IMG/VR virus record: IMGVR_UViG_3300030012_002808
Source: an uncultured virus (IMG/VR IMGVR_UViG_3300030012_002808)
Taxonomy: Duplodnaviria; Heunggongvirae; Uroviricota; Caudoviricetes
Reading direction: 5' to 3' (one strand)
Length of the DNA: 64,000 nucleotides
The notes beneath the pieces are model-generated. The model had not been told where the DNA came from. It saw nothing but the letters and a program-made list of their open reading frames with translations, and did not search any database. Shown piece by piece: positions 1-64,000 of this stretch; within the stretch, counting starts at the first letter, position 1; every line of letters begins with the position of its first letter. The position numbers and the translations under genes are program-made.

Positions 1-39
1 TATTGATGAATTATTAACTAACCTTGAAAAACTTTAATT

Positions 40-267
40 ATGGCTAGATTTTACGAAGCAGATACAACGGATGGAACACCTGTATTGATTAATATTGATC
101 ATATAGTAAAAGTAGAACCTTTCTACCAATATCAAAAGGAAACGTATAATATGGGTGCTACTACTATTGATTTAGGAGGAGTTGTTGTGAATCTTGATAT
201 TCCTTATGAAACCGTAGTAAAGAGTATTAAGCTAAGACAAGATAGTCCTAAAGAAAAAATATATTAG
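40..267 (+). CDS. hypothetical protein
   Basis: 75-aa ORF with A-rich leader; LINIDHIVKVEP segment resembles small beta-rich phage proteins. Confidence 0.7.
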   Translation: MARFYEADTTDGTPVLINIDHIVKVEPFYQYQKETYNMGATTIDLGGVVVNLDIPYETVVKSIKLRQDSPKEKIY

Positions 268-268
268 T

Positions 269-475
269 ATGTGGAGATATAGTAATTATTATTACACCAT
301 ATTAACATTGATGGTGGTATCTGGGGCTTGGTCATTTTTGACTTTTACTAACAACAATACAATTGCATCTATTATAGGTGCAGTTGTATCATTTATATTA
401 CTTTTACATCTTAGAAAGATGGATCCAAAAATTAAATACATAAAGGAGGAAAAGCATGACAGAACCAGAAGATAA
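269..475 (+). CDS. small membrane protein
   Basis: 68 aa, two hydrophobic segments, starts 1 nt after the previous stop. Confidence 0.65.
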   Translation: MWRYSNYYYTILTLMVVSGAWSFLTFTNNNTIASIIGAVVSFILLLHLRKMDPKIKYIKEEKHDRTRR

Positions 476-608
476 AGAAATTTATACCTCTATGGGTATA
501 CTAATGGAGTTACAGGGATTAGACCCTTTGGGTAACATTGAGTCTAATTTTGCAGATGATGCAATTAATGATATCTTTGATGATATGATTGATCCTTATG
601 ATTGTTAA
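456..608 (+). CDS. small acidic hypothetical protein (not in ORF track)
   Basis: ATG 456 to TAA 608, 50 aa MTEPEDKEIY...DPYDC, overlaps the end of the previous gene. Confidence 0.55.
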   Translation: MTEPEDKEIYTSMGILMELQGLDPLGNIESNFADDAINDIFDDMIDPYDC

Positions 609-613
609 GATAA

Positions 614-712
614 GCGTTGGTAGGTGAATAACGCAGGATTGATCATCTAAAAACTACCATTGTATAATCCAAGTACCTGGGATGCATCAGGTCTAAAACA
701 AACCTTGGAGGT
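614..712 (+). ncRNA. putative structured RNA with loop-loop pairing
   Basis: GCGTT(614-618)/AACGC(630-634); loop GGTAG(619-623) complementary to CTACC(654-658) inside GGATTG/TAATCC; TCCAAG/CTTGGA enclosing ACCTG/CAGGT. Confidence 0.4.
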
Positions 713-775
713 TACTAAATAAAACAGGAGCATGGTACTCATCTCCATAAGAGCAAAACTGTGTACTAAAAATAA

Positions 776-844
776 AGAATACTTCAGCAATATCTTTTAA
801 ACAGATAAGAGGTATGCCTCAGCCAGAAGTGAGGTAGTATTCTG
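776..844 (+). ncRNA. TTCAGCAA stem RNA, copy 1 (candidate Y-RNA-like)
   Basis: AGAATACT(776-783)/AGTATTCT(836-843) closes TCAGCAA plus two internal hairpins (TATCT/AGATA and TGCCTCA/TGAGGTA). Confidence 0.6.
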
Positions 845-847
845 AAA

Positions 848-918
848 TGTGAACTTAAAGGTTAATTCAGCATTATTTATATAATAACTAAAAAGAAAGT
901 AAGAACCTGTTGTTCACA
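848..918 (+). ncRNA. TTCAGCA stem RNA, copy 2
   Basis: TGTGAAC/GTTCACA outer stem; AGGTT-AA-TTCAGCA...AACCT-G inner stem, same layout as copy 1. Confidence 0.5.
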
Positions 919-928
919 CATTCGAGCA

Positions 929-1024
929 AGAGTTACTTCAGCAAACAAAACACTTTAAATAGAAGAGAGAGTGGTGTCAGCTAGTAGCTTGTGGTCTCAA
1001 AACTGACACCATTCATTATTAACC
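929..1024 (+). ncRNA. TTCAGCAA element, copy 3, with 12-bp hairpin
   Basis: AGAGTTACTTCAGCAA shares TACTTCAGCAA with copy 1; GAGTGGTGTCAG(969-980)/CTGACACCATTC(1003-1014). Confidence 0.45.
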
Positions 1025-1028
1025 AAGA

Positions 1029-1062
1029 TAAATAGGGGAGGTCATTAAGCCTTCCCTATTTA
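1029..1062 (+). promoter_or_regulatory. strong hairpin in the leader of the DUF2828-like gene
   Basis: TAAATAGGGGAGG-TCATTAAG-CCTTCCCTATTTA inverted repeat ending 28 nt before the ATG. Confidence 0.55.
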
Positions 1063-1090
1063 CAATTATTTACACACAAAACTTATTACT

Positions 1091-2509
1091 ATGAGCGAAT
1101 TAGTAAACGCATTAACAAAAAATTCAGTAGCAACAACAGCAAATGGAGCTACAACACATTCAACATCACTTAACAATTGTGTTGATTTATTCTTCCTAGC
1201 AGGAGCATCACGAACAATGAGTGAAACCGACATTATACAATTATTTTGTCGTGCAAGAGTAGAAAACAAGCAATTAGCTTGGCGTATTGTTCTTTGGGCA
1301 AGAGATTGTAGAGGTGGAGCAGGAGAGAAAAGATTCTTTAGAGTCATTGGTAAGTTTGCATCACAACATTTTTCTGATGAGTGGGAGCATATAGCTCTTG
1401 CTGTTCCTGAAGTAGGAAGTTGGAAAGATTTGTTTCTTATTGAAGAACCAAATACTAATAACTTGAATTTTCTAGCTATTCAGCTAAGAGAAAACAAGAA
1501 TAAAGGGTTACTTGCAAAGTACTTTCCTAGAAAAGGTAAGTGGTTTACAGCAATGCATAAGTATCTAGGGTGGACACCTAAACAGTTTAGGAAATTTCTT
1601 GTTTCTGAAACTAAAGTGGTGGAGCATTTGATATGCAAGAACCAGATAGGATTGATTAATTATTCTACAGTGCCTTCAGTTGCTATGAATAGGTATAAAA
1701 ATTTATTTGATCGTAAAGATGGAAGTAGATTTAATACATATATTCAAGCTGTACTTGAAGGAAAGAGTAAGATTAATTCTTCTGTGTTGTTTCCTAATGA
1801 CATTATTAAACCTTTACTGGTTAATCACTGGTTTGCACCATCAGTTGAGAAAGTAAATGCTATACAAGCACAATGGAATGCACTACCTGACTATATGTCA
1901 AATAGCACAGACCGTATATTGCCTGTATGTGATGTATCAGGATCTATGTACAATGGGGGATTACCTATACAGGTTAGTGTTGCATTAGGGTTGTATATTT
2001 CTGAAAGAAATAAAGGTATCTTTAAGGATGCAGTTATGACTTTTAGTTCTACTCCTGAAATGCACCGAGTATATGGTAGTACCATACAAGATAGAGTTCA
2101 TTCTCTTTCTAATGCAAAGTGGGGTTACAATACTGATCTTCAAAAAACCTTTGAAGTTATTCTTGATGCAGCAGTTGAAAATGCCATACCAGTATATGAA
2201 ATGCCTAATAAGCTTTTAATTATATCTGATATGGAGTTTGATCAATGTGGTGAGCAAACTAACTTAGTAAGAATAAGAGAACAGTACGATGCTGCTGGCT
2301 ACAAATTACCAGAAATTATTTTCTGGAATGTAAATGGTAGACCAGGTAATGTACCTGCTCGTAGTTCTGAAAAAGGTATAGGTTTAGTAAGTGGGTTTAG
2401 TCCTGCTATACTAAAAACAATTCTTGCAGGTCAGGTAGTTGATCCTACTGAACTTATGCGAGATGCAGTAGATATTGAAAGATATTCTAATATTACTAGG
2501 GACCTGTAA
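1091..2509 (+). CDS. DUF2828-family / TROVE(Ro60)-like protein with C-terminal vWA domain
   Basis: N-terminal TANGA...CVDLFF, ARDCRGGAGEK, GSWKDL, VPSVAM; vWA MIDAS DVSGSM, TFS, WGYNTD, ISDMEFD, IFWNV, VSGFS. Confidence 0.85.
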   Translation: MSELVNALTKNSVATTANGATTHSTSLNNCVDLFFLAGASRTMSETDIIQLFCRARVENKQLAWRIVLWARDCRGGAGEKRFFRVIGKFASQHFSDEWEHIALAVPEVGSWKDLFLIEEPNTNNLNFLAIQLRENKNKGLLAKYFPRKGKWFTAMHKYLGWTPKQFRKFLVSETKVVEHLICKNQIGLINYSTVPSVAMNRYKNLFDRKDGSRFNTYIQAVLEGKSKINSSVLFPNDIIKPLLVNHWFAPSVEKVNAIQAQWNALPDYMSNSTDRILPVCDVSGSMYNGGLPIQVSVALGLYISERNKGIFKDAVMTFSSTPEMHRVYGSTIQDRVHSLSNAKWGYNTDLQKTFEVILDAAVENAIPVYEMPNKLLIISDMEFDQCGEQTNLVRIREQYDAAGYKLPEIIFWNVNGRPGNVPARSSEKGIGLVSGFSPAILKTILAGQVVDPTELMRDAVDIERYSNITRDL

Positions 2510-2530
2510 CAGTGTCCCTTTTTAGGTACT

Positions 2531-2591
2531 AGACACCATTAATTGTGGGGCTCATTAGTGGGCTCCCTTGGTGNNNNNNNNNNTGGTGTCT
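2531..2591 (+). ncRNA. putative structured RNA (spans an assembly gap)
   Basis: AGACACCA/TGGTGTCT outer stem, inner GGGGCTCA-TTAG-TGGGCTCC; 10 N at 2574-2583. Confidence 0.4.
2574..2583. other. assembly gap (10 N)
   Basis: run of n; TGGTG occurs on both sides, suggesting overlapping contig ends. Confidence 0.95.
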
Positions 2592-2598
2592 TTTAAAT

Positions 2599-2685
2599 AA
2601 GACGTAAGATAAGGCAGTCCTTTAAATGATGGTACTATTTCTTAAGGCAGGGTGGCTCAGGACTCATCCCCTGTCACGTCTTTTT
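2599..2685 (+). ncRNA. three-way-junction RNA with kissing loops
   Basis: AAGACGT/ACGTCTT; TAAGA/TCTTA; GGCAGGG/CCCTGTC; loops AGTCCT(2616-2621) and AGGACT(2659-2664) are perfectly complementary. Confidence 0.55.
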
Positions 2686-2689
2686 ATAT

Positions 2690-2757
2690 TGCAAGCAGTT
2701 CTGCCACTTCAACTAAATAAGGAGAGTTTAATAGTCACTTCTTAGGCACTGCTTGCA
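2690..2757 (+). ncRNA. putative structured RNA
   Basis: TGCAAGCAGT/ACTGCTTGCA 10-bp stem with inner TAAGGAG/CTTCTTA. Confidence 0.5.
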
Positions 2758-2763
2758 TCTTAT

Positions 2764-2886
2764 TGTAGATAGTGAACAATATGGTTTTGAACACGGTTGC
2801 AAACGTAAAAGTAAGATTCAATTAAATTGTTACGAAGCATAACGTAAGACACCTTCTGGGTGGGTTTCACTATCTACATCTTTTTA
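2764..2886 (+). ncRNA. putative multibranch RNA ending in a U-tract
   Basis: TGTAGATAGTGAA(2764-2776)/TTCACTATCTACA(2866-2878) perfect 13-bp stem, inner hairpins, then T6. Confidence 0.55.
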
Positions 2887-2906
2887 TTTAGCAAAAAATC
2901 AAAGAA

Positions 2907-3020
2907 ATGTTTAAAGAACTTTGGAATGATAAGTCCGTATCAGGTAATATGTTAAAAATAATCATAGCTATATGGGCAGTAGGAATAATAGTATTAGCAA
3001 TTAACAATTTTATAAAAATA
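2907..3020 (+). CDS. small single-TM protein (not in ORF track)
   Basis: 37 aa MFKELWNDK...IIIAIWAVGIIVLAINNFIK. Confidence 0.5.
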
Positions 3021-3028
3021 ATTTAAAA

Positions 3029-3421
3029 ATGGGTATAACAGAATTAATAGGGAAGGTTTATAATAAAGAAAAACCTGGTAATGCAATGATGTCTCTTAAT
3101 CTTTATAAGACAGGAGAGACGTGGATGTTTGATGATATAGGACATGGTATTAAGCAAGAACCGTTTGTACTAGGTATGTCTGAAATCATTAGTTCATATT
3201 TACCAAAAGGTAAAGATAGATGTACAGCAATATTTAGTATGAATAAGTTTCCAGGATGTGATACGCTAGAGCTTGAATATGAAGAAGCAAATGGTGGTTG
3301 GTATCATGTTAGTGAGAGTGACTTTCCAAGTACTAAAGGAATGCGTGGATGGTTGTGTCCAGTAACAAGAGTTTACTTGAGACAAATACCACATAATATT
3401 TACTACAAAATTGAAGGATAA
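3029..3421 (+). CDS. DUF6717-like protein
   Basis: YKxxxTWMFDD...EPFVLG...GGWY...GWLCP motifs. Confidence 0.65.
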   Translation: MGITELIGKVYNKEKPGNAMMSLNLYKTGETWMFDDIGHGIKQEPFVLGMSEIISSYLPKGKDRCTAIFSMNKFPGCDTLELEYEEANGGWYHVSESDFPSTKGMRGWLCPVTRVYLRQIPHNIYYKIEG

Positions 3422-3624
3422 TGATTAAGTCAATACTAATATGGAGTTGGCTTATATCATCTGGTTATGCAGTAGATATGAATGAGAAGCATGTAGGACG
3501 TAAGTTATATACATTCTACATGCCTCAAGGCAAAACTGTAAGATATGCTTACAAAAAAGAAATCATAAGATTTATTAAAAAGAAGAATTGGGAGTTTATT
3601 AGAAGAGGAGAACAAAAAAATTAA
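3421..3624 (+). CDS. hypothetical protein
   Basis: 67 aa, start overlaps the upstream stop. Confidence 0.6.
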   Translation: MIKSILIWSWLISSGYAVDMNEKHVGRKLYTFYMPQGKTVRYAYKKEIIRFIKKKNWEFIRRGEQKN

Positions 3625-3628
3625 TAAA

Positions 3629-3802
3629 ATGAATACAAGAAAACAAGTAAAAGCAACAAAACTGGATTTAGCAAAAATATTTATACCAGTAATTGTAATA
3701 GCTACTATAGTATTATTAGCAGCTACTAGTTGTGCAAGCGGTATACACTGTGATGCATATGGTCAAAATAATGTAGAATTAAATAAAGAGGTTGCTAAAT
3801 AG
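3629..3802 (+). CDS. small putative lipoprotein (not in ORF track)
   Basis: 57 aa: basic N-terminus, hydrophobic stretch, LLAATS-C lipobox, then CASGIHCDAYG. Confidence 0.6.
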   Translation: MNTRKQVKATKLDLAKIFIPVIVIATIVLLAATSCASGIHCDAYGQNNVELNKEVAK

Positions 3803-3811
3803 CAGCCTCTT
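3786..3811 (+). terminator. hairpin, possible weak terminator
   Basis: AAGAGGTTGCT-AAAT-AGCAGCCTCTT with only a short U-tract. Confidence 0.45.
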
Positions 3812-3832
3812 GGTTAAAAAATTGGAAAAGTT

Positions 3833-4441
3833 ATGGCATATAAAAAAGAAAAAAAAGGTGCTACATTAGTAGTAAATCAATCAGGTAATAGAGAAATAAA
3901 TATTACAGGTAATTATTTTAACAGGTATGTTCATCATAAAGTTAAGATCAAGGAAAACAAGACTGAAATACATGTAGGAGCACATAAATATACAGATTAT
4001 GATAAACCAATAGTTTGGAGAGCACAATGGTTAAAAAATAGATTTATCAATTGTAGACAAAAAGTTGGTAATTGTACTTGGTATATTAATTTTACTCCTT
4101 CAGGTTATGTTGTATCATTTGAAGAAGAAGTTGATAGAATTGATATTGGTGATGATTTTAAAAATATCAAGAAATGTCAATTTCTTGGTAAAGTAATGAG
4201 TAGATTAAATCAGTATTTTAAGCAAGAAAAAGATAATGCTATTGTCTTAAGTCCATATGCTGAAGGACCCAACGATAAAATGTATTCAATTAAACCTGAA
4301 GTATTAATATCTTGTATTGACTCAGTTAATAAGGATTTTCCTTATTTATTAATGAGTGAACAAGAAGCATATGAACATGCTCAAAATATATTTGAGGTAA
4401 CTCAAGGTAGAGAGCCTGAATTAGATGATTTACCATTTTAA
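3833..4441 (+). CDS. hypothetical protein with SSB-like C-terminus (DDLPF)
   Basis: 202-aa ORF ending ELDDLPF. Confidence 0.75.
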   Translation: MAYKKEKKGATLVVNQSGNREINITGNYFNRYVHHKVKIKENKTEIHVGAHKYTDYDKPIVWRAQWLKNRFINCRQKVGNCTWYINFTPSGYVVSFEEEVDRIDIGDDFKNIKKCQFLGKVMSRLNQYFKQEKDNAIVLSPYAEGPNDKMYSIKPEVLISCIDSVNKDFPYLLMSEQEAYEHAQNIFEVTQGREPELDDLPF

Positions 4442-4444
4442 ACT

Positions 4445-4729
4445 ATGTGTATGAGTACTAAAAAAAAGATAAAAGAGACCAATGAAGATCTCAAGATTAT
4501 TAATTGGGAAATACATAATTTACATATGCAATTATATTATGCTAATGTGTGTTTGACTGTTGAAGAAGAATCTGATTTAGAAACAGAACTTGAAGAGTTA
4601 GAATATCAGAGATCATTAATAATATCTAAACTAAATAGTTTAGAGTTACAACATAATATTATTATTGGTTGTTTGATTGCAGTCAGTATTTTATTAATTG
4701 GTGTGGCATTTAATTATTTTGTAATATGA
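4445..4729 (+). CDS. coiled-coil protein with C-terminal TM helix
   Basis: 94 aa, Glu/Leu heptads then IIIGCLIAVSILLIGVAF. Confidence 0.65.
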   Translation: MCMSTKKKIKETNEDLKIINWEIHNLHMQLYYANVCLTVEEESDLETELEELEYQRSLIISKLNSLELQHNIIIGCLIAVSILLIGVAFNYFVI

Positions 4730-4814
4730 AAAAACCACATTATTTAGTATTTATATTATTTATATTAGCAGCATTAGCATACTGTAAGTTAGTATTTACA
4801 TAATATTATAAAAG

Positions 4815-4960
4815 CCAACCTCTAACAGAGTTATGTTGGGCACTGTAAAGTCAGTGATGTTAAGCACACAAACAAGGTATGGTGGTACGTAAGTCAATGC
4901 ACGGGGCAGAAAGCAGCAGTACGTAAAGATTCCTACTAAGACACCTAGCGCACCTTGTTT
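4815..4960 (+). ncRNA. putative structured intergenic RNA
   Basis: AAACAAGGT(4870-4878)/ACCTTGTTT(4952-4960), inner GGTG/CACC, GTACGTAA twice; upstream hairpins CCAAC/GTTGG and CACTG/CAGTG; GC-richer than flanks. Confidence 0.45.
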
Positions 4961-4984
4961 ATTTTAAAAATTAAAAAATTATAA

Positions 4985-5116
4985 ATGGAACAACCAGAAG
5001 AATATTACATCTATTTAGTAGATGGAAAAGAAAAATTTACACCAAATTATGATCTAGCTTGTAAAAGAGCTGATGAGGGAAGTAAAATAGGAATAATAAA
5101 ATCTAAACTTTATTAA
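4985..5116 (+). CDS. small hypothetical protein (not in ORF track)
   Basis: 43 aa MEQPEEYYIYLVDGKEKFTPNY..., stop overlaps the next start. Confidence 0.55.
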   Translation: MEQPEEYYIYLVDGKEKFTPNYDLACKRADEGSKIGIIKSKLY

Positions 5117-5583
5117 TGGCTAGAAATAATACAGATGAAAGAAAATCAGCTATGTTATATTACAGCATAGATGAAATTGAAAAAGCTGTGAAAGATGTAT
5201 TTAAAAATGCTAAAGGTGAATTAAGCTCTAAACAAAGAGAATATTGTAACTTATTTAGTCATATGTTATTAGAAAATGATTTAGCAATAAGTTCGTTTAT
5301 TAAGATATCTGCAGGTTTAGGCTTAGAAAGGGTTATACCTAACAATACACCTGTATCAATTCCTATTAATACACTAGCATATAACTCAACATATTCTGAA
5401 GAAGAAATTAGAGAAACAGCAGGAGAATATATGGAGAATGACAATGTTATATGTCAAATACAATCTTTTAATGGATATCATAGATATAGTCCTTATACAG
5501 TTTGTTTTCCAGGTGGTGAAGAATTAAGAACAGCTAATATAGGTAGAAAAGATTTTACTTTATTGGCTGATCTAACAAAATAG
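5116..5583 (+). CDS. hypothetical protein
   Basis: 155-aa ORF in operon. Confidence 0.75.
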   Translation: MARNNTDERKSAMLYYSIDEIEKAVKDVFKNAKGELSSKQREYCNLFSHMLLENDLAISSFIKISAGLGLERVIPNNTPVSIPINTLAYNSTYSEEEIRETAGEYMENDNVICQIQSFNGYHRYSPYTVCFPGGEELRTANIGRKDFTLLADLTK

Positions 5584-5619
5584 TATAATGTCGAGTTATA
5601 CTTTTCCAATCATAAATTT

Positions 5620-5646
5620 AAAAAAGGGCTGTGATGGCCCTTTTTT
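5620..5646. terminator. intrinsic terminator (bidirectional)
   Basis: A6-GGGCT-GTGAT-GGCCC-T6. Confidence 0.8.
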
Positions 5647-5730
5647 ATTTAGCTATATAGTGTCATAAATTTTAATAGTTTATTTCATAAGTATCTAGAT
5701 AATATTATATTTATCTGCATATTTAAGTAT

Positions 5731-5997
5731 ATGTTATATCAATTACCTAATGGAAAGTGTGTACATCTCTCAATTGAAGAGTACTTAAATCTTACACATG
5801 AAGATATACAATACCTTATGGCAGGAGATTATGGTGATCATATAGTAAATCCTTTTAAGGGATCTGCTATTGACACTAAAGCAAGCTCTAAATTTTATGA
5901 TTTTGATGAAGTCAACTTAACAGATGAAGAGATTATATCAAACAGTGGTGACCCATTTGATGATATAATTAATTTAACAGATGATTTGAACACGTAA
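5731..5997 (+). CDS. hypothetical acidic protein
   Basis: 88 aa MLYQLPNGK... Confidence 0.75.
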   Translation: MLYQLPNGKCVHLSIEEYLNLTHEDIQYLMAGDYGDHIVNPFKGSAIDTKASSKFYDFDEVNLTDEEIISNSGDPFDDIINLTDDLNT

Positions 5998-6095
5998 TAC
6001 TATCTGTATTACTTACTTATTATTATTGGAGAATAGTAATAGTTGTCTAAAATATACACTCACAAGTTTATTTATTAATTATTTAAAAATTCATT

Positions 6096-6575
6096 ATGAA
6101 TTCAAAAGTAACCGTCATTTCTGACGAAAAAACAGGAGCTGTAGTAAACCAATCTGAGAATAACCCAGAATATGGTTTTGTAAGAGTACAGCAACAAAGA
6201 ACAATGATTGATGACAATGGTTTCTTACGTAGAAAATCTATTTCTGCATTAGTACCAGGTACAGTAACAGAATTAACCGATGCAGGTTTCTATGCTGGTC
6301 AGCAATTAGATGCTAAAATTGTTGTTGAAGAATCTCTTGAGCCTTTTAATACAAAGACTCCTGAAAGAGATCTTAAGATTGCAGGTGAGACTGGAGTAGT
6401 ATGTACACTTGGTGGACTACCTATTTACAGAAGAACTATGTTATCTTTTGATGCAACTACACCTGATACACTTATCAAACACGATAATGTTGATGAATTG
6501 CGTGCTGCATATGAAGCACAAAAGTCTAAATCTGCTTTAAAACCAAACGCAGATTTTTCAAATATTGACAAGTAA
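6096..6575 (+). CDS. hypothetical beta-rich protein, possibly nucleic-acid binding
   Basis: 159 aa, followed by its own terminator. Confidence 0.8.
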   Translation: MNSKVTVISDEKTGAVVNQSENNPEYGFVRVQQQRTMIDDNGFLRRKSISALVPGTVTELTDAGFYAGQQLDAKIVVEESLEPFNTKTPERDLKIAGETGVVCTLGGLPIYRRTMLSFDATTPDTLIKHDNVDELRAAYEAQKSKSALKPNADFSNIDK

Positions 6576-6617
6576 TAAACGTATTACTTGTTGATGTGTA
6601 AATAATCAAACAAAGTG

Positions 6618-6650
6618 AAAAGAGAGGGTTGCTACACCCTCTCTTTTTTT
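6618..6650 (+). terminator. intrinsic terminator
   Basis: AAAAGAGAGGGT-TGCTAC-ACCCTCTC-T7. Confidence 0.85.
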
Positions 6651-6665
6651 ATAAAAAATTATGAT

Positions 6666-7178
6666 ATGGGAAAGTTACAAGATAATATAAAAGACTATCA
6701 GCTCAAAGCATTGAGTAAAGTGTCTGTTCAAAAAAAATCATACACTGTTTATGAGATAGATAAATACAGTGAATATCAGAACTATTTATATAATAGAAAA
6801 CTTAAAGGTTTAAAGTCTTTAACACAAAAAGAACTAGATAATATGTGTGAAAAGAAAAAACAACGCATTAGTAGAGTTCATAGAAAAGCGCAAAAAGCTA
6901 TTAATAGGTATAAACAACAATTAACTATTAAGTGGAGTAATTTAATATTCAAAACTTTATTTCCAGAAAGTCCTTTTACTCAGTTTTTGCTAGGATCTAC
7001 AGAAACAGATGATAAGTATATAAATACATTAAATTTTAAAGATTTAAAGATTGATAAAGATCAAATAATTCGTATTTTTATAGAAGAGGGAATCTTAAGT
7101 TCAAACTTTTATAGTTTAAAAGAAAATCCTTATAAGTTACCAAGACTTAAAAATGAAAATAAAACTAAAAGAATGTGA
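6666..7178 (+). CDS. basic hypothetical protein
   Basis: start moved to ATG 6666 (MGKLQ) because the track's GTG start would read through the terminator. Confidence 0.7.
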   Translation: MGKLQDNIKDYQLKALSKVSVQKKSYTVYEIDKYSEYQNYLYNRKLKGLKSLTQKELDNMCEKKKQRISRVHRKAQKAINRYKQQLTIKWSNLIFKTLFPESPFTQFLLGSTETDDKYINTLNFKDLKIDKDQIIRIFIEEGILSSNFYSLKENPYKLPRLKNENKTKRM

Positions 7179-7560
7179 TAGTTGTCAAAAGATGACTGTT
7201 ATATGGAAGAATCATGAGGGTAATAGATATTGTAAATATTGCTGGAGTTGCCGCAAAAGCAGTACTAACAAGCCACAGAAACCAAACGTGTCTGTTATCC
7301 CTCGTGTTTCTGCTAAAAGAAAGAAAAAAGATGCTGAGTATCTCAAATTAAGAGAAAGGTATCTTACTGACAATTCTTTATGTAAAGTTAATGTTAAAGG
7401 ATGTAGTAGCAATGCTACTGATGTCCATCATACATATGCAGGTAGTAACCGTGATGCTTTTTATTTAGTACAAAGTACATGGATGCCTGTTTGTAGGAAT
7501 TGTCATAATTGGATTCATGATCATCCAGAAGAAGCAAGGACATTAAAATATTTACAATGA
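7153..7560 (+). CDS. Zn-ribbon + HNH-type endonuclease
   Basis: CDSC/CKYC ribbon, then C...C...DVHH...CRNCHNWIH. Confidence 0.75.
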   Translation: MKIKLKECDSCQKMTVIWKNHEGNRYCKYCWSCRKSSTNKPQKPNVSVIPRVSAKRKKKDAEYLKLRERYLTDNSLCKVNVKGCSSNATDVHHTYAGSNRDAFYLVQSTWMPVCRNCHNWIHDHPEEARTLKYLQ

Positions 7561-7808
7561 TTTACAATAAACAAAATTCTGATATAAATTATCCAAAAGT
7601 AAAAGATGATGCACAGAGACTTATTAATGAGCATCTAAAATTTGATTCACCTTCTAAAAATGTAATAGGAGAAAAGTTAGAACCTAGAGAGGCTTTGCAA
7701 GCAGCAATTGTGACAGCTAAAGAGTTAGCTAGCGCTACTGCAAAAGCCCATTGGTATAAGGTTCTCACATATTTAGAAGATCAACAACAAATAAGATATG
7801 GCAGATAG
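7557..7808 (+). CDS. hypothetical protein
   Basis: 83 aa, overlaps both neighbours. Confidence 0.7.
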   Translation: MIYNKQNSDINYPKVKDDAQRLINEHLKFDSPSKNVIGEKLEPREALQAAIVTAKELASATAKAHWYKVLTYLEDQQQIRYGR

Positions 7809-8916
7809 AAATGAAATACAAGAAAAAGCTCTTAGAGCAACAGACAGTAAACAAAGATGTACTCTTGTTTTAGGTACTGGTGTTGGTAAGACATTAATTG
7901 GTTTAAAACATATTAAAGAGAATACTACTAGTTTGATGAAAGTACTAGTGGTAGCACCGAAGAAATCTATATTTACCTCTTGGCAAGATGATGCTAAAAA
8001 GTTTAATATGGAAAATTTACTAGATAGAGTTACATTTTCAACTTATTTAAGTTTAAATAAACATAACCCTAATGACTATCATGCAGTTTATCTTGATGAG
8101 TGTCATAGTTTACTAGATTCTCATAGAGGATTTTTACAATTATATAAAGGTAAAATACTAGGACTTACTGGTACACCACCCAAACGTAATTGGACTGAGA
8201 AAGGTAAAATGGTTAATGAATTCTGTCCTGTAGTATTTACTTTTAGAGCTGATGATGCTATTGAAAATGGTATACTTAATGATTATAGGATTATAGTTCA
8301 CGAGTTAGAATTATCTAATGAAAATACTTATCATGTAAAGACAAAAACAAAAGCTTTTCTAACAAGTGAACAAAAAAATTATAATTACTGGGGAACTAGA
8401 ATAGATACAGCTGCTGGTAACGTGCATATGTTACGAGTTATGAGAATGAAAGCTATGATGGAGTATCCTACTAAGGAAAAATATGCTCAATTATTATTTA
8501 ATGATATAGTTCTTCGTGATAATAAAGTTATATTATTTGCTAATACCCAGGAACAAGCTGATAGAATGTCTCCACATAGTTATCATAGTAATAATCCTGA
8601 GTCAGAAATAAATCTAGAAGACTTTAAAGCAGGTAGAGTAAATCATTTATCATGTGTACTTCAATTAAACGAAGGTGTAAACATTCCAAATCTAAGACAA
8701 GGAATTATTATGCATGCATATGGTAATGAAAGAAAAGCTGCTCAACGTATAGGACGTTTATTAAGACTTAATCCAGATGATCAAGCTATAGTACATATAT
8801 TATGTTATAAAAATACTATAGATGAAAAATGGGTTAAAGATGCTTTAGAGTTCTTTGATGACAGTAAGATTGAATGGAGAAACTTCTTAGTTTCTAGTGA
8901 TAAATTAGTATATTAA
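7798..8916 (+). CDS. superfamily 2 DExH helicase
   Basis: GTGVGKT, DECH, GLTGT, LNEGVNIP, QRIGRLLR. Confidence 0.92.
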   Translation: MADRNEIQEKALRATDSKQRCTLVLGTGVGKTLIGLKHIKENTTSLMKVLVVAPKKSIFTSWQDDAKKFNMENLLDRVTFSTYLSLNKHNPNDYHAVYLDECHSLLDSHRGFLQLYKGKILGLTGTPPKRNWTEKGKMVNEFCPVVFTFRADDAIENGILNDYRIIVHELELSNENTYHVKTKTKAFLTSEQKNYNYWGTRIDTAAGNVHMLRVMRMKAMMEYPTKEKYAQLLFNDIVLRDNKVILFANTQEQADRMSPHSYHSNNPESEINLEDFKAGRVNHLSCVLQLNEGVNIPNLRQGIIMHAYGNERKAAQRIGRLLRLNPDDQAIVHILCYKNTIDEKWVKDALEFFDDSKIEWRNFLVSSDKLVY

Positions 8917-8920
8917 TAAT

Positions 8921-9178
8921 ATGGAAGCTTTAACAAAAACACATAGTATAACTTTGTATAATGATGACAAGCTATCATTTGACTATGTAATGGGTTGTTT
9001 AATTATCCATTGCGGTCATACATTTGAGCAAGCTGAACAATGTGCTTTAGTAGTGCATCATAAAGGTAAATGTGACATCGTTTCAGGAGAATTTATGGAA
9101 ATGTTTAAACTACAAAACATTTTAAGTAAACTTGCTTTAAAAACTGAACTTAATACGTATGAAAGCAATTTGCATTGA
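8921..9178 (+). CDS. clpS: ClpS-like N-degron adaptor
   Basis: LYNDD..SFDYV..L...C.HT.EQAEQCA..VH.KGK, the Bacteroidota-type ClpS signature. Confidence 0.85.
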   Translation: MEALTKTHSITLYNDDKLSFDYVMGCLIIHCGHTFEQAEQCALVVHHKGKCDIVSGEFMEMFKLQNILSKLALKTELNTYESNLH

Positions 9179-9473
9179 TAGTAGTAACAAGCCTGAAGGT
9201 ATTTCAGAGTATGAATGGATTGAAGAGGGTGAAGTATATACCATTACTGAAGTTGTAGAAATGGCTTTACAAGATAATAAATTAGGTATAGCATTGGCAG
9301 AGGTTGAATTAACTTCTGCTTCTGCTCCTTATAAATATTATTCTCTTGAAAGATTTTTACTTGTTCCAGATACTATGGAGTTACGAATTAATACAAAAAT
9401 GCTTGAATCTGGAGAAGAATTAACAGAAAAAATGTTTGGTCCAGAGGATGCTGATCTAACAAATTCAATTTAA
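9159..9473 (+). CDS. hypothetical protein (SH3-like)
   Basis: MKAICID...EGEVYT...ERF pattern. Confidence 0.7.
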   Translation: MKAICIDSSNKPEGISEYEWIEEGEVYTITEVVEMALQDNKLGIALAEVELTSASAPYKYYSLERFLLVPDTMELRINTKMLESGEELTEKMFGPEDADLTNSI

Positions 9474-9486
9474 TTAAGGACATTTT

Positions 9487-9666
9487 ATGGGAGAACGTAT
9501 TTTCCAACTAGCAATGGTTGGTTTAGTGCTGTATTTTACAGCATCTCAGATATGTGCACTATACTTTTGGTATGTGTTTGCACAAGATCATGAGTTCATT
9601 GCAACATTATTTATTGGGCCATTTGTAGCAGAATTTAAAGGATTGCTATGGCCATTTTTTATATAG
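9487..9666 (+). CDS. small membrane protein (not in ORF track)
   Basis: 59 aa, hydrophobic, ends GLLWPFFI. Confidence 0.55.
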   Translation: MGERIFQLAMVGLVLYFTASQICALYFWYVFAQDHEFIATLFIGPFVAEFKGLLWPFFI

Positions 9667-9669
9667 AGT

Positions 9670-10146
9670 ATGAAAAATTACACAGATAAAGATGTATTAA
9701 AAGAACTTAAACTTTTAATTCCTAGAGTTAGAACAAGGAAAAGAAGTTATTTAGACAAGCGTAATTATATTATAGCCATCTTATATTATAAGTTTGATTA
9801 TACAGAAGAAAAAATATCAAATCTATTTAAATTAACTGCAGATCCTATAGAAAGATCTTCTATTTGTCCTGCTAAAAAACAACCAGGATACCATGTAAAA
9901 AATGGTAATATGCAGTTTTTACTGAATACACAAGATTTAGTAAAAAAGTTTCCTTTTGATCTTCCTGAAACAGTTGAAGATCATGATAGAAATTTAAGCG
10001 TGCCAGTTAGTATGAAATTTCATTTGCGCATAATTAATTATTGCAATAAGCATGGTTATGTGCAAAATCAAGGTATTAGAAAACTGTTAGATACAGCTCT
10101 TAAGATTGATGAAAGCGATTATAAAGTAAAGCTAGTAAAAGAATAG
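9670..10146 (+). CDS. hypothetical protein, possible HTH DNA-binding
   Basis: RKRSYLDKRNYII...YTEEKISNLF...RSSI is loosely like DnaA C-terminal HTH domains. Confidence 0.6.
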   Translation: MKNYTDKDVLKELKLLIPRVRTRKRSYLDKRNYIIAILYYKFDYTEEKISNLFKLTADPIERSSICPAKKQPGYHVKNGNMQFLLNTQDLVKKFPFDLPETVEDHDRNLSVPVSMKFHLRIINYCNKHGYVQNQGIRKLLDTALKIDESDYKVKLVKE

Positions 10147-10148
10147 AT

Positions 10149-10364
10149 ATGGGACATATGAAAAATTTATACATAGATATATGTAATGCAAATGATGGTG
10201 TTCTTCCCGAAGAACTTACCATAGAAGATGCAAATAGAATGCATGAGTGGCAAATATTTAATTGGACAGAGTATGTACAGAAACTTGATAAAGAAATCAA
10301 AGACAAAAAATTTGACATCGTCACTGATCAGAGAGAAAATAAGAAAGAAGAAGAATTATTCTAG
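10149..10364 (+). CDS. hypothetical protein
   Basis: 71 aa in operon. Confidence 0.65.
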   Translation: MGHMKNLYIDICNANDGVLPEELTIEDANRMHEWQIFNWTEYVQKLDKEIKDKKFDIVTDQRENKKEEELF

Positions 10365-10372
10365 AGTAAACA

Positions 10373-11215
10373 ATGAATGCGGAAATTAAGCATCAAAATA
10401 CTAAGACTCTAGTTACCAAAGACAATAATAATAGTGCAAACTGCATAGCTCCAAACCTAGTATATGGTTGTTTTGGGGGCTGTGTGGATACTTATTGTTA
10501 TATGTCTAGGTACAATGGTCATAGAGTATTTGTAAACGAGAATGTAGATGATATATTTAATTCTGTTGTAGAATGGGAGAAAGGTTTTACCAAGGTCCCT
10601 GATCAGCAGGATCCAGTATACACCATGGTAGATATTGCATGTAACACGGATTTAGTGCTAATGCAGCGTTATTTACCTGAGCCATTGATAGATTACCTTA
10701 AAAGATATGATAATCATCCTACCTTAAATTCAACTATGGCAACTAAGTATCCTAGTTTGTTGAAACTTGACGTCAAAAAGTTCAACAAAAAACCAAGAGT
10801 AAGAGTTAGTCTAATGCCACAGAGGTTTGCAGATGTGTTAGAACCTAAGATGCAGAAGGTTGCAAGAAGGATTCCTGAGATAAATAGACTCAAGGATCTT
10901 GGTTGGGAAGTGCACGTCAACTACAGTCCTCTTGTTTTCTACAAGAAATGGAAACAAGACTATAGTGAGTTATTTAAGATGGTAAAAGAGATAGCAGGAG
11001 AAAATAAATGTGAGGTAATTGCATTAACTAATCATGCTAGTCAAATGGCAAGATCTTCTGAAGCGGCCAGAGAATTAATGAGCCTTAGCTATGAAGTAAA
11101 AAATAGTTCAGGTGTCATGAGATATCCTTTGAAACATAAAACAAGGTTACTTGAGGAGTTTAAAGAACTATACTCACAGTACTTTGATTTAGACACAATA
11201 AGGTATATTTTCTAA
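10373..11215 (+). CDS. spore-photoproduct-lyase-family radical SAM protein
   Basis: GCFGGCVDTYCY cluster motif, IACNTD, ATK, RVRVSLMPQ, LEP, VHVNYSPL, terminal YIF. Confidence 0.8.
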   Translation: MNAEIKHQNTKTLVTKDNNNSANCIAPNLVYGCFGGCVDTYCYMSRYNGHRVFVNENVDDIFNSVVEWEKGFTKVPDQQDPVYTMVDIACNTDLVLMQRYLPEPLIDYLKRYDNHPTLNSTMATKYPSLLKLDVKKFNKKPRVRVSLMPQRFADVLEPKMQKVARRIPEINRLKDLGWEVHVNYSPLVFYKKWKQDYSELFKMVKEIAGENKCEVIALTNHASQMARSSEAARELMSLSYEVKNSSGVMRYPLKHKTRLLEEFKELYSQYFDLDTIRYIF

Positions 11216-11234
11216 GTATATTAAATATATTAAA

Positions 11235-11242
11235 TATATTTG
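11235..11242 (+). promoter_or_regulatory. Bacteroidota sigmaA -7 element (TAnnTTTG)
   Basis: TATATTTG ending 13 nt before the tRNA start. Confidence 0.55.
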
Positions 11243-11254
11243 AAAAGTAACCTT

Positions 11255-11328
11255 GCACCCATAGCTCAGATGGATAGAGCAACTGCCTTCTAAGCAGTAG
11301 GTCTTAGGTTCGACTCCTAATGGGTGTA
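11255..11328 (+). tRNA. tRNA-Arg(TCT), CCA not encoded
   Basis: GCACCCA/TGGGTGT acceptor stem, D-arm GCTC..GAGC, ACTGC-CTTCTAA-GCAGT anticodon arm, TTAGG-TTCGACT-CCTAA T-arm. Confidence 0.95.
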
Positions 11329-11330
11329 CT

Positions 11331-11626
11331 AAGGGTGTTACTCCACAACGGCAATGTTATATTAAGGTCTATGAAGCGTGGCAAGGCGGATTTAAGATTG
11401 AAGAAATAAGTAAATTTTAGATTGTCAAAGCCTGGGTAAAGCGTGGAGACAGATGAGCAACCCGCGGGGGAAATGGAGGCAAAGTGTATCTGACCTATTT
11501 GGTAATAGAATAGGCATAGAGCCGAATACACAGTATTATACTAACATGGAAGTAAACGTCTATGGAAAAAGATTTGTGAAAGCAACTAGGTGGAGGTAAG
11601 TGCTCTGGTATAATACTACCCTTTTT
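11331..11626 (+). ncRNA. ~290-nt multi-domain structured RNA, family unknown
   Basis: end-to-end stem AAGGGT/ACCCTT then U-tract; nested CTCCAC/GTGGAG, GGCAAT/ATTGTC, GTGTAT/ATACAC, CCTATTT/GAATAGG, AGTATTATAC/GTATAATACT; no + strand ORF in the track. Confidence 0.65.
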
Positions 11627-11647
11627 ATTAATAATTAAATTTAAAGT

Positions 11648-12076
11648 ATGAATAGACTATGGTATCCTAAAGACATGCTTAAGGGCAAGTCTAAAATTAA
11701 ATTAGATAATTTTGATCAAGATAAAGTAAAGTGTAGTGATATTTATGAAGACAAATTTAATGATGATAATTTAACTTTATCAGAGTTTATACTTAAGTCA
11801 GAGTCAAAAAAAAGAAATTGGCTTTTTTCACAGAGTCAATTACAAGATTTATATGTATTAAAAATGAACTCTCAAAGGGCTTTATGTCCTATATGTAATG
11901 GTTATCATACTCAAAATGATATAGATTTTTCTTCTGACCAAACATGTATGGGAGTTAAAATTGAAGGACATTTCAATTTGTTTGGAGGTAATTTTATTAT
12001 AATGCCTTCTCCAAATCAAGAGTATGCAAAAAATATTGTTGTTAATGGAGAAGTTCAAACTAAAATAATTAAATAA
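11648..12076 (+). CDS. hypothetical protein with CxxC motif
   Basis: 142 aa, CPICNG. Confidence 0.65.
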   Translation: MNRLWYPKDMLKGKSKIKLDNFDQDKVKCSDIYEDKFNDDNLTLSEFILKSESKKRNWLFSQSQLQDLYVLKMNSQRALCPICNGYHTQNDIDFSSDQTCMGVKIEGHFNLFGGNFIIMPSPNQEYAKNIVVNGEVQTKIIK

Positions 12077-12077
12077 G

Positions 12078-12173
12078 ATGGGAGCTAACATAGCAGATTG
12101 GAAAGAACATTGGGATCACTTTGATGTTGATCTTTATATAAGAATATTAACCGTAAAACAACAAAACCAATAA
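12078..12173 (+). CDS. very small hypothetical protein (not in ORF track)
   Basis: 31 aa MGANIADWKEHWDHFDVDLY..., fills the gap between neighbours. Confidence 0.45.
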   Translation: MGANIADWKEHWDHFDVDLYIRILTVKQQNQ

Positions 12174-12176
12174 GAT

Positions 12177-12365
12177 ATGGCAATAGAAAATGAAACATTT
12201 GCACAGTATAGAGAAAATAAGCGTCAAGAGCTTATTAATAGATTAGAATTTCATGAGCCAGGTAGTGATACAGAGCATGAGATTTGGATTGACCGTAGAA
12301 CAATGACTAAGTATATAGTTAAGGTTGAGATCAACAGAGACTTTGATAATATGGAAGAAGTATGA
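12177..12365 (+). CDS. hypothetical protein
   Basis: 62 aa, ATGA-coupled to the next gene. Confidence 0.65.
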   Translation: MAIENETFAQYRENKRQELINRLEFHEPGSDTEHEIWIDRRTMTKYIVKVEINRDFDNMEEV

Positions 12366-12577
12366 GTGAGATTAAAAAAGCAAGAGGTACAGAAGAAATT
12401 TTAATCTATCGTTTGTTAAATGAAATAAGATATACTAAAGAAGATATTGATTTGGATAAAATTATGGGTGAGATAATACATATAATGGAAAACAAAAACA
12501 AAATCACAAAGAAAAGTATATTTGATGCAAAAGAAATACTCAAAGAAATAAAAAACAAAGAAGATGAAGTGGAATAA
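12362..12577 (+). CDS. hypothetical protein
   Basis: 71 aa, coupled. Confidence 0.6.
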   Translation: MSEIKKARGTEEILIYRLLNEIRYTKEDIDLDKIMGEIIHIMENKNKITKKSIFDAKEILKEIKNKEDEVE

Positions 12578-12776
12578 AGGCAATAGAGAACTTTTAAGTG
12601 TCATTTTACATTTTGTACTTTGGGTAATTATGGGTCCTGTATTACAAGTTACATGTTGGTTAAATTTAGCTTATTTAATTGGCACTGAAAATGCTGACTT
12701 AATTAAGTATTTATTAACATGTACGGGTCTATTATATAGTCAAGGTGTACTTAATAAGGGATTTGGAGATGAGTAG
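12564..12776 (+). CDS. small membrane protein
   Basis: 70 aa, hydrophobic. Confidence 0.6.
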   Translation: MKWNKGNRELLSVILHFVLWVIMGPVLQVTCWLNLAYLIGTENADLIKYLLTCTGLLYSQGVLNKGFGDE

Positions 12777-12975
12777 GGTATTTAGAATTGTAGAAGCAAG
12801 ATGTGTTGATACTAATCTGTTAGAGAAACGTAAAGTTTATACTACTGATCAGCAGTATGAGACACGTGGTAAGAAGAGTATAGAGAAGCTCAGATTATTT
12901 TATAATGTTACAGTGACAACATTTACTTCTTGTGAAGAAGACACCGTTAAACACTTGAAAAGAAAAAAAAGATGA
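12769..12975 (+). CDS. hypothetical protein
   Basis: likely start ATG 12769 (MSRVFRIVEA) overlapping the upstream stop. Confidence 0.6.
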   Translation: MSRVFRIVEARCVDTNLLEKRKVYTTDQQYETRGKKSIEKLRLFYNVTVTTFTSCEEDTVKHLKRKKR

Positions 12976-13148
12976 AAGTAATAATTAAATACAATCCAGA
13001 ATATAAGACTGGAGTGAAAGTACATGAAGTTGAAAAAGCTGAAGATGCTTGGGATCTAATAGATGAAGCTAATCAAAGTTTTGGTCAAGGAATTATATTG
13101 ACCGACCAGGAGTTTGAGGAATTATTAAAACAAAACAAAGATGAATGA
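12972..13148 (+). CDS. hypothetical protein (not in ORF track)
   Basis: 58 aa MKVIIKYNPEY...QNKDE, coupled at both ends. Confidence 0.6.
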   Translation: MKVIIKYNPEYKTGVKVHEVEKAEDAWDLIDEANQSFGQGIILTDQEFEELLKQNKDE

Positions 13149-13491
13149 ATCAAATAAATTAATAGCAGAGTTTATGGGACTAATCATTAGGGATAAAGAA
13201 GGAAATCTACCTACATGTAGTCAGCAACATAAATTATTTGTTGCAGAAGAATGGGATAAATTATATCTAGTAAGTCCATTCTCACCTAATGGTCTAGACT
13301 ATCACAAGTCTTGGGATTACTTAATGACTGTAGTTGATAAGATAGAAAATATGGGATGTGAGGTAGTGATGACTAATGCAGAGTGTACTATATCGGGTGC
13401 TAATGATTACTATGTAAAAAGCATTGGTAAAAGCAGAATAGGTGCAACCTACCTAGCAGTAGTAGAATTTATAAAATCAAAACAAAGATGA
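13141..13491 (+). CDS. conserved phage hypothetical protein
   Basis: NKLIAEFMG...YHKSWDYLMTVVDKIE...ATYLAVVEFI, a pattern I recognise from Bacteroidota phage proteins. Confidence 0.7.
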   Translation: MNESNKLIAEFMGLIIRDKEGNLPTCSQQHKLFVAEEWDKLYLVSPFSPNGLDYHKSWDYLMTVVDKIENMGCEVVMTNAECTISGANDYYVKSIGKSRIGATYLAVVEFIKSKQR

Positions 13492-13733
13492 TTAGAATAT
13501 TATTAATAGCACTCTTATTAGTAGGGTGTGGAGATGAAATGGAAAAATCTTCGCGTTGGAAAGAAGATTGGTCAAAAGCTAAAGTTCTTGAAGTAGAAAG
13601 GTACATAGATGAATCAGGCTACCACCACAACAAAGTAACTACATTCATAATGGATGACCACAAGATTATAGTATATCATGGTAATTATGGCGGGCGTATG
13701 GTAGCAATACCTTTAAAAAACAAAGATGAGTAA
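13488..13733 (+). CDS. putative lipoprotein
   Basis: MIRILLIALLLVG-C signal peptide II. Confidence 0.7.
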   Translation: MIRILLIALLLVGCGDEMEKSSRWKEDWSKAKVLEVERYIDESGYHHNKVTTFIMDDHKIIVYHGNYGGRMVAIPLKNKDE

Positions 13734-13809
13734 AGCAGAATATATAGTAAAACGTATTTTCAATGTGTTTGGGTATAAAATAATGATTTTTAAAAAGTTA
13801 AAGAAATGA
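13726..13809 (+). CDS. very small hypothetical protein (not in ORF track)
   Basis: 27 aa MSKAEYIVKRIFNVFGYKIMIFKKLKK, coupled at both ends. Confidence 0.4.
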   Translation: MSKAEYIVKRIFNVFGYKIMIFKKLKK

Positions 13810-14039
13810 GTGGAGAAAAAACAGCACAAGAAAGAGCAGGATTTGCGACAGGTATATTAAATATTGCAATATTCCAAATGGGATGGAGTTTATTTAGAGA
13901 AGAAAGTTGGTTAACATATTTAGGATTTTTGCTAATGATATTTGCAGCAATAATGGCTTGGAAGTATATGAAACCTGGCAAGAATACAAAAGCTGATATT
14001 GAGATAGAAATAGGCAAAAAATTAAAAGAAGATGAGTAA
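13806..14039 (+). CDS. small two-TM membrane protein
   Basis: 77 aa, two hydrophobic helices. Confidence 0.65.
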   Translation: MSGEKTAQERAGFATGILNIAIFQMGWSLFREESWLTYLGFLLMIFAAIMAWKYMKPGKNTKADIEIEIGKKLKEDE

Positions 14040-14184
14040 ACACGAAATTTATATAAGTAGAAATAAAGTAAGTCTTCGTGGTATATGGGCTTGGCTTTTT
14101 ATAGGTCTATGTATACTAAAGTTTATTACATTAATACTATGGACTATTTCAGCAGTATTGAAAATGATAATATTATATATTTAA
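14032..14184 (+). CDS. small membrane protein (alternative to track ORF 14085-14276)
   Basis: starts at the junction ATG 14032; 50 aa with GIWAWLFIGLCILKFITLILW. Confidence 0.4.
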   Translation: MSKHEIYISRNKVSLRGIWAWLFIGLCILKFITLILWTISAVLKMIILYI

Positions 14185-14235
14185 AACAAGGTGTGAACCT
14201 GTATTTGAGAAACAAAAAGAAAAAAAATAAGTTTT

Positions 14236-14940
14236 ATGAACAAAGCAGAACTAGAATCAGTAGACGTAAGAACTAATGCACAATTAGAGTTAAAAGTAAC
14301 TAAAGAGGATGTGTTAAATGTATTATTGGAAAAGAAAGAAAATGAGCTTGTTGAAGCTATAGAAAAGTTGACTGTTATAAAAAATGAGAATGAAAAAAAC
14401 TCAAAACAAGTAATAAAAGATTTTATATTATCAATAGTAGGTAAAGAATTTACAGAACATAATCATTATTACAGTAGAAATGATCTTGAAAGCGCTATTA
14501 AATATGTTTGGGACGACCTAACTGGTTATGAATTTAATAACTATAGTGTTTATGATATTAGACACTTAAATAGTGTAAAGAATCCTACAAGAGTAAAAGA
14601 AAAGCAAATACATGCTTCAGTTCGTACTTATGAGATGAGTACTAGACCTGGTAATATTTTTTCATACCATTTAATAAAAGAAGTAGAAGATTTAGATGGA
14701 TGGTCAGGTACACTTGACAAAAGAGTAGAGCAAAAGCTAACAAAACAACAAATAAAAGATCTTAAAATAGCAATTAAAAAAGTAAATGCTTTTAATGAAG
14801 CTTATAAGAATGATCATATAGCTTTATCTACTCTTGAGTATGAGTTATTGACTTTAGATACTAACCGTGCATTTAGAAATAAACTTACTAAGACTATTAT
14901 TGCTAATGCAGATCTAACACAACTTTTATTAGACGCATAA
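14236..14940 (+). CDS. hypothetical coiled-coil protein
   Basis: 234-aa ORF. Confidence 0.75.
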   Translation: MNKAELESVDVRTNAQLELKVTKEDVLNVLLEKKENELVEAIEKLTVIKNENEKNSKQVIKDFILSIVGKEFTEHNHYYSRNDLESAIKYVWDDLTGYEFNNYSVYDIRHLNSVKNPTRVKEKQIHASVRTYEMSTRPGNIFSYHLIKEVEDLDGWSGTLDKRVEQKLTKQQIKDLKIAIKKVNAFNEAYKNDHIALSTLEYELLTLDTNRAFRNKLTKTIIANADLTQLLLDA

Positions 14941-14942
14941 TA

Positions 14943-15263
14943 ATGACAAAATCATGGACCGATAAGGACATGCTTGAATTTGCAAGAGTTGCATCTGGAG
15001 GATCCTATGGGGATTACAAAGGATGCAAGTCTTTGCAGTCAAAGCTAGAAAAATATAAACTTATGACTAAAGACTTAAATAAGCATAGACAAGTAAAAAG
15101 TGTAGATAGTAATACTAATACAGATATATACAGTGTAGACAATGAAATAGTTGCTATGCCAAACATTACTGCTTTAGTAATACATTTAATGAAAAAGTAT
15201 CCGAATGATGCTGAGTTTGGCAAACATGTTAGAGCAACAGTATTATCATGGAAAGAAGAATAA
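14943..15263 (+). CDS. hypothetical protein
   Basis: 106 aa, KKYPNDAEFGKHVR motif. Confidence 0.7.
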   Translation: MTKSWTDKDMLEFARVASGGSYGDYKGCKSLQSKLEKYKLMTKDLNKHRQVKSVDSNTNTDIYSVDNEIVAMPNITALVIHLMKKYPNDAEFGKHVRATVLSWKEE

Positions 15264-15670
15264 AGAATCTAGGTAAGAAGATTTTAAATGAACATTTTAA
15301 AATAACCAGTAATCCTGAAGCTAAGAATTCAAATATAATGTGGATGATGCATTTCTATAATGCTAACACGTCTAAAGCAGGAATGATTAAGCCATGGATG
15401 TTTTTAGTTGAAGCACATCTTTTGATGTATTTAGGTTACATGGATAAGTATGCTGTAGAAAATCTAGTTAATCTCATAAAGTCTCCAGATAAAGATAATT
15501 TATTTGTAGCTTCTCAAGTAGTTAAGTTTTATAGAAACTTAAGAATAAAAGAGCTTGGGGAGTTTGACAAAAAGAAATCTAAGTATAGAGAAGTTATACG
15601 TGATTATGATACTAAGATCTTAAATGCAGATCTGTGGAAACAATATAAAAAACTAAAAGCAAATGACTGA
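15248..15670 (+). CDS. hypothetical protein with SxDxDN motif
   Basis: 140 aa; NLVNLIKSPDKDNLFVASQVV. Confidence 0.7.
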   Translation: MERRIKNLGKKILNEHFKITSNPEAKNSNIMWMMHFYNANTSKAGMIKPWMFLVEAHLLMYLGYMDKYAVENLVNLIKSPDKDNLFVASQVVKFYRNLRIKELGEFDKKKSKYREVIRDYDTKILNADLWKQYKKLKAND

Positions 15671-15941
15671 ACAAGAACTAATGGATCTAGACTTTGAGAA
15701 AGTTATGGTCTATGATGAAGAGAGTGATAACGGTTATGATTATTATTACTTTCGTAAAAGACTTGGAGCTGGTATAATAATGGTGGGTGACACAACATTA
15801 AGCGGAAAGCTTCATGTAACTGTAGATGATATTACAGCTTTAGAAGTAAAAAATATAAACCTTGTAAAAGAATTAATAGATGTTTTCAGCAAAATTGAAA
15901 ATGAAGGACGGGAAGCTAGTGTATCCAAAGAAAATGGATAA
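15663..15941 (+). CDS. hypothetical protein
   Basis: 92 aa MTEQELMDLDFEK...YDYYYF. Confidence 0.7.
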   Translation: MTEQELMDLDFEKVMVYDEESDNGYDYYYFRKRLGAGIIMVGDTTLSGKLHVTVDDITALEVKNINLVKELIDVFSKIENEGREASVSKENG

Positions 15942-16242
15942 GCTTGCTTTCAAGTTATTTACTGAAAAACTTTCTGAAGGACAAGAGGTAGACATTTTTA
16001 TGTCTATCTCTGAGTCCAATGGAAGTGGTGCACAGATATCAAAGGTGCATAAATGTATACGTGAACTAGCCAAGGAGAGTGGCTATAGCTTTGATGATAT
16101 GAAAAAGCTAGTAAAAGAAAAAGCAGGATTACTTTTAGTTGATGACTATAAGTCTTTTGCTGATTGTAATAAGAGTGAATTAAGTTTAGCTATACAAGCT
16201 TGTATAGAAATAGGTGAGTTCTACAATGTTAATCTTCATTAG
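15880..16242 (+). CDS. NinB/Orf-like recombination-associated protein
   Basis: S.AQ...H..IRELA...G...DDMK......KSFA.C.K.EL...I pattern. Confidence 0.55.
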   Translation: MFSAKLKMKDGKLVYPKKMDKLAFKLFTEKLSEGQEVDIFMSISESNGSGAQISKVHKCIRELAKESGYSFDDMKKLVKEKAGLLLVDDYKSFADCNKSELSLAIQACIEIGEFYNVNLH

Positions 16243-16546
16243 ATAAATCAGGTTTTTCAAAACCTGGGTCATTTGGAAGTAATATTTCAGTCTCTTCTAT
16301 TTTATCTTGTTTATCAGCCTGAACTTCAATTTCAGCTAGTAATAAGGTCAATGTATAAACACCTTTTTCAGGATCTGTCATCTTATCAAAGTCTTTTTTC
16401 ATAATAGATTGTAAATCAGAAGCACTTTTGATTTCCATACCACTTATAAGAAATCCTGACAGATCCTTGACCATTTTATAGAAGATTTTATTTACTTCAA
16501 TAGTAACAATAGCATCTTCTTTTATTTGTTTAACTTTAGCTGGCAT
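16229..16546 (-). CDS. hypothetical protein, lone reverse-strand gene in the + arm
   Basis: likely start ATG 16546 (MPAKVKQIKEDA...), fills the gap between + genes. Confidence 0.7.
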   Translation of the reverse strand: MPAKVKQIKEDAIVTIEVNKIFYKMVKDLSGFLISGMEIKSASDLQSIMKKDFDKMTDPEKGVYTLTLLLAEIEVQADKQDKIEETEILLPNDPGFEKPDLSNED

Positions 16547-16550
16547 ACAG

Positions 16551-16558
16551 CAAATATA
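16551..16558 (-). promoter_or_regulatory. Bacteroidota -7 element for the reverse gene
   Basis: minus strand reads TATATTTG-CTGT-ATG. Confidence 0.55.
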
Positions 16559-16567
16559 AAAAATTAT

Positions 16568-17287
16568 ATGGAAAAAACACAAATAGCAGATATTAAACAA
16601 AAAATGTTTGACAAACTTAAAGATAGCGGTTGGCAAAAAGTTTTTAAACATTATATATTTAGCACCGAATTTGTAGAAGCTTTATTAACCTTAGATAAAT
16701 TAGTTAAGGAGGGTAAAAGATTTACACCCCCTTTAAAAAATTTATTTAAAGCCTTTGAAGAATGTAAATATGATGATCTTAAAGTTGTAATTATAGGACA
16801 AGATCCTTACCCGCAGCTTGGCGTAGCAGATGGGATAGCATTTAGTTGTTCTCAAGTAGATAAGCCTCAACCGTCTTTAAGATATATTTTTGATGAATTA
16901 AAGAATCAGTATACTGCATTTAGAACTAATGATTTATTATATAATCCATTAGATTTAAAAAGATGGAGTAATCAAGGTATCTTGATGTTGAATACAGCAC
17001 TTACTTGTGAAGTAAATAATATTGGTTCTCATTATGATATTTGGAAAACATTTACAGCCCATTTATTAACGTATTTAAATGATAATTATACAGGCATAAT
17101 TTATGTTTTTATGGGTAAAAAAGCAGAAAGTTGGAGTGATTTAATTAGTGATGAGTTTAATTACAAAATTAATGTTTCACATCCAGCATCAGCTGCATAT
17201 AAAGGTGGAAAATGGGACTCTAAAAACTTATTTAAAGAGATAAATAAGATAATATATGATAATACAAAACAACAAATAATCTGGTAA
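16568..17287 (+). CDS. ung: uracil-DNA glycosylase, family 1
   Basis: VVIIGQDPY, GIAFS, PSL..I, QGILMLN.ALT, HPAS; start taken as ATG 16568. Confidence 0.92.
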   Translation: MEKTQIADIKQKMFDKLKDSGWQKVFKHYIFSTEFVEALLTLDKLVKEGKRFTPPLKNLFKAFEECKYDDLKVVIIGQDPYPQLGVADGIAFSCSQVDKPQPSLRYIFDELKNQYTAFRTNDLLYNPLDLKRWSNQGILMLNTALTCEVNNIGSHYDIWKTFTAHLLTYLNDNYTGIIYVFMGKKAESWSDLISDEFNYKINVSHPASAAYKGGKWDSKNLFKEINKIIYDNTKQQIIW

Positions 17288-17874
17288 TGGATGATATATT
17301 TAATAGGTTAGTTAGTGAGGATATAAGTCCTAATAGTTACTATGTTTTACACTGTATTAAAAATAAACTAGTTCCTAAAAAATTTGTAAATAAATCTTTA
17401 GAAGTTAGAAGATTGCAAGATGATGGCTGGTTAAAAGATAATTTGGAGTTAACTAGTAAAAGCATTATCTTTATTGAAGAAATTGGAGGATTTTTTAAAA
17501 AAACCAAGAAGAAATCTGCAAAGAATATAATGGGTAAAGATTTTAGTGATAAAATCAAAGCATATGTAAGTATGTTTCCTAATAAAAAATTACCATCAGG
17601 TAAATATGCAAGGGTCAACCCAAAAAATCTTGAAAATTCTTTTAGATGGTTTTTTGAAAATTTTGACTATACGTGGGAGTTAATTGGTAAAGCTACTGAA
17701 AAGTATGTAAAAGACTATGAACTCAATAATTTTGATTATATGCGTACAAGTCAATACTTCATAAGAAAACAAAATAATGATAAAACATGGGAGTCTGAAT
17801 TAGCTAATTACTGTGAATTGTTGAATAGTGATGAGTATAATGAGACTGTCTATTTTAAAGATGAAGTTGATTAA
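17287..17874 (+). CDS. hypothetical replication-region protein (possible wHTH, initiator or loader)
   Basis: 195 aa upstream of DnaB; L.DDGWL....LTSK. Confidence 0.7.
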   Translation: MDDIFNRLVSEDISPNSYYVLHCIKNKLVPKKFVNKSLEVRRLQDDGWLKDNLELTSKSIIFIEEIGGFFKKTKKKSAKNIMGKDFSDKIKAYVSMFPNKKLPSGKYARVNPKNLENSFRWFFENFDYTWELIGKATEKYVKDYELNNFDYMRTSQYFIRKQNNDKTWESELANYCELLNSDEYNETVYFKDEVD

Positions 17875-18047
17875 TGACAAAAATTAATTTATTTTTTATT
17901 GCAATTTTGGGTAGTGCATTTGCATTTAGTATTATTAATTTATTTATAGTAGATATTACTATAATACAGTTTATAACTATAGAATTAATAATTTCTGGAT
18001 TACATGCTCTATATAATTTAGCAAAAAAGGAAGCCTTAAATTCATAA
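17874..18047 (+). CDS. small membrane protein (not in ORF track)
   Basis: 57 aa MTKINLFFIAILGSAFAFSII..., fills the gap exactly. Confidence 0.55.
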   Translation: MTKINLFFIAILGSAFAFSIINLFIVDITIIQFITIELIISGLHALYNLAKKEALNS

Positions 18048-18048
18048 T

Positions 18049-19044
18049 ATGAGTAATTACAATAATGCATCACCACTAAAGCCAGTGAGTGAAAGGGATT
18101 CCTTGCGTAAAGCTTTAACTAAAATGAAAGCTAGAAGGCAAGGTAAATTACCTTCTTTAGTAACTGCATGGCCAAAGTTTAATGATGCATTTTGTGATGG
18201 TTTAGAATGGAAAACTATTACAGTAATTGGTGCAAGACCAGGCACAGGTAAGACTTTGTTCATGGAACAATTGATAAGCGATATCATAGTAAAAAATCCA
18301 GATCAGAAATTTAGAGTTTTAAAATTTCAGATGGAAATGGTTGATGAAACTAATGGTATTAGAAAATTTAGTTTAAAAACTGGATCAGACTATAATACTT
18401 TAATGAGTAAAGGTGGTAATCTAGTTGATAAAGAAATTTGGAATAAATGTGTTGAGTATTATAATTCAACACAAAATAAAGATATAACAAACGTAGTATA
18501 TGATCAATGTACTATAAGTGAGTTTGAAGCTACGATTGCATATGAGCAAGAAAAATATAAAGAAGACGGAGTATATCCTAATATGCTAGTTACTATAGAT
18601 CATTCAGCCTTATTTGCTGTAGATAGATATGAGAAAGACAAATTTGATATGCTAGGTCATTTAGGAGAAGCTTTAACAAGATTGAAGAAAAAGTATCCTA
18701 TTGCATTTGTTGTATTAAGTCAACTCAATAGGAATATAGAAGACCCTAGAAGGGCTGAAGATGGTACTTATGGTAATTACATTTTAGATTCTGATATATA
18801 TGGTTCGGATGCCTTATTACAACATGCGGATATAGTAATTGGCATTAATAAACCTTCAGGTAGAAGAATAAGAATGTATGGTCCAGAAAAATTTGTAATT
18901 GAAGATCCTGAAACATTAGTATTTCATTGGTTAAAATCTAGAAATGGAACGACTAAAATAAGCTTCTTTAAATTAGATAGAAGTTGTATGAGAATAAGTG
19001 AAATGGACGTACCTGCACAAGGGCAAAAAATATCAATAAGATAA
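18049..19044 (+). CDS. dnaB: DnaB-like replicative helicase (motor domain only)
   Basis: GARPGTGKT, FQMEM, VTIDH, LSQLNR, SDALLQHAD, KSRNG. Confidence 0.92.
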   Translation: MSNYNNASPLKPVSERDSLRKALTKMKARRQGKLPSLVTAWPKFNDAFCDGLEWKTITVIGARPGTGKTLFMEQLISDIIVKNPDQKFRVLKFQMEMVDETNGIRKFSLKTGSDYNTLMSKGGNLVDKEIWNKCVEYYNSTQNKDITNVVYDQCTISEFEATIAYEQEKYKEDGVYPNMLVTIDHSALFAVDRYEKDKFDMLGHLGEALTRLKKKYPIAFVVLSQLNRNIEDPRRAEDGTYGNYILDSDIYGSDALLQHADIVIGINKPSGRRIRMYGPEKFVIEDPETLVFHWLKSRNGTTKISFFKLDRSCMRISEMDVPAQGQKISIR

Positions 19045-19046
19045 AT

Positions 19047-19673
19047 ATGAATATACGAAAAGAAAAAGAAAAAGAGTTCTTAACAGAACACTTGGGTACA
19101 TTAAAAAAAGCAAAGGTTGCTGACCCATTTTTTACAATAAAAACAGCTTTCTTTAAAAAAGGAAAGTATGGCAGACAAGTTCAATTCTTTGAATGGGAAC
19201 TAGAAAAAGCAGAAGATATTTACATAGAATTTTATGATAATGTTTATGATGAAAATAGAACATTAACAGATGTTATACCTATGTATGAAAAAAGATGCTT
19301 ATTTAAACATAAGCATAATCCTTTTTATAAAGAGGAGTATGAGTTAAAAGAAAGTACTAATTCACAAGGTAACCCCTATAGTAGTTATGTTATATCTGTA
19401 TCAGAATTAACAGCAATACTACCTGATGGTAAAGAGGTTACTTATAATGAATGGGAAAAAATACAAGAAGAACCTGAAGTTAAAGAACAAAGTACATTAA
19501 GTATATTTCCTGATTTTGAACAAAAGAAGGAAGAAGACGACCCTAACTATGTTCCTTGGACAAGTCAAAGAGCTGAAAAAGATGCTGAAGACAGTCAAGA
19601 ACCATTACTTATGGTTTTAGAAAGAATAGCAGAAGCATTAGAAGGAATAAAACATGAAATATTAAGAAAATGA
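19047..19673 (+). CDS. hypothetical protein
   Basis: 208 aa, acidic C-terminal half. Confidence 0.75.
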   Translation: MNIRKEKEKEFLTEHLGTLKKAKVADPFFTIKTAFFKKGKYGRQVQFFEWELEKAEDIYIEFYDNVYDENRTLTDVIPMYEKRCLFKHKHNPFYKEEYELKESTNSQGNPYSSYVISVSELTAILPDGKEVTYNEWEKIQEEPEVKEQSTLSIFPDFEQKKEEDDPNYVPWTSQRAEKDAEDSQEPLLMVLERIAEALEGIKHEILRK

Positions 19674-20389
19674 GTATAGTACTTCCAACAAAAAAAGTAA
19701 AAGCTGAACAAGTTAACCCTAAGAGGTTAATTATATATAGTAAACCAAAAGCAGGTAAAACTACTGCCTTTTCTATGTTAGATAATAATCTAATATTAGA
19801 TTTAGAAGGTGGTAGTGGATATGTTGATGCATTAAAAGTTGATGTACCCGATCTAAAAACATTATTAGATACTGGTAAAGCAATTAAAGAAGCTGGTAAA
19901 CCATATAAATATGTAACTGTAGATACTGTAACAGCCTTAGAAAATATGATAATGCCTTTAGCGGTTAAGCTTTACAAAGCTACACCTATGGGTAAAAACT
20001 TTCAAGGTGATAATGTAACTACATTACCGAATGGTGCTGGATATTTATATATTCGTCAAGCTTTCTTTCAAGTTTTAGATTTTATTGATACATTAGCACC
20101 TACAATTATTTTATCTGGTCATATCAAAGACAAAGTTGTTGATGATGACGGAGAAATGGTTATGGCTGCAAATATTGACCTTACAGGTAAAATGAAATCT
20201 TTAATTTGCGCTAATGCTGATGCCATTGGGTATATGTATAGAAAGGGTAGTAAAGCAATTTTATCATTTAAAAATACAGATGATGTAACTTGTGGAGCTA
20301 GACCAAAACACTTAAGAGATCAAGAAATTGTTCTAACTGAAATGAATGAAGAAGTCCTAGAAAATAACTGGGATAAAATTTTTATCTAA
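19670..20389 (+). CDS. AAA_24 / Sak4-like P-loop ATPase
   Basis: YSKPKAGKTT, LDLEGGS, VTVDTVT, ILSGH, ADAIGY. Confidence 0.85.
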   Translation: MSIVLPTKKVKAEQVNPKRLIIYSKPKAGKTTAFSMLDNNLILDLEGGSGYVDALKVDVPDLKTLLDTGKAIKEAGKPYKYVTVDTVTALENMIMPLAVKLYKATPMGKNFQGDNVTTLPNGAGYLYIRQAFFQVLDFIDTLAPTIILSGHIKDKVVDDDGEMVMAANIDLTGKMKSLICANADAIGYMYRKGSKAILSFKNTDDVTCGARPKHLRDQEIVLTEMNEEVLENNWDKIFI

Positions 20390-20413
20390 TAACTAATAAA
20401 AAAAGAAAAACAA

Positions 20414-21094
20414 ATGGGATTAAGTACAACTGATCTAGGAACAGGCAAAGCTGGATTGCCTAAAACAATTTCTCCAGGTAATCACGAGCTTAAAATTAAT
20501 AATATTAAGCTTGAAGAATTTAAATTTATTAATGGCGCATATCATATCATACTAGATGTAGAAACTAAACCAATTGATGGTTTTGAAGGGTTCTTTAGAG
20601 ATAAAGATGATGAAAGCAAAGGTAGATATGAAGGTCAGATAGGTAGACTAAAAGCAAGTCAATATGCATTTGCTGATGGTCAGACTAAGTCTGGAGTAAA
20701 AATTGAAAGAGATAGATCTATCTTAATATTTTTGCAAAATTTATCAAATGCATTAGATATTAACGATTGGTTTCTTGAGCAAGATGGTTCACATGAAACT
20801 ATTGAAGATTTTGTAAAAGCGTTTAATGAAAGCGCTTCTTACAAAGATAAATTTCTAGAGTTTTGTGTGGGTGGTAAAGAATATATGAGTAAATCAGGTT
20901 ATGTAAATTTTGATTTACATCTTCCTAAAGCTCAAAATGGTAAGTATGCTTTTGGTCAAATAGAGTGCGGTAAAACACTCATCTATGATGAAAATAATAT
21001 GAACCACCTAAAAAAATTACCAGTTAAAGAGGTAGAAACTTTTGGGGAAGATTCATTTTCTGCAAATGGTTCAGCTGATTTTGATTTAGATTAG
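20414..21094 (+). CDS. putative single-stranded DNA-binding protein
   Basis: follows the Sak4-like gene, ISPGNHELKI N-terminus, acidic-aromatic tail ADFDLD. Confidence 0.6.
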   Translation: MGLSTTDLGTGKAGLPKTISPGNHELKINNIKLEEFKFINGAYHIILDVETKPIDGFEGFFRDKDDESKGRYEGQIGRLKASQYAFADGQTKSGVKIERDRSILIFLQNLSNALDINDWFLEQDGSHETIEDFVKAFNESASYKDKFLEFCVGGKEYMSKSGYVNFDLHLPKAQNGKYAFGQIECGKTLIYDENNMNHLKKLPVKEVETFGEDSFSANGSADFDLD

Positions 21095-21109
21095 GTATAA
21101 CAGCCAGCC

Positions 21110-21152
21110 AAAAAAAGAGGGGGTTGCATATATAAATGTAACTCCCTTTTTT
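21110..21152. terminator. intrinsic terminator
   Basis: A7-GAGGGGGTTGCAT...ATGTAACTCCC-T6. Confidence 0.8.
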
Positions 21153-21168
21153 ATTTAACTTTATTATT

Positions 21169-22140
21169 ATGATTTCAACTACAAATTTAATTACAAGTTT
21201 TAATGATGTAAATGATGAGTGGATATTTGAATATTATTTGAATTTAACACAAAAATTATCAGGACAAGATGTAAAAATGAAGTCAGTATTTAATAAGGAT
21301 AAAATACCGTCTATGTTTTTATACTGTAAAGATGGCAAATATAAGTTCAAAGACTTTTCATCTGGCTTTCAAGGTGATGGCATTGAATTAGTAAGGCGTA
21401 TGTTTGGATTAGATACAAGAGGTCAAGCTATAAGTAAAATTATTGATACTTATCAAGACTATGTAAAAAATCATAATATACAAAATACTGTAATTCAACA
21501 ACATGATAAATGGAAAGTATCTGATTATGAAGTAAGAAATTGGAATAATTTTGATGCTGAGTACTGGACATCTTTTAATATTAATACAAGAATATTAAAT
21601 GACTATAATGTATCTCCATTAAAATATTTTACAATGGATAAAGAGTTATTAGATGGAGCTACAAGAACTTTAAAGTTTAGCAAAGCATACACATATGGTT
21701 ACTTTAGAGATACTGGTGAGTTGTATAAGATTTATATGCCAAAAAATCCTGATAAAAAGTTTATTAAAGTTCAAGATTATATACAAGGTAAAGATCAGCT
21801 AAAATATGATTCTAAGTATTTGATAATTACATCATCATTGAAGGATCTAATGTCACTTAAAAGAATAGGTATCCGTAATATAGAATGTATTGCGCCTGAT
21901 AGTGAGAATAGTTTTATTCCAAAACATTTATTGAAAAGTATAACTACCAATTATAATAAAGTATTTGTATTATTTGACAATGATGGTCCTGGAATTAATT
22001 CTATGAAAAAATATAAAGAGAAATACGGTTTTGATTATGTAATCTTAGATATGGAAAAAGATTTATCTGACTCTATCAAGGTGCACGGTCTTACTAAAAC
22101 CAGAGAGGTTTTGTTACCTCTGTTAAAAAAGCTAATATGA
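21169..22140 (+). CDS. DNA primase (crAss-type TOPRIM)
   Basis: FKDFSSG..GD, YKIYMP, IITSSLKD, APDSE, LFDNDGPG, KDLSD. Confidence 0.85.
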   Translation: MISTTNLITSFNDVNDEWIFEYYLNLTQKLSGQDVKMKSVFNKDKIPSMFLYCKDGKYKFKDFSSGFQGDGIELVRRMFGLDTRGQAISKIIDTYQDYVKNHNIQNTVIQQHDKWKVSDYEVRNWNNFDAEYWTSFNINTRILNDYNVSPLKYFTMDKELLDGATRTLKFSKAYTYGYFRDTGELYKIYMPKNPDKKFIKVQDYIQGKDQLKYDSKYLIITSSLKDLMSLKRIGIRNIECIAPDSENSFIPKHLLKSITTNYNKVFVLFDNDGPGINSMKKYKEKYGFDYVILDMEKDLSDSIKVHGLTKTREVLLPLLKKLI

Positions 22141-22616
22141 AAAAGAGTAAGTACCCTTGGAAAATAGAAATAGAGGATCGTCATCTTGGAAAAAAAAGAC
22201 TATGGGATTTTTATGATGACATGATTCCAGAAGGTGCTGTAGGATTTGTTTACCTGATGAACTACTTAGATAGTAAAAGTGGGATAATGTACGGTTACAT
22301 TGGTAAGAAAAACTTTTACAGTAAGAGAAAGAAAAAGTTTGGAAAGAAAGCGCTAGCTGCTATGACAGACAAAAGAGCTAAGAAGTATGAAATGGTCACT
22401 AAGCTAGACTATGAAAACTATTTTAGCAGCAACAAAGAACTAAAGCAAGCATATAAGGATGGTAAATTAATATACAGAACTATTCTTAAGATTTGTTTTA
22501 GTAAGATGGAGCTAACTTATGAAGAAACCAAAGCACAGTTTAAGTATGAGGTTCTTGAGAGAGATAATTATCTGAATGGAAATATATTAGGAAGATTTTA
22601 TAAAGGAAAAATATGA
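22137..22616 (+). CDS. GIY-YIG nuclease (T4 EndoII-like)
   Basis: GFVY...YIGKK...YFSS...E...YLNGNI. Confidence 0.75.
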   Translation: MKKSKYPWKIEIEDRHLGKKRLWDFYDDMIPEGAVGFVYLMNYLDSKSGIMYGYIGKKNFYSKRKKKFGKKALAAMTDKRAKKYEMVTKLDYENYFSSNKELKQAYKDGKLIYRTILKICFSKMELTYEETKAQFKYEVLERDNYLNGNILGRFYKGKI

Positions 22617-22984
22617 AACTAAGCAATAAGGAAATAAAAAACTTATTGGAAATGCTACTATCTGATGATGAAGATAACCATTATATGGCGTTTCAAGTAA
22701 TTAAACAATCAGATATTACAGATGTACATACCTTAATGGCATTATATGTATATGGTAAACCTGACAAAAAAGAATGGAGTTTAAATGCTTTTAAACATTA
22801 CTGTGCATTAACACAATATTATGATCCTGAAGATTTAACCAGAGTTAATGTTATAGGACATCTTGCATTTATAAAAGATAGAAAGGAGTTGCTTGAAGTA
22901 TGTTTTGAATATTATATCAAGAATACTATAAATCTAGCAAAAACTTTGGGATATAAAGATTTAAAAGTAAAATTAATCAAATGA
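22613..22984 (+). CDS. hypothetical protein with SxDxDN motif
   Basis: 123 aa; NLLEMLLSDDEDNHYMAFQVI. Confidence 0.7.
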   Translation: MKLSNKEIKNLLEMLLSDDEDNHYMAFQVIKQSDITDVHTLMALYVYGKPDKKEWSLNAFKHYCALTQYYDPEDLTRVNVIGHLAFIKDRKELLEVCFEYYIKNTINLAKTLGYKDLKVKLIK

Positions 22985-24222
22985 ATAGACAAGATTCACT
23001 GAGTAAAACATCAAAAGATTTGATGTTAAAGGAACCCTATTATGGTTTCTTTTTATTAATGTTACACAAGAGTTGGAGTGATCAACTACCAACTGCAGGT
23101 GTATGTAAAAATGGCATCAATTTTCAATTGATGATTAATGAGAAGTTCTGGACTGATCTGTCAGAAGATCACAAACTAGGACTACTGAAGCATGAATTAC
23201 TGCACATTGCATTTCAGCATCTTACAACTTTCACTATGTTTAGTGATAAGAAGCTGGCCAATATTGCAATGGATATGGAGATCAATCAGTATATAGATGG
23301 TCACTGGCTACCTGAAGGTGGTATAGATATAAATGATTATACTGATCTTAATCTAGACAGGAAAGCTGGTTCTAGATATTATTATGATAAGCTTAAGCAA
23401 GCTCAACAAGATAAGAAAGATACTGGATCCTGTGGAGATGATAACATGGACAAGCTGCTTGATGGTATAGAGCAAGGTCAATGTCAAGTTACAATTGGAC
23501 CAGGAGGACCTCTTTCTAGTAGTAGTAGAGATGGAGATAAGGACGTTAATATTCCTGATCATGAGTGGGAAGAGTTTGAAGACATGCCTGATGCAGAGAA
23601 GAAGCTTATTGAAAAGCAACTTCAAAGAGTTCTTACTGAAGCTAAGGAGCAAACAATTAAGAAGAGAGGGTATGTACCAGGTGAGATATCAGGTCTTATT
23701 AAGCTTGATGAAGTTATACCACCTAAATTTAATTGGAAAAATTATATCAAGCGCTTCACGGGTATATCTACAAAGATCTTTACTAGAAAGCTAAGAAGAA
23801 AAGAGAACAAAAGGTACTCTGACAATCCTGGCCTTAAAATAAAGATGAGACAAAACATGCTTGTTGGTATTGATACTTCAGGTTCTGTTTGTGATAATGA
23901 ATTAAAAGAGTTTATGAATGAAATACATCATTTGCATAAAGCAGGTGTTGATATTACAATTGTACAATGTGATACTCAAATTCAATCTATCAAAAAGTAT
24001 GATGGAAAATTTGAACTAGAGGTGTCAGGTAGAGGAGGTACTTATTTTGAACCTGTTCTAGAATATTTTGAAGAAAACAGACAGTTTACAAGCTTAATCT
24101 ATTTTACAGATGGAGAGGCTTGGACAGATATGAAACCTAGGAAACCAGTCCTATGGGTATTGTCAGAGAGATCTGATTTTAATGATAACTTACCAGGAAA
24201 ACAAATTAGATTAGAACTTTAA
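22981..24222 (+). CDS. DUF2201-type metallopeptidase-like + vWA protein
   Basis: HELLH...NIAMDMEINQ; vWA IDTSGS, QCDT, GRGGT, YFTDG. Confidence 0.88.
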   Translation: MNRQDSLSKTSKDLMLKEPYYGFFLLMLHKSWSDQLPTAGVCKNGINFQLMINEKFWTDLSEDHKLGLLKHELLHIAFQHLTTFTMFSDKKLANIAMDMEINQYIDGHWLPEGGIDINDYTDLNLDRKAGSRYYYDKLKQAQQDKKDTGSCGDDNMDKLLDGIEQGQCQVTIGPGGPLSSSSRDGDKDVNIPDHEWEEFEDMPDAEKKLIEKQLQRVLTEAKEQTIKKRGYVPGEISGLIKLDEVIPPKFNWKNYIKRFTGISTKIFTRKLRRKENKRYSDNPGLKIKMRQNMLVGIDTSGSVCDNELKEFMNEIHHLHKAGVDITIVQCDTQIQSIKKYDGKFELEVSGRGGTYFEPVLEYFEENRQFTSLIYFTDGEAWTDMKPRKPVLWVLSERSDFNDNLPGKQIRLEL

Positions 24223-24233
24223 ATTAAAAACAA

Positions 24234-25409
24234 ATGAGTAAAAGCACACAATTAAATGTTGATGAGTTGAAAGACTTCTTAAAACATATGGTGAAAAACA
24301 ATCAGCATATTCAAAATGAAGGTAAAGTACCTGTTGCTGTAAATATTGAAGGTGATGCGGGCCTTGGTAAAACATCCGCTATTATGCAGCTTGGTAAAGA
24401 GTTGGATATGGAAGTTGTAAAGATTAATCTATCTCAGATAGAAGAATTAGGTGACCTTGTTGGGTTTCCTGTAAAAGAATTTAAGATTGCTAACAAAGAT
24501 GGCAAGACTACTTGGATTAATGAAAGTCAGATGGATGCTGCAATGAAGAAAGGTTACAAGGTTGTAGATAAAAGAATGTCTCATGCTGCTCCTGAGTGGA
24601 TTCAGGGTAAGTCAGAAGGTGGGTTCTTGGTCCTTGATGATTATACCCGTGCTGATCACAGATTTATGCAAGCTACTATGGAGTTGATTGACAGACAAGA
24701 ATATATTTCTTGGTCTCTTCCAAAGAACTGGCATGTGATCCTGACTACTAATCCTGACAATGGTGACTATCAAGTTACTAGTCTTGATGATGCTCAGAGA
24801 ACTAGATTTATTTCTACTGAAGTAAAGTTTGATTCTAATGTATGGGCTCGTTGGGCAGAGAATGTTGGTATTGACGGTAGATGTATTAACTTCTTATTGA
24901 TGAATCCTGAGACAGTGACTCAGAAAGTTAATCCAAGAAGTATTACTACATTCTTTAACTCTATTAGTTCTATTGATAAGTTTGAGGATGAGTTGCCGCT
25001 GATCAATATGATTGGTGATGGGTCAATTGGTGCAGAGCCTTCTGCATTATTTGCTATGTTTATTAATAACAAGTTAGATAAGATTATTAGCCCTGAGCAG
25101 ATTCTTACAAATGATGATTGGAACTATGTCAAAGGTTCTTTGACTAGTTGCATTGGTAAAGATGATGATTTTAGAGCTGATATCTCTAGTATTATTTCTA
25201 CTAGGATCATCAACTTTGCATTAATGACAGCTAACAAAGGTTCAGTACCACAAAAGATGGTTGATAGAATTATTTCTTTGGTTACTGACTGTGATTCATT
25301 TACAGATGACTTGAGATATTATATGGTTAAAGAGATCCTTAATGGTCACAAAGCCAAATTCTCAAAACTGATGTTGAATCAAAAGGTGGTGGCGATGACT
25401 GTAAAGTAA
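24234..25409 (+). CDS. MoxR-like AAA+ ATPase
   Basis: GDAGLGKT, DLVGFP, LVLDDYTRA, TTNP, LDDAQRTRF, NPRS. Confidence 0.88.
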   Translation: MSKSTQLNVDELKDFLKHMVKNNQHIQNEGKVPVAVNIEGDAGLGKTSAIMQLGKELDMEVVKINLSQIEELGDLVGFPVKEFKIANKDGKTTWINESQMDAAMKKGYKVVDKRMSHAAPEWIQGKSEGGFLVLDDYTRADHRFMQATMELIDRQEYISWSLPKNWHVILTTNPDNGDYQVTSLDDAQRTRFISTEVKFDSNVWARWAENVGIDGRCINFLLMNPETVTQKVNPRSITTFFNSISSIDKFEDELPLINMIGDGSIGAEPSALFAMFINNKLDKIISPEQILTNDDWNYVKGSLTSCIGKDDDFRADISSIISTRIINFALMTANKGSVPQKMVDRIISLVTDCDSFTDDLRYYMVKEILNGHKAKFSKLMLNQKVVAMTVK

Positions 25410-25465
25410 ATCAGGATAAAACAGTTTCCCGTTTTACTAAACATTAACTTAATTAATTTACAGAT

Positions 25466-25490
25466 AGAGGGGTGTAAAAGCCCCTCTTTT
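25466..25490 (+). terminator. intrinsic terminator
   Basis: AGAGGGGT-GTAAAA-GCCCCTCT-TTT. Confidence 0.75.
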
Positions 25491-25501
25491 AAAAATAAAA
25501 A

Positions 25502-26893
25502 ATGAGTACAATAAAGAAAATACCATTCATAAGCTTAAATGCAGATATTGGAAAAGATGAATATGGCAAGATAGTCATAGATAGTGTATATGTTAATGAA
25601 ACAGATATATTAAATATAATTGAAAAAGCAAAGTATAATAAATCAAACCACGGTTTGAATTTTAATACTGGTAAGTGGACACCACAAATGAAAGATAAGA
25701 TTTATTTTATGAAGGGATGTACCGTCCCAAGAATAAAACTTAAAGACTTAGCTGTAAAATATAAAATAAGAACTACTACTGAGTTAAGTAAAGCAACTGT
25801 AGTTGTTGGTAGTGATAGAGCTGGAGACAAGCTGTTTAGCAGTACTTGGATGCATTTAATTCACCCAAAAGTGTTCCTAGCTACTTTAGATGCTTTGGAA
25901 GAAGTATGTGATGATTTTGATGACTATTACCGTAGTAAAGCAAACGATATACTTACAGGATTTGATATGGATACTTTAGAATATGTAGCTGTTGATTGGC
26001 ATACTAAAAATCTATGCAATCCTTTTAATAACTCTAATGGACCGTTACCTAAAAAGATTCTTGACAAACTAGGTCTTACTATAGATCAATATGAAGCATC
26101 TGAATATGCAAAGATATCTAGGAATAGTGAGTACCTATGGACTATTAGTGATAAGAATCTAGAAACCTGGGAAGAAGTTAAAACCAAAAATGTCATTGAG
26201 CAAAATGCATTGCTTGAAGTTGTTAATGGTGATGATGCTGTCTTAATTGATTTGGAAACATATCAAAACTTAAGAAACATGTTCAATAGTTCTGACAGTG
26301 ACAATCATGTAATGGCCATGGAGATTATGGCTAACTCTAATTATCTAGAAAGTCTTCTCTATCTTGAGATGTTATTCTTTCATCACAATCATCAGATTGA
26401 AAGCTCAAGAACTAAAAACCATGTTAACTTCAAGTCATTGAAGAACTATCTTGGTAGAGGTAACAGTAGCAGTCGTCATATTGATGGTGTTATTGAAAAC
26501 TTAATGTCCTTTGGTAAATGCGATGAGTATGCTCTTGAATTTATTATGGAGGATCAGAAAGAATACTTTGCTCAAAATGGTTATTCAAGGTATATTCAAC
26601 CTACTTCTTATGGTATAAGTCCAGAGTATGCGCCACAGTTAAATTACCAGTGGGTCCATAAAACTCCAAACTTTGTAGATAAAACTACAGTACCTGTAGT
26701 TGAAGAAGAAGAGATTGTTGAAGATACTGTAGATGAAGTTACTGTTTCTGAACCTGTCACGGCAAATCCAGGCCCTCTGGCCGATCCTGAAATTGAAGAG
26801 GAAGAAGTAGAAACAGAAGAAGAAGCTACAGAAGAAGTATTAATAGCAGAAAAAGAAGAAAAAAAGAATGGACAAGAATTTGATTGGTTCTGA
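25502..26893 (+). CDS. hypothetical protein: BRCT-like segment, SxDxDN motif, acidic tail
   Basis: IYFMKGCTVPRIKLKDL...ATVVV; NLRNMFNSSDSDNHVMAMEI; Glu-rich tail ending EFDWF. Confidence 0.75.
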   Translation: MSTIKKIPFISLNADIGKDEYGKIVIDSVYVNETDILNIIEKAKYNKSNHGLNFNTGKWTPQMKDKIYFMKGCTVPRIKLKDLAVKYKIRTTTELSKATVVVGSDRAGDKLFSSTWMHLIHPKVFLATLDALEEVCDDFDDYYRSKANDILTGFDMDTLEYVAVDWHTKNLCNPFNNSNGPLPKKILDKLGLTIDQYEASEYAKISRNSEYLWTISDKNLETWEEVKTKNVIEQNALLEVVNGDDAVLIDLETYQNLRNMFNSSDSDNHVMAMEIMANSNYLESLLYLEMLFFHHNHQIESSRTKNHVNFKSLKNYLGRGNSSSRHIDGVIENLMSFGKCDEYALEFIMEDQKEYFAQNGYSRYIQPTSYGISPEYAPQLNYQWVHKTPNFVDKTTVPVVEEEEIVEDTVDEVTVSEPVTANPGPLADPEIEEEEVETEEEATEEVLIAEKEEKKNGQEFDWF

Positions 26894-27899
26894 TGAACTA
26901 AATGCGTTTTATAATGAGAAGTTTTACTTTAGTTATAGTAGCATAAACAAACTATTGTTTTCACCAGGCATGTTTTTTAAAGATTATGTGCTTAAACAAA
27001 AGGAAGAAAGTGTTGACCCTCACCTTGTAAAGGGGAAGGTCATACACTGCCTTCTTTTAAACCCTGAAGACTTTGATAGTGAGTTTATAACTGTACCAGG
27101 TAAACTTCCAAGTGGTAATAATAAGTTAATAGTTGATGAAATTTTCAAATTATATTTGGAAGGTTCAGATAATTCATTAACTTTGGACACGTATGAGGCT
27201 GCAATAGTAGACCTCCTAGAGAAAATAAACTTGCATCAAAAGCTTAAAACTGATGAGGCAAGAGTCAAGAAAATCTTAACAGCTGATAACATTAGCTATT
27301 TTGAGTTTCTGAAATCAAGCCAAGGCAAGACTTTAGTAGATACAGATACACTTGAATATTGTAAAGAGTGTGTAGAATCTATAAAAAGAAATGAAGATAT
27401 TATTCAATTGCTACAAGTTAATAAAAGAGAGGAAGACACACACATAGAAGTATTTAATGAATTACCTATTAGTATTGAAAGTAAAATTTATACAGATGAT
27501 AAAACATTTGGATTTAAAGGTATACTTGATAATATAATTATAGACAATGATTCCAAGACAATATTTATTAATGATGTTAAAACAACAGGTAAGCCTTTAG
27601 CAGATTTTCCTGATTCTGTTGAATATTATAAATACTACATTCAGGCAGCTATTTATTATCAACTAGTATTTTATAAATTTATTAGAGATAAAAAAGATAG
27701 TTTAGAATGGCGTATTAATTTTACATTTGTTGTAATTGATAAGTATAACCAAGTATATCCTTTTCAAGTATCAGATAAAACTATGATAAAGTGGTTACAA
27801 GGTCTTAGAGATGAAATAATACCTATATTAGAATATCATTATAATAATAAAGACTATACTCTACCATATGATTTAGCTATAGGAAATGTAAAATTGTAG
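26868..27899 (+). CDS. PD-(D/E)XK exonuclease (RecE/DUF3799-like)
   Basis: FSYSSI, GKVIHC, ELPI, FKGILD, INDVKTT, YYIQAAIY. Confidence 0.85.
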   Translation: MDKNLIGSDELNAFYNEKFYFSYSSINKLLFSPGMFFKDYVLKQKEESVDPHLVKGKVIHCLLLNPEDFDSEFITVPGKLPSGNNKLIVDEIFKLYLEGSDNSLTLDTYEAAIVDLLEKINLHQKLKTDEARVKKILTADNISYFEFLKSSQGKTLVDTDTLEYCKECVESIKRNEDIIQLLQVNKREEDTHIEVFNELPISIESKIYTDDKTFGFKGILDNIIIDNDSKTIFINDVKTTGKPLADFPDSVEYYKYYIQAAIYYQLVFYKFIRDKKDSLEWRINFTFVVIDKYNQVYPFQVSDKTMIKWLQGLRDEIIPILEYHYNNKDYTLPYDLAIGNVKL

Positions 27900-27903
27900 A
27901 AAT

Positions 27904-28491
27904 ATGGGATTAAAATCCATTTATAGTAAATATTTTCAGAAGTCTAAGGTATTTTTATACCCACTTCTAGGAGTAAGAAGAGGTAATAATGTTGTCCCAA
28001 TAGAAACATATGTCTGTTGGGACGATCATTTTACACATGAAGACATGAAGTTTATATGTCTGTATGAAACAAAAAAAACATCTGAGTATAAAGATTTTGA
28101 AAGGAACGTTCTTATAAAACATACAAGATTACTTGAATTTGTAAAAAAGGATAATAAAGCTATATTTGTTTTTGATTTTAATGATCTAGAAGAAGATTGG
28201 GATCATTTTATCAATGGTAAATATAGTAAGCTAAGTTCAAATGTAAAGAGTAAAATATTAAAGTTTTTTGATAAGCACAGTGGTAATTATGCATATATGT
28301 ATAGTTATCTTATGCCTGAAAAACATTTTTCAGAATATTCTGAAATTCTAAATGTAGAAGAAGAATTTTTGAGAAAAGTTGGAGAGCTATGTAATAAACC
28401 TGATCTTAAAAAAGAAACATTAGTATTTGAAATTGCTAATTTAGACGAGTTAGAAGAAGAAAATAATAACCAAACAAACCAAACAAAATGA
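27904..28491 (+). CDS. hypothetical protein
   Basis: 195 aa, FLYPLLG...FINGKYSK. Confidence 0.75.
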   Translation: MGLKSIYSKYFQKSKVFLYPLLGVRRGNNVVPIETYVCWDDHFTHEDMKFICLYETKKTSEYKDFERNVLIKHTRLLEFVKKDNKAIFVFDFNDLEEDWDHFINGKYSKLSSNVKSKILKFFDKHSGNYAYMYSYLMPEKHFSEYSEILNVEEEFLRKVGELCNKPDLKKETLVFEIANLDELEEENNNQTNQTK

Positions 28492-28865
28492 AGGAATCAA
28501 CCTCAAAATCAATGATGCTTATAAATAGCATATGGAATGAAAAAGAAACATTTAAATTAATACCTATATCTGACAATTGTCCTTATACAGAGTGCATTTA
28601 TGATCCAGATAGTAGTGTATTTGTAATAATATCTAAAATTAAAAAGACTACATTGCACATGCTACCTCAGCTTGATGATTATGGACAAAGAATTACAGGA
28701 ACTAAGGGTGCAAAACAAAGTAGACATAAGATGGAAGTGTTTCAGGAGTACTACATAGATAACACAGATGATATCAAAAATGTCATACAAATCTTTGCTA
28801 ATAATTCTGATTCATTTGATTATGATAAACATATGACTAAAAAAAAGGTAGCTGAAGTTAAATAA
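28488..28865 (+). CDS. hypothetical protein
   Basis: 125 aa, CPYTECIYDP. Confidence 0.75.
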   Translation: MKESTSKSMMLINSIWNEKETFKLIPISDNCPYTECIYDPDSSVFVIISKIKKTTLHMLPQLDDYGQRITGTKGAKQSRHKMEVFQEYYIDNTDDIKNVIQIFANNSDSFDYDKHMTKKKVAEVK

Positions 28866-28871
28866 ATACAC

Positions 28872-28901
28872 AACCTGGGATGTAAAAGTCCCAGGTTTTT
28901 T
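28872..28901 (+). terminator. intrinsic terminator
   Basis: AACCTGGGAT-GTAAAA-GTCCCAGG-T6. Confidence 0.8.
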
Positions 28902-28936
28902 AAAAATGGGGGGACAGCTTAACTGAACAAATTTAT

Positions 28937-30874
28937 ATGGAAAGAACTCATTGGGTAATGGATTATGAGACTATGACCAACTTATTTGTTGGTGTATTTG
29001 AGTCTTATAATTCAGAAGAAACCAAAGTATTTACAATTCATTCTTCTATATGTAATGACATAAAACCTTTAATTAAATTTCTACAAAGAAATAAAAGTTT
29101 AAAAGAAAAGCATATATCTTTTAATGGTATAAGTTTTGATTCTCAAATCACTGAGTTTATTTTAAAAAATCAAACCCAACTTCTGAAGATGGATGCGCAA
29201 GATATTGTGGAAGCCATTTATGCTGAAGCACAAGAAGCTATTAGTCGCAGTAATGCTAAGGAATTTAGCAAATATCCTGAGTGGAAGCTTAGTATTGAGC
29301 AAATTGATGTATTTAAAATAAATCATTGGGATAATGTTAATAAAAGAACTAGTCTTAAGTGGGCTCAGTTTGCTATGGATTGGCCAAATCTTCAAGATAT
29401 GCCTATACATCATACTGAAAAGGTTTATACAGAAGAAGAAATACTTATGATAGTTAAGTATTGTATAAATGACGTTAGATCTACAAAAAAGATTCTACAT
29501 CTGTCAAAACCTTTAATTACTGTAAGACGGAAGATAAAAGAAAAATATGGTTTAGAATGTTATAATTACTCTAATACAAAAATAGGATCGCAACTGTTAC
29601 TAGGATTGTATTGTGAAGCAACTAATCAAAAAAAGTATGATGTAAAACAATTACGAACTTATAGAAATGGAATTAAAATAAAAGATATTTTATTTGATTA
29701 TATATCTTTTCAAACACCTCCTTTTCAGCAGTTTCTTAAAAAACTAAAAGAAAAAACAATTTATAATACAAAAAGTGATTTTAAGTATAAACTAAGATTT
29801 AAAGGATATGAGTTTCATTATGGTGCAGGTGGTATTCACCAGTGTATTAAACCAGGTAAGTATCTTGCTGAAGGTGATATTATAATAAAAGATCTAGATG
29901 TAGCATCACTATATCCTAGCATTGCTTGTATGAATAACATGTCTCCCGCACATTTGGGTGATGAGTTTTTTCAAGTATATAAAAATGATATTGTTGATGT
30001 AAGACTTGCTGAAAAGAAAAAACCTAAAGCTAATAGAGATATTGCTATTATTGAAGGATTTAAAGAAGCTGCAAATGCCACGTATGGTAATAGTAACAGT
30101 GAATATTCTTGGTTATATGATTCAAAGTATACTATGCAGACCACTATTAATGGTCAGTTATTACTAAGTATGTTAGTAGAAGACTTACTTATTAATATAC
30201 CTGAGTCAGTTTTATTACAAACTAATACTGATGGTGCAACCTTGCAGTTTGACAAACAATATCTTAACAAATATGATGAAATATGTAAAGCATGGGAAGA
30301 AAAAACCAAACTTATTTTAGAATATGCTGATTACTCAGCAATGTACATATGGGATGTAAATAATTATATAAGTATTTACACCAACGGAAGTGCTAAATGT
30401 AAAGGTAGATTTGAGTGGGAAGATTTACAAAATCATAAACATTCACATCTACATAAAAATAAAAGCCATTTGATTGTGGCTAAAGCTATATACAATTACT
30501 TTGTAAATGGAATAAACCCTGAAAAATACATAAAATCTAACACTAATATATATGATTATTGTGCTGGGGTAAAAATCAAAGGTGATTGGTCATTTTATGA
30601 ATCATCTATCAAAGATGGTAAATATGTAGAAGAGAAGCTTCAAAAAACTATTAGATATTATATATCTAATAAAGGATCTAAAGTCCTTAAAATTAATAAC
30701 TCTGATAACAGACAAATTCAAGTTGAAGCAGGTAAATGGTTACAAACTGTATTTAATACATATATAGAAAAACCATTTGAAGAATATGATATTAACTATG
30801 ATTATTATATAGAAAATATCATGAAAGAAATAAAAATATTAGAACCTAATAATCAACAATTACAATTATTTTAA
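28937..30874 (+). CDS. family B DNA polymerase with 3'-5' exonuclease
   Basis: Exo DYET, FNGISFD, YCIND; Pol DVASLYPS, KEAANATYG, NTDG, VNNY, KCKG. Confidence 0.95.
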   Translation: MERTHWVMDYETMTNLFVGVFESYNSEETKVFTIHSSICNDIKPLIKFLQRNKSLKEKHISFNGISFDSQITEFILKNQTQLLKMDAQDIVEAIYAEAQEAISRSNAKEFSKYPEWKLSIEQIDVFKINHWDNVNKRTSLKWAQFAMDWPNLQDMPIHHTEKVYTEEEILMIVKYCINDVRSTKKILHLSKPLITVRRKIKEKYGLECYNYSNTKIGSQLLLGLYCEATNQKKYDVKQLRTYRNGIKIKDILFDYISFQTPPFQQFLKKLKEKTIYNTKSDFKYKLRFKGYEFHYGAGGIHQCIKPGKYLAEGDIIIKDLDVASLYPSIACMNNMSPAHLGDEFFQVYKNDIVDVRLAEKKKPKANRDIAIIEGFKEAANATYGNSNSEYSWLYDSKYTMQTTINGQLLLSMLVEDLLINIPESVLLQTNTDGATLQFDKQYLNKYDEICKAWEEKTKLILEYADYSAMYIWDVNNYISIYTNGSAKCKGRFEWEDLQNHKHSHLHKNKSHLIVAKAIYNYFVNGINPEKYIKSNTNIYDYCAGVKIKGDWSFYESSIKDGKYVEEKLQKTIRYYISNKGSKVLKINNSDNRQIQVEAGKWLQTVFNTYIEKPFEEYDINYDYYIENIMKEIKILEPNNQQLQLF

Positions 30875-30875
30875 T

Positions 30876-32099
30876 ATGCCAAGAAAGATAAAAAGCTATG
30901 GTAGGCAAGATCTGATAGATGTTGCCTTACCTAATTATGCTGATTCGTATACTGTAATAAGTCATGAGTCCGTAATGGACTTATCAACTAAAGCATTGGA
31001 AGATGCTGGATTTAATGTAACAGGTGAAAACTATAGAGCCACACATGATGGTAATATAGCTTCAGCTATTTATACATTGGACTTTGGAGATGATCCAGAG
31101 TTGTCTATGATGTTTGCATGGTCAAACAGTTATAATAAACAAATGAGGTTTAAATGCGGGATTGGTGCAATCCATAGACCAAACTCTACAAGTTTAGTTT
31201 GTGGGGACATGGGATCCTGGGCAAGAAAGCACACAGGTTCTGCAGATACAGAAACCAAAGAAACAATAGAGCAGCAAGTAAAGCTAGCTAAAGTGTATTA
31301 TGAGCAGCTATGTTCTGATAAAGAGGCCATGAAAAAGATACCTCTAGATGTTAGAAAACAATCACAGATACTAGGTATGCTATTTGCTGAACATGATATC
31401 TTGACTACTGAGCAAGCTAGTTTGATCAAGCAACAAATGAGTAGACCAACTTATAAGTGTTCTGAACCAGGTACACTGTGGGAGTTCTACAACTTTGTTA
31501 CTATTGCTCTACAGCAATCACATCCAAAGACTTGGATGGAGGATCAGAGAGTTCTACATTGGTTTATCAGTGATACATTTAAGTTTGCTAAGGTAGATGT
31601 ATCAGAAACAGCAACTGAGATTATAGAAGAAGCTGTAGCCACAATAACACCTGCGGCCACCAGTGACGACCAGGGACCAGCTGAAGAAAATGAGGTTAAT
31701 GAAGCTACAGTAGATAATAAAGCCACTGTAGATACAATACCTGAGAATTCAACAGAAGAGACCGAGGATCCTGCTCAGGTAGATCTAGAAGACTCTATTG
31801 CTGAAATTGAAGCTGAAAATGCAGCTGATGCAGAAATGCAAGAGATGAAAACTGAAAAGATCATTGAGGAGAGAGAACAAGAAGATGAGATTGCTTCAGA
31901 GATTAGTGATGCAGAAGCTGCAGAGCTAATCAAAGGTCAAGAAGCTGTTGATCAGCAAATGGCACAAGAAGCAGCAGCTGATAATTCAGTGTCTCATGAA
32001 GATATTGATGAAGATCTAGAATTTGATCTAAACCTTACAGAAAATGATGCAAATAATGAAGATATAACTTCAGAAGATGCAGATTTTGACTTTGCTTAA
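30876..32099 (+). CDS. DUF932-like protein with long acidic tail
   Basis: YTVISH...NSYNKQ..F..G....C....RKHTG...LWEFYNFVT; ~170-aa Asp/Glu tail. Confidence 0.65.
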   Translation: MPRKIKSYGRQDLIDVALPNYADSYTVISHESVMDLSTKALEDAGFNVTGENYRATHDGNIASAIYTLDFGDDPELSMMFAWSNSYNKQMRFKCGIGAIHRPNSTSLVCGDMGSWARKHTGSADTETKETIEQQVKLAKVYYEQLCSDKEAMKKIPLDVRKQSQILGMLFAEHDILTTEQASLIKQQMSRPTYKCSEPGTLWEFYNFVTIALQQSHPKTWMEDQRVLHWFISDTFKFAKVDVSETATEIIEEAVATITPAATSDDQGPAEENEVNEATVDNKATVDTIPENSTEETEDPAQVDLEDSIAEIEAENAADAEMQEMKTEKIIEEREQEDEIASEISDAEAAELIKGQEAVDQQMAQEAAADNSVSHEDIDEDLEFDLNLTENDANNEDITSEDADFDFA

Positions 32100-32119
32100 T
32101 TAAGCATGTTATCAGAAAG

Positions 32120-32156
32120 AAGGGGGAATGGCTTAGGCTGTTCTCCCTTTTTTTTT
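32120..32156. terminator. terminator between the convergent genome arms
   Basis: AAGGGGGAATGGC-TTAG-GCTGTTCTCCC-T9. Confidence 0.85.
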
Positions 32157-32160
32157 AGTG

Positions 32161-32313
32161 CTAGTTTCCTATTATATGAAAGGCGATAGTACTTATAAAA
32201 AAATATACTTTAAATGTGGTAATATTTTCTTTTTCATCAGGACCTATATATTCCCACCCTAATGCAAATCTGTCATGGGGCCAGTGAAGTGATATGTCTA
32301 ATTGCCAATTCAT
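32161..32313 (-). CDS. small hypothetical protein (not in ORF track)
   Basis: 50 aa MNWQLDISLHWPHDRFALGWEYI..., starts 1 nt after the giant gene's stop. Confidence 0.6.
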   Translation of the reverse strand: MNWQLDISLHWPHDRFALGWEYIGPDEKENITTFKVYFFISTIAFHIIGN

Positions 32314-32314
32314 A

Positions 32315-35300
32315 TTAACTAAATCTTGTTGAACTACCTTCTAAGTTTTTTAATACTGTTACAGGATCTCCTGTACCGCCTGTAAAACCTATTGCTTTAA
32401 ACATTTTCTTATATATTTTAGGAGTACCCTTTTGTTGCCACCAATAGGGCCCAGTATCTTTTTGATACTCTGGTAAACCATTACCACTAATAAAACTTAA
32501 AACATCACCAAATATCTGAGCATATAGTGTAGTAGTGTTATACCAAGCAGAAGAAGTAGAAGTAATCATCTTTGTATAATCATCTAAACCAAAATTTTGA
32601 CCAGCTACCCTAGGCAGTGGTATAAAGGCAGTTGTTTCTGCTTGTACACCTAGTGTAAGTAACAAAGCATGATTAGCAAGAAAACCATATGTATCATAAC
32701 CTCCTTGGCCATATGCGGCTGATCTTCTTTTTAATTTTTTCCATCTATCATCATCATCTGGATCAAAACCTAATAACATAGACGATATTAAAGCTAGCAT
32801 AATTGTAGCTAGACCCTCACTAGCAAACCTTCTAAAATCACCCTTCTCTTGATCCGTTAAGTATTGATAATCTGCCCCTTTAGATTTTATTACTTTGACT
32901 AAAGTTTGAAAAGCAGATATATAATAACCTTTTGTATATTTACCTAGCGCCCAATCATATCTATAACCACCATCTGTCAATGTAGCAGTTTTTGGATCAA
33001 ATCCAAACCTATTTACAAACATAGGTGTAAACCACTTTCTCATAAAAAAGAATAATCTATAGATAACATACTTATTACCTTCAGGTGCACCCATTCTATC
33101 ATATACACCAAACAATCTTCTTGATGTACCTTGTAGTTTATTTTTAAACCCTGCAAATTTCTCAGATTTAGCAATTACTATTTCTTGACCATCTTCTAAT
33201 TGTATTTCAGATTTAATTCTATTCTTAGCTTTTAATTCATCAACTGAGATATAATATTTTTTAGCAATCTCTTCTAATGATTCTCCTTCTACATAGTCAT
33301 GATATACAGGTACATTATTCCATCCTGGATGCACGCCTTCTTTTAATTTTATAATACCATCAGCATCTTTTTCCCATGCATCTACATATCTTATAGACTT
33401 TTCAGTACCATCACTAAGAATTTGAGTAACTTTTTGACCATGTAAAAAGCTTCCAAATAATTTAACAGCCACATCCATTTCACCAAATTTTCTATGCATA
33501 AACACCCACTCCATATTTGTAAGATCTTTTACCATAGATCGCATAACTTCTCTACCAAATTCATCTGTAGTTTTAAATACAGGATCAAATATTTGAATTA
33601 ATTGTGTGCTTATTGCCCCTGGACCAACACCATAAATACCTTTTCTAGTCCACTCTAACATAGCTTTAGTAGACCATGGAGTAGCTAAAGCTAAATCTTT
33701 TGATGTAATAAAGTCTCCACCTGTTGATTCTATAATAGTTTGTACATAACCTGATATCTGGTTCTTTAAATCTGCTGGTATATTTAATGCCAAAGATCCC
33801 CAACTAGAAAAACCTTGAATTTTTTGTAATATTTTACCCATCATAGGATGATTTTCTTCAAGACCTGCTACTTGTTTACCATAATATTCTCTTTCCAATA
33901 AAGATCTAACCTGACCAGCTCTATTATTTGTAGCTCCTTTTTTAAGAACTTGTTTTAACTTACCCTTTAGTCCTATTTGATTTTTAGAAAACGTATCTAG
34001 TTCTTTTAATTGATTCTCAGGATCTTCTAATGTGTCAAGCAAACTCTCTACTAATGGCAAACTTTCTAATAATTTACCTTGAGTCTGAATAGATAAAGCA
34101 TATCTAAACATAGTTGATATCACATCTGCATCAGTAATGTCCAAATCAAGATTATAAATACCTGTAATAGGTATGTAACTTACTTGTTCACCATTTAAAT
34201 CCGTATTTACTAAGTTATTTTTAGCATCATAATTTTGATCATTTTCAAAATCTACTTTAGACTTACCAAACTCTTGACTAAAAAAGTTTTTAAGACCAGC
34301 CTTTAAATCTCTAAATCTTTCACCGTATTTACCACGTTGAAGTTTTTGATAAATATCATTAGTCTTTGTTGCATATCTAGGCATATCCATATACAACTTA
34401 CCATAGTTACTCATACCTTTCTGCATGTCTAAATGATATTCAGTCATAGCTTTTAAAAGTTGATATTCAGCAGAGTTTTTATTAGCACTAAGTTGCTTAA
34501 ACCTTTGACTTATGAATCTATCATCTTTTGCACTATACTCTTGATCTTGACCATGCTCTCTTGGTAGCCAATTTCCTTTATTATCTACATACTTACCTAC
34601 GTAATCTTCTCTATTCTCACCAAAAGGAATAGTTCTATATTCATTTTTAACCTCAAATCTAGAATGTCTTGGTGCAGGTACACCTAATAATACAACCTCT
34701 TCATTTGTATTAGTATCAATAATAGTTGTAGTTTCTATATGATCTGGGTTAGAAGGTATTTTTACAACGTTTGCACTTGTAGGTAGATATTTTATATCTA
34801 GTGACTTAGTTTTTGTATTATAAAAAGTTTTTTCTATATGATTTAATTCAAACCAATCTTTAAATGCTTTATCATTATCTAAGATTTCTTGAAACTCATC
34901 TGAATTAATAAAAGATTCTACTTCAGATTCACTAATTTCTTTAATATTTTGTTTTGATAAAGAAAAATTTAAAGCATCTAAATAATACTCTGTAGGTAAA
35001 GTATCAGTCATACTGCCAAGCTCTTTGAATAATTCCTTTAACCTGACCTGATCTTCTGAAGATAAACCTATGTCTTCTTGTAGATCTGATAAATAAATAA
35101 ATCTATCTGCTTCAGCTGAACCTGGAGAAATTTCACCACGATTATTCATAGCAGTTAAATTTCTTAACTCTTCTAATTGCTGTGATGTTAAACCAGTTCT
35201 AGATTCTGATTCTTGCTGATAATCTAATATATCTTGTTGAAGCTCTTTAATTCTTCTTAACCTTTCATTACCCATTTCTGTTGAGATAGGCTGATTAAAT

Positions 35301-38257
35301 TCATCTTTATAAGCAAACATTAAATTTGAAATCTGTTTATAAGCTTCTCCAACATCAAATGTTTTATTTTTAATTTTAGCTTGAATACCACTTATTTCAT
35401 TAAAAAGAGCATTTCTTGATTTCCAGTATTCATCAGTATATTTAATTTTTAAATTCTGTCTTTTCCACTGTTCTACTTTGCGTACAAAATCACCACTTCC
35501 TCTTTCTATACCTTCACCTTCTAATTGATTTAAAAATTCATTATATGATAATTGAAGAGAACCAGGTACAGGAATCATTTCACGAAATTGAGTACCCTTT
35601 TTATTTTCTTGTAAGAACTCAGCAATACTTTTATCATAAATACCTTTTTCAGGATCATCTACTTTGTCAGTACCATCCTCATATTGCAGTGAAGATAGCT
35701 GCTGATAATCTCTCCAAGCAGCTTGTATAGCTGGATAATTTTCAAGTCTGTCTAGCTCGTTATCAAATTGATTTTGTAGGTTATTAAATATCTGAAGTTT
35801 TTCTTGACGAATAGTATAAGCTAACTTACCAATATCTGAATCTTGAAATCTTGATTGTTGTTCATAATACTCTGGCACATATTCTTGCCACATATAATCA
35901 TTATTGAACTGTTGTAATTTTTGTCTAGCATCAGCTAATTTTTGAAGATCCCCTTCTTGTCTTGCTTCTTCTACTGCAAATTCTAAAATATCTTGTTCAT
36001 ATCTCCAACCATTACCAAACTTATTTAGAAAAACATAAATTTCCTTAGCAATAGGTTTACCTGATTCCTGGTCAAAAAACATTACAGTATCTTTTTCACC
36101 AAGCATTTCTCTCATTTGAAAAGTATTCAGTTTAGAAAAATTTACTTTAGGTAATAGATCTGCTAACTTTTTTCTAAAAACCATAGATTTTCTCCAAACT
36201 TCATTCTCAACTTCTGTTCTTTGATTCTGTATATATATAGATAAAGGACCTACTATAACATCATTAGAAGAACTATAGCTTTCTAACCACCTATTAAAAA
36301 ATGAAACATCGTGAGCATTACCAGTTAATGCATTTTTTATTCTTTCTTCATCAACAACATAATCATTGTATTCTTTAATAAAGGATTCTAATATATTTTT
36401 AGGTACTCCTTTTTTTACTAAAGCATCCACATCTTCTTGGCTAAAACTTTGATCAACTACTTTATCATATGTATCTTTTATTGCATTTTCAAGCTCTTGA
36501 GGGTTTTTAAAAGCTTTTTGAAAAGCAACGTTAAGATTAGATTTAAATCTATCATTAACAAATTCATTCATGTAACCTGTGATTTCTACAAACCACTGTA
36601 CATTATTATCAAGTAAAATTTTAGCAACTGATGTATTAATTCTAGTAATATTATTAGTTATCTCATTTAGTGTTTGATAAAATAGATTACTACTATCTGT
36701 ATACTGACCATTTTCCATTAAAGTAGTGTCAATATCTTTTAGCATTTCTAACCAAGCTCTTGCTGTATTCTTATAAAGAAACATTAGTGCAACTGTATGT
36801 CTATTATTTAAACTAGGATCTGCTTTTATCTTAGCTAAATCTTGCAACATATTTTTACTCATTGTATTAATAGTATCAAAGCTATTAATTAAGGATTGAG
36901 TCTTGTTTTTTATATTGATTGCTCTACGCTCTTCTCCATCAAGAACCTTTTGAATTTTTTCATCTTCAGTATCTTTTGCAAACTCATCAAAGTTTACATA
37001 ATCAGAAAGACTCTGTCTTATTCCTGGTAATAGTTTTGTTGTACCTTTTTGAAATAAAGCTTCTTTAAGCATTTTTTTAGTACGCTTATCACTCTTAAAA
37101 TTTCTAGCGTTATTTAAAACCTGAATGCTTGTATTCAAAGCTGTTTCTATAATTTGCTGAAGAGATTCTACGTTAGTATGGTTAGCTAAATCTTGAGCTC
37201 TTTCATTAACCATTCTAGCATACATAACTAAATCTTGCTCAGTTATATCAGGTGTACCTAGATCAAAATCCTTTTCAAGCATCATTTTTGCTAGCTCATT
37301 CAATGTAGTATCTTGATTGAGCTTACTTACCTTAATTTTACTACCAAATACACCACGTAACATTTTTTTAATTGCCGCTAGCAGCTTTTTAATAAACTCT
37401 TGAAACCCTATAGTTTCAACCTGATCTAAAACTTGATTAAATGATTTCAATTGTAAAGCGTATGCTAGAACCTCTTCTTTAAATAAATCAGAGTCAACAT
37501 CTAATTCAGGATATAAGCTTAAAACATGTTGTTTTATACCTTGACCTTCCTCAGTAGCCATTGCTTGATTGTATAGATTACTAAATAGCTTTTTATTATC
37601 TCTACGTATAGCTCCTAACAATGGATGGGCAAACTCATGAAGCACTGAATTAATACTAATATTATCACCTACGGTATACACAGTTCCTGCAAAGTAAAAG
37701 CTTGGTTCTCCATTATATGGAACAGATGTATTTTCTAGTAGTTTAGCTGCTTCTTGAGGTGTAACATTTTCATAATTCATACTCATACTTAAAGCAAGCT
37801 TTTCTGAAAGAACTTTAGCTATTTCTTTAGATCTTGTATCTCCTAATTGATTTAAATTTAAGTCAATTAAAGGGACCCCCTGAATAGTTTCAAAAGGACT
37901 TTGAAAAGTAAACTCTTGTAAGTTAGGTTCATTTATATCTGGAGAAGCTTCTATAACTTCTTTACGTTTATAAAGCTCATCTAGTTCTGTAAATAAAGAA
38001 TCATTAGGAATGGCCTTATATATTTTAACCTGATTGTCACGCCAATATTTAGATTCAATAACATCTATTTGCTCAGAAATATTAACATCAAAAAGCATTT
38101 GCCCTTGTGTTTTAAGACCATATTTACTTGCTGCTAAAGCAGTTAACTTTTCATTTAACTGATCAAACTTAGTTCTATCTACAATACCACTAACAGCATT
38201 AGTAGCACCTTGTTTTTCTAAAAAGTTAATTGCATTATTCTTTACTTCACATAACAT
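32315..38257 (-). CDS. giant virion/ejection protein with zincin-like HExxH and LysM-like domains
   Basis: 1980 aa; VLHEFAH...EEVLA; GESLEEIAKKYYISVDELKAKN...LEDGQEIVI; adjacent to the vRNAP gene. Confidence 0.8.
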   Translation of the reverse strand: MLCEVKNNAINFLEKQGATNAVSGIVDRTKFDQLNEKLTALAASKYGLKTQGQMLFDVNISEQIDVIESKYWRDNQVKIYKAIPNDSLFTELDELYKRKEVIEASPDINEPNLQEFTFQSPFETIQGVPLIDLNLNQLGDTRSKEIAKVLSEKLALSMSMNYENVTPQEAAKLLENTSVPYNGEPSFYFAGTVYTVGDNISINSVLHEFAHPLLGAIRRDNKKLFSNLYNQAMATEEGQGIKQHVLSLYPELDVDSDLFKEEVLAYALQLKSFNQVLDQVETIGFQEFIKKLLAAIKKMLRGVFGSKIKVSKLNQDTTLNELAKMMLEKDFDLGTPDITEQDLVMYARMVNERAQDLANHTNVESLQQIIETALNTSIQVLNNARNFKSDKRTKKMLKEALFQKGTTKLLPGIRQSLSDYVNFDEFAKDTEDEKIQKVLDGEERRAINIKNKTQSLINSFDTINTMSKNMLQDLAKIKADPSLNNRHTVALMFLYKNTARAWLEMLKDIDTTLMENGQYTDSSNLFYQTLNEITNNITRINTSVAKILLDNNVQWFVEITGYMNEFVNDRFKSNLNVAFQKAFKNPQELENAIKDTYDKVVDQSFSQEDVDALVKKGVPKNILESFIKEYNDYVVDEERIKNALTGNAHDVSFFNRWLESYSSSNDVIVGPLSIYIQNQRTEVENEVWRKSMVFRKKLADLLPKVNFSKLNTFQMREMLGEKDTVMFFDQESGKPIAKEIYVFLNKFGNGWRYEQDILEFAVEEARQEGDLQKLADARQKLQQFNNDYMWQEYVPEYYEQQSRFQDSDIGKLAYTIRQEKLQIFNNLQNQFDNELDRLENYPAIQAAWRDYQQLSSLQYEDGTDKVDDPEKGIYDKSIAEFLQENKKGTQFREMIPVPGSLQLSYNEFLNQLEGEGIERGSGDFVRKVEQWKRQNLKIKYTDEYWKSRNALFNEISGIQAKIKNKTFDVGEAYKQISNLMFAYKDEFNQPISTEMGNERLRRIKELQQDILDYQQESESRTGLTSQQLEELRNLTAMNNRGEISPGSAEADRFIYLSDLQEDIGLSSEDQVRLKELFKELGSMTDTLPTEYYLDALNFSLSKQNIKEISESEVESFINSDEFQEILDNDKAFKDWFELNHIEKTFYNTKTKSLDIKYLPTSANVVKIPSNPDHIETTTIIDTNTNEEVVLLGVPAPRHSRFEVKNEYRTIPFGENREDYVGKYVDNKGNWLPREHGQDQEYSAKDDRFISQRFKQLSANKNSAEYQLLKAMTEYHLDMQKGMSNYGKLYMDMPRYATKTNDIYQKLQRGKYGERFRDLKAGLKNFFSQEFGKSKVDFENDQNYDAKNNLVNTDLNGEQVSYIPITGIYNLDLDITDADVISTMFRYALSIQTQGKLLESLPLVESLLDTLEDPENQLKELDTFSKNQIGLKGKLKQVLKKGATNNRAGQVRSLLEREYYGKQVAGLEENHPMMGKILQKIQGFSSWGSLALNIPADLKNQISGYVQTIIESTGGDFITSKDLALATPWSTKAMLEWTRKGIYGVGPGAISTQLIQIFDPVFKTTDEFGREVMRSMVKDLTNMEWVFMHRKFGEMDVAVKLFGSFLHGQKVTQILSDGTEKSIRYVDAWEKDADGIIKLKEGVHPGWNNVPVYHDYVEGESLEEIAKKYYISVDELKAKNRIKSEIQLEDGQEIVIAKSEKFAGFKNKLQGTSRRLFGVYDRMGAPEGNKYVIYRLFFFMRKWFTPMFVNRFGFDPKTATLTDGGYRYDWALGKYTKGYYISAFQTLVKVIKSKGADYQYLTDQEKGDFRRFASEGLATIMLALISSMLLGFDPDDDDRWKKLKRRSAAYGQGGYDTYGFLANHALLLTLGVQAETTAFIPLPRVAGQNFGLDDYTKMITSTSSAWYNTTTLYAQIFGDVLSFISGNGLPEYQKDTGPYWWQQKGTPKIYKKMFKAIGFTGGTGDPVTVLKNLEGSSTRFS

Positions 38258-38260
38258 ATC

Positions 38261-41200
38261 TTAACATTTAAACGGGTCTTCTTGTAGCTCTAACATAGCA
38301 AGTACTTCTTTATCACTTATACCTTGAGTTTGAGCAACAAGTTCTTCAACAATATCATATTGTGTAGATCCAGGATTTAAATAACCAAATTCTTCAAACA
38401 GCCTTTTACTTAAATATACGAATAATTCTTGAGGTAAATTTTTACCAAAACCGCTTTCTGGAAAAGCTATTACTACTTGTGATTCGTTTACTTTTTTAAT
38501 CTCATTTATTCTACGTTCATAGAGCTCTTTGATACTTTCATATGTATAGGGTGTATTAGCCATGCCATCATTTTGAGCATCTTGACCTGTAGGTATATCT
38601 ATTGACATATCATCAGCTAATGCTACAAATCTACTTTGACCACCAAAGTTTATAGTATAATCCTCTTGTAGCTCTTTAATAGTACTATTATGAATAAAGA
38701 CTACATCTTGATTAGCATTAACTAAGTTTTCATAATAACCTGCTTGAGCGCCATTATCATTATAAGTAAACATATTAGATCTAGCTGTTATAGATAATCC
38801 TAGTCTATTAGACGGTACTATATCTTCATTAATATCTTCTTCAATATCCTCTTGGACCGTCTCTTCTAAATTTCTTTCCTGTGTAGGGTTAAGAACATCT
38901 TTTATTCTAGCAGGATTTTCATAATCTATATTAGCTAAGTAATCTTTAAACAACTTTTTATTTGGGTTATACTTACTATTTTGATTTTGAAATAAAGTAA
39001 AAAAGTTATCTAAAAACTTATTACCAGCTGTATTCAAAGTGTTTAAAAGATCCTTTTCACCTAACTCAAGCAATTGTATAAACGGAGTATAATCTACAAC
39101 ATTAGTAATGCTTACTTTTTCTTTATTTAATCCTGATTGCATAAAAGCAAAAAGCTTAAGATCTGTAAAAAATCTACTAATTCTGTAATTTTCTTCTTGA
39201 TCTATAGATTTAACTACTGAAGGATTAGCAAGATCTAATAAATTTTTTGTGTATAAATTTGACAAATCATTAGTATAATCCTTTTCAGGAATATATAAAT
39301 TAAATACTGTTTGATTTGCATTAGAATCTAGCTGTAGCTTTTGAAGAACTTCATAGTTTGACTTAAGGTTTGGAAACTCATCTAATAAATCCGCATACCT
39401 AATACCAAAAGCATAATTAGGATCTATAAACATATGATATATATTCATAGTATTAGTAAGCGCTCTATGTGATATCATTTTTTCATAAGTATACCTTGAT
39501 TGTTTTGCACTACTCAAATCAGGTTTCATTTCTTGAGTTCTAGATAATTCCGTTGCAAACTCTGTAGTTTTTGATAATGTTTGTATAGGTAATACATCTC
39601 TTAAAGTTTCCCTCTCAAGTACAAACTTTAAATACTCATTATAATTTTTACCACCATTGCGCATAAATGTACCAGGGTTCAAAGCAAACATATCTCTTGA
39701 TTCATAACTAGTATCTGAGTCTGAACCTTCTTCCCAATCTCTATTTATAAATTCTTGTTGCAATGTTTTCTCATCTACATATAAAATACCATCCTTAACA
39801 AACGCACCTCTAGAAAAATTATCTATAGGTTTTGTACGAAAAGATGTTTTAGTTTCAAAAGAATTATAGTAATCTCCTAATTTATATTTTCTTAATTCAT
39901 TTTGAAATAAAAACGAAACTAAATCGTTTCTAAAAGTAGTTGCAAATTGTTCTTTGTTACCACCAGGAAACATCATTGGAATTAAATCTCTTGTAATTTG
40001 CTCATCTTTAACAATCAAAAAGTCAGATACAGCTTTATTAAATCTTAATGTAAACAATGATTTACTTAAGGCAATAGATAAGGGGCCATTAAAGAAAGAG
40101 CTAATAACAGAATCATTCATAAAAGACTCTAATAACTCTGCATGATCACCTACCTTTTCCATGTCTAGATCAGCTTCTGTTTGTTCAACATCAGATATTG
40201 TACTTTTAGTACTTGTATCTGGATTAGAACTAAGCTTAAGTCTGGTTAAACCAGAAACCTGAGCTTCAAGAGACAAGTAGTGTAAAAACATAGCATGGGA
40301 TAAATCACTTTGCTTATCATTAGTATCTATGACTTTACGCATTTCATCTAAAGTAAAAGTCTTATCTTTTCTATTTGAAAATAAATCTGATATTAAATTT
40401 TCACCTGTTTCATTTCTTGCAGAATTTTTAGACTTCATATTTAATCCCGCCACATTATTATTACCAATAACATTACTAGCAGCTTGTCGTTTAGCAAACT
40501 GCGGAGCATTAGGCTCTGTACCTAACAACTTAGCAAAAGTAGATTTAGCTAAACGTTGTTGTTCAACATACTCTCTTACAAGGGGGTTTGAAACAAAATA
40601 AATAGCTTCTTCAACTGGAACACCAGCTTTTACAAGATATAATAACTGAGGTGCTACCTCATAATTACCTTGTATAAAAAAGATCCATGCATCTTTCTCA
40701 ACGTCAACCCAACCATTCATCATTTGTGATATAACATCAGCTATCTTATTTACTCCATCTACATCATATTGATTAGATAAAGAAATTCTATCAGTGTCAC
40801 CAAATTTATGATGTCTCAGATACATATTAACCTGTCTTTTCTCAGATTTATTTTTACCAATATTTATAAACTCAGGCATTTTAGCACCTGCCGCATTCAT
40901 TATTACATTAAATGTATTTTCTACAGCACCTAAACCTAAAGTTCTTTTACCTACAGCATTTGACTCATGCTTATATAAGTTATATAGAGGCTCAAATATT
41001 CTTGTTGGACTAATACCTTTGATATCTACAAACTTACCATCCCTATCCATAACAGCATTAGGATTATAATCCATAACTTTTTTAGAAAGCTTGTCTGCAA
41101 TGTCTTTTAATATAAATGTACCATTAGGTGTAATCAAACTTGCGTAGTTATGTGGCATCTCTAATATCTCTCTGATATCATTGATCATTTCATTCTCTAA

Positions 41201-44200
41201 TCCTGCTTTTTGTTTAGCTATCTTTTGAGCTTCTAATCCATTCTTAGCAATATCTGATTTTAGTGCTTTTGTATCTGAGAACTCAGGTTTAATAATCTTA
41301 CCTACCGCATCTAAGTTATTCATAAAGAATGTAAGCTTATCAATATCAAAGTCACCACCTGATTTAGCTACAATTTCTTCTGGAACTACTACTATATTAC
41401 TAGCTTGTGGCGCCAAGAATTCATAAACCTCAGCAAATTCCATTGAGTTAAGACCTTGTACTGGGATACGTACACCTACTAACGTAATAGCCTTTCTATT
41501 GGCCCCATCATTAGCATCTAACCAAGACTCATCTTTAATCTTTTCATTAAGTCTAGCCAAGCTAGCTTCAATATCTAGTTCACCATTCTCATCAGTCACT
41601 TTAATAAACTCTAATGACCCTGCTTTCTCTGAATATTTTAGATTAAATAGGTTGTAATAATCACCTTGCATAGCAATGGCCACTTTCATAGCAGCTGTTT
41701 TATTACCTTTCTTTTTATCTCTAAAATATGTAGGCAAGTTTATACCATATAGCGCGGATGATTTTTGAACTAAAGGTTCACCTTTAATCTTAGGCTTTAT
41801 GATCCTCTTGTTTATAATAGATAATAATACTTTCTCAATTTTGGCAGCATCTGGATGAAACGAGGTATCATGTTGTAGTTCACCACTGTCAAATACATCT
41901 ATAAATTCAATAAGATTATCACTTAGTAGATCTTCTCTTTCTAAATTAGTTCTAATTATTTGGACTAATTTAGCGGTACTACCTGGACCCTTGGGTACAA
42001 AATTATTTTCACCATCTTCTTTGTATCCTATTTCTTCTAATAATTCAAACTTAGCGAGCTCCGTATAATCAGCAACATGATCTAAATATCTTTTTACTTT
42101 TTTGCTAGTTATTTTAGAATCATCTGTAGTATCAATAACCCCTTGAGTATACAAACCTTCTAGTATAAGTTTTCTCATCTGAGTTGAGAATATTGATTTA
42201 CCCTTGTAAGATTTATTTACCTCTGTCTGATTTTTTAAATACTCTGCAAATATTACATTTTTAGTAAACTCTAATTCATTATTAAACTCACCATTAACTA
42301 ATACTTGATCACCTGAACCGATGTGAGATATCTTTGAGCCTGATTCAAAAGTTACATAATCAATTTCTTGATCCATCATTTTCATATGCATCTGATGAAG
42401 TGGAGATGTTTCCTCAACAACCCCTGGGACTAATGGCGCTAAAGAGAACTTATGAAAAGATGTTACAGGAAGACCCTTATTTTGTATATTACCGAAGTAC
42501 TGTACCTTATAAGGAGGGAAATACTCTATTAAATCTTCTATAGCTAAACTTTCACCTAATGCTACTTTTCTATAAAGACGCTCTTGATTATCTGTCCAAT
42601 TATTCTCAAGCTTTTTAAGCATTCTATAAGACTCAAACGTAACATACCCTTGCCCATCACCAACTTTCATACCTAAGTATTCACCCATAGCGGTTTTAGC
42701 AAGCTTTTTAGCCTTACTCCGATTTTTAAGTCTTTTAAAATAAACTGACTCTAAATGCTTTAGATACTCCGAATACATTGGAGAATCATTTTCAATCTCT
42801 TGAATAATTGCAGTGTTAAATGTTCCATCATACCTACGCATAGGTTTACCTAACCTTTCAGCATAATATCTTTTAAATATAGAATTATCATTAATAAACT
42901 TTTGAGCTCTAAGATCACTACGGAAACCTCTTCCTCCTGCACCTAGACCAGCATTACGTTTATGAAACTCTTCTTTAGCATGATTATATTGAACAGCATC
43001 ACCATAGGCCAATATAGTTGTTTCAAACTTATGGATCCATGAATTATACACATATGCTTTAACAAGTACTTTCTGCAGCTCCTCGGACGTTAAATTGTAA
43101 CCCCTAATATCTACTTTATCCAACAAAGATTGATCTACATAAGAAGCTTTACTTAACTTGTTATTAGTCTGCTCTGTAACACGATCAAAGTAATCTTGGA
43201 TATCTTGACGAACATTTTCTAATAACTCAGCATCTGCCAATAGAACAGGTTTAAAATTATAATTTGGATTATTTAATTTTTCAGCATCTTTAACTTTAGC
43301 ATATATAGCTTTCTGTGTATCATAAGATAATATATCATCAAAGGCTGTTAATGCTGATCCAGCATCTACTTCTTGACCCAACTTATTTTTAACTTTTCTA
43401 TTATAACCTTTAATATTACTATAGTCACCAATATTATAGCGAACAATTCTATTAACCTCACCAGCTAAATAATTAGTCATTATATCTGTACCACGGTCTT
43501 CTCCAAACCTTCCTGGCATAAAAGCTTGAACATCTACATATAATTTAGCACTAGACTTACCATCATAAGTATTTATAGGATTACTAGTTGTAATACCCAT
43601 TGCTGTATTTTTAGAAGCATGGCGCATAAATTCTTCTACACCATTTAGCAGCATACTATGAAACTCTTGTAACATCTTACTAGTTGAGTCCATAGAAGCA
43701 GTATTACGTCCTACAGAGTTTTCATTTTTATCTATTAATTGAGTACCTGCTACATTTTGTAAAACTAATGCATTCTCTTTTTTCTCACCAAATGTACTTG
43801 ATCCTTCTTTTAAATCAAAAATAGAACCTAGTAACACTGAAAATTGAGTTTGAGTATTATTATCAGGATTCATCCAATACATATGTTTGAATAACTGATT
43901 AGGATCCGCATCTCTATAACCCGTAAGCTCTTGCCAACTACTAGCATAGTTAATTGATGTAACCATTCTAGTGATAGTATTATCTAAAAAATGTTCCCAC
44001 ACCCTACTTTTTTCTGGGTTAGTAACACTAAAGTTTGAAAATCTATCTGAAAATTGATTTTGTAATTCAGCTAAAACTCTTAATCTACCTCTGACATCTT
44101 CATTACCTTTACCTTCAAATAAATTCTTCAAAGGATTCATTGCAAACTCTTCTTTAAAATCTTTATCTGTAGATTTATTTACATTTTCTAAAATTCTATA

Positions 44201-47200
44201 AATCTGATCAACTCCAAATCTAATTGCAAACCGTGGATCATTAACAATATTTTGAATAGCAACACTAGACATATCCATTTCTACACCAATGGCTCTTAAA
44301 AAACTATTAGCTTTTTTATAATTAAACTGACCATTTGTACCAAAATCTTTAAGAACTTCATCTATTTTTAATACAGGTCTTGTTTTAACTTTACTAACAT
44401 ATGGATTTGTAGTAGAATCACTAACTTTAAAATTAACTTCCCAATCTCTTCTAACTTGATATACATCAAAATTAGTTCTAGACATTCTAGCGCCATAAGT
44501 ATCTCCTTCATCTTTATTAGACTGTAGATTTAGTTGTACATATGGTATTCTAGGCTTTTTAAAATCTTGCCAAAAACTAGTTTCTAGATCAAACTCAGCA
44601 CCATCTTTGTACTGTGCTCCAGGATTAGGTAGTAGATTTAAAAGCTGAGATAGTTCAGGATAGTTTTGAGAGTTCTCCATGATCCTGTTGTACATATCTT
44701 GCTCATCAAAAGAACCTTGTAAAATTTTAGCTAACCTATTCCAAGTAATATCTATAGGTTGTATATCAGGTATACCAAAAAAGTCATTAACTATTATAGC
44801 CTCGCCAGCATCATTCTTTTCAACTTTATTAATACTAGCTAAAAGCATTAATGTGTCCATACCAGCAAGTTCTCTTGAAGATATGGTATTACCACCTTCT
44901 CTTTTAAATAGCTCACTAGCTTCCAAATTACTTGGGTCTTCTATTTCAACAAAAGTATCACCTAAAACTTTATAGATTGATTTTTCAATATTATATGAAA
45001 TAACATTTTCTTGAAGTATATCAGTTTCAAAAACTTCTACAGGATCACCAAAATTGTCAATAATCTTATCTAGAAGAGTTAGTTTATCTTTTAAATCTTT
45101 TTCTAGAACTACATCTGGATTTTCTACTTTGTCATTGTTTTCAATAACTTGATCATAAATATCTCTATACTGCTCTCTAATACCAAAAACTTTATCAGAG
45201 ACATCTTGATATAAAGCTATTTTATCATCTGTATTTCTTAATATCCTAAGTCCAGCTGCAGTAGTTTTCTTTTCTAAATTGTATAATCTTATCTCATTTG
45301 CAATTAAATTATCTACAAGTTTTGAGGCTTTAATAGACTCATCAATAGAAAAGTTTTCATTAATTGTTTTAGACCTATTTAGTTCAGTGAATATAATATT
45401 ATTCATTGAAGGTGTAAGGTTAGATAAAATTGAAGGGTTGTCAGAAGCTCTATATAAATTTTCAAATAATTCTTTAACTACAGGTATATCAAGTGGAGTA
45501 CTAACAACATCTCTTTTACTAACACCTGTAAATAAAGATTTTAAAAAGTTATATATCTTTCTAAAGATTCTACCTATAACACCTTGACGTTTTTGTTTAC
45601 CTTTTGATATAGCAAAAGTTCTAAAAGATTCTGCTAAGTCTTCTTCAATTTCTAAAAATGATTTGTTTTTCCACTTATCATTTTTCATAACCTCATTATA
45701 CAGTGAGATCTTTTCTTTTCTTGTTAAAAACAACTGTGAGAAACCATGCCATGCTTCATGGTATACATCTACAGATGTACCACCATCTCCTTCATATAAA
45801 GTTATACCAAAGTTTTGCCAAGTAGCATAAGCATCTGAATTTACTATTTCAGTAATTCTAGTTAAACTAATATGTTTACTTAAAGGTGAATTGCTCCACC
45901 AAGTCTCAGCTGCATCACGATCTTTTTTAGATGTAAAAACTTGCTTCAAATAAGCTTTTTCACGCTTAAGTTTTCTAGAACTATTTAAATTACGACCAGG
46001 TGTATTTAAAATATCATCTAATAAATTTACCTTAGTTGCAGGATTATTTTCTACAGCTTCTTTTTTAGACTCAGCCTTTTTAGCTTTAAACTTTGTCTTT
46101 TTCTTTTTAGGAGCTTCCTTATCTTTTTTCTTAGATTTAGCTTGTTCATATCTTTTTTCAATATCTGTTTTTGTTCTTGTTTTAGGTCTACCCACCTCAT
46201 ATGCTTCTTCTGAAGCAGGTAAAAGATTGTTAGGGATAGAATAGTTCATATATGCATTTAACCCATTAAAGTATGCGTTATCTACATCTTGAAATTCTAT
46301 TTTCATAAAAGGAGCTATAAAATCAAAATACTTTTGTTCATTAGTAGTGATTTTACCTTCTGATATATTGTAATCTGTAAAAGACCCATTTTTATATGTA
46401 CCATTAAAATGCACATTAGCTGGATATGTCTTCACACCTTTAAAATCAACAGCCGACATTAAATGCTCTTTTATTAAAGTTCTAGTATCTTCAGTATAAA
46501 GATCTTCTTGTTTAATAGTCTCACCTTTTATTTTAACTACAAGTTGAGGTACATTATCAATAACTCTCATTTTTGCAGTTATTCTATCTCTATTTGTTCT
46601 CTGACCTCTTGGTATAGAGTTATTTATAAACACCTCAAAATAAGCTTGTCTTTGTTCAGGTGTAAGCTCTCTTCCATTCAGTGTAGCCTTTGTAGTTAAT
46701 ACGTCAGCAATCTTATCTGCAAGTTCAGATGTGATATCTCCTCTTTGAAAGTAAATTTGTTGATCAATAGTTACTCCAGGTTTTTTTCTAGATACCATAA
46801 TCATTTGATACCCCTTCTTAGGACCTGTAGTTATTTGCTCATATTGCTTCACATCCTCTAAAGTAAGACCAGCTTGTGATAAAGACATTGTTCTTGTCCT
46901 ATCTGTTTGGATACCAAAACTACCACCTGTAATTGGTAGTAATACTGCAGCGTCCTCCTCTGATAATAAAAACTCTCTTAATCTATAAAGCTCATTTAAT
47001 TGTAGCTCTTGCTGCTCTGCAATTTCTTTTACTTTCTGCTCATAAAATTCTTTAGTAACCTTTTTAGCTTTTGGTTGAGCTTCCATTTGCTTAACTAATC
47101 TAGAAGCAATAATTTCTGGTTCAACTAGATTATAATGTCTTTTACTTCTATTAGATAGTAATAGTTTATCACCAACTAAATTTACTTGTCTTAAATAACT

Positions 47201-48010
47201 ATATACTATTCTTCCAGCGCCTTCTTCTGTTATCCTAGCATTATCATCAAAATATAAAGGTCTACCTTCAGCATTTGATACTATTGTAATAATACCTTCA
47301 TAGCTAGGATTTTTATCTAGAAAATTACGGTCATCTGTAGTTAGCATTTCTTTTGGGACCTCAGATGATTTCATTGCAACTAAAGCTACAGGTGTACCGT
47401 CATAAAGAATCTCATTAGTATCTGACTCTTTTTGTCTTGCTAGATATACTATATCTTTTATAACCTCATAAAAAAGTTTTTTTTCTGGATCTAATTGATT
47501 TCTTTCAAACTCAGAAACTTCTTCAGGATTAGCAGAGTAGGCCATTTGTGTAGTAGTTGCCCAAGGAAAAACAATCTTAGCGCCTTCATTCTCATTATAA
47601 GACCAAAGAATTTTTTCTTCTTTACCTTCTACTGGTTTAGATGGTTGACTTTTTCTTTCTCTATTAGCTTCTTTTATTTCTTCCTCAACTTCTTCTTTAG
47701 TTGGTTTTGGATCTGCCACAGCTTTAGATACATTCTCAAGATTATTAAAATCTACACGCATTTTAGCAAGGCTGTTAAAATCAAAATCTTGCTCAACTAA
47801 TTTTTCTATAACAGCTTCATCTTGAGAAACTAAATTTAAAATATCAGGAACAGCCTGGGCATAAAGTAATGCTTTATCTTTATCTGGTACAATATCATAT
47901 AACTCCTTAGTAAAAGAATTTATATTAATTGGTTCAGCACCCTCCATTATATCTTTATATAATAGAGAGTATACTTGAAGTGCTTGTTCGCTATTTAATT
48001 TACAGGCCAT
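38261..48010 (-). CDS. virion-packaged RNA polymerase (crAss-like, phi14:2 gp66 type) with N-terminal zincin-like domain
   Basis: 3249 aa; GVRIPVQG...GGDFDIDK catalytic motif (~41335-41360), VGDGQG, WVDVEKD; YHEAWH. Confidence 0.9.
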   Translation of the reverse strand: MACKLNSEQALQVYSLLYKDIMEGAEPININSFTKELYDIVPDKDKALLYAQAVPDILNLVSQDEAVIEKLVEQDFDFNSLAKMRVDFNNLENVSKAVADPKPTKEEVEEEIKEANRERKSQPSKPVEGKEEKILWSYNENEGAKIVFPWATTTQMAYSANPEEVSEFERNQLDPEKKLFYEVIKDIVYLARQKESDTNEILYDGTPVALVAMKSSEVPKEMLTTDDRNFLDKNPSYEGIITIVSNAEGRPLYFDDNARITEEGAGRIVYSYLRQVNLVGDKLLLSNRSKRHYNLVEPEIIASRLVKQMEAQPKAKKVTKEFYEQKVKEIAEQQELQLNELYRLREFLLSEEDAAVLLPITGGSFGIQTDRTRTMSLSQAGLTLEDVKQYEQITTGPKKGYQMIMVSRKKPGVTIDQQIYFQRGDITSELADKIADVLTTKATLNGRELTPEQRQAYFEVFINNSIPRGQRTNRDRITAKMRVIDNVPQLVVKIKGETIKQEDLYTEDTRTLIKEHLMSAVDFKGVKTYPANVHFNGTYKNGSFTDYNISEGKITTNEQKYFDFIAPFMKIEFQDVDNAYFNGLNAYMNYSIPNNLLPASEEAYEVGRPKTRTKTDIEKRYEQAKSKKKDKEAPKKKKTKFKAKKAESKKEAVENNPATKVNLLDDILNTPGRNLNSSRKLKREKAYLKQVFTSKKDRDAAETWWSNSPLSKHISLTRITEIVNSDAYATWQNFGITLYEGDGGTSVDVYHEAWHGFSQLFLTRKEKISLYNEVMKNDKWKNKSFLEIEEDLAESFRTFAISKGKQKRQGVIGRIFRKIYNFLKSLFTGVSKRDVVSTPLDIPVVKELFENLYRASDNPSILSNLTPSMNNIIFTELNRSKTINENFSIDESIKASKLVDNLIANEIRLYNLEKKTTAAGLRILRNTDDKIALYQDVSDKVFGIREQYRDIYDQVIENNDKVENPDVVLEKDLKDKLTLLDKIIDNFGDPVEVFETDILQENVISYNIEKSIYKVLGDTFVEIEDPSNLEASELFKREGGNTISSRELAGMDTLMLLASINKVEKNDAGEAIIVNDFFGIPDIQPIDITWNRLAKILQGSFDEQDMYNRIMENSQNYPELSQLLNLLPNPGAQYKDGAEFDLETSFWQDFKKPRIPYVQLNLQSNKDEGDTYGARMSRTNFDVYQVRRDWEVNFKVSDSTTNPYVSKVKTRPVLKIDEVLKDFGTNGQFNYKKANSFLRAIGVEMDMSSVAIQNIVNDPRFAIRFGVDQIYRILENVNKSTDKDFKEEFAMNPLKNLFEGKGNEDVRGRLRVLAELQNQFSDRFSNFSVTNPEKSRVWEHFLDNTITRMVTSINYASSWQELTGYRDADPNQLFKHMYWMNPDNNTQTQFSVLLGSIFDLKEGSSTFGEKKENALVLQNVAGTQLIDKNENSVGRNTASMDSTSKMLQEFHSMLLNGVEEFMRHASKNTAMGITTSNPINTYDGKSSAKLYVDVQAFMPGRFGEDRGTDIMTNYLAGEVNRIVRYNIGDYSNIKGYNRKVKNKLGQEVDAGSALTAFDDILSYDTQKAIYAKVKDAEKLNNPNYNFKPVLLADAELLENVRQDIQDYFDRVTEQTNNKLSKASYVDQSLLDKVDIRGYNLTSEELQKVLVKAYVYNSWIHKFETTILAYGDAVQYNHAKEEFHKRNAGLGAGGRGFRSDLRAQKFINDNSIFKRYYAERLGKPMRRYDGTFNTAIIQEIENDSPMYSEYLKHLESVYFKRLKNRSKAKKLAKTAMGEYLGMKVGDGQGYVTFESYRMLKKLENNWTDNQERLYRKVALGESLAIEDLIEYFPPYKVQYFGNIQNKGLPVTSFHKFSLAPLVPGVVEETSPLHQMHMKMMDQEIDYVTFESGSKISHIGSGDQVLVNGEFNNELEFTKNVIFAEYLKNQTEVNKSYKGKSIFSTQMRKLILEGLYTQGVIDTTDDSKITSKKVKRYLDHVADYTELAKFELLEEIGYKEDGENNFVPKGPGSTAKLVQIIRTNLEREDLLSDNLIEFIDVFDSGELQHDTSFHPDAAKIEKVLLSIINKRIIKPKIKGEPLVQKSSALYGINLPTYFRDKKKGNKTAAMKVAIAMQGDYYNLFNLKYSEKAGSLEFIKVTDENGELDIEASLARLNEKIKDESWLDANDGANRKAITLVGVRIPVQGLNSMEFAEVYEFLAPQASNIVVVPEEIVAKSGGDFDIDKLTFFMNNLDAVGKIIKPEFSDTKALKSDIAKNGLEAQKIAKQKAGLENEMINDIREILEMPHNYASLITPNGTFILKDIADKLSKKVMDYNPNAVMDRDGKFVDIKGISPTRIFEPLYNLYKHESNAVGKRTLGLGAVENTFNVIMNAAGAKMPEFINIGKNKSEKRQVNMYLRHHKFGDTDRISLSNQYDVDGVNKIADVISQMMNGWVDVEKDAWIFFIQGNYEVAPQLLYLVKAGVPVEEAIYFVSNPLVREYVEQQRLAKSTFAKLLGTEPNAPQFAKRQAASNVIGNNNVAGLNMKSKNSARNETGENLISDLFSNRKDKTFTLDEMRKVIDTNDKQSDLSHAMFLHYLSLEAQVSGLTRLKLSSNPDTSTKSTISDVEQTEADLDMEKVGDHAELLESFMNDSVISSFFNGPLSIALSKSLFTLRFNKAVSDFLIVKDEQITRDLIPMMFPGGNKEQFATTFRNDLVSFLFQNELRKYKLGDYYNSFETKTSFRTKPIDNFSRGAFVKDGILYVDEKTLQQEFINRDWEEGSDSDTSYESRDMFALNPGTFMRNGGKNYNEYLKFVLERETLRDVLPIQTLSKTTEFATELSRTQEMKPDLSSAKQSRYTYEKMISHRALTNTMNIYHMFIDPNYAFGIRYADLLDEFPNLKSNYEVLQKLQLDSNANQTVFNLYIPEKDYTNDLSNLYTKNLLDLANPSVVKSIDQEENYRISRFFTDLKLFAFMQSGLNKEKVSITNVVDYTPFIQLLELGEKDLLNTLNTAGNKFLDNFFTLFQNQNSKYNPNKKLFKDYLANIDYENPARIKDVLNPTQERNLEETVQEDIEEDINEDIVPSNRLGLSITARSNMFTYNDNGAQAGYYENLVNANQDVVFIHNSTIKELQEDYTINFGGQSRFVALADDMSIDIPTGQDAQNDGMANTPYTYESIKELYERRINEIKKVNESQVVIAFPESGFGKNLPQELFVYLSKRLFEEFGYLNPGSTQYDIVEELVAQTQGISDKEVLAMLELQEDPFKC

Positions 48011-48012
48011 TA

Positions 48013-51000
48013 TTAACAGTTTTTTGAATTATCTTTTAATTCTTTTAACAGGTCTTCTCTACTACTCTCAGTGGCTTTTGTTTTAGCCTTATCTATAGCT
48101 TCTTTATCTTCACCTAATTTTTTAAGATCAGCAATATTTTCTGTTGCTATATCATTATCTTCTGGCGTAATTTCTAGTTCCATAGTTTCCTCTTCAGTTA
48201 TTCTACTAAATGTTGATTTAAGCTCAGTCTGCGACCAATCTCTTGTATTTTTACTAATTATATTTTGCACAACAACCAACGGTCTAATACTTTCTTTATT
48301 CTTTATACTTTTTACTAAATATATAGATCCATCATTATTAAGAGACAAATATGTTTCACCAGGAATTAAATTTTCTATATCCATTGACTTATTAATCTCT
48401 TGTAACTTAGTACTATAAGCTTCTTTAACAGCGTCAAGGTTTAATTCTGAACCGTCTTTATTAGCTTCCAAGAATGCTTTTTCATAAGCAGCTTTAATTG
48501 TGCTAGCATTAGCCTCATTAATATCTGTAATCAAAGGATTCTCTTGCTCCTCTCTAGTTTCAAGAATATCTAAACCTCTAGATTTTTTAATATCTGCTTT
48601 TAACTCTCTTGTTGTAGACGGTCTAAGAACTCTCTTTGTCTCTTGTCGTCTAGGCTCTGCATTCTCAGGTACACTAGACCTTTCCTGTATTTTTTCGGGA
48701 TCAAAGAGGTCTTTGACTTCTCCTTTTTGTCTTTTACTGATTTTGCCATCCTTGTTTAATTTAATTAATTCTAAATCTGATAATAGTAAATTTAGTGAAT
48801 TTATTTGTCTTACTATATCATCTACAATATCACCTCTGTTTATAAAATCAAATCCTAGCTGTTCAAGCTTTATAATTGAATCTTTAACCCAATCAATAAG
48901 TTCTTGACCATTCTGATATGATACACCTTCTAAACCTTCATCTATTAATGTATCCATAGCAGCAGGATAGTTTTCTGATAGAATAGAATCTATAGCTTCT
49001 GATATAGTTTGATTGATAGATAATCTTCCAATTTCTTTTAGATCTCTAACTTCATCAGAACCAACCCTATTCTTAGTTATTTTTTGAAAACTATTAGGTA
49101 ATTTATTTAAAGCAAAAATATAACTATTTAGATTACCACCTCGTAAATATACAGTTGGATTGTTGTTAGATAACTCTGTTATTTCAGAGTCAATTCTTTT
49201 CTTCTCTGACTGAAATCTAGATATTTTTCTAATAATACGATTAGTATCATTTTTAGATTTAGCTTTAGCCTGGTTTTTCCTGAGCTGAAATATTTTAACA
49301 CTTAAATCAGATGAAGCTTTCTTAAGTCTATTTATTTTATTTGAATTTTGTTTATAGCTTAATAATGTAATAGCCCCTGAAGCATCGCGCAGTACATCAT
49401 ATTTTACACCATTAATTGTAGCAATTGATTCTTGTGGGTTATCAAACTTAGCATTTATAACTTGTGCATCAACAACTCTTTGTTGACCCACTTTTTCAAT
49501 TGTAGCTGTAGGTTGTATACCTATATCCATGATACTAATATCACCGTCACTAACAGGTTTTAAATTGAATAATATCTCTGTTATTTCTGATCCAGGTTTA
49601 GCTTTTTTCTTTTCTAATTTAGAAATTTCAGATTTTAAATTTGATATAACCTCATCACTTTTAAATTCATTAGCTTGTTCCAAAGATAATTCATTCCGAA
49701 GCTGCTCTAAAGCAATCTCTGTTGCCATATCAGCAGGAGCTTCTTGCCTCAATGCGTATCTACCATTAGGTAATTGAACTAAGGTTCCTGTTTCTCCTTG
49801 ATAAATAATCATATTACCTATGTTATCACGGAGACTAAGCTGTGTAGGATCAGAAGATGGTATTGTTGAGTCTACAGAAACCTCACCTTTAACATTTTCC
49901 CCTTCGATTTTTGTTAAGTTTGGCTCTATTCTCTCTATACCATAGTTAGCAACTTCTGTAAGATACTCTATTTCTATAGTATCATCCTGAATGTCACTCA
50001 TCATACCTGGCTTTTTAATAGAGTTAATATAACCATCAATAGTTACATTTAATTCTAATGGTAATAAACCAATAGACTCTACATTTATACCAGTCATATT
50101 ATAAAATAAATCACTGTAAATAGTTTGTTGGGCTCTAAAGTAGGATTCTTTATCATACCTTTCGCCTGTACCATACCTTGACCATGTACCAGGTTGAGCA
50201 GTTTTAATATCTATAATCTTAACATTACCTTCTGTATCTACAGCAAGAAGATCAATCTCTCCTGTAATACCGTGTTCTAATAAATTTTTATCAAAAAGTA
50301 AAACATTCTCAGAAAGAATTTGCCACTTACCATCTATAACACCTTCTCTAAGTTTAGAAATAATACCACTACCTGTTTTAAATAATGCATCAAAAGCCTC
50401 TCTTGACATAACATCTGAAATTTTCACAGGAAGACCTTTCATTTCTACAGTTGAATCATAGTTAAAATCTACAAATCCTGGACCACCTTGTTCAGCTTTA
50501 GGAGTTAAAAACATTCTAGTAAGTATATCTACAGTATTACCACTCTCTGAGTAATGATTCATTGCAAGCCTTCTAACAACACGATCTAGTGTTTCAAAAG
50601 TTGGATCCTTTCTAAACGCATTCTCTAAAATACCAAGCTTCTTTTCACTACCAAAACTATTTTTATAATTACTATAAGCTAGCTCTCTAAATCTTGAAAT
50701 AAACTTATCTATTTTTGACTCTAGAGTAGGTAGCTTATCACTTTCAAAAATAGTATTATAAAGATTTTCTATTGGACCAGGTTGACCATCTTCTGTTTTT
50801 TCAATTGGGTCATATCTAAACTGAGGATCTCCTGTTAAATCTTGCTTAACTTTTTCAGCTACACTAGTTACACGAGTTGGTCTAGGGTCAGTTTCTTCAC
50901 GATCTGCAAACCGTCTACCAATAACATTACCATCTTCATCTTGAATCTCAACAACCTCATTACGTCTATTAATAATGTTATTTGTAATATTTAAAATTAC

Positions 51001-54000
51001 TTCTTGCGCTAGAGTTTGGGGTTGAAAAGCTTTAGATCGGGCATCTAAATATCCACGTATTGCTTCTAGGTCAGAATTAATATTTGCTATATCTTCAGCA
51101 GTGAGTTGAACTTTCTCACTAGGTTTCTGAGCATTTGGTGCATACTCTCCATCACGTAGTATAGATTCTAATTTATTATATATTTTACTAATTTCTTCTG
51201 ACTTTGTATTAGCTGTGGCTTTATAAGGTAGAAACTTAAGAGTAGGAGGTTTTGCTAACTCTTCTGCTTTTAAACGATTTGCTTCAGCTAATTCTTCATT
51301 AAGCTCATCAATTAAACCAATTTGTTGTTGTAACCATCTTTTCCTTAAAGTTTCATATTTATTAGGATCCACTTCTTTTAAATTCTCACTCTCCTCTAAA
51401 TCAGTTACTAAAAATTCATCAAACAAAGAAGTTATCTTTTCCTGAGCTGCAATATCAAAATCTTTAAATGGTGTATCTGTAGTGTAAAACGCAGGAGCAT
51501 CTATTTCTCTATCAGAAGATCTAAACTCATCAGTCAACTTTTCTAAAAGAGCATCATACTCCTCATTAATTTCTTTAACAGACTCCTTATAAGATACATT
51601 TATTGGATCCAACAGATAAACATCAGCATTTTCTACAATTACAAGTGCATCAGTTTCAACATCATTAATTTTTTGTTGAAGCTGATCTTTAACATCAGTT
51701 AAATATGCAGACAAAATTAACTTTTGAAATGCAGCACCTACCTGAGTATCTCGTAATACAGACTCATCAACATCAGCTTTTATTTTATCAGCAGTCTTAT
51801 TTAATTTTTGTAAGCTTTCTGGTATAGTAATTAATCTTTCTACAGATTCTTGAAACTGTTCCTCAGTAATAAACCCTTCTGCAACTGTAGATTGATATGC
51901 AGCCTCCAGCAATACATAATCATTACTTTCTAATTGATTTAGAATACTATTTAGTAGGTCCATTCTTGCAACTAAATCTATACGTTGTTGCTCAGTATCA
52001 ACCTCTCTTTTATCAATCTCTTTTAGTAGTTCATCAAGAGTATTACCAAACTTTTCTTTAAATGCAATATCAAACTCTTCTTTTTCATATTTAAGAGCTT
52101 CGGTTCTAGCAGCTTCTATCTCATTTTTTCTAGCCTCAAAAGTATCTTTATCAGTAACATCCTCTTGATCATCTCTCTGATAGTCTGCCTCAGCAGCCAT
52201 TTCAAATAATTCTACATACTCCTCATATAAAAGACTATCCTTATTTATTATTCTTTTGTTAGTTATATCTATAAAATAATCAGGTAGTTTATCATGATCT
52301 TCAACCCAGTCTGCAAACTGTTCTAGATCTACAAAGATACCTTTATCTGCAAGCTCATTTATTAAAGCATTTTTTTCTATATTAGATTGATTAGCATCAA
52401 CTACATCTTTAAAGTATTGCTCTCTATTATTATAGAGATCTTTCATCCACTTAAAATTAGAATCAACATGCTCAAAGAAATCTTTTGGATTACTTAGTAG
52501 ATTAATATATGTAGCAAGACCAGCATTTTCATTTTTAATAATGTGCATATTTAATAATGAATCAAATAAATTATCAAAACTTTCATTATCTAATTGCATC
52601 TCCAGCTTTGCTCTTTCTTGTGGATCAGAGACTAATGACATTAATAAATTTCTAAATGAATCTTTGTATCTTGAAAATTCAGTAGTTTTACCATCTTCAA
52701 AATCTTTCATCATTTCATTTAAGACCTGTATCTCAACCTCTTCTTCGGTTAATGATGGATCTTTTTCCATCATTTCAGTCTTAAGATTACTAATAATTTT
52801 ATTTTTAAAGTATGCATTTATCAGATCATTCTGAGCAGACTCATACTCTTTAAGAGCTTCTATTTTTGCTTGTCTAAATTCTAGGTCTTGATTGATCTCA
52901 GATTGATATTCTAAATTAGGATTAGATCTTAAACCATCTAACTCAGTTTCTAACATTGCAATCTCTCTACTTAGCTTTGCAGGATCTACTAAAGAACTTA
53001 CTTCTGAGAAGTTTAAGTTTTTAATAGCATCTACTTCACTTAGCATATTATAAAGCTTACTTTGTGTTTTTAGGTTCTCATCAAAAGAACTTTGAAAAAA
53101 GACAAAGTTTTGTAGCGCTAATTGGTACGCTCTATTATATATTTGAGCCTTCTGATAATCTTCACTACCTTTTTTAAAGTCATCTAAATTAATTTGATAC
53201 TTCATTTTATCTCTAGCAGCACGGTACCTTTTAGAAACCATCTCTGCAGACTGTATATTTGCATCTAAATCAGCTAGAGCTTTTTGACCCTGACCTGACT
53301 CAAGCCCCCAAGCTTCTTCAATATCTTTAGGACTAGCTTCTTTATAAGACTTTAAATTCTTTAAGAACATATCAAAAGTATTATTCTGTAAAGATGTCAT
53401 AGCAGCACTCATAAATGCGGCAAATGCAGTATCTTTAGCCTCTTTCTCAGTTATTTCTTCTGAGTCTATTGTTTTAGCAGCTAGCATCTGATTTGCATAA
53501 TTACTAAATCTTGGGTCAAAAAAGAATTTAGCATCTTTATGCATTGTGTTTAAAGCATCTTTCATTTGATTAGCCTGTTCTTCTTGACTATCTAAATACT
53601 CTTGCCAATTATTTCTATGCTTATAAAATCTATTGTAACCCATAGTGGCACCATTAACCAATCTACCTGGTAACTGTAAAATAGTTCCCATGGCAAAACC
53701 TGATGCAAATGTTTCAAAACCTTGAGCACTAATTTGTTGATCTATACCATTACTTAATTGACCCAATACATATTGCATGTTTTTAGCGCTTGGGTCATAA
53801 AAAGTTTTCTTATAATATTGTTTAGTAGCTTCATTTAAAACATCTTGAGCAGTCTCTTGAAATCCTTCCATGACATTACCCTTAAAGTAATTCCATGCAG
53901 TATTACCCCATACTTTAGGCTTAGTAAATCCTTTTAAAGCATTTTTAAAACCTATTTTTTCTATATTATATGCACCATCTACAACCTTTTTTCCTGGATC

Positions 54001-55350
54001 ATATACAAGCTGGTATTCTCTATTAGCTCTACCTAAAACAGTAGTGCCCGCAGCCATCTTAGATGTACCTCGTAAGAAACTAGCTTGTGTAATAGAAGGG
54101 AATACAATCTTATTTGTATAAAAAACTAATGCTGAATTATGTAAAGAGTTTCTCCAACCAGCTGCATCAGCTTGTTGCATAAATTCACTCTGTAGTTCAG
54201 CACTTGGGGCAACACCATATTTGGAGTAGTAATCATTATATAATTCATCATATGTTTGTTGCTTAGTAAAACCACCCTCAAGTCTACCTTCAGAAATAGC
54301 CATATTCATATTCTTGACATCATTCCAAAAAGCGCCCGCAGTTCTTGAATATCTTGCTAGATTAGTTAAATTTTTAGAAGTTTTAATACCTTCATAAGTA
54401 TTATCTAATGGGTTTATAAATTTACCAAAGTTTCCAGCAGCTTGTTTCCAAAGTTGTTTTGATTTTGCAACATTAGAATACGTTTTAATCTGCTTCATCA
54501 TATTACCCATTGCTTTAGCAGATTGATATAATGATTTAGGTAGTCTTGCAAAGTTCTTAAACATACCTGTTACACCACCTAAAGCAGCGCCAGGAATAGC
54601 TCCAACACCACCTTCTGCTAAACCTACAGCACCACCAATAAGAGCACCTTCTATAGCACCTTCTAATAATATACCAGCTGAGTAACCAGCACTTAAAACT
54701 AAATTATTTGTGAAACCACCTAATCCACCCTTACTACTATAAGCAAGTTGATTTAAGTAATCATATTCTGAAGCTTCCTCATCACTTGTATCAAAAGGAC
54801 TTTTACCTTGCATCATATTACCATATGAATGCAAAGGACTCATAAAACCTAATCCTAGCATTGGTAAAGCAGCAACTTTCAATGTTCTACTTAGATCATC
54901 ACCAAAGCTTGTATTATCATTATACCAAGACTCATTATCAATAAGTGGATTAAATCCTATTTTATTATACGTATCTTGACCATAAGCCTTATATCTATCT
55001 TTAAATGCACCTTTAGGAGATGAATCAAAAGTATACATAGGAGCATACGCTCTTTTGTTTTGTTGTGAGTTTACTGTAGCTGCAGTTTTTCTAGATAAAG
55101 CCTCAATCCAATCACCACCTAAATCTGGATTAGTAGAATTTTCTTTAACATCTTGAGGTGTATAGTATGGTGGTAATCCCCCTGTATTTTTTTGAGTATC
55201 AAACGTAGTATTTTCAAAAGCATTAGGTACAGAATTAGGAAACATAGGTGTTAATTCATTAGACATACCTATTTTTGCAGGATCAAACATGTCTGTCATA
55301 CCAGCTAACTCATCAACTTGACTATCTGGATTTAATTTTTCTTCTGCCAT
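48013..55350 (-). CDS. giant virion/ejection protein with Gly-rich membrane segment and PD-(D/E)XK domain
   Basis: 2445 aa; GAIEGALIGGAVGLAEGGVGAIPGAALGG; E...GEIDLL...IIDIKT...QQTIY. Confidence 0.8.
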   Translation of the reverse strand: MAEEKLNPDSQVDELAGMTDMFDPAKIGMSNELTPMFPNSVPNAFENTTFDTQKNTGGLPPYYTPQDVKENSTNPDLGGDWIEALSRKTAATVNSQQNKRAYAPMYTFDSSPKGAFKDRYKAYGQDTYNKIGFNPLIDNESWYNDNTSFGDDLSRTLKVAALPMLGLGFMSPLHSYGNMMQGKSPFDTSDEEASEYDYLNQLAYSSKGGLGGFTNNLVLSAGYSAGILLEGAIEGALIGGAVGLAEGGVGAIPGAALGGVTGMFKNFARLPKSLYQSAKAMGNMMKQIKTYSNVAKSKQLWKQAAGNFGKFINPLDNTYEGIKTSKNLTNLARYSRTAGAFWNDVKNMNMAISEGRLEGGFTKQQTYDELYNDYYSKYGVAPSAELQSEFMQQADAAGWRNSLHNSALVFYTNKIVFPSITQASFLRGTSKMAAGTTVLGRANREYQLVYDPGKKVVDGAYNIEKIGFKNALKGFTKPKVWGNTAWNYFKGNVMEGFQETAQDVLNEATKQYYKKTFYDPSAKNMQYVLGQLSNGIDQQISAQGFETFASGFAMGTILQLPGRLVNGATMGYNRFYKHRNNWQEYLDSQEEQANQMKDALNTMHKDAKFFFDPRFSNYANQMLAAKTIDSEEITEKEAKDTAFAAFMSAAMTSLQNNTFDMFLKNLKSYKEASPKDIEEAWGLESGQGQKALADLDANIQSAEMVSKRYRAARDKMKYQINLDDFKKGSEDYQKAQIYNRAYQLALQNFVFFQSSFDENLKTQSKLYNMLSEVDAIKNLNFSEVSSLVDPAKLSREIAMLETELDGLRSNPNLEYQSEINQDLEFRQAKIEALKEYESAQNDLINAYFKNKIISNLKTEMMEKDPSLTEEEVEIQVLNEMMKDFEDGKTTEFSRYKDSFRNLLMSLVSDPQERAKLEMQLDNESFDNLFDSLLNMHIIKNENAGLATYINLLSNPKDFFEHVDSNFKWMKDLYNNREQYFKDVVDANQSNIEKNALINELADKGIFVDLEQFADWVEDHDKLPDYFIDITNKRIINKDSLLYEEYVELFEMAAEADYQRDDQEDVTDKDTFEARKNEIEAARTEALKYEKEEFDIAFKEKFGNTLDELLKEIDKREVDTEQQRIDLVARMDLLNSILNQLESNDYVLLEAAYQSTVAEGFITEEQFQESVERLITIPESLQKLNKTADKIKADVDESVLRDTQVGAAFQKLILSAYLTDVKDQLQQKINDVETDALVIVENADVYLLDPINVSYKESVKEINEEYDALLEKLTDEFRSSDREIDAPAFYTTDTPFKDFDIAAQEKITSLFDEFLVTDLEESENLKEVDPNKYETLRKRWLQQQIGLIDELNEELAEANRLKAEELAKPPTLKFLPYKATANTKSEEISKIYNKLESILRDGEYAPNAQKPSEKVQLTAEDIANINSDLEAIRGYLDARSKAFQPQTLAQEVILNITNNIINRRNEVVEIQDEDGNVIGRRFADREETDPRPTRVTSVAEKVKQDLTGDPQFRYDPIEKTEDGQPGPIENLYNTIFESDKLPTLESKIDKFISRFRELAYSNYKNSFGSEKKLGILENAFRKDPTFETLDRVVRRLAMNHYSESGNTVDILTRMFLTPKAEQGGPGFVDFNYDSTVEMKGLPVKISDVMSREAFDALFKTGSGIISKLREGVIDGKWQILSENVLLFDKNLLEHGITGEIDLLAVDTEGNVKIIDIKTAQPGTWSRYGTGERYDKESYFRAQQTIYSDLFYNMTGINVESIGLLPLELNVTIDGYINSIKKPGMMSDIQDDTIEIEYLTEVANYGIERIEPNLTKIEGENVKGEVSVDSTIPSSDPTQLSLRDNIGNMIIYQGETGTLVQLPNGRYALRQEAPADMATEIALEQLRNELSLEQANEFKSDEVISNLKSEISKLEKKKAKPGSEITEILFNLKPVSDGDISIMDIGIQPTATIEKVGQQRVVDAQVINAKFDNPQESIATINGVKYDVLRDASGAITLLSYKQNSNKINRLKKASSDLSVKIFQLRKNQAKAKSKNDTNRIIRKISRFQSEKKRIDSEITELSNNNPTVYLRGGNLNSYIFALNKLPNSFQKITKNRVGSDEVRDLKEIGRLSINQTISEAIDSILSENYPAAMDTLIDEGLEGVSYQNGQELIDWVKDSIIKLEQLGFDFINRGDIVDDIVRQINSLNLLLSDLELIKLNKDGKISKRQKGEVKDLFDPEKIQERSSVPENAEPRRQETKRVLRPSTTRELKADIKKSRGLDILETREEQENPLITDINEANASTIKAAYEKAFLEANKDGSELNLDAVKEAYSTKLQEINKSMDIENLIPGETYLSLNNDGSIYLVKSIKNKESIRPLVVVQNIISKNTRDWSQTELKSTFSRITEEETMELEITPEDNDIATENIADLKKLGEDKEAIDKAKTKATESSREDLLKELKDNSKNC

Positions 55351-55352
55351 AA

Positions 55353-58300
55353 TTACTTATTATAGTTAAACCCAACATTAGATGGGGTCATACCAAATAC
55401 CTTTTCTGCATTAGCAATAGCTTCTTCATTACCTTCCTTAACAAACTTTTTATACATCATTTGATTTTGCATAGAAGCTGCATTTATTGCTTCCATCATA
55501 CTTCTTTGAATATCCTCAAGTGTTGAACCATTTCTATTTACACCGTAAGATAAAGGTTGAGGCGATGAGGTTTTAATTGTACCATCTGCCATCAACCCCT
55601 GCAAAGTAAAAATACCTTGATGTGTTACCCCAGGGACACCATCAACTTTTTGTATAATGTAAGAACCTGCATTATAAGGATCTTGATATTCAATTTCACC
55701 AAGAGCATTTAAAGCCATTTCTAATGGTGTTTCTTTATTTGTAGTTATAAATTCATTAGTCCATTCATTTTTTGGAGCAATAAATGTTATACCATTACTC
55801 ATAATATTATCAATAGATGCATTGATAGCGCTTTTATCATCAGTCTCACCCTCATAATTTTGATATGGTACTGACTTAATATTCTCTTCTAAAAACTTTC
55901 TACTTGGAAATATAGTAATTGCATTTGTATTTCTATCTTCCATAGCTATACGCGAGTTACTAATTTTAATAGGATCTATTTTAGAACCAGCTTTAATTGC
56001 ATTTTGAAATAAAGTTTCTACAAGACGCACAGCCTTATTTGGTTCTAAATCATGTTTAAACCTACCATCTTCTTGTGACTCAGGTTTTGCTAAACCAACA
56101 GTACTAACTCTATAATTACCTACTTGATTAAAAGTAATTTTATTTAGATCTTGTATAATACCTTGGAAATCTCTAAAACCTTGGCTTTGTGGATCTTGCA
56201 TATTTACATATCTATCTTCAAAGTTACTAGCTAATGAAGCTTTTCCACCGATAGCACCTGAACTAATACCATTAATCATAGTAAGAAGTCCTGTTTCTTT
56301 ATTTGGATCATAGACAATACCATTATAAGCCTCATCTAAAACAGATTCTATATCATTAGCAAAAGAGCTTGCTTGTTCAACCTCTCCTGCAGCAGTATTA
56401 TTTTGTTTTCTCCATTCTGCAGCTAACTCATCTCTATAATCTGAAACTGGATCATAACCTGAAGCTCTTGGTATATCCCAATAATCAGCTGTATTAATTA
56501 ATTCAGGTTCAGATTCTAAACCATACTGTCGTTCTAATGATTGCATAGTAGCATCATTATCTATATATCTATTTAGCTCTTCCCATTGCTCACTACTTAA
56601 ACCTTTTGTTTCATTCCAATCAGTTCCCTTTTTAATTTTACCTACAACTTCTCTTTGCTTAATAGCATTTTTTTCAAGTATCTTAGGTAAAATGTTTTCT
56701 AAAACATATGATTCTACATCAGGACCAGCATAATCAGTACCATCAATATTTACTAACTCATCCACATCCTCTAATTCTCTACCATCTTGTATAGCAGTTT
56801 CATTTTCTCCTAACTTTCTAACAAGACCAGCTCCATCAAAATATTGTTCCTTATAATATTCAGCTAAATCATGTATATCATCTTCATCTAAAACATCAGA
56901 ATACTTTTTAGTCAAAGCTATTTTTAAACCATCCATTACTTTAGATGAATTAATATCATAGATTTTTTCATTAGCCTGTTCCAGTTGAAGATATTGTTCA
57001 AACTTCATTCTAGAATCTACTAGTTTAGGTTCAGATACTAACCATCTATCAGATGTAGTAGATCCTGCGTTTTTTATTAACCAATTTTCCCAACCATCAT
57101 GAGCAAAAGTATTTTGCATCATACTTCTACCTTTAGTCTTATCTTTAGTCCAAGTTTCATACATTTTTTGAAACTTATCAAAAGCCTTCTCATTTGCATC
57201 TTCACTAAAAGATCCCAGTCTTTGAAATAAAGTATTTGGGTTTAATGTATTTTCACCAGCAAGCATAGTAGCTGCCATTAATTCACTTATGCCAGGGGCA
57301 AACCTATCTGGATTAGGTCTAAGTGTTACCTGACTACCATCTTGTAATGTACCAATATATCCATTAGGAGATTTTACAACGTCCTTATATTTACCTGTGG
57401 ACATATAAAACTCCTTAGTACTCATTGCTTTTATCTTTCTACCAATGGCACTATTAGGATCTAATCTATCATTACCACCTTTAACTGCCATTTCTCTAGC
57501 AAAAGTTCCAACACTAACTAAATTTTTATCAGTTAAAATTTGATTCAACTCTTTTTTAGTAATTGCATTTGTTTTAACTAAGTTATGCAAAGTTGTATAT
57601 AACGCATCATAAAATGGATCTTTGGCAGCACTCTCAGAGTTCTTTAACATTTCTGCATTCAATGCTGCTAAATCTATAGGATCTTCAGTTGTACTTCCTG
57701 GATCACTACTTTTTCTTTCAAAAGTTTTATCATAGTCATCATTATTAACTAATGTACCACCAAGTAAAGGGTTTTTAGGATCAATAGCTTTATATTGAAA
57801 CTTACCATTTTTTATACCCCAGTCTATATATTTTTGATGAGCTTTTGCTTTTGCTTTTAATGTATTCTCATACTCAATTTGACTTCTTTTGTATTTATTT
57901 TTTATTCTCTCCAACCCAAGTTTACTTAAGTCTTGTTCATATACAGCATCTATAGTAGAATAACCTTGCGCAGCCAAACCAATATCTGCACGAGCAAACT
58001 GAGAGGCCATACCTGCATCTACCTTCATTCTAGCTAAATCCATATTCTGAAGATTTAAACCCCCAGATTGACCTTGAGTAACTGCAGTTCTATTAGCATC
58101 ATTGAGTTTAGCGTTTAGTTTACGTGTACTCATCAAGATTGCTTCTTGTACTGTGGCTCCAGAAGCCAATGCTTCTAAATATTTTTTTTGTTTAGGATTT
58201 ACATTACCAGCTTCTATAGCATCTTCAACTTCATTAGACTTTTGTTTAGTAACTTTTAAATCTTCAGCAGCTAATTTATTTTGATCATTTGCTTGGTTAG

Positions 58301-59132
58301 CTAACCAGTTATATTGTTTTTCTAAATAAGCTTTTTCTGCAGCGTTTTTATCAGAACCATATTCACCTAAATGTTGATTAATCCAGTCCTTTCTTTCCAC
58401 ATATGCTCTTACTCTATATATATCCTGAAGCTTTGGATTTTTAGCATACTCTGCAATAAACATTTGATTTAATGTTGGTATCAACTGTTGACCGTTTCTT
58501 GCAGTAATAGTTATATCACCATAAGGATCTTTTTGACCTTGTTGATTTACATTATATTTAGATTGAGCTTTAATGCCTAGCTTTTTAGCCATGTCCATAT
58601 AATGCTGCACCGAATTAATATATGGTGTATACTTAACATTATTAAAACCCAATGTTTCCTCTAAAGTAGCATCAGCAAAATCTTGCATCTGATAGTTAAT
58701 AGCTTTAATACCTTGAGGCCACCATTGAGAAGATAACTTTTCATCTTGAGAGTTTTGCAAAGAGTTAGCTCTTGCCAATACATTATAAGCATTCTTTGTA
58801 TATGCCATATCTTTCATCAAGTACTTATCTTCATAGAATGGTCTAAATACTTGTGTAGCCTGCTGTACATTTTGTTGTAATGATAAATCAAGATTAGTTA
58901 CCTTCTTTAAGTTATTATCTATATCTCTAAGTAGAACATCCTTTTTTTCTTTATTTAGATTGTGAGTCAAAGGAGCATTGATAATATCAGAATAGATATT
59001 ATTAAGTTCATTATAGTTTTTATCATACTGATTTTGCTTAGTCTGCAAAACATTAGCATAAAAGTTAAAGTCAGGCTGAAAAGGCTGATAATCTGGTATG
59101 TAATCTGTTACTCCCTGTAAATACGTTGCCAT
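55353..59132 (-). CDS. large virion (cargo) protein
   Basis: 1259 aa, MATYLQG..YIP..QPFQPD N-terminus, in the structural operon. Confidence 0.75.
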   Translation of the reverse strand: MATYLQGVTDYIPDYQPFQPDFNFYANVLQTKQNQYDKNYNELNNIYSDIINAPLTHNLNKEKKDVLLRDIDNNLKKVTNLDLSLQQNVQQATQVFRPFYEDKYLMKDMAYTKNAYNVLARANSLQNSQDEKLSSQWWPQGIKAINYQMQDFADATLEETLGFNNVKYTPYINSVQHYMDMAKKLGIKAQSKYNVNQQGQKDPYGDITITARNGQQLIPTLNQMFIAEYAKNPKLQDIYRVRAYVERKDWINQHLGEYGSDKNAAEKAYLEKQYNWLANQANDQNKLAAEDLKVTKQKSNEVEDAIEAGNVNPKQKKYLEALASGATVQEAILMSTRKLNAKLNDANRTAVTQGQSGGLNLQNMDLARMKVDAGMASQFARADIGLAAQGYSTIDAVYEQDLSKLGLERIKNKYKRSQIEYENTLKAKAKAHQKYIDWGIKNGKFQYKAIDPKNPLLGGTLVNNDDYDKTFERKSSDPGSTTEDPIDLAALNAEMLKNSESAAKDPFYDALYTTLHNLVKTNAITKKELNQILTDKNLVSVGTFAREMAVKGGNDRLDPNSAIGRKIKAMSTKEFYMSTGKYKDVVKSPNGYIGTLQDGSQVTLRPNPDRFAPGISELMAATMLAGENTLNPNTLFQRLGSFSEDANEKAFDKFQKMYETWTKDKTKGRSMMQNTFAHDGWENWLIKNAGSTTSDRWLVSEPKLVDSRMKFEQYLQLEQANEKIYDINSSKVMDGLKIALTKKYSDVLDEDDIHDLAEYYKEQYFDGAGLVRKLGENETAIQDGRELEDVDELVNIDGTDYAGPDVESYVLENILPKILEKNAIKQREVVGKIKKGTDWNETKGLSSEQWEELNRYIDNDATMQSLERQYGLESEPELINTADYWDIPRASGYDPVSDYRDELAAEWRKQNNTAAGEVEQASSFANDIESVLDEAYNGIVYDPNKETGLLTMINGISSGAIGGKASLASNFEDRYVNMQDPQSQGFRDFQGIIQDLNKITFNQVGNYRVSTVGLAKPESQEDGRFKHDLEPNKAVRLVETLFQNAIKAGSKIDPIKISNSRIAMEDRNTNAITIFPSRKFLEENIKSVPYQNYEGETDDKSAINASIDNIMSNGITFIAPKNEWTNEFITTNKETPLEMALNALGEIEYQDPYNAGSYIIQKVDGVPGVTHQGIFTLQGLMADGTIKTSSPQPLSYGVNRNGSTLEDIQRSMMEAINAASMQNQMMYKKFVKEGNEEAIANAEKVFGMTPSNVGFNYNK

Positions 59133-59191
59133 AATTTATTGTCTATTTGTAAATCTATTAAAATTTTATAAGTTTAATAAATGTTTAAAGT

Positions 59192-62100
59192 TTATAATAT
59201 AAATGGATATACATTACTTGCATAAACAAATCCGCCATCATCATATACATATCCGCCTTTTTGATTTCCTTGTATTGGAAGATTACCAGCATTAACACCA
59301 CCATATCCTGGAGGTGTCCCAGAATTACTAACAGATGTAGCACTAGCTTGCAACTTCTCTTTCATCTCTATACACTGTTTTATTTCTGCTTCACTAGTTG
59401 CACCTTCATTCTGACATTCTGTTTTTAATTGACCATAGCTCTTACGAACAGTTGAACGTTTACCAGTCATATCTCTACCACCTTTAAATATTAAACTACC
59501 TCCATCAGCTGGATTAATATCATACTGCTCATTCAATGCATTAAGATTCTGTTGCTTCTGTCTATTTGTAATAGCATTTGTATACAGATTTCTTAAGTTA
59601 GTTCTAGCAGCTAACTTAGCATTATCAAACTGTTGATTAGCTACAGTGGTTTGATCATACAAGTTCTGACTTATCTGTTGATTAGTAAGTTGTTCTTGAT
59701 TTCTGATACCAACCTTCTGTTGCTCATTAGCATTAGCAGCAGCTATGTTGTTTACGTTATACTGATTTAATGTATCTGCAGCTTGTTTAGCAGCTTGACC
59801 TTGTATACTAGCAGCTCTTGCAGATTGAGCCTGTGCTCCAGCAAACTGACTAATTGCTTGTGTTTGTATATTAGCCTGTTCAGCTTGTGCTGCAAGCTCT
59901 CTAGTTGGATCAGCATATATAGCATCAGGTTCTTCAAGATCTACTCTTGGCGCCCAAGGCATATATTTTTTAATACCCATTAAATCACCAAAGGCTCCAG
60001 TAGTTTTAATTGTATCTTGTAGCCACCATGGAGCTGGTTCATCTTCTACAAGTATATTTTCATTCTCTTCACATGGTAAACAATCACCTGTTGCAGGGTC
60101 CACACCTACATCTATTATACTACCATCTTTTTTCTCACATGGACATTTCTTTTTATCCTCTTTAGGATCACATGGACATTTACCATTCTCATCTTTTTCC
60201 ATATAGAAATCACCATTAGGATCATCACATTGACAACCATAATCTACACTAGTTGATTTTATACCTGTAAGTTCTCCAGCAGTAGTGTTACCATATACAC
60301 TTGCATATCTATTACTACCACGCCCATTTGGATCTAATTCTTCAGGCTGTACTATACCATCACCATCTAAATCTAAACTTTCAAAATCATCTATAGGAGA
60401 TACATTAGTACCAAGATAACCTCTCATTCCAGTTTCATCTGGATCACCCTCTTGTTGTTGACCCATAAAGTTTCTAATAGCAAATTGTGTATCTGCATCA
60501 TAACTACTTGCATTATTCATCATATTAGCATATGCATGAAAACCTGCTTGTTGAGCCGCTCTACTATTTTTACCATCACCTAGTTCACCGCTTCCAGAAC
60601 CCATTTCTAAAGGTTCACCTATAGCAGTTGCTATTTGACCTAAAGAAATATTATTAGGATTTACTAAATCACCATTTCTATCACGTCTACCATATTCTTC
60701 AGCTATAAACTTTTTAGCTGAATTAAATTCTGTTTGAGTAGTTATAGGTGTACCTGTTTCAGGATTTACTACATCCATACCAGAATTTATACGAGCCTCT
60801 ACATCAGGCCAACTTCTAAAACCTTTACCACTATTACTAAATAATACAGGATCAATTTGTTTAGCTTTAAACATCAAGTTCCTTTTCTGCATCTTCATGA
60901 ACTGTTCAATTCTTTCATCTGGGCTAAAAGCTCTTAATGATGCTTCATTTGCTGTTTTAGCAGCAGCATTTCTATAACCACGAACATCTGATATTGAATT
61001 TTCATATTCTTTATTAAATTGATCTCTAATCTTAGGGTCTTTAAAACCTTCTTTTAAAAGATAATATTGAATAGCAGCCGCTTTACCAGAAGGAGTTGTG
61101 CCAAAATCAGTACCCATAGTTTCTTCATCATAATCAGGAGTAACCCCTGTTTGATATTTACCTATACTTTTGGTACCATCAGCATTAACTCTAATAATTT
61201 TTTTTCCGTCTTGATTTGCTTGCCAAGCTTTTCTTTCATAATCAGGATCATTAACATTAATTTCTACACCATTCTGTGCTTTAGGTATAGATCTACCTAC
61301 AGAAGCTTTAGGTGTATCATAAAATGGCATATCATAACCACCCATCATCATACCATACATAGCCATAGGCATACCACCATATTGTTTCTCTGGTATTTTT
61401 GGCGCATCTATACCATATTGTTCTAATCCTTGATAAAATAAATCTAAATCATTAGACCACTCAGTATTATGAGGACCTTCTGTTAAACCTTCTTCCATTA
61501 ACCTCACAATACCTTGTAAGTGATCGGGATTATTATAATCTTTTACTAGACAATCTAAGCAAAACTTAAATGTGCCATCAGCATTCATCATATCAGGATC
61601 CTGATTCCACATGTCAGGATTATTTATAAAGTAATCATACTCTCCTCTAGCATAATCATAAAAACTTTGTGGCTCATCTTGAACTTCAGCTTGTTGTACA
61701 TCAATGCCATTTTGAGCTCTTAAAATTCTTCCACCAAAAGACATTGATGGTTGTGCAACAGGAGCTTGATTCATTTCTTCTGCTTCAGCAACATCTTCAC
61801 TCATCTCAGCGCCTTCTCCACCACCTTCTTTTTCTTCAACCTTTTTTGTTAATTGTTGATTTACTGCTTTTAACTGAGGGTTAACAATATCAGCCTCCTC
61901 AATATTATAGATTTTTGCAGCGGGCTGTGCAACAGCAGGTAAACCTTGCGGCATACCTTTCATAGACTCTTGTACTAAAGCTAACTCAGCTAGTTTAAGA
62001 TTATAATTCTTAATCATTAACTCAGCTGTTTTTCTTGATAACTGATCTGAATCAGGATCTTCTAAAATTTTTCTATACTTATTAATATCATATTGTTTAG

Positions 62101-62500
62101 CAATCTTAGCAGGAGTTAAAGATTTTTTTTCATTCTTACCAAAACGTTTTAAAAGTTTTGGGTCTTTTACTTTCATTGATCTAGTATCACTATAGATAAA
62201 AGTATCTTCTGGTAAGCTTAAAGGAACACCACCACCACTATGGCGTGGACCTTTTATTATTTTATGTTCTGGAATACCATCACCATTCAAATCACCAAGT
62301 ACAGTTTCACCACCTTCAGCCTCAACATTAGCCTCATCTCTAGGTACACTAGTTATAAACTTACTTAAACTTAATGCAGGCTGTTGCATAGACTGAGTAC
62401 TTCGCCCACCCATTGCAGCATTATCATTATACAAGCTATAATCTACTTGTTGTCCGACTTTAGCTTTAGGTAATCTTTTTATTCTTACTCTTCTTTTCAT
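59192..62500 (-). CDS. virion/cargo protein with crAss-type EAEGGE...GPRHSGGGV domain
   Basis: 1102 aa; repeated xxxGG/AxxG motifs, CxC cluster, EF-hand-like loop, Q/N/A-rich coiled coil. Confidence 0.75.
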   Translation of the reverse strand: MKRRVRIKRLPKAKVGQQVDYSLYNDNAAMGGRSTQSMQQPALSLSKFITSVPRDEANVEAEGGETVLGDLNGDGIPEHKIIKGPRHSGGGVPLSLPEDTFIYSDTRSMKVKDPKLLKRFGKNEKKSLTPAKIAKQYDINKYRKILEDPDSDQLSRKTAELMIKNYNLKLAELALVQESMKGMPQGLPAVAQPAAKIYNIEEADIVNPQLKAVNQQLTKKVEEKEGGGEGAEMSEDVAEAEEMNQAPVAQPSMSFGGRILRAQNGIDVQQAEVQDEPQSFYDYARGEYDYFINNPDMWNQDPDMMNADGTFKFCLDCLVKDYNNPDHLQGIVRLMEEGLTEGPHNTEWSNDLDLFYQGLEQYGIDAPKIPEKQYGGMPMAMYGMMMGGYDMPFYDTPKASVGRSIPKAQNGVEINVNDPDYERKAWQANQDGKKIIRVNADGTKSIGKYQTGVTPDYDEETMGTDFGTTPSGKAAAIQYYLLKEGFKDPKIRDQFNKEYENSISDVRGYRNAAAKTANEASLRAFSPDERIEQFMKMQKRNLMFKAKQIDPVLFSNSGKGFRSWPDVEARINSGMDVVNPETGTPITTQTEFNSAKKFIAEEYGRRDRNGDLVNPNNISLGQIATAIGEPLEMGSGSGELGDGKNSRAAQQAGFHAYANMMNNASSYDADTQFAIRNFMGQQQEGDPDETGMRGYLGTNVSPIDDFESLDLDGDGIVQPEELDPNGRGSNRYASVYGNTTAGELTGIKSTSVDYGCQCDDPNGDFYMEKDENGKCPCDPKEDKKKCPCEKKDGSIIDVGVDPATGDCLPCEENENILVEDEPAPWWLQDTIKTTGAFGDLMGIKKYMPWAPRVDLEEPDAIYADPTRELAAQAEQANIQTQAISQFAGAQAQSARAASIQGQAAKQAADTLNQYNVNNIAAANANEQQKVGIRNQEQLTNQQISQNLYDQTTVANQQFDNAKLAARTNLRNLYTNAITNRQKQQNLNALNEQYDINPADGGSLIFKGGRDMTGKRSTVRKSYGQLKTECQNEGATSEAEIKQCIEMKEKLQASATSVSNSGTPPGYGGVNAGNLPIQGNQKGGYVYDDGGFVYASNVYPFIL

Positions 62501-62501
62501 A

Positions 62502-64000
62502 CTATATAAAATCTAATTCTACCCCATTGGCAAGTAAATATTCTATTAATTCTTCTGGTAACTCATATTCACCATTTTCTTCAAACTGGTCCATGTAACC
62601 ACCCTCTTGCATAAACCTACCGTACTTAGCTGTGTTCATACCAGTACTATCTTCTTGACCCATTTGATCAAAGTTCTGTAAACCAAGTTGCTTACCTCCA
62701 ATATCAACCTTATCACCTTTATAAGTTTTAACTGTATTAGCATATAAGTTTTCTGGTCTAGTCATCTCATCATTATAATCAGCATAATCATTCTTTCTAT
62801 TAGACCTAGACTTAAGTCCAGCAATACCTCGTATACCAGCTATAGACACATTAGCTAATGCTTCACCATCTGTTACTTTAGTTCTTCTTTTTAATTTGTT
62901 TTCAAACATAACCTGTTTACCCTTCTTTTTATTTTTATCATTATACTGATAATTATAAAAATCATTTTGAATAGGATCTACAGCTTGATTAGGATCTACA
63001 GTAATATTATTAGGTTGTGGATCAGGCATGTCTGGTGTATTATTATTCATAAATGCTCCCATACTACCCATCATGCCTTGATTAGGATCTAGGTTAGTAA
63101 TTTCTGCATCAAGATTAACTTCCATATTAGGTTGAGGTGCATTGACACCCATGTTACTAGTAAAACCTCCACTTTGCATTTGAACTGCATCAGCTAAACC
63201 AGGATAACCAATTCTATCATAAAGACTTTCTAAACCATCTTTATATTTTTGCACTCCAATTTTAAGTCTAGTCTTCATATCTAAATCACGATTTGGAAAT
63301 AGTTGATCAGCAAGTCTTCTTCTAGAACCTATGTTAGAACTTTCTCTACTTTTACTTTTATCTTTAAAAGGACTACCTAATAAAAATGGGACATTACCTT
63401 CAGGATTTCTTTTAGCTCTTCTATCAGCTCTGTCTGACTGTCTCTCACCCCTTCTAATTTTTCTTCGCACACTTCCTTTTAAGTCACCATACTTATCTTT
63501 AAAACTTCTTTCTGGAATATCAAAGTTAATTAACTTTTGAGTAGCTTGATTTCTAGAATCTATTTGATTTTCTAGCTCACTAGAATCATCAGATCCAGTA
63601 GTATAATAATCAATATACTTTTTAGGCATACCCCTTCTATTAGTTTTAAGAACCTCTCTTCTCAATGGAGTAAGTTCATTCATAGGACCTGTATAATCAG
63701 TTTTAGTTTTTATATAAGGCATTCTACCAAACATCCTATTAGCTGGAAATAACATATCACGTAAAGCACCTCTTCTACCACTAAATGTACCATAAGGAAC
63801 CGTTTGTCTATTATAGTTTATAGTAGCTTTTCTAATAGGGTAACCTTCATAAGGATCAACAGCATTTTTTTCAGCCTGTCCAGCATTCATAAATGCTTTT
63901 GCTACCTTATATGCAGCACCACCTTTTTGTGCCATTGGTGTATCTTCCATTTCACCACCCTCTTGTTTTATTTTACCTAAAGAAAAATGTGGTACAACCC
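62502..64000 (-). CDS. virion/cargo protein, 5'-truncated by the window edge
   Basis: frame stays open from 63950 to the edge (VVPHFSLGKIKQEGGE-MED...); several xxxGG motifs. Confidence 0.75.
   Translation of the reverse strand, partial: VVPHFSLGKIKQEGGEMEDTPMAQKGGAAYKVAKAFMNAGQAEKNAVDPYEGYPIRKATINYNRQTVPYGTFSGRRGALRDMLFPANRMFGRMPYIKTKTDYTGPMNELTPLRREVLKTNRRGMPKKYIDYYTTGSDDSSELENQIDSRNQATQKLINFDIPERSFKDKYGDLKGSVRRKIRRGERQSDRADRRAKRNPEGNVPFLLGSPFKDKSKSRESSNIGSRRRLADQLFPNRDLDMKTRLKIGVQKYKDGLESLYDRIGYPGLADAVQMQSGGFTSNMGVNAPQPNMEVNLDAEITNLDPNQGMMGSMGAFMNNNTPDMPDPQPNNITVDPNQAVDPIQNDFYNYQYNDKNKKKGKQVMFENKLKRRTKVTDGEALANVSIAGIRGIAGLKSRSNRKNDYADYNDEMTRPENLYANTVKTYKGDKVDIGGKQLGLQNFDQMGQEDSTGMNTAKYGRFMQEGGYMDQFEENGEYELPEELIEYLLANGVELDFI

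Follow-up and report, generated by a model that had tools for sequence, protein, structure and literature searches.

What is encoded in the roughly 300 nucleotides that follow the tRNA gene of a crAss-like marine phage? The DNA analysed here (the window, 64,000 nt, G+C 31%) has the gene content of a phage fragment: helicases and a primase, six very long genes on the opposite strand, and a DNA polymerase with family B entries among its phage relatives. Using the letters and open reading frames of the window, a first-pass annotation had proposed that a promoter element and a tRNA are followed, 2 nt later, by a new large structured RNA that is closed end to end, ends in a U-tract and has its 5' end released by tRNA 3' processing. 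All of the strings that it named were found in the window where it had placed them. The locus is laid out as follows.

10373..11215, + strand: spore photoproduct lyase family gene, 280 aa (Pfam PF20903, E 1.3e-15), the upstream context of the module
11235..11242, + strand: candidate Bacteroidetes -7 promoter element TATATTTG, which fits the consensus TAHHTTTG; predicted start near 11247
11255..11328, + strand: tRNA-Arg(TCT) without an encoded CCA (CTA follows), the sole tRNA of the window
11330..11626, + strand: RNA module, with ends placed from its presence and absence among relatives and from RNA contigs

The module sits between intact genes, and its ~297 bases have a G+C content of 40%, versus 26-35% in the flanking genes. 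The proposed order of tRNA, 2-nt gap and closure is correct: the outermost helix, P1 (AAGGGT 11331-36 with ACCCTT 11618-23), begins 2 nt past the tRNA discriminator. The tRNA 3' terminus and the 5' end of the RNA read as an imperfect tandem repeat (window 11318-11342), and the first strand of the RNA could in principle pair with the 5' acceptor strand of the tRNA in a precursor.

An optional module in two phage lineages

With the upstream lyase gene as bait, we collected 43 related loci, ten of which carry the tRNA. In four of these ten the module comes right after a tRNA-Arg; in the other six, which lack it, the tRNA runs straight into other genes. A metagenome scan returned 14 further matches, every one of full length, and two of these were contigs already found, which brings the other contigs that carry the module to 16. 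It lies directly behind the 3' end of tRNA-Arg(TCT) in 14 of the 16, and behind a hairpin of ~55 nt, with the tRNA absent there, in the remaining two (L094 and L098). The hairpin and module of these two contigs follow a family A polymerase gene, whose listed relatives include crAss-like phages, and three relatives of this lineage (L127, L129 and L144) have the hairpin without the module. Two phage lineages, one with PolB (the window) and one with PolA (L094/L098), therefore carry the module. The DNA downstream varies by copy, from several unrelated small ORFs to a helicase (L098) or another RNA-like module (L094), and each record holds one copy. No ORF with a conserved stop is present across the 10 sequences that we aligned. 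These comparisons show that the module is optional, non-coding and sharp-ended, and that it has been exchanged between phage lineages. At L096:1320-1394, a tRNA-Arg with a different anticodon stem directly follows the small genes that, in the window, lie ahead of the lyase; at this site the RNA module is retained but the lyase gene is absent.

A related record of 109 kb (G030, 93% complete) holds the same ~295-nt module. The nearest relatives of its terminase are crAss-like and Flavobacterium phages (25-26% identity), from which we infer a Bacteroidota host for the crAss-like phages with the module. The record nearest to the window, G001, has the module region outside its coverage. The six long ORFs on the minus strand (482-3249 aa, window 32315-63950) have no PHROG match at E<=0.001 and probably encode virion proteins of the crAss-like type.

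Wider searches led back to the same set. Against 50,697 phage records, blastn gave chance matches of 20-36 nt only, and the true matches in exact-pattern scans of viral contigs were the same four contigs. A covariance model, R1, added no new copy from sets of 42, 24 and 29 related virus records. It also had no match in 10 GTDB loci or in the 80 loci that were fully covered among 118 viral tRNA-Arg loci, and 0 matches came from a second pattern for GTDB. R1 was built on 10 close sequences with the arm left unpaired, and these blanks are still compatible with distant relatives. The best weak match to R1 (E 0.002) lay in apparently coding DNA and aligned with that part of the model which covers the unstructured arm.

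Conservation of the core

The alignment consists of the window and nine distinct sequences; seven contigs with identical-looking or near-identical copies were left out. Two versions of an internal arm divide it into type A (n=4) and type B (n=6). L094 and L098 bear opposite versions, and both versions are present in both lineages. Outside the arm, identity to four type B copies is 232/237, 228/238, 219/239 and 233/237 (92-98%); for the same four copies, third codon positions in the adjacent gene are identical at 85/100, 85/100, 71/94 and 90/100 (76-90%). The core is thus more conserved than neighbouring third codon positions in these four comparisons, which would fit selection, and recent transfer could produce the same high identity. 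Long purine-rich junctions are invariant across the alignment. Antisense targets elsewhere in the window or in G030 were limited to best matches of 11-15 nt, at E>=0.015.

Secondary structure of the core

The elements of the module, read 5' to 3', are these.

11331..11336, + strand: 5' strand of P1, pairing with 11618-11623; intact in 10/10 sequences, invariant
11341..11345, + strand: 5' strand of P2, CTCCA; best partner TGGAG at 11474-11478 by MFE and RNAalifold; 10/10, invariant
11346..11366, + strand: inner domain 1, with three alternative folds in competition
11367..11450, + strand: kink-turn candidate that carries the arm; pattern kept in 10/10
11380..11440, + strand: variable arm of ~60 nt in two versions, each a stem-loop, about 50-55% alike
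11484..11531, + strand: domain 2, helices of 6 bp and 7 bp around a variable internal loop, from the alignment of 10
11532..11617, + strand: domain 3, a stem of 10-12 bp, from the alignment of 10
11622..11626, + strand: U-tract (T5) at the 3' end; the RNA contig of greatest depth ends at 11625

The helices named in the first-pass annotation held up in part in the alignment. The end-to-end closure is intact in all 10 sequences with no varying pair, and a 6-bp Watson-Crick helix of this kind arose in 21/1000 shuffles; the U-tract after the closing stem is the T5 at 11622-26. In domain 2, CCTATTT/GAATAGG is intact in 10/10 and GTGTAT/ATACAC in 9/10, and none of these pairs varies. The domain 3 helix, AGTATTATAC/GTATAATACT, is invariant and intact in 10/10; a 10-bp helix arose by chance in 7/150 shuffles. 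Pairing like the closure or this stem is thus seldom seen in shuffled sequence. The domain 3 stem encloses a 6-bp hairpin (11545-64), a hairpin with a GAAA tetraloop (11574-85) and a variable, purine-rich loop of 10 nt (11592-11601). The two helices that had been drawn for domain 1 failed, with CTCCAC/GTGGAG intact in 4/10 and GGCAAT/ATTGTC in 3/10, as did the GCCT/AGGC cross-pair (4/10). The other suggested cross-pair, GGGT/ACCC, is invariant and mutually exclusive with P1. A second copy of TGGAG, at 11444-11448, is an alternative partner for P2, and inner domain 1 could pair with 11452-11464, form a hairpin with a GCAA tetraloop, or form a 9-bp hairpin with 11375-11383.

In our model, P1, P2, domain 2 and domain 3 would form a four-way junction, and a 5-bp pseudoknot between 11455-59 and 11601-05 is possible in 10/10 sequences. 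The core model, which was adjusted to the observed variation, is paired in 669/669 cells with one C-G/U-A change. Of its 67 pairs, 63 never vary, and three one-sided changes of the wobble type are compatible with the + strand only. Compensatory (two-sided) changes total three, in three separate events: one in the core and one in each version of the arm. Because their pairs are invariant, the helices P1, P2 and those of domains 2 and 3 are backed by energy and conservation, not covariation. The folding energy of the module sequence is unexceptional (MFE z -0.66; homologues -0.35 to -2.32, n=10, 25 shuffles each), and substitutions showed no loop enrichment against the unadjusted, window-only MFE structure (14/143 paired, 10/90 unpaired, p=0.83). 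With covariation this thin, we regard a highly structured module as likely, not proven.

A kink-turn candidate and a variable arm

In a standard kink-turn (k-turn), two helices flank a 3-nt bulge and the tandem G-A and A-G pairs that come after it, and the -1 pair is mostly C:G (PMC5689011). The candidate has a C helix (11367-69/11448-50), a 3-nt bulge, GAA/GGA, and an NC helix (11376-79/11441-44). All 10 sequences keep the standard pattern, one of them having an additional A within its NC helix; the NC helix also has a C-G to U-A change at 11377/11443, and the variable base 11372 falls in the bulge. A strict form of the pattern, chosen knowing the sequence, appeared in 0/500 shuffles, and a loose form in 44/500. 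A rival 9-bp hairpin (11355-63/11375-83) fits 9/10 sequences, uses the same bases and excludes the k-turn.

The two versions of the arm on this candidate each show one two-sided change and several wobble changes. Their counts were reached by 255/500 and 32/500 shuffles and are not clearly above chance. L7Ae is the usual binder of k-turns; it had no match in a Bacteroides control or in the RNA-bearing phage records tested, which makes a k-turn folded by ions, and not by protein, the simpler guess.

Presence in RNA libraries

Words of the stretch occur in 12 runs on record as RNA, from five studies. We examined four of these runs, one from each of four studies; the assembled contigs cannot give ends, strand or level. 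All four metatranscriptomes contain a contig on the module. In run X1, a 309-nt contig covers 11319-11625 at a depth of 249, the tRNA junction has a depth of 10, and a contig spanning the lyase and tRNA of a relative has a depth of 5.7. In run X2, a contig covers 11330-11586 at a depth of 15.7 and the lyase is uncovered. In X8 and X11 the depths of 5 and 2.8 are like those of the surroundings, and the X11 contig spans tRNA and module. Contigs confined to the module thus come from two studies (X1 and X2), a weak hint of a discrete, abundant RNA that is set apart from its neighbours. We rejected the missing RNA cover past 11650 as evidence, since the downstream DNA differs between strains.

Comparison with known RNA families

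We asked whether the module belongs to a known family. Running cmscan with Rfam 15, the check suggested in the first pass, gave no match in the module at gathering thresholds for the whole window; at E<=10, the region 11200-11700 returned just the tRNA and two unrelated weak matches outside the module. What the first-pass annotation had described stands as a discrete, conserved, non-coding module of ~295 nt without an Rfam match that is present in RNA libraries. It had also noted no signatures of RNase P, tmRNA or group I/II introns, and Rfam, ARAGORN and motif patterns are likewise all negative. The P4 3' strand conserved in RNase P RNA (CR-V pattern) is absent, and a loose match at 11552 to an imprecise CR-I pattern was discounted, as it lies in a varying loop. 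For tmRNA there is no ARAGORN hit, T-loop pattern or ORF with a conserved stop. The R, S and domain V patterns of group I/II introns are absent from the module, which lies between intact genes. We also set aside bacterial Y RNA (the DUF2828 gene is absent from G030 and the Ro-binding motif from the module) and likenesses to Bacteroidota CRISPR repeats, to RNase P loops and to T-box sequence, none of which is backed by Rfam.

ROOL RNAs are about 600 nt long; the module is about half that size, has no Rfam match and comes from marine crAss-like phages. ROOL RNAs are found in phages and prophages near tRNAs and have no known protein partner (PMC12286853). GOLLD, which the first pass had cited as a large phage ncRNA adjoining tRNAs, often lies next to them, and a marine example is downstream of tRNA-Met (PMC12286853). 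The module resembles both in being phage-encoded and beside a tRNA, and resembles GOLLD in having no assigned function, but GOLLD often exceeds 800 nt against ~295 nt here, and the module is without an Rfam match or a demonstrated pseudoknot network. OLE is a large, structured ncRNA that has k-turns and local folds excluding one another (PMC12054373), and the module, too, has a k-turn candidate and local folds that would be mutually exclusive. Unlike the module, whose records tested lack bS21 and L7Ae, OLE is a ~600-nt RNA of Bacillota with known protein partners. Membership in GOLLD, ROOL or OLE is ruled out by the absent covariance-model match. The module shares with theta ribozymes a start at a phage tRNA 3' end, inside the +/-5 nt window of PMC10879173, but it is far longer and also occurs without a tRNA. 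A nested HDV double pseudoknot with P1 at G1 had 0 matches in 11321-11460, using a descriptor of our own for this fold.

Several homologues of the module come from IMG/VR, as do the structured-RNA candidates that Fremin et al. (2023) mined from intergenic regions. Those candidates span 29-151 nt (PMC10690425), so none can be the full module; the part of their supplements that was searched contains no match, and a fragment may be listed. Titles and abstract openings, a body of literature with subscription papers mostly outside it, held no description of the module or of a set of swappable RNA modules. We conclude that this is a real RNA family, a tRNA-linked large phage RNA of a known broad kind, and apparently an undescribed one.

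Other RNA-like elements near the module

The window and its relatives hold further elements of this appearance. The DUF2828/DUF7788/vWA gene at 1091-2509 matches PHROG 850, "RNA-binding protein". Its leader (771-1075) has repeated TTCAGCA motifs with hairpins and no Rfam match, is conserved before a relative of the gene in L187 (E 2e-14), and is possibly an autoregulatory RNA leader. Behind the gene, at 2532-2878, four small, end-closed RNA-like modules stand in a row, each followed by a T-rich run, and none has an Rfam match. The first, which contains an assembly gap (a run of 10 N at 2574-2583), is the same hairpin behind which the 295-nt RNA lies in L094 and L098; the third keeps its closing stem in a G030 variant (L339:9555-9621).

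A second RNA-like module, of 114-137 nt, occurs at L029:3868-3982, L041:348-485 and L094:300-435 (minus strand). It lies just before the tRNA in L029, L041 and L093, whereas in L094 it comes immediately behind the 295-nt RNA. Both strands of its closing stem vary from copy to copy, its inner hairpin is variable, and it has no Rfam match. The string GCGGGG is common to the 295-nt RNA (11464-11469), this second module and the small hairpin (L093, L094, L098), with GTGGGG in the window hairpin; spotted post hoc, it could be a shared binding site or chance.

A model for release and function

The module is very probably a functional RNA of some kind. The RNA contigs weakly show that it is transcribed, and it may accumulate apart from its neighbours. 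In the model that we prefer, the RNA would be co-transcribed with the tRNA, from TATATTTG (start near 11247) or by read-through. The consensus and start spacing that we used for TATATTTG are those of PMC6847099. The match to that consensus stands; an own promoter conserved among copies does not, as such an element lies at the equivalent distance in 2 of the 13 tRNA-linked copies with sufficient upstream DNA. TAnnTTTG occurs 49 times on the module strand of the window. Read-through is considered because of this low count and because the lyase stop of L026 lies only 4 nt ahead of the tRNA.

RNase P and RNase Z of the host would then mature the CCA-less tRNA, and a cut after A11328 would free the RNA at C11329 with a 2-nt leader. 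RNase Z cuts CCA-less tRNA precursors right after the discriminator (PMC8549757). A Bacteroides control has an RNase Z-family match (its score relative to the cut-off is not given), and G030 has none. The release by tRNA 3' processing that the first pass proposed is thus plausible behind a tRNA without an encoded CCA, but it cannot be the sole route, because two of the 16 other contigs lack the tRNA; in those copies the small upstream hairpin would mark the cut or start. P1 would join both ends, and P1 and the U-tract together would set and shield the 3' end. To fold into a four-way junction with an invariant core, the RNA would need no dedicated phage protein, and the k-turn would bend the replaceable arm back onto that core. 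As the least sure step, it may bind a host protein or complex (a factor in RNA decay, in translation or in defence against phages) and serve as its decoy or scaffold, an accessory gene that benefits the phage. Over four positive and eight negative records, mostly partial, none of the window genes in 1-32 kb tracks with the RNA, which is why our preference is for a fold that needs no protein and an action in trans on a host factor. DUF2828, bS21, reverse transcriptase and L7Ae are absent from the RNA-bearing records tested, among which only G030 is near complete. For the whole chain, from release by tRNA processing to a trans-acting, protein-free decoy or scaffold on a host factor, we would give slightly less than an even chance.

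Alternative explanations

The main rivals to this model are a ribozyme and an RNA-only multimer. The position of the module invites a catalytic reading, in which a new ribozyme frees itself from its precursor or matures the ends of tRNAs, a role like that of theta ribozymes in gut phages. Its size resembles that of large ribozymes. It begins 2 nt past the discriminator in 14 of the 16 other contigs and has invariant purine-rich junctions, a k-turn candidate and GNRA loops; yet no Rfam ribozyme matches at E<=10, our descriptor gave no start of an HDV-type nested P1/P3 core close to the tRNA end, the same tRNA does without the module in 6/10 loci, and the module does without the tRNA in two contigs, so we consider a ribozyme unlikely. 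An RNA-only multimer, a dimer or cage like OLE, ROOL or GOLLD with purine-rich loops as contacts between copies, would suit the GOLLD/ROOL-like setting of phage, tRNA neighbour and no partner gene (PMC12286853), and an invariant 8-nt palindrome lies at 11461-68. We estimate, however, that one such palindrome per 300 nt is expected by chance, the module has about one third of the length of GOLLD, and covarying kissing loops are not demonstrable with 10 close sequences; a multimer is accordingly improbable. A bolder and doubtful proposal would make the module the founder of a class of catalytic or self-assembling phage RNAs of ~300 nt, protein-free, with an invariant active core and a target-setting arm mounted on the k-turn; its targets would be tRNA ends or a host defence factor, and it would be one of several modules swapped at tRNA-punctuated slots of crAss-like phages.

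Other readings place the action elsewhere than in a free RNA. A cis-acting leader, a riboswitch or attenuator for the downstream gene with P1 and the U-tract as terminator, would explain the U-tract after P1 and the mutually exclusive folds of domain 1, and k-turns are common in riboswitches (PMC5689011). We think it quite unlikely, given that the downstream sequence differs between copies and that we found neither an Rfam aptamer match nor a standard terminator. Precise presence and absence, near-identical copies in two lineages and an almost invariant core would also be left by a selfish, non-autonomous mobile element, conserved only through recent spread. Against this stand the single copy per record, the lack of a reverse transcriptase in five records (one 93% complete) and of a group II motif, and an arm of which about half has been replaced, unlike the core; we think such an element quite unlikely. 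The gene of the DUF2828/vWA protein lies 9 kb away, and the hairpin behind it in the window also stands ahead of the RNA in L094 and L098, so a Y-RNA-like partnership suggests itself. It is nonetheless highly improbable: G030 (93% complete) has the RNA without the DUF2828 gene, 29 records with DUF2828 relatives gave no RNA-model match better than E 0.02, pattern searches revealed no T-loop or Y-RNA/Ro-binding motif, and a supposed likeness of the protein to Ro60 gave no PDB match. Finally, the weak folding z-scores, and the fact that RNA libraries can contain DNA, would allow for a DNA-level signal or a chance spacer. We hold this to be very unlikely, since the wobble-type changes fit one strand only, module-confined RNA contigs come from two studies, and the core is conserved above third codon positions.

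Implications

Known large structured RNAs of bacteria or phages fall into few classes, and the tRNA-linked ones of phages, GOLLD and ROOL, still lack a known function. The module described here is short enough for immediate synthesis and probing. Pairs of phages with and without it, and the two versions of its arm, are natural, built-in controls, and it is present in ocean metatranscriptomes. It also suggests that marine crAss-like phages carry a set of RNA modules that can be swapped.
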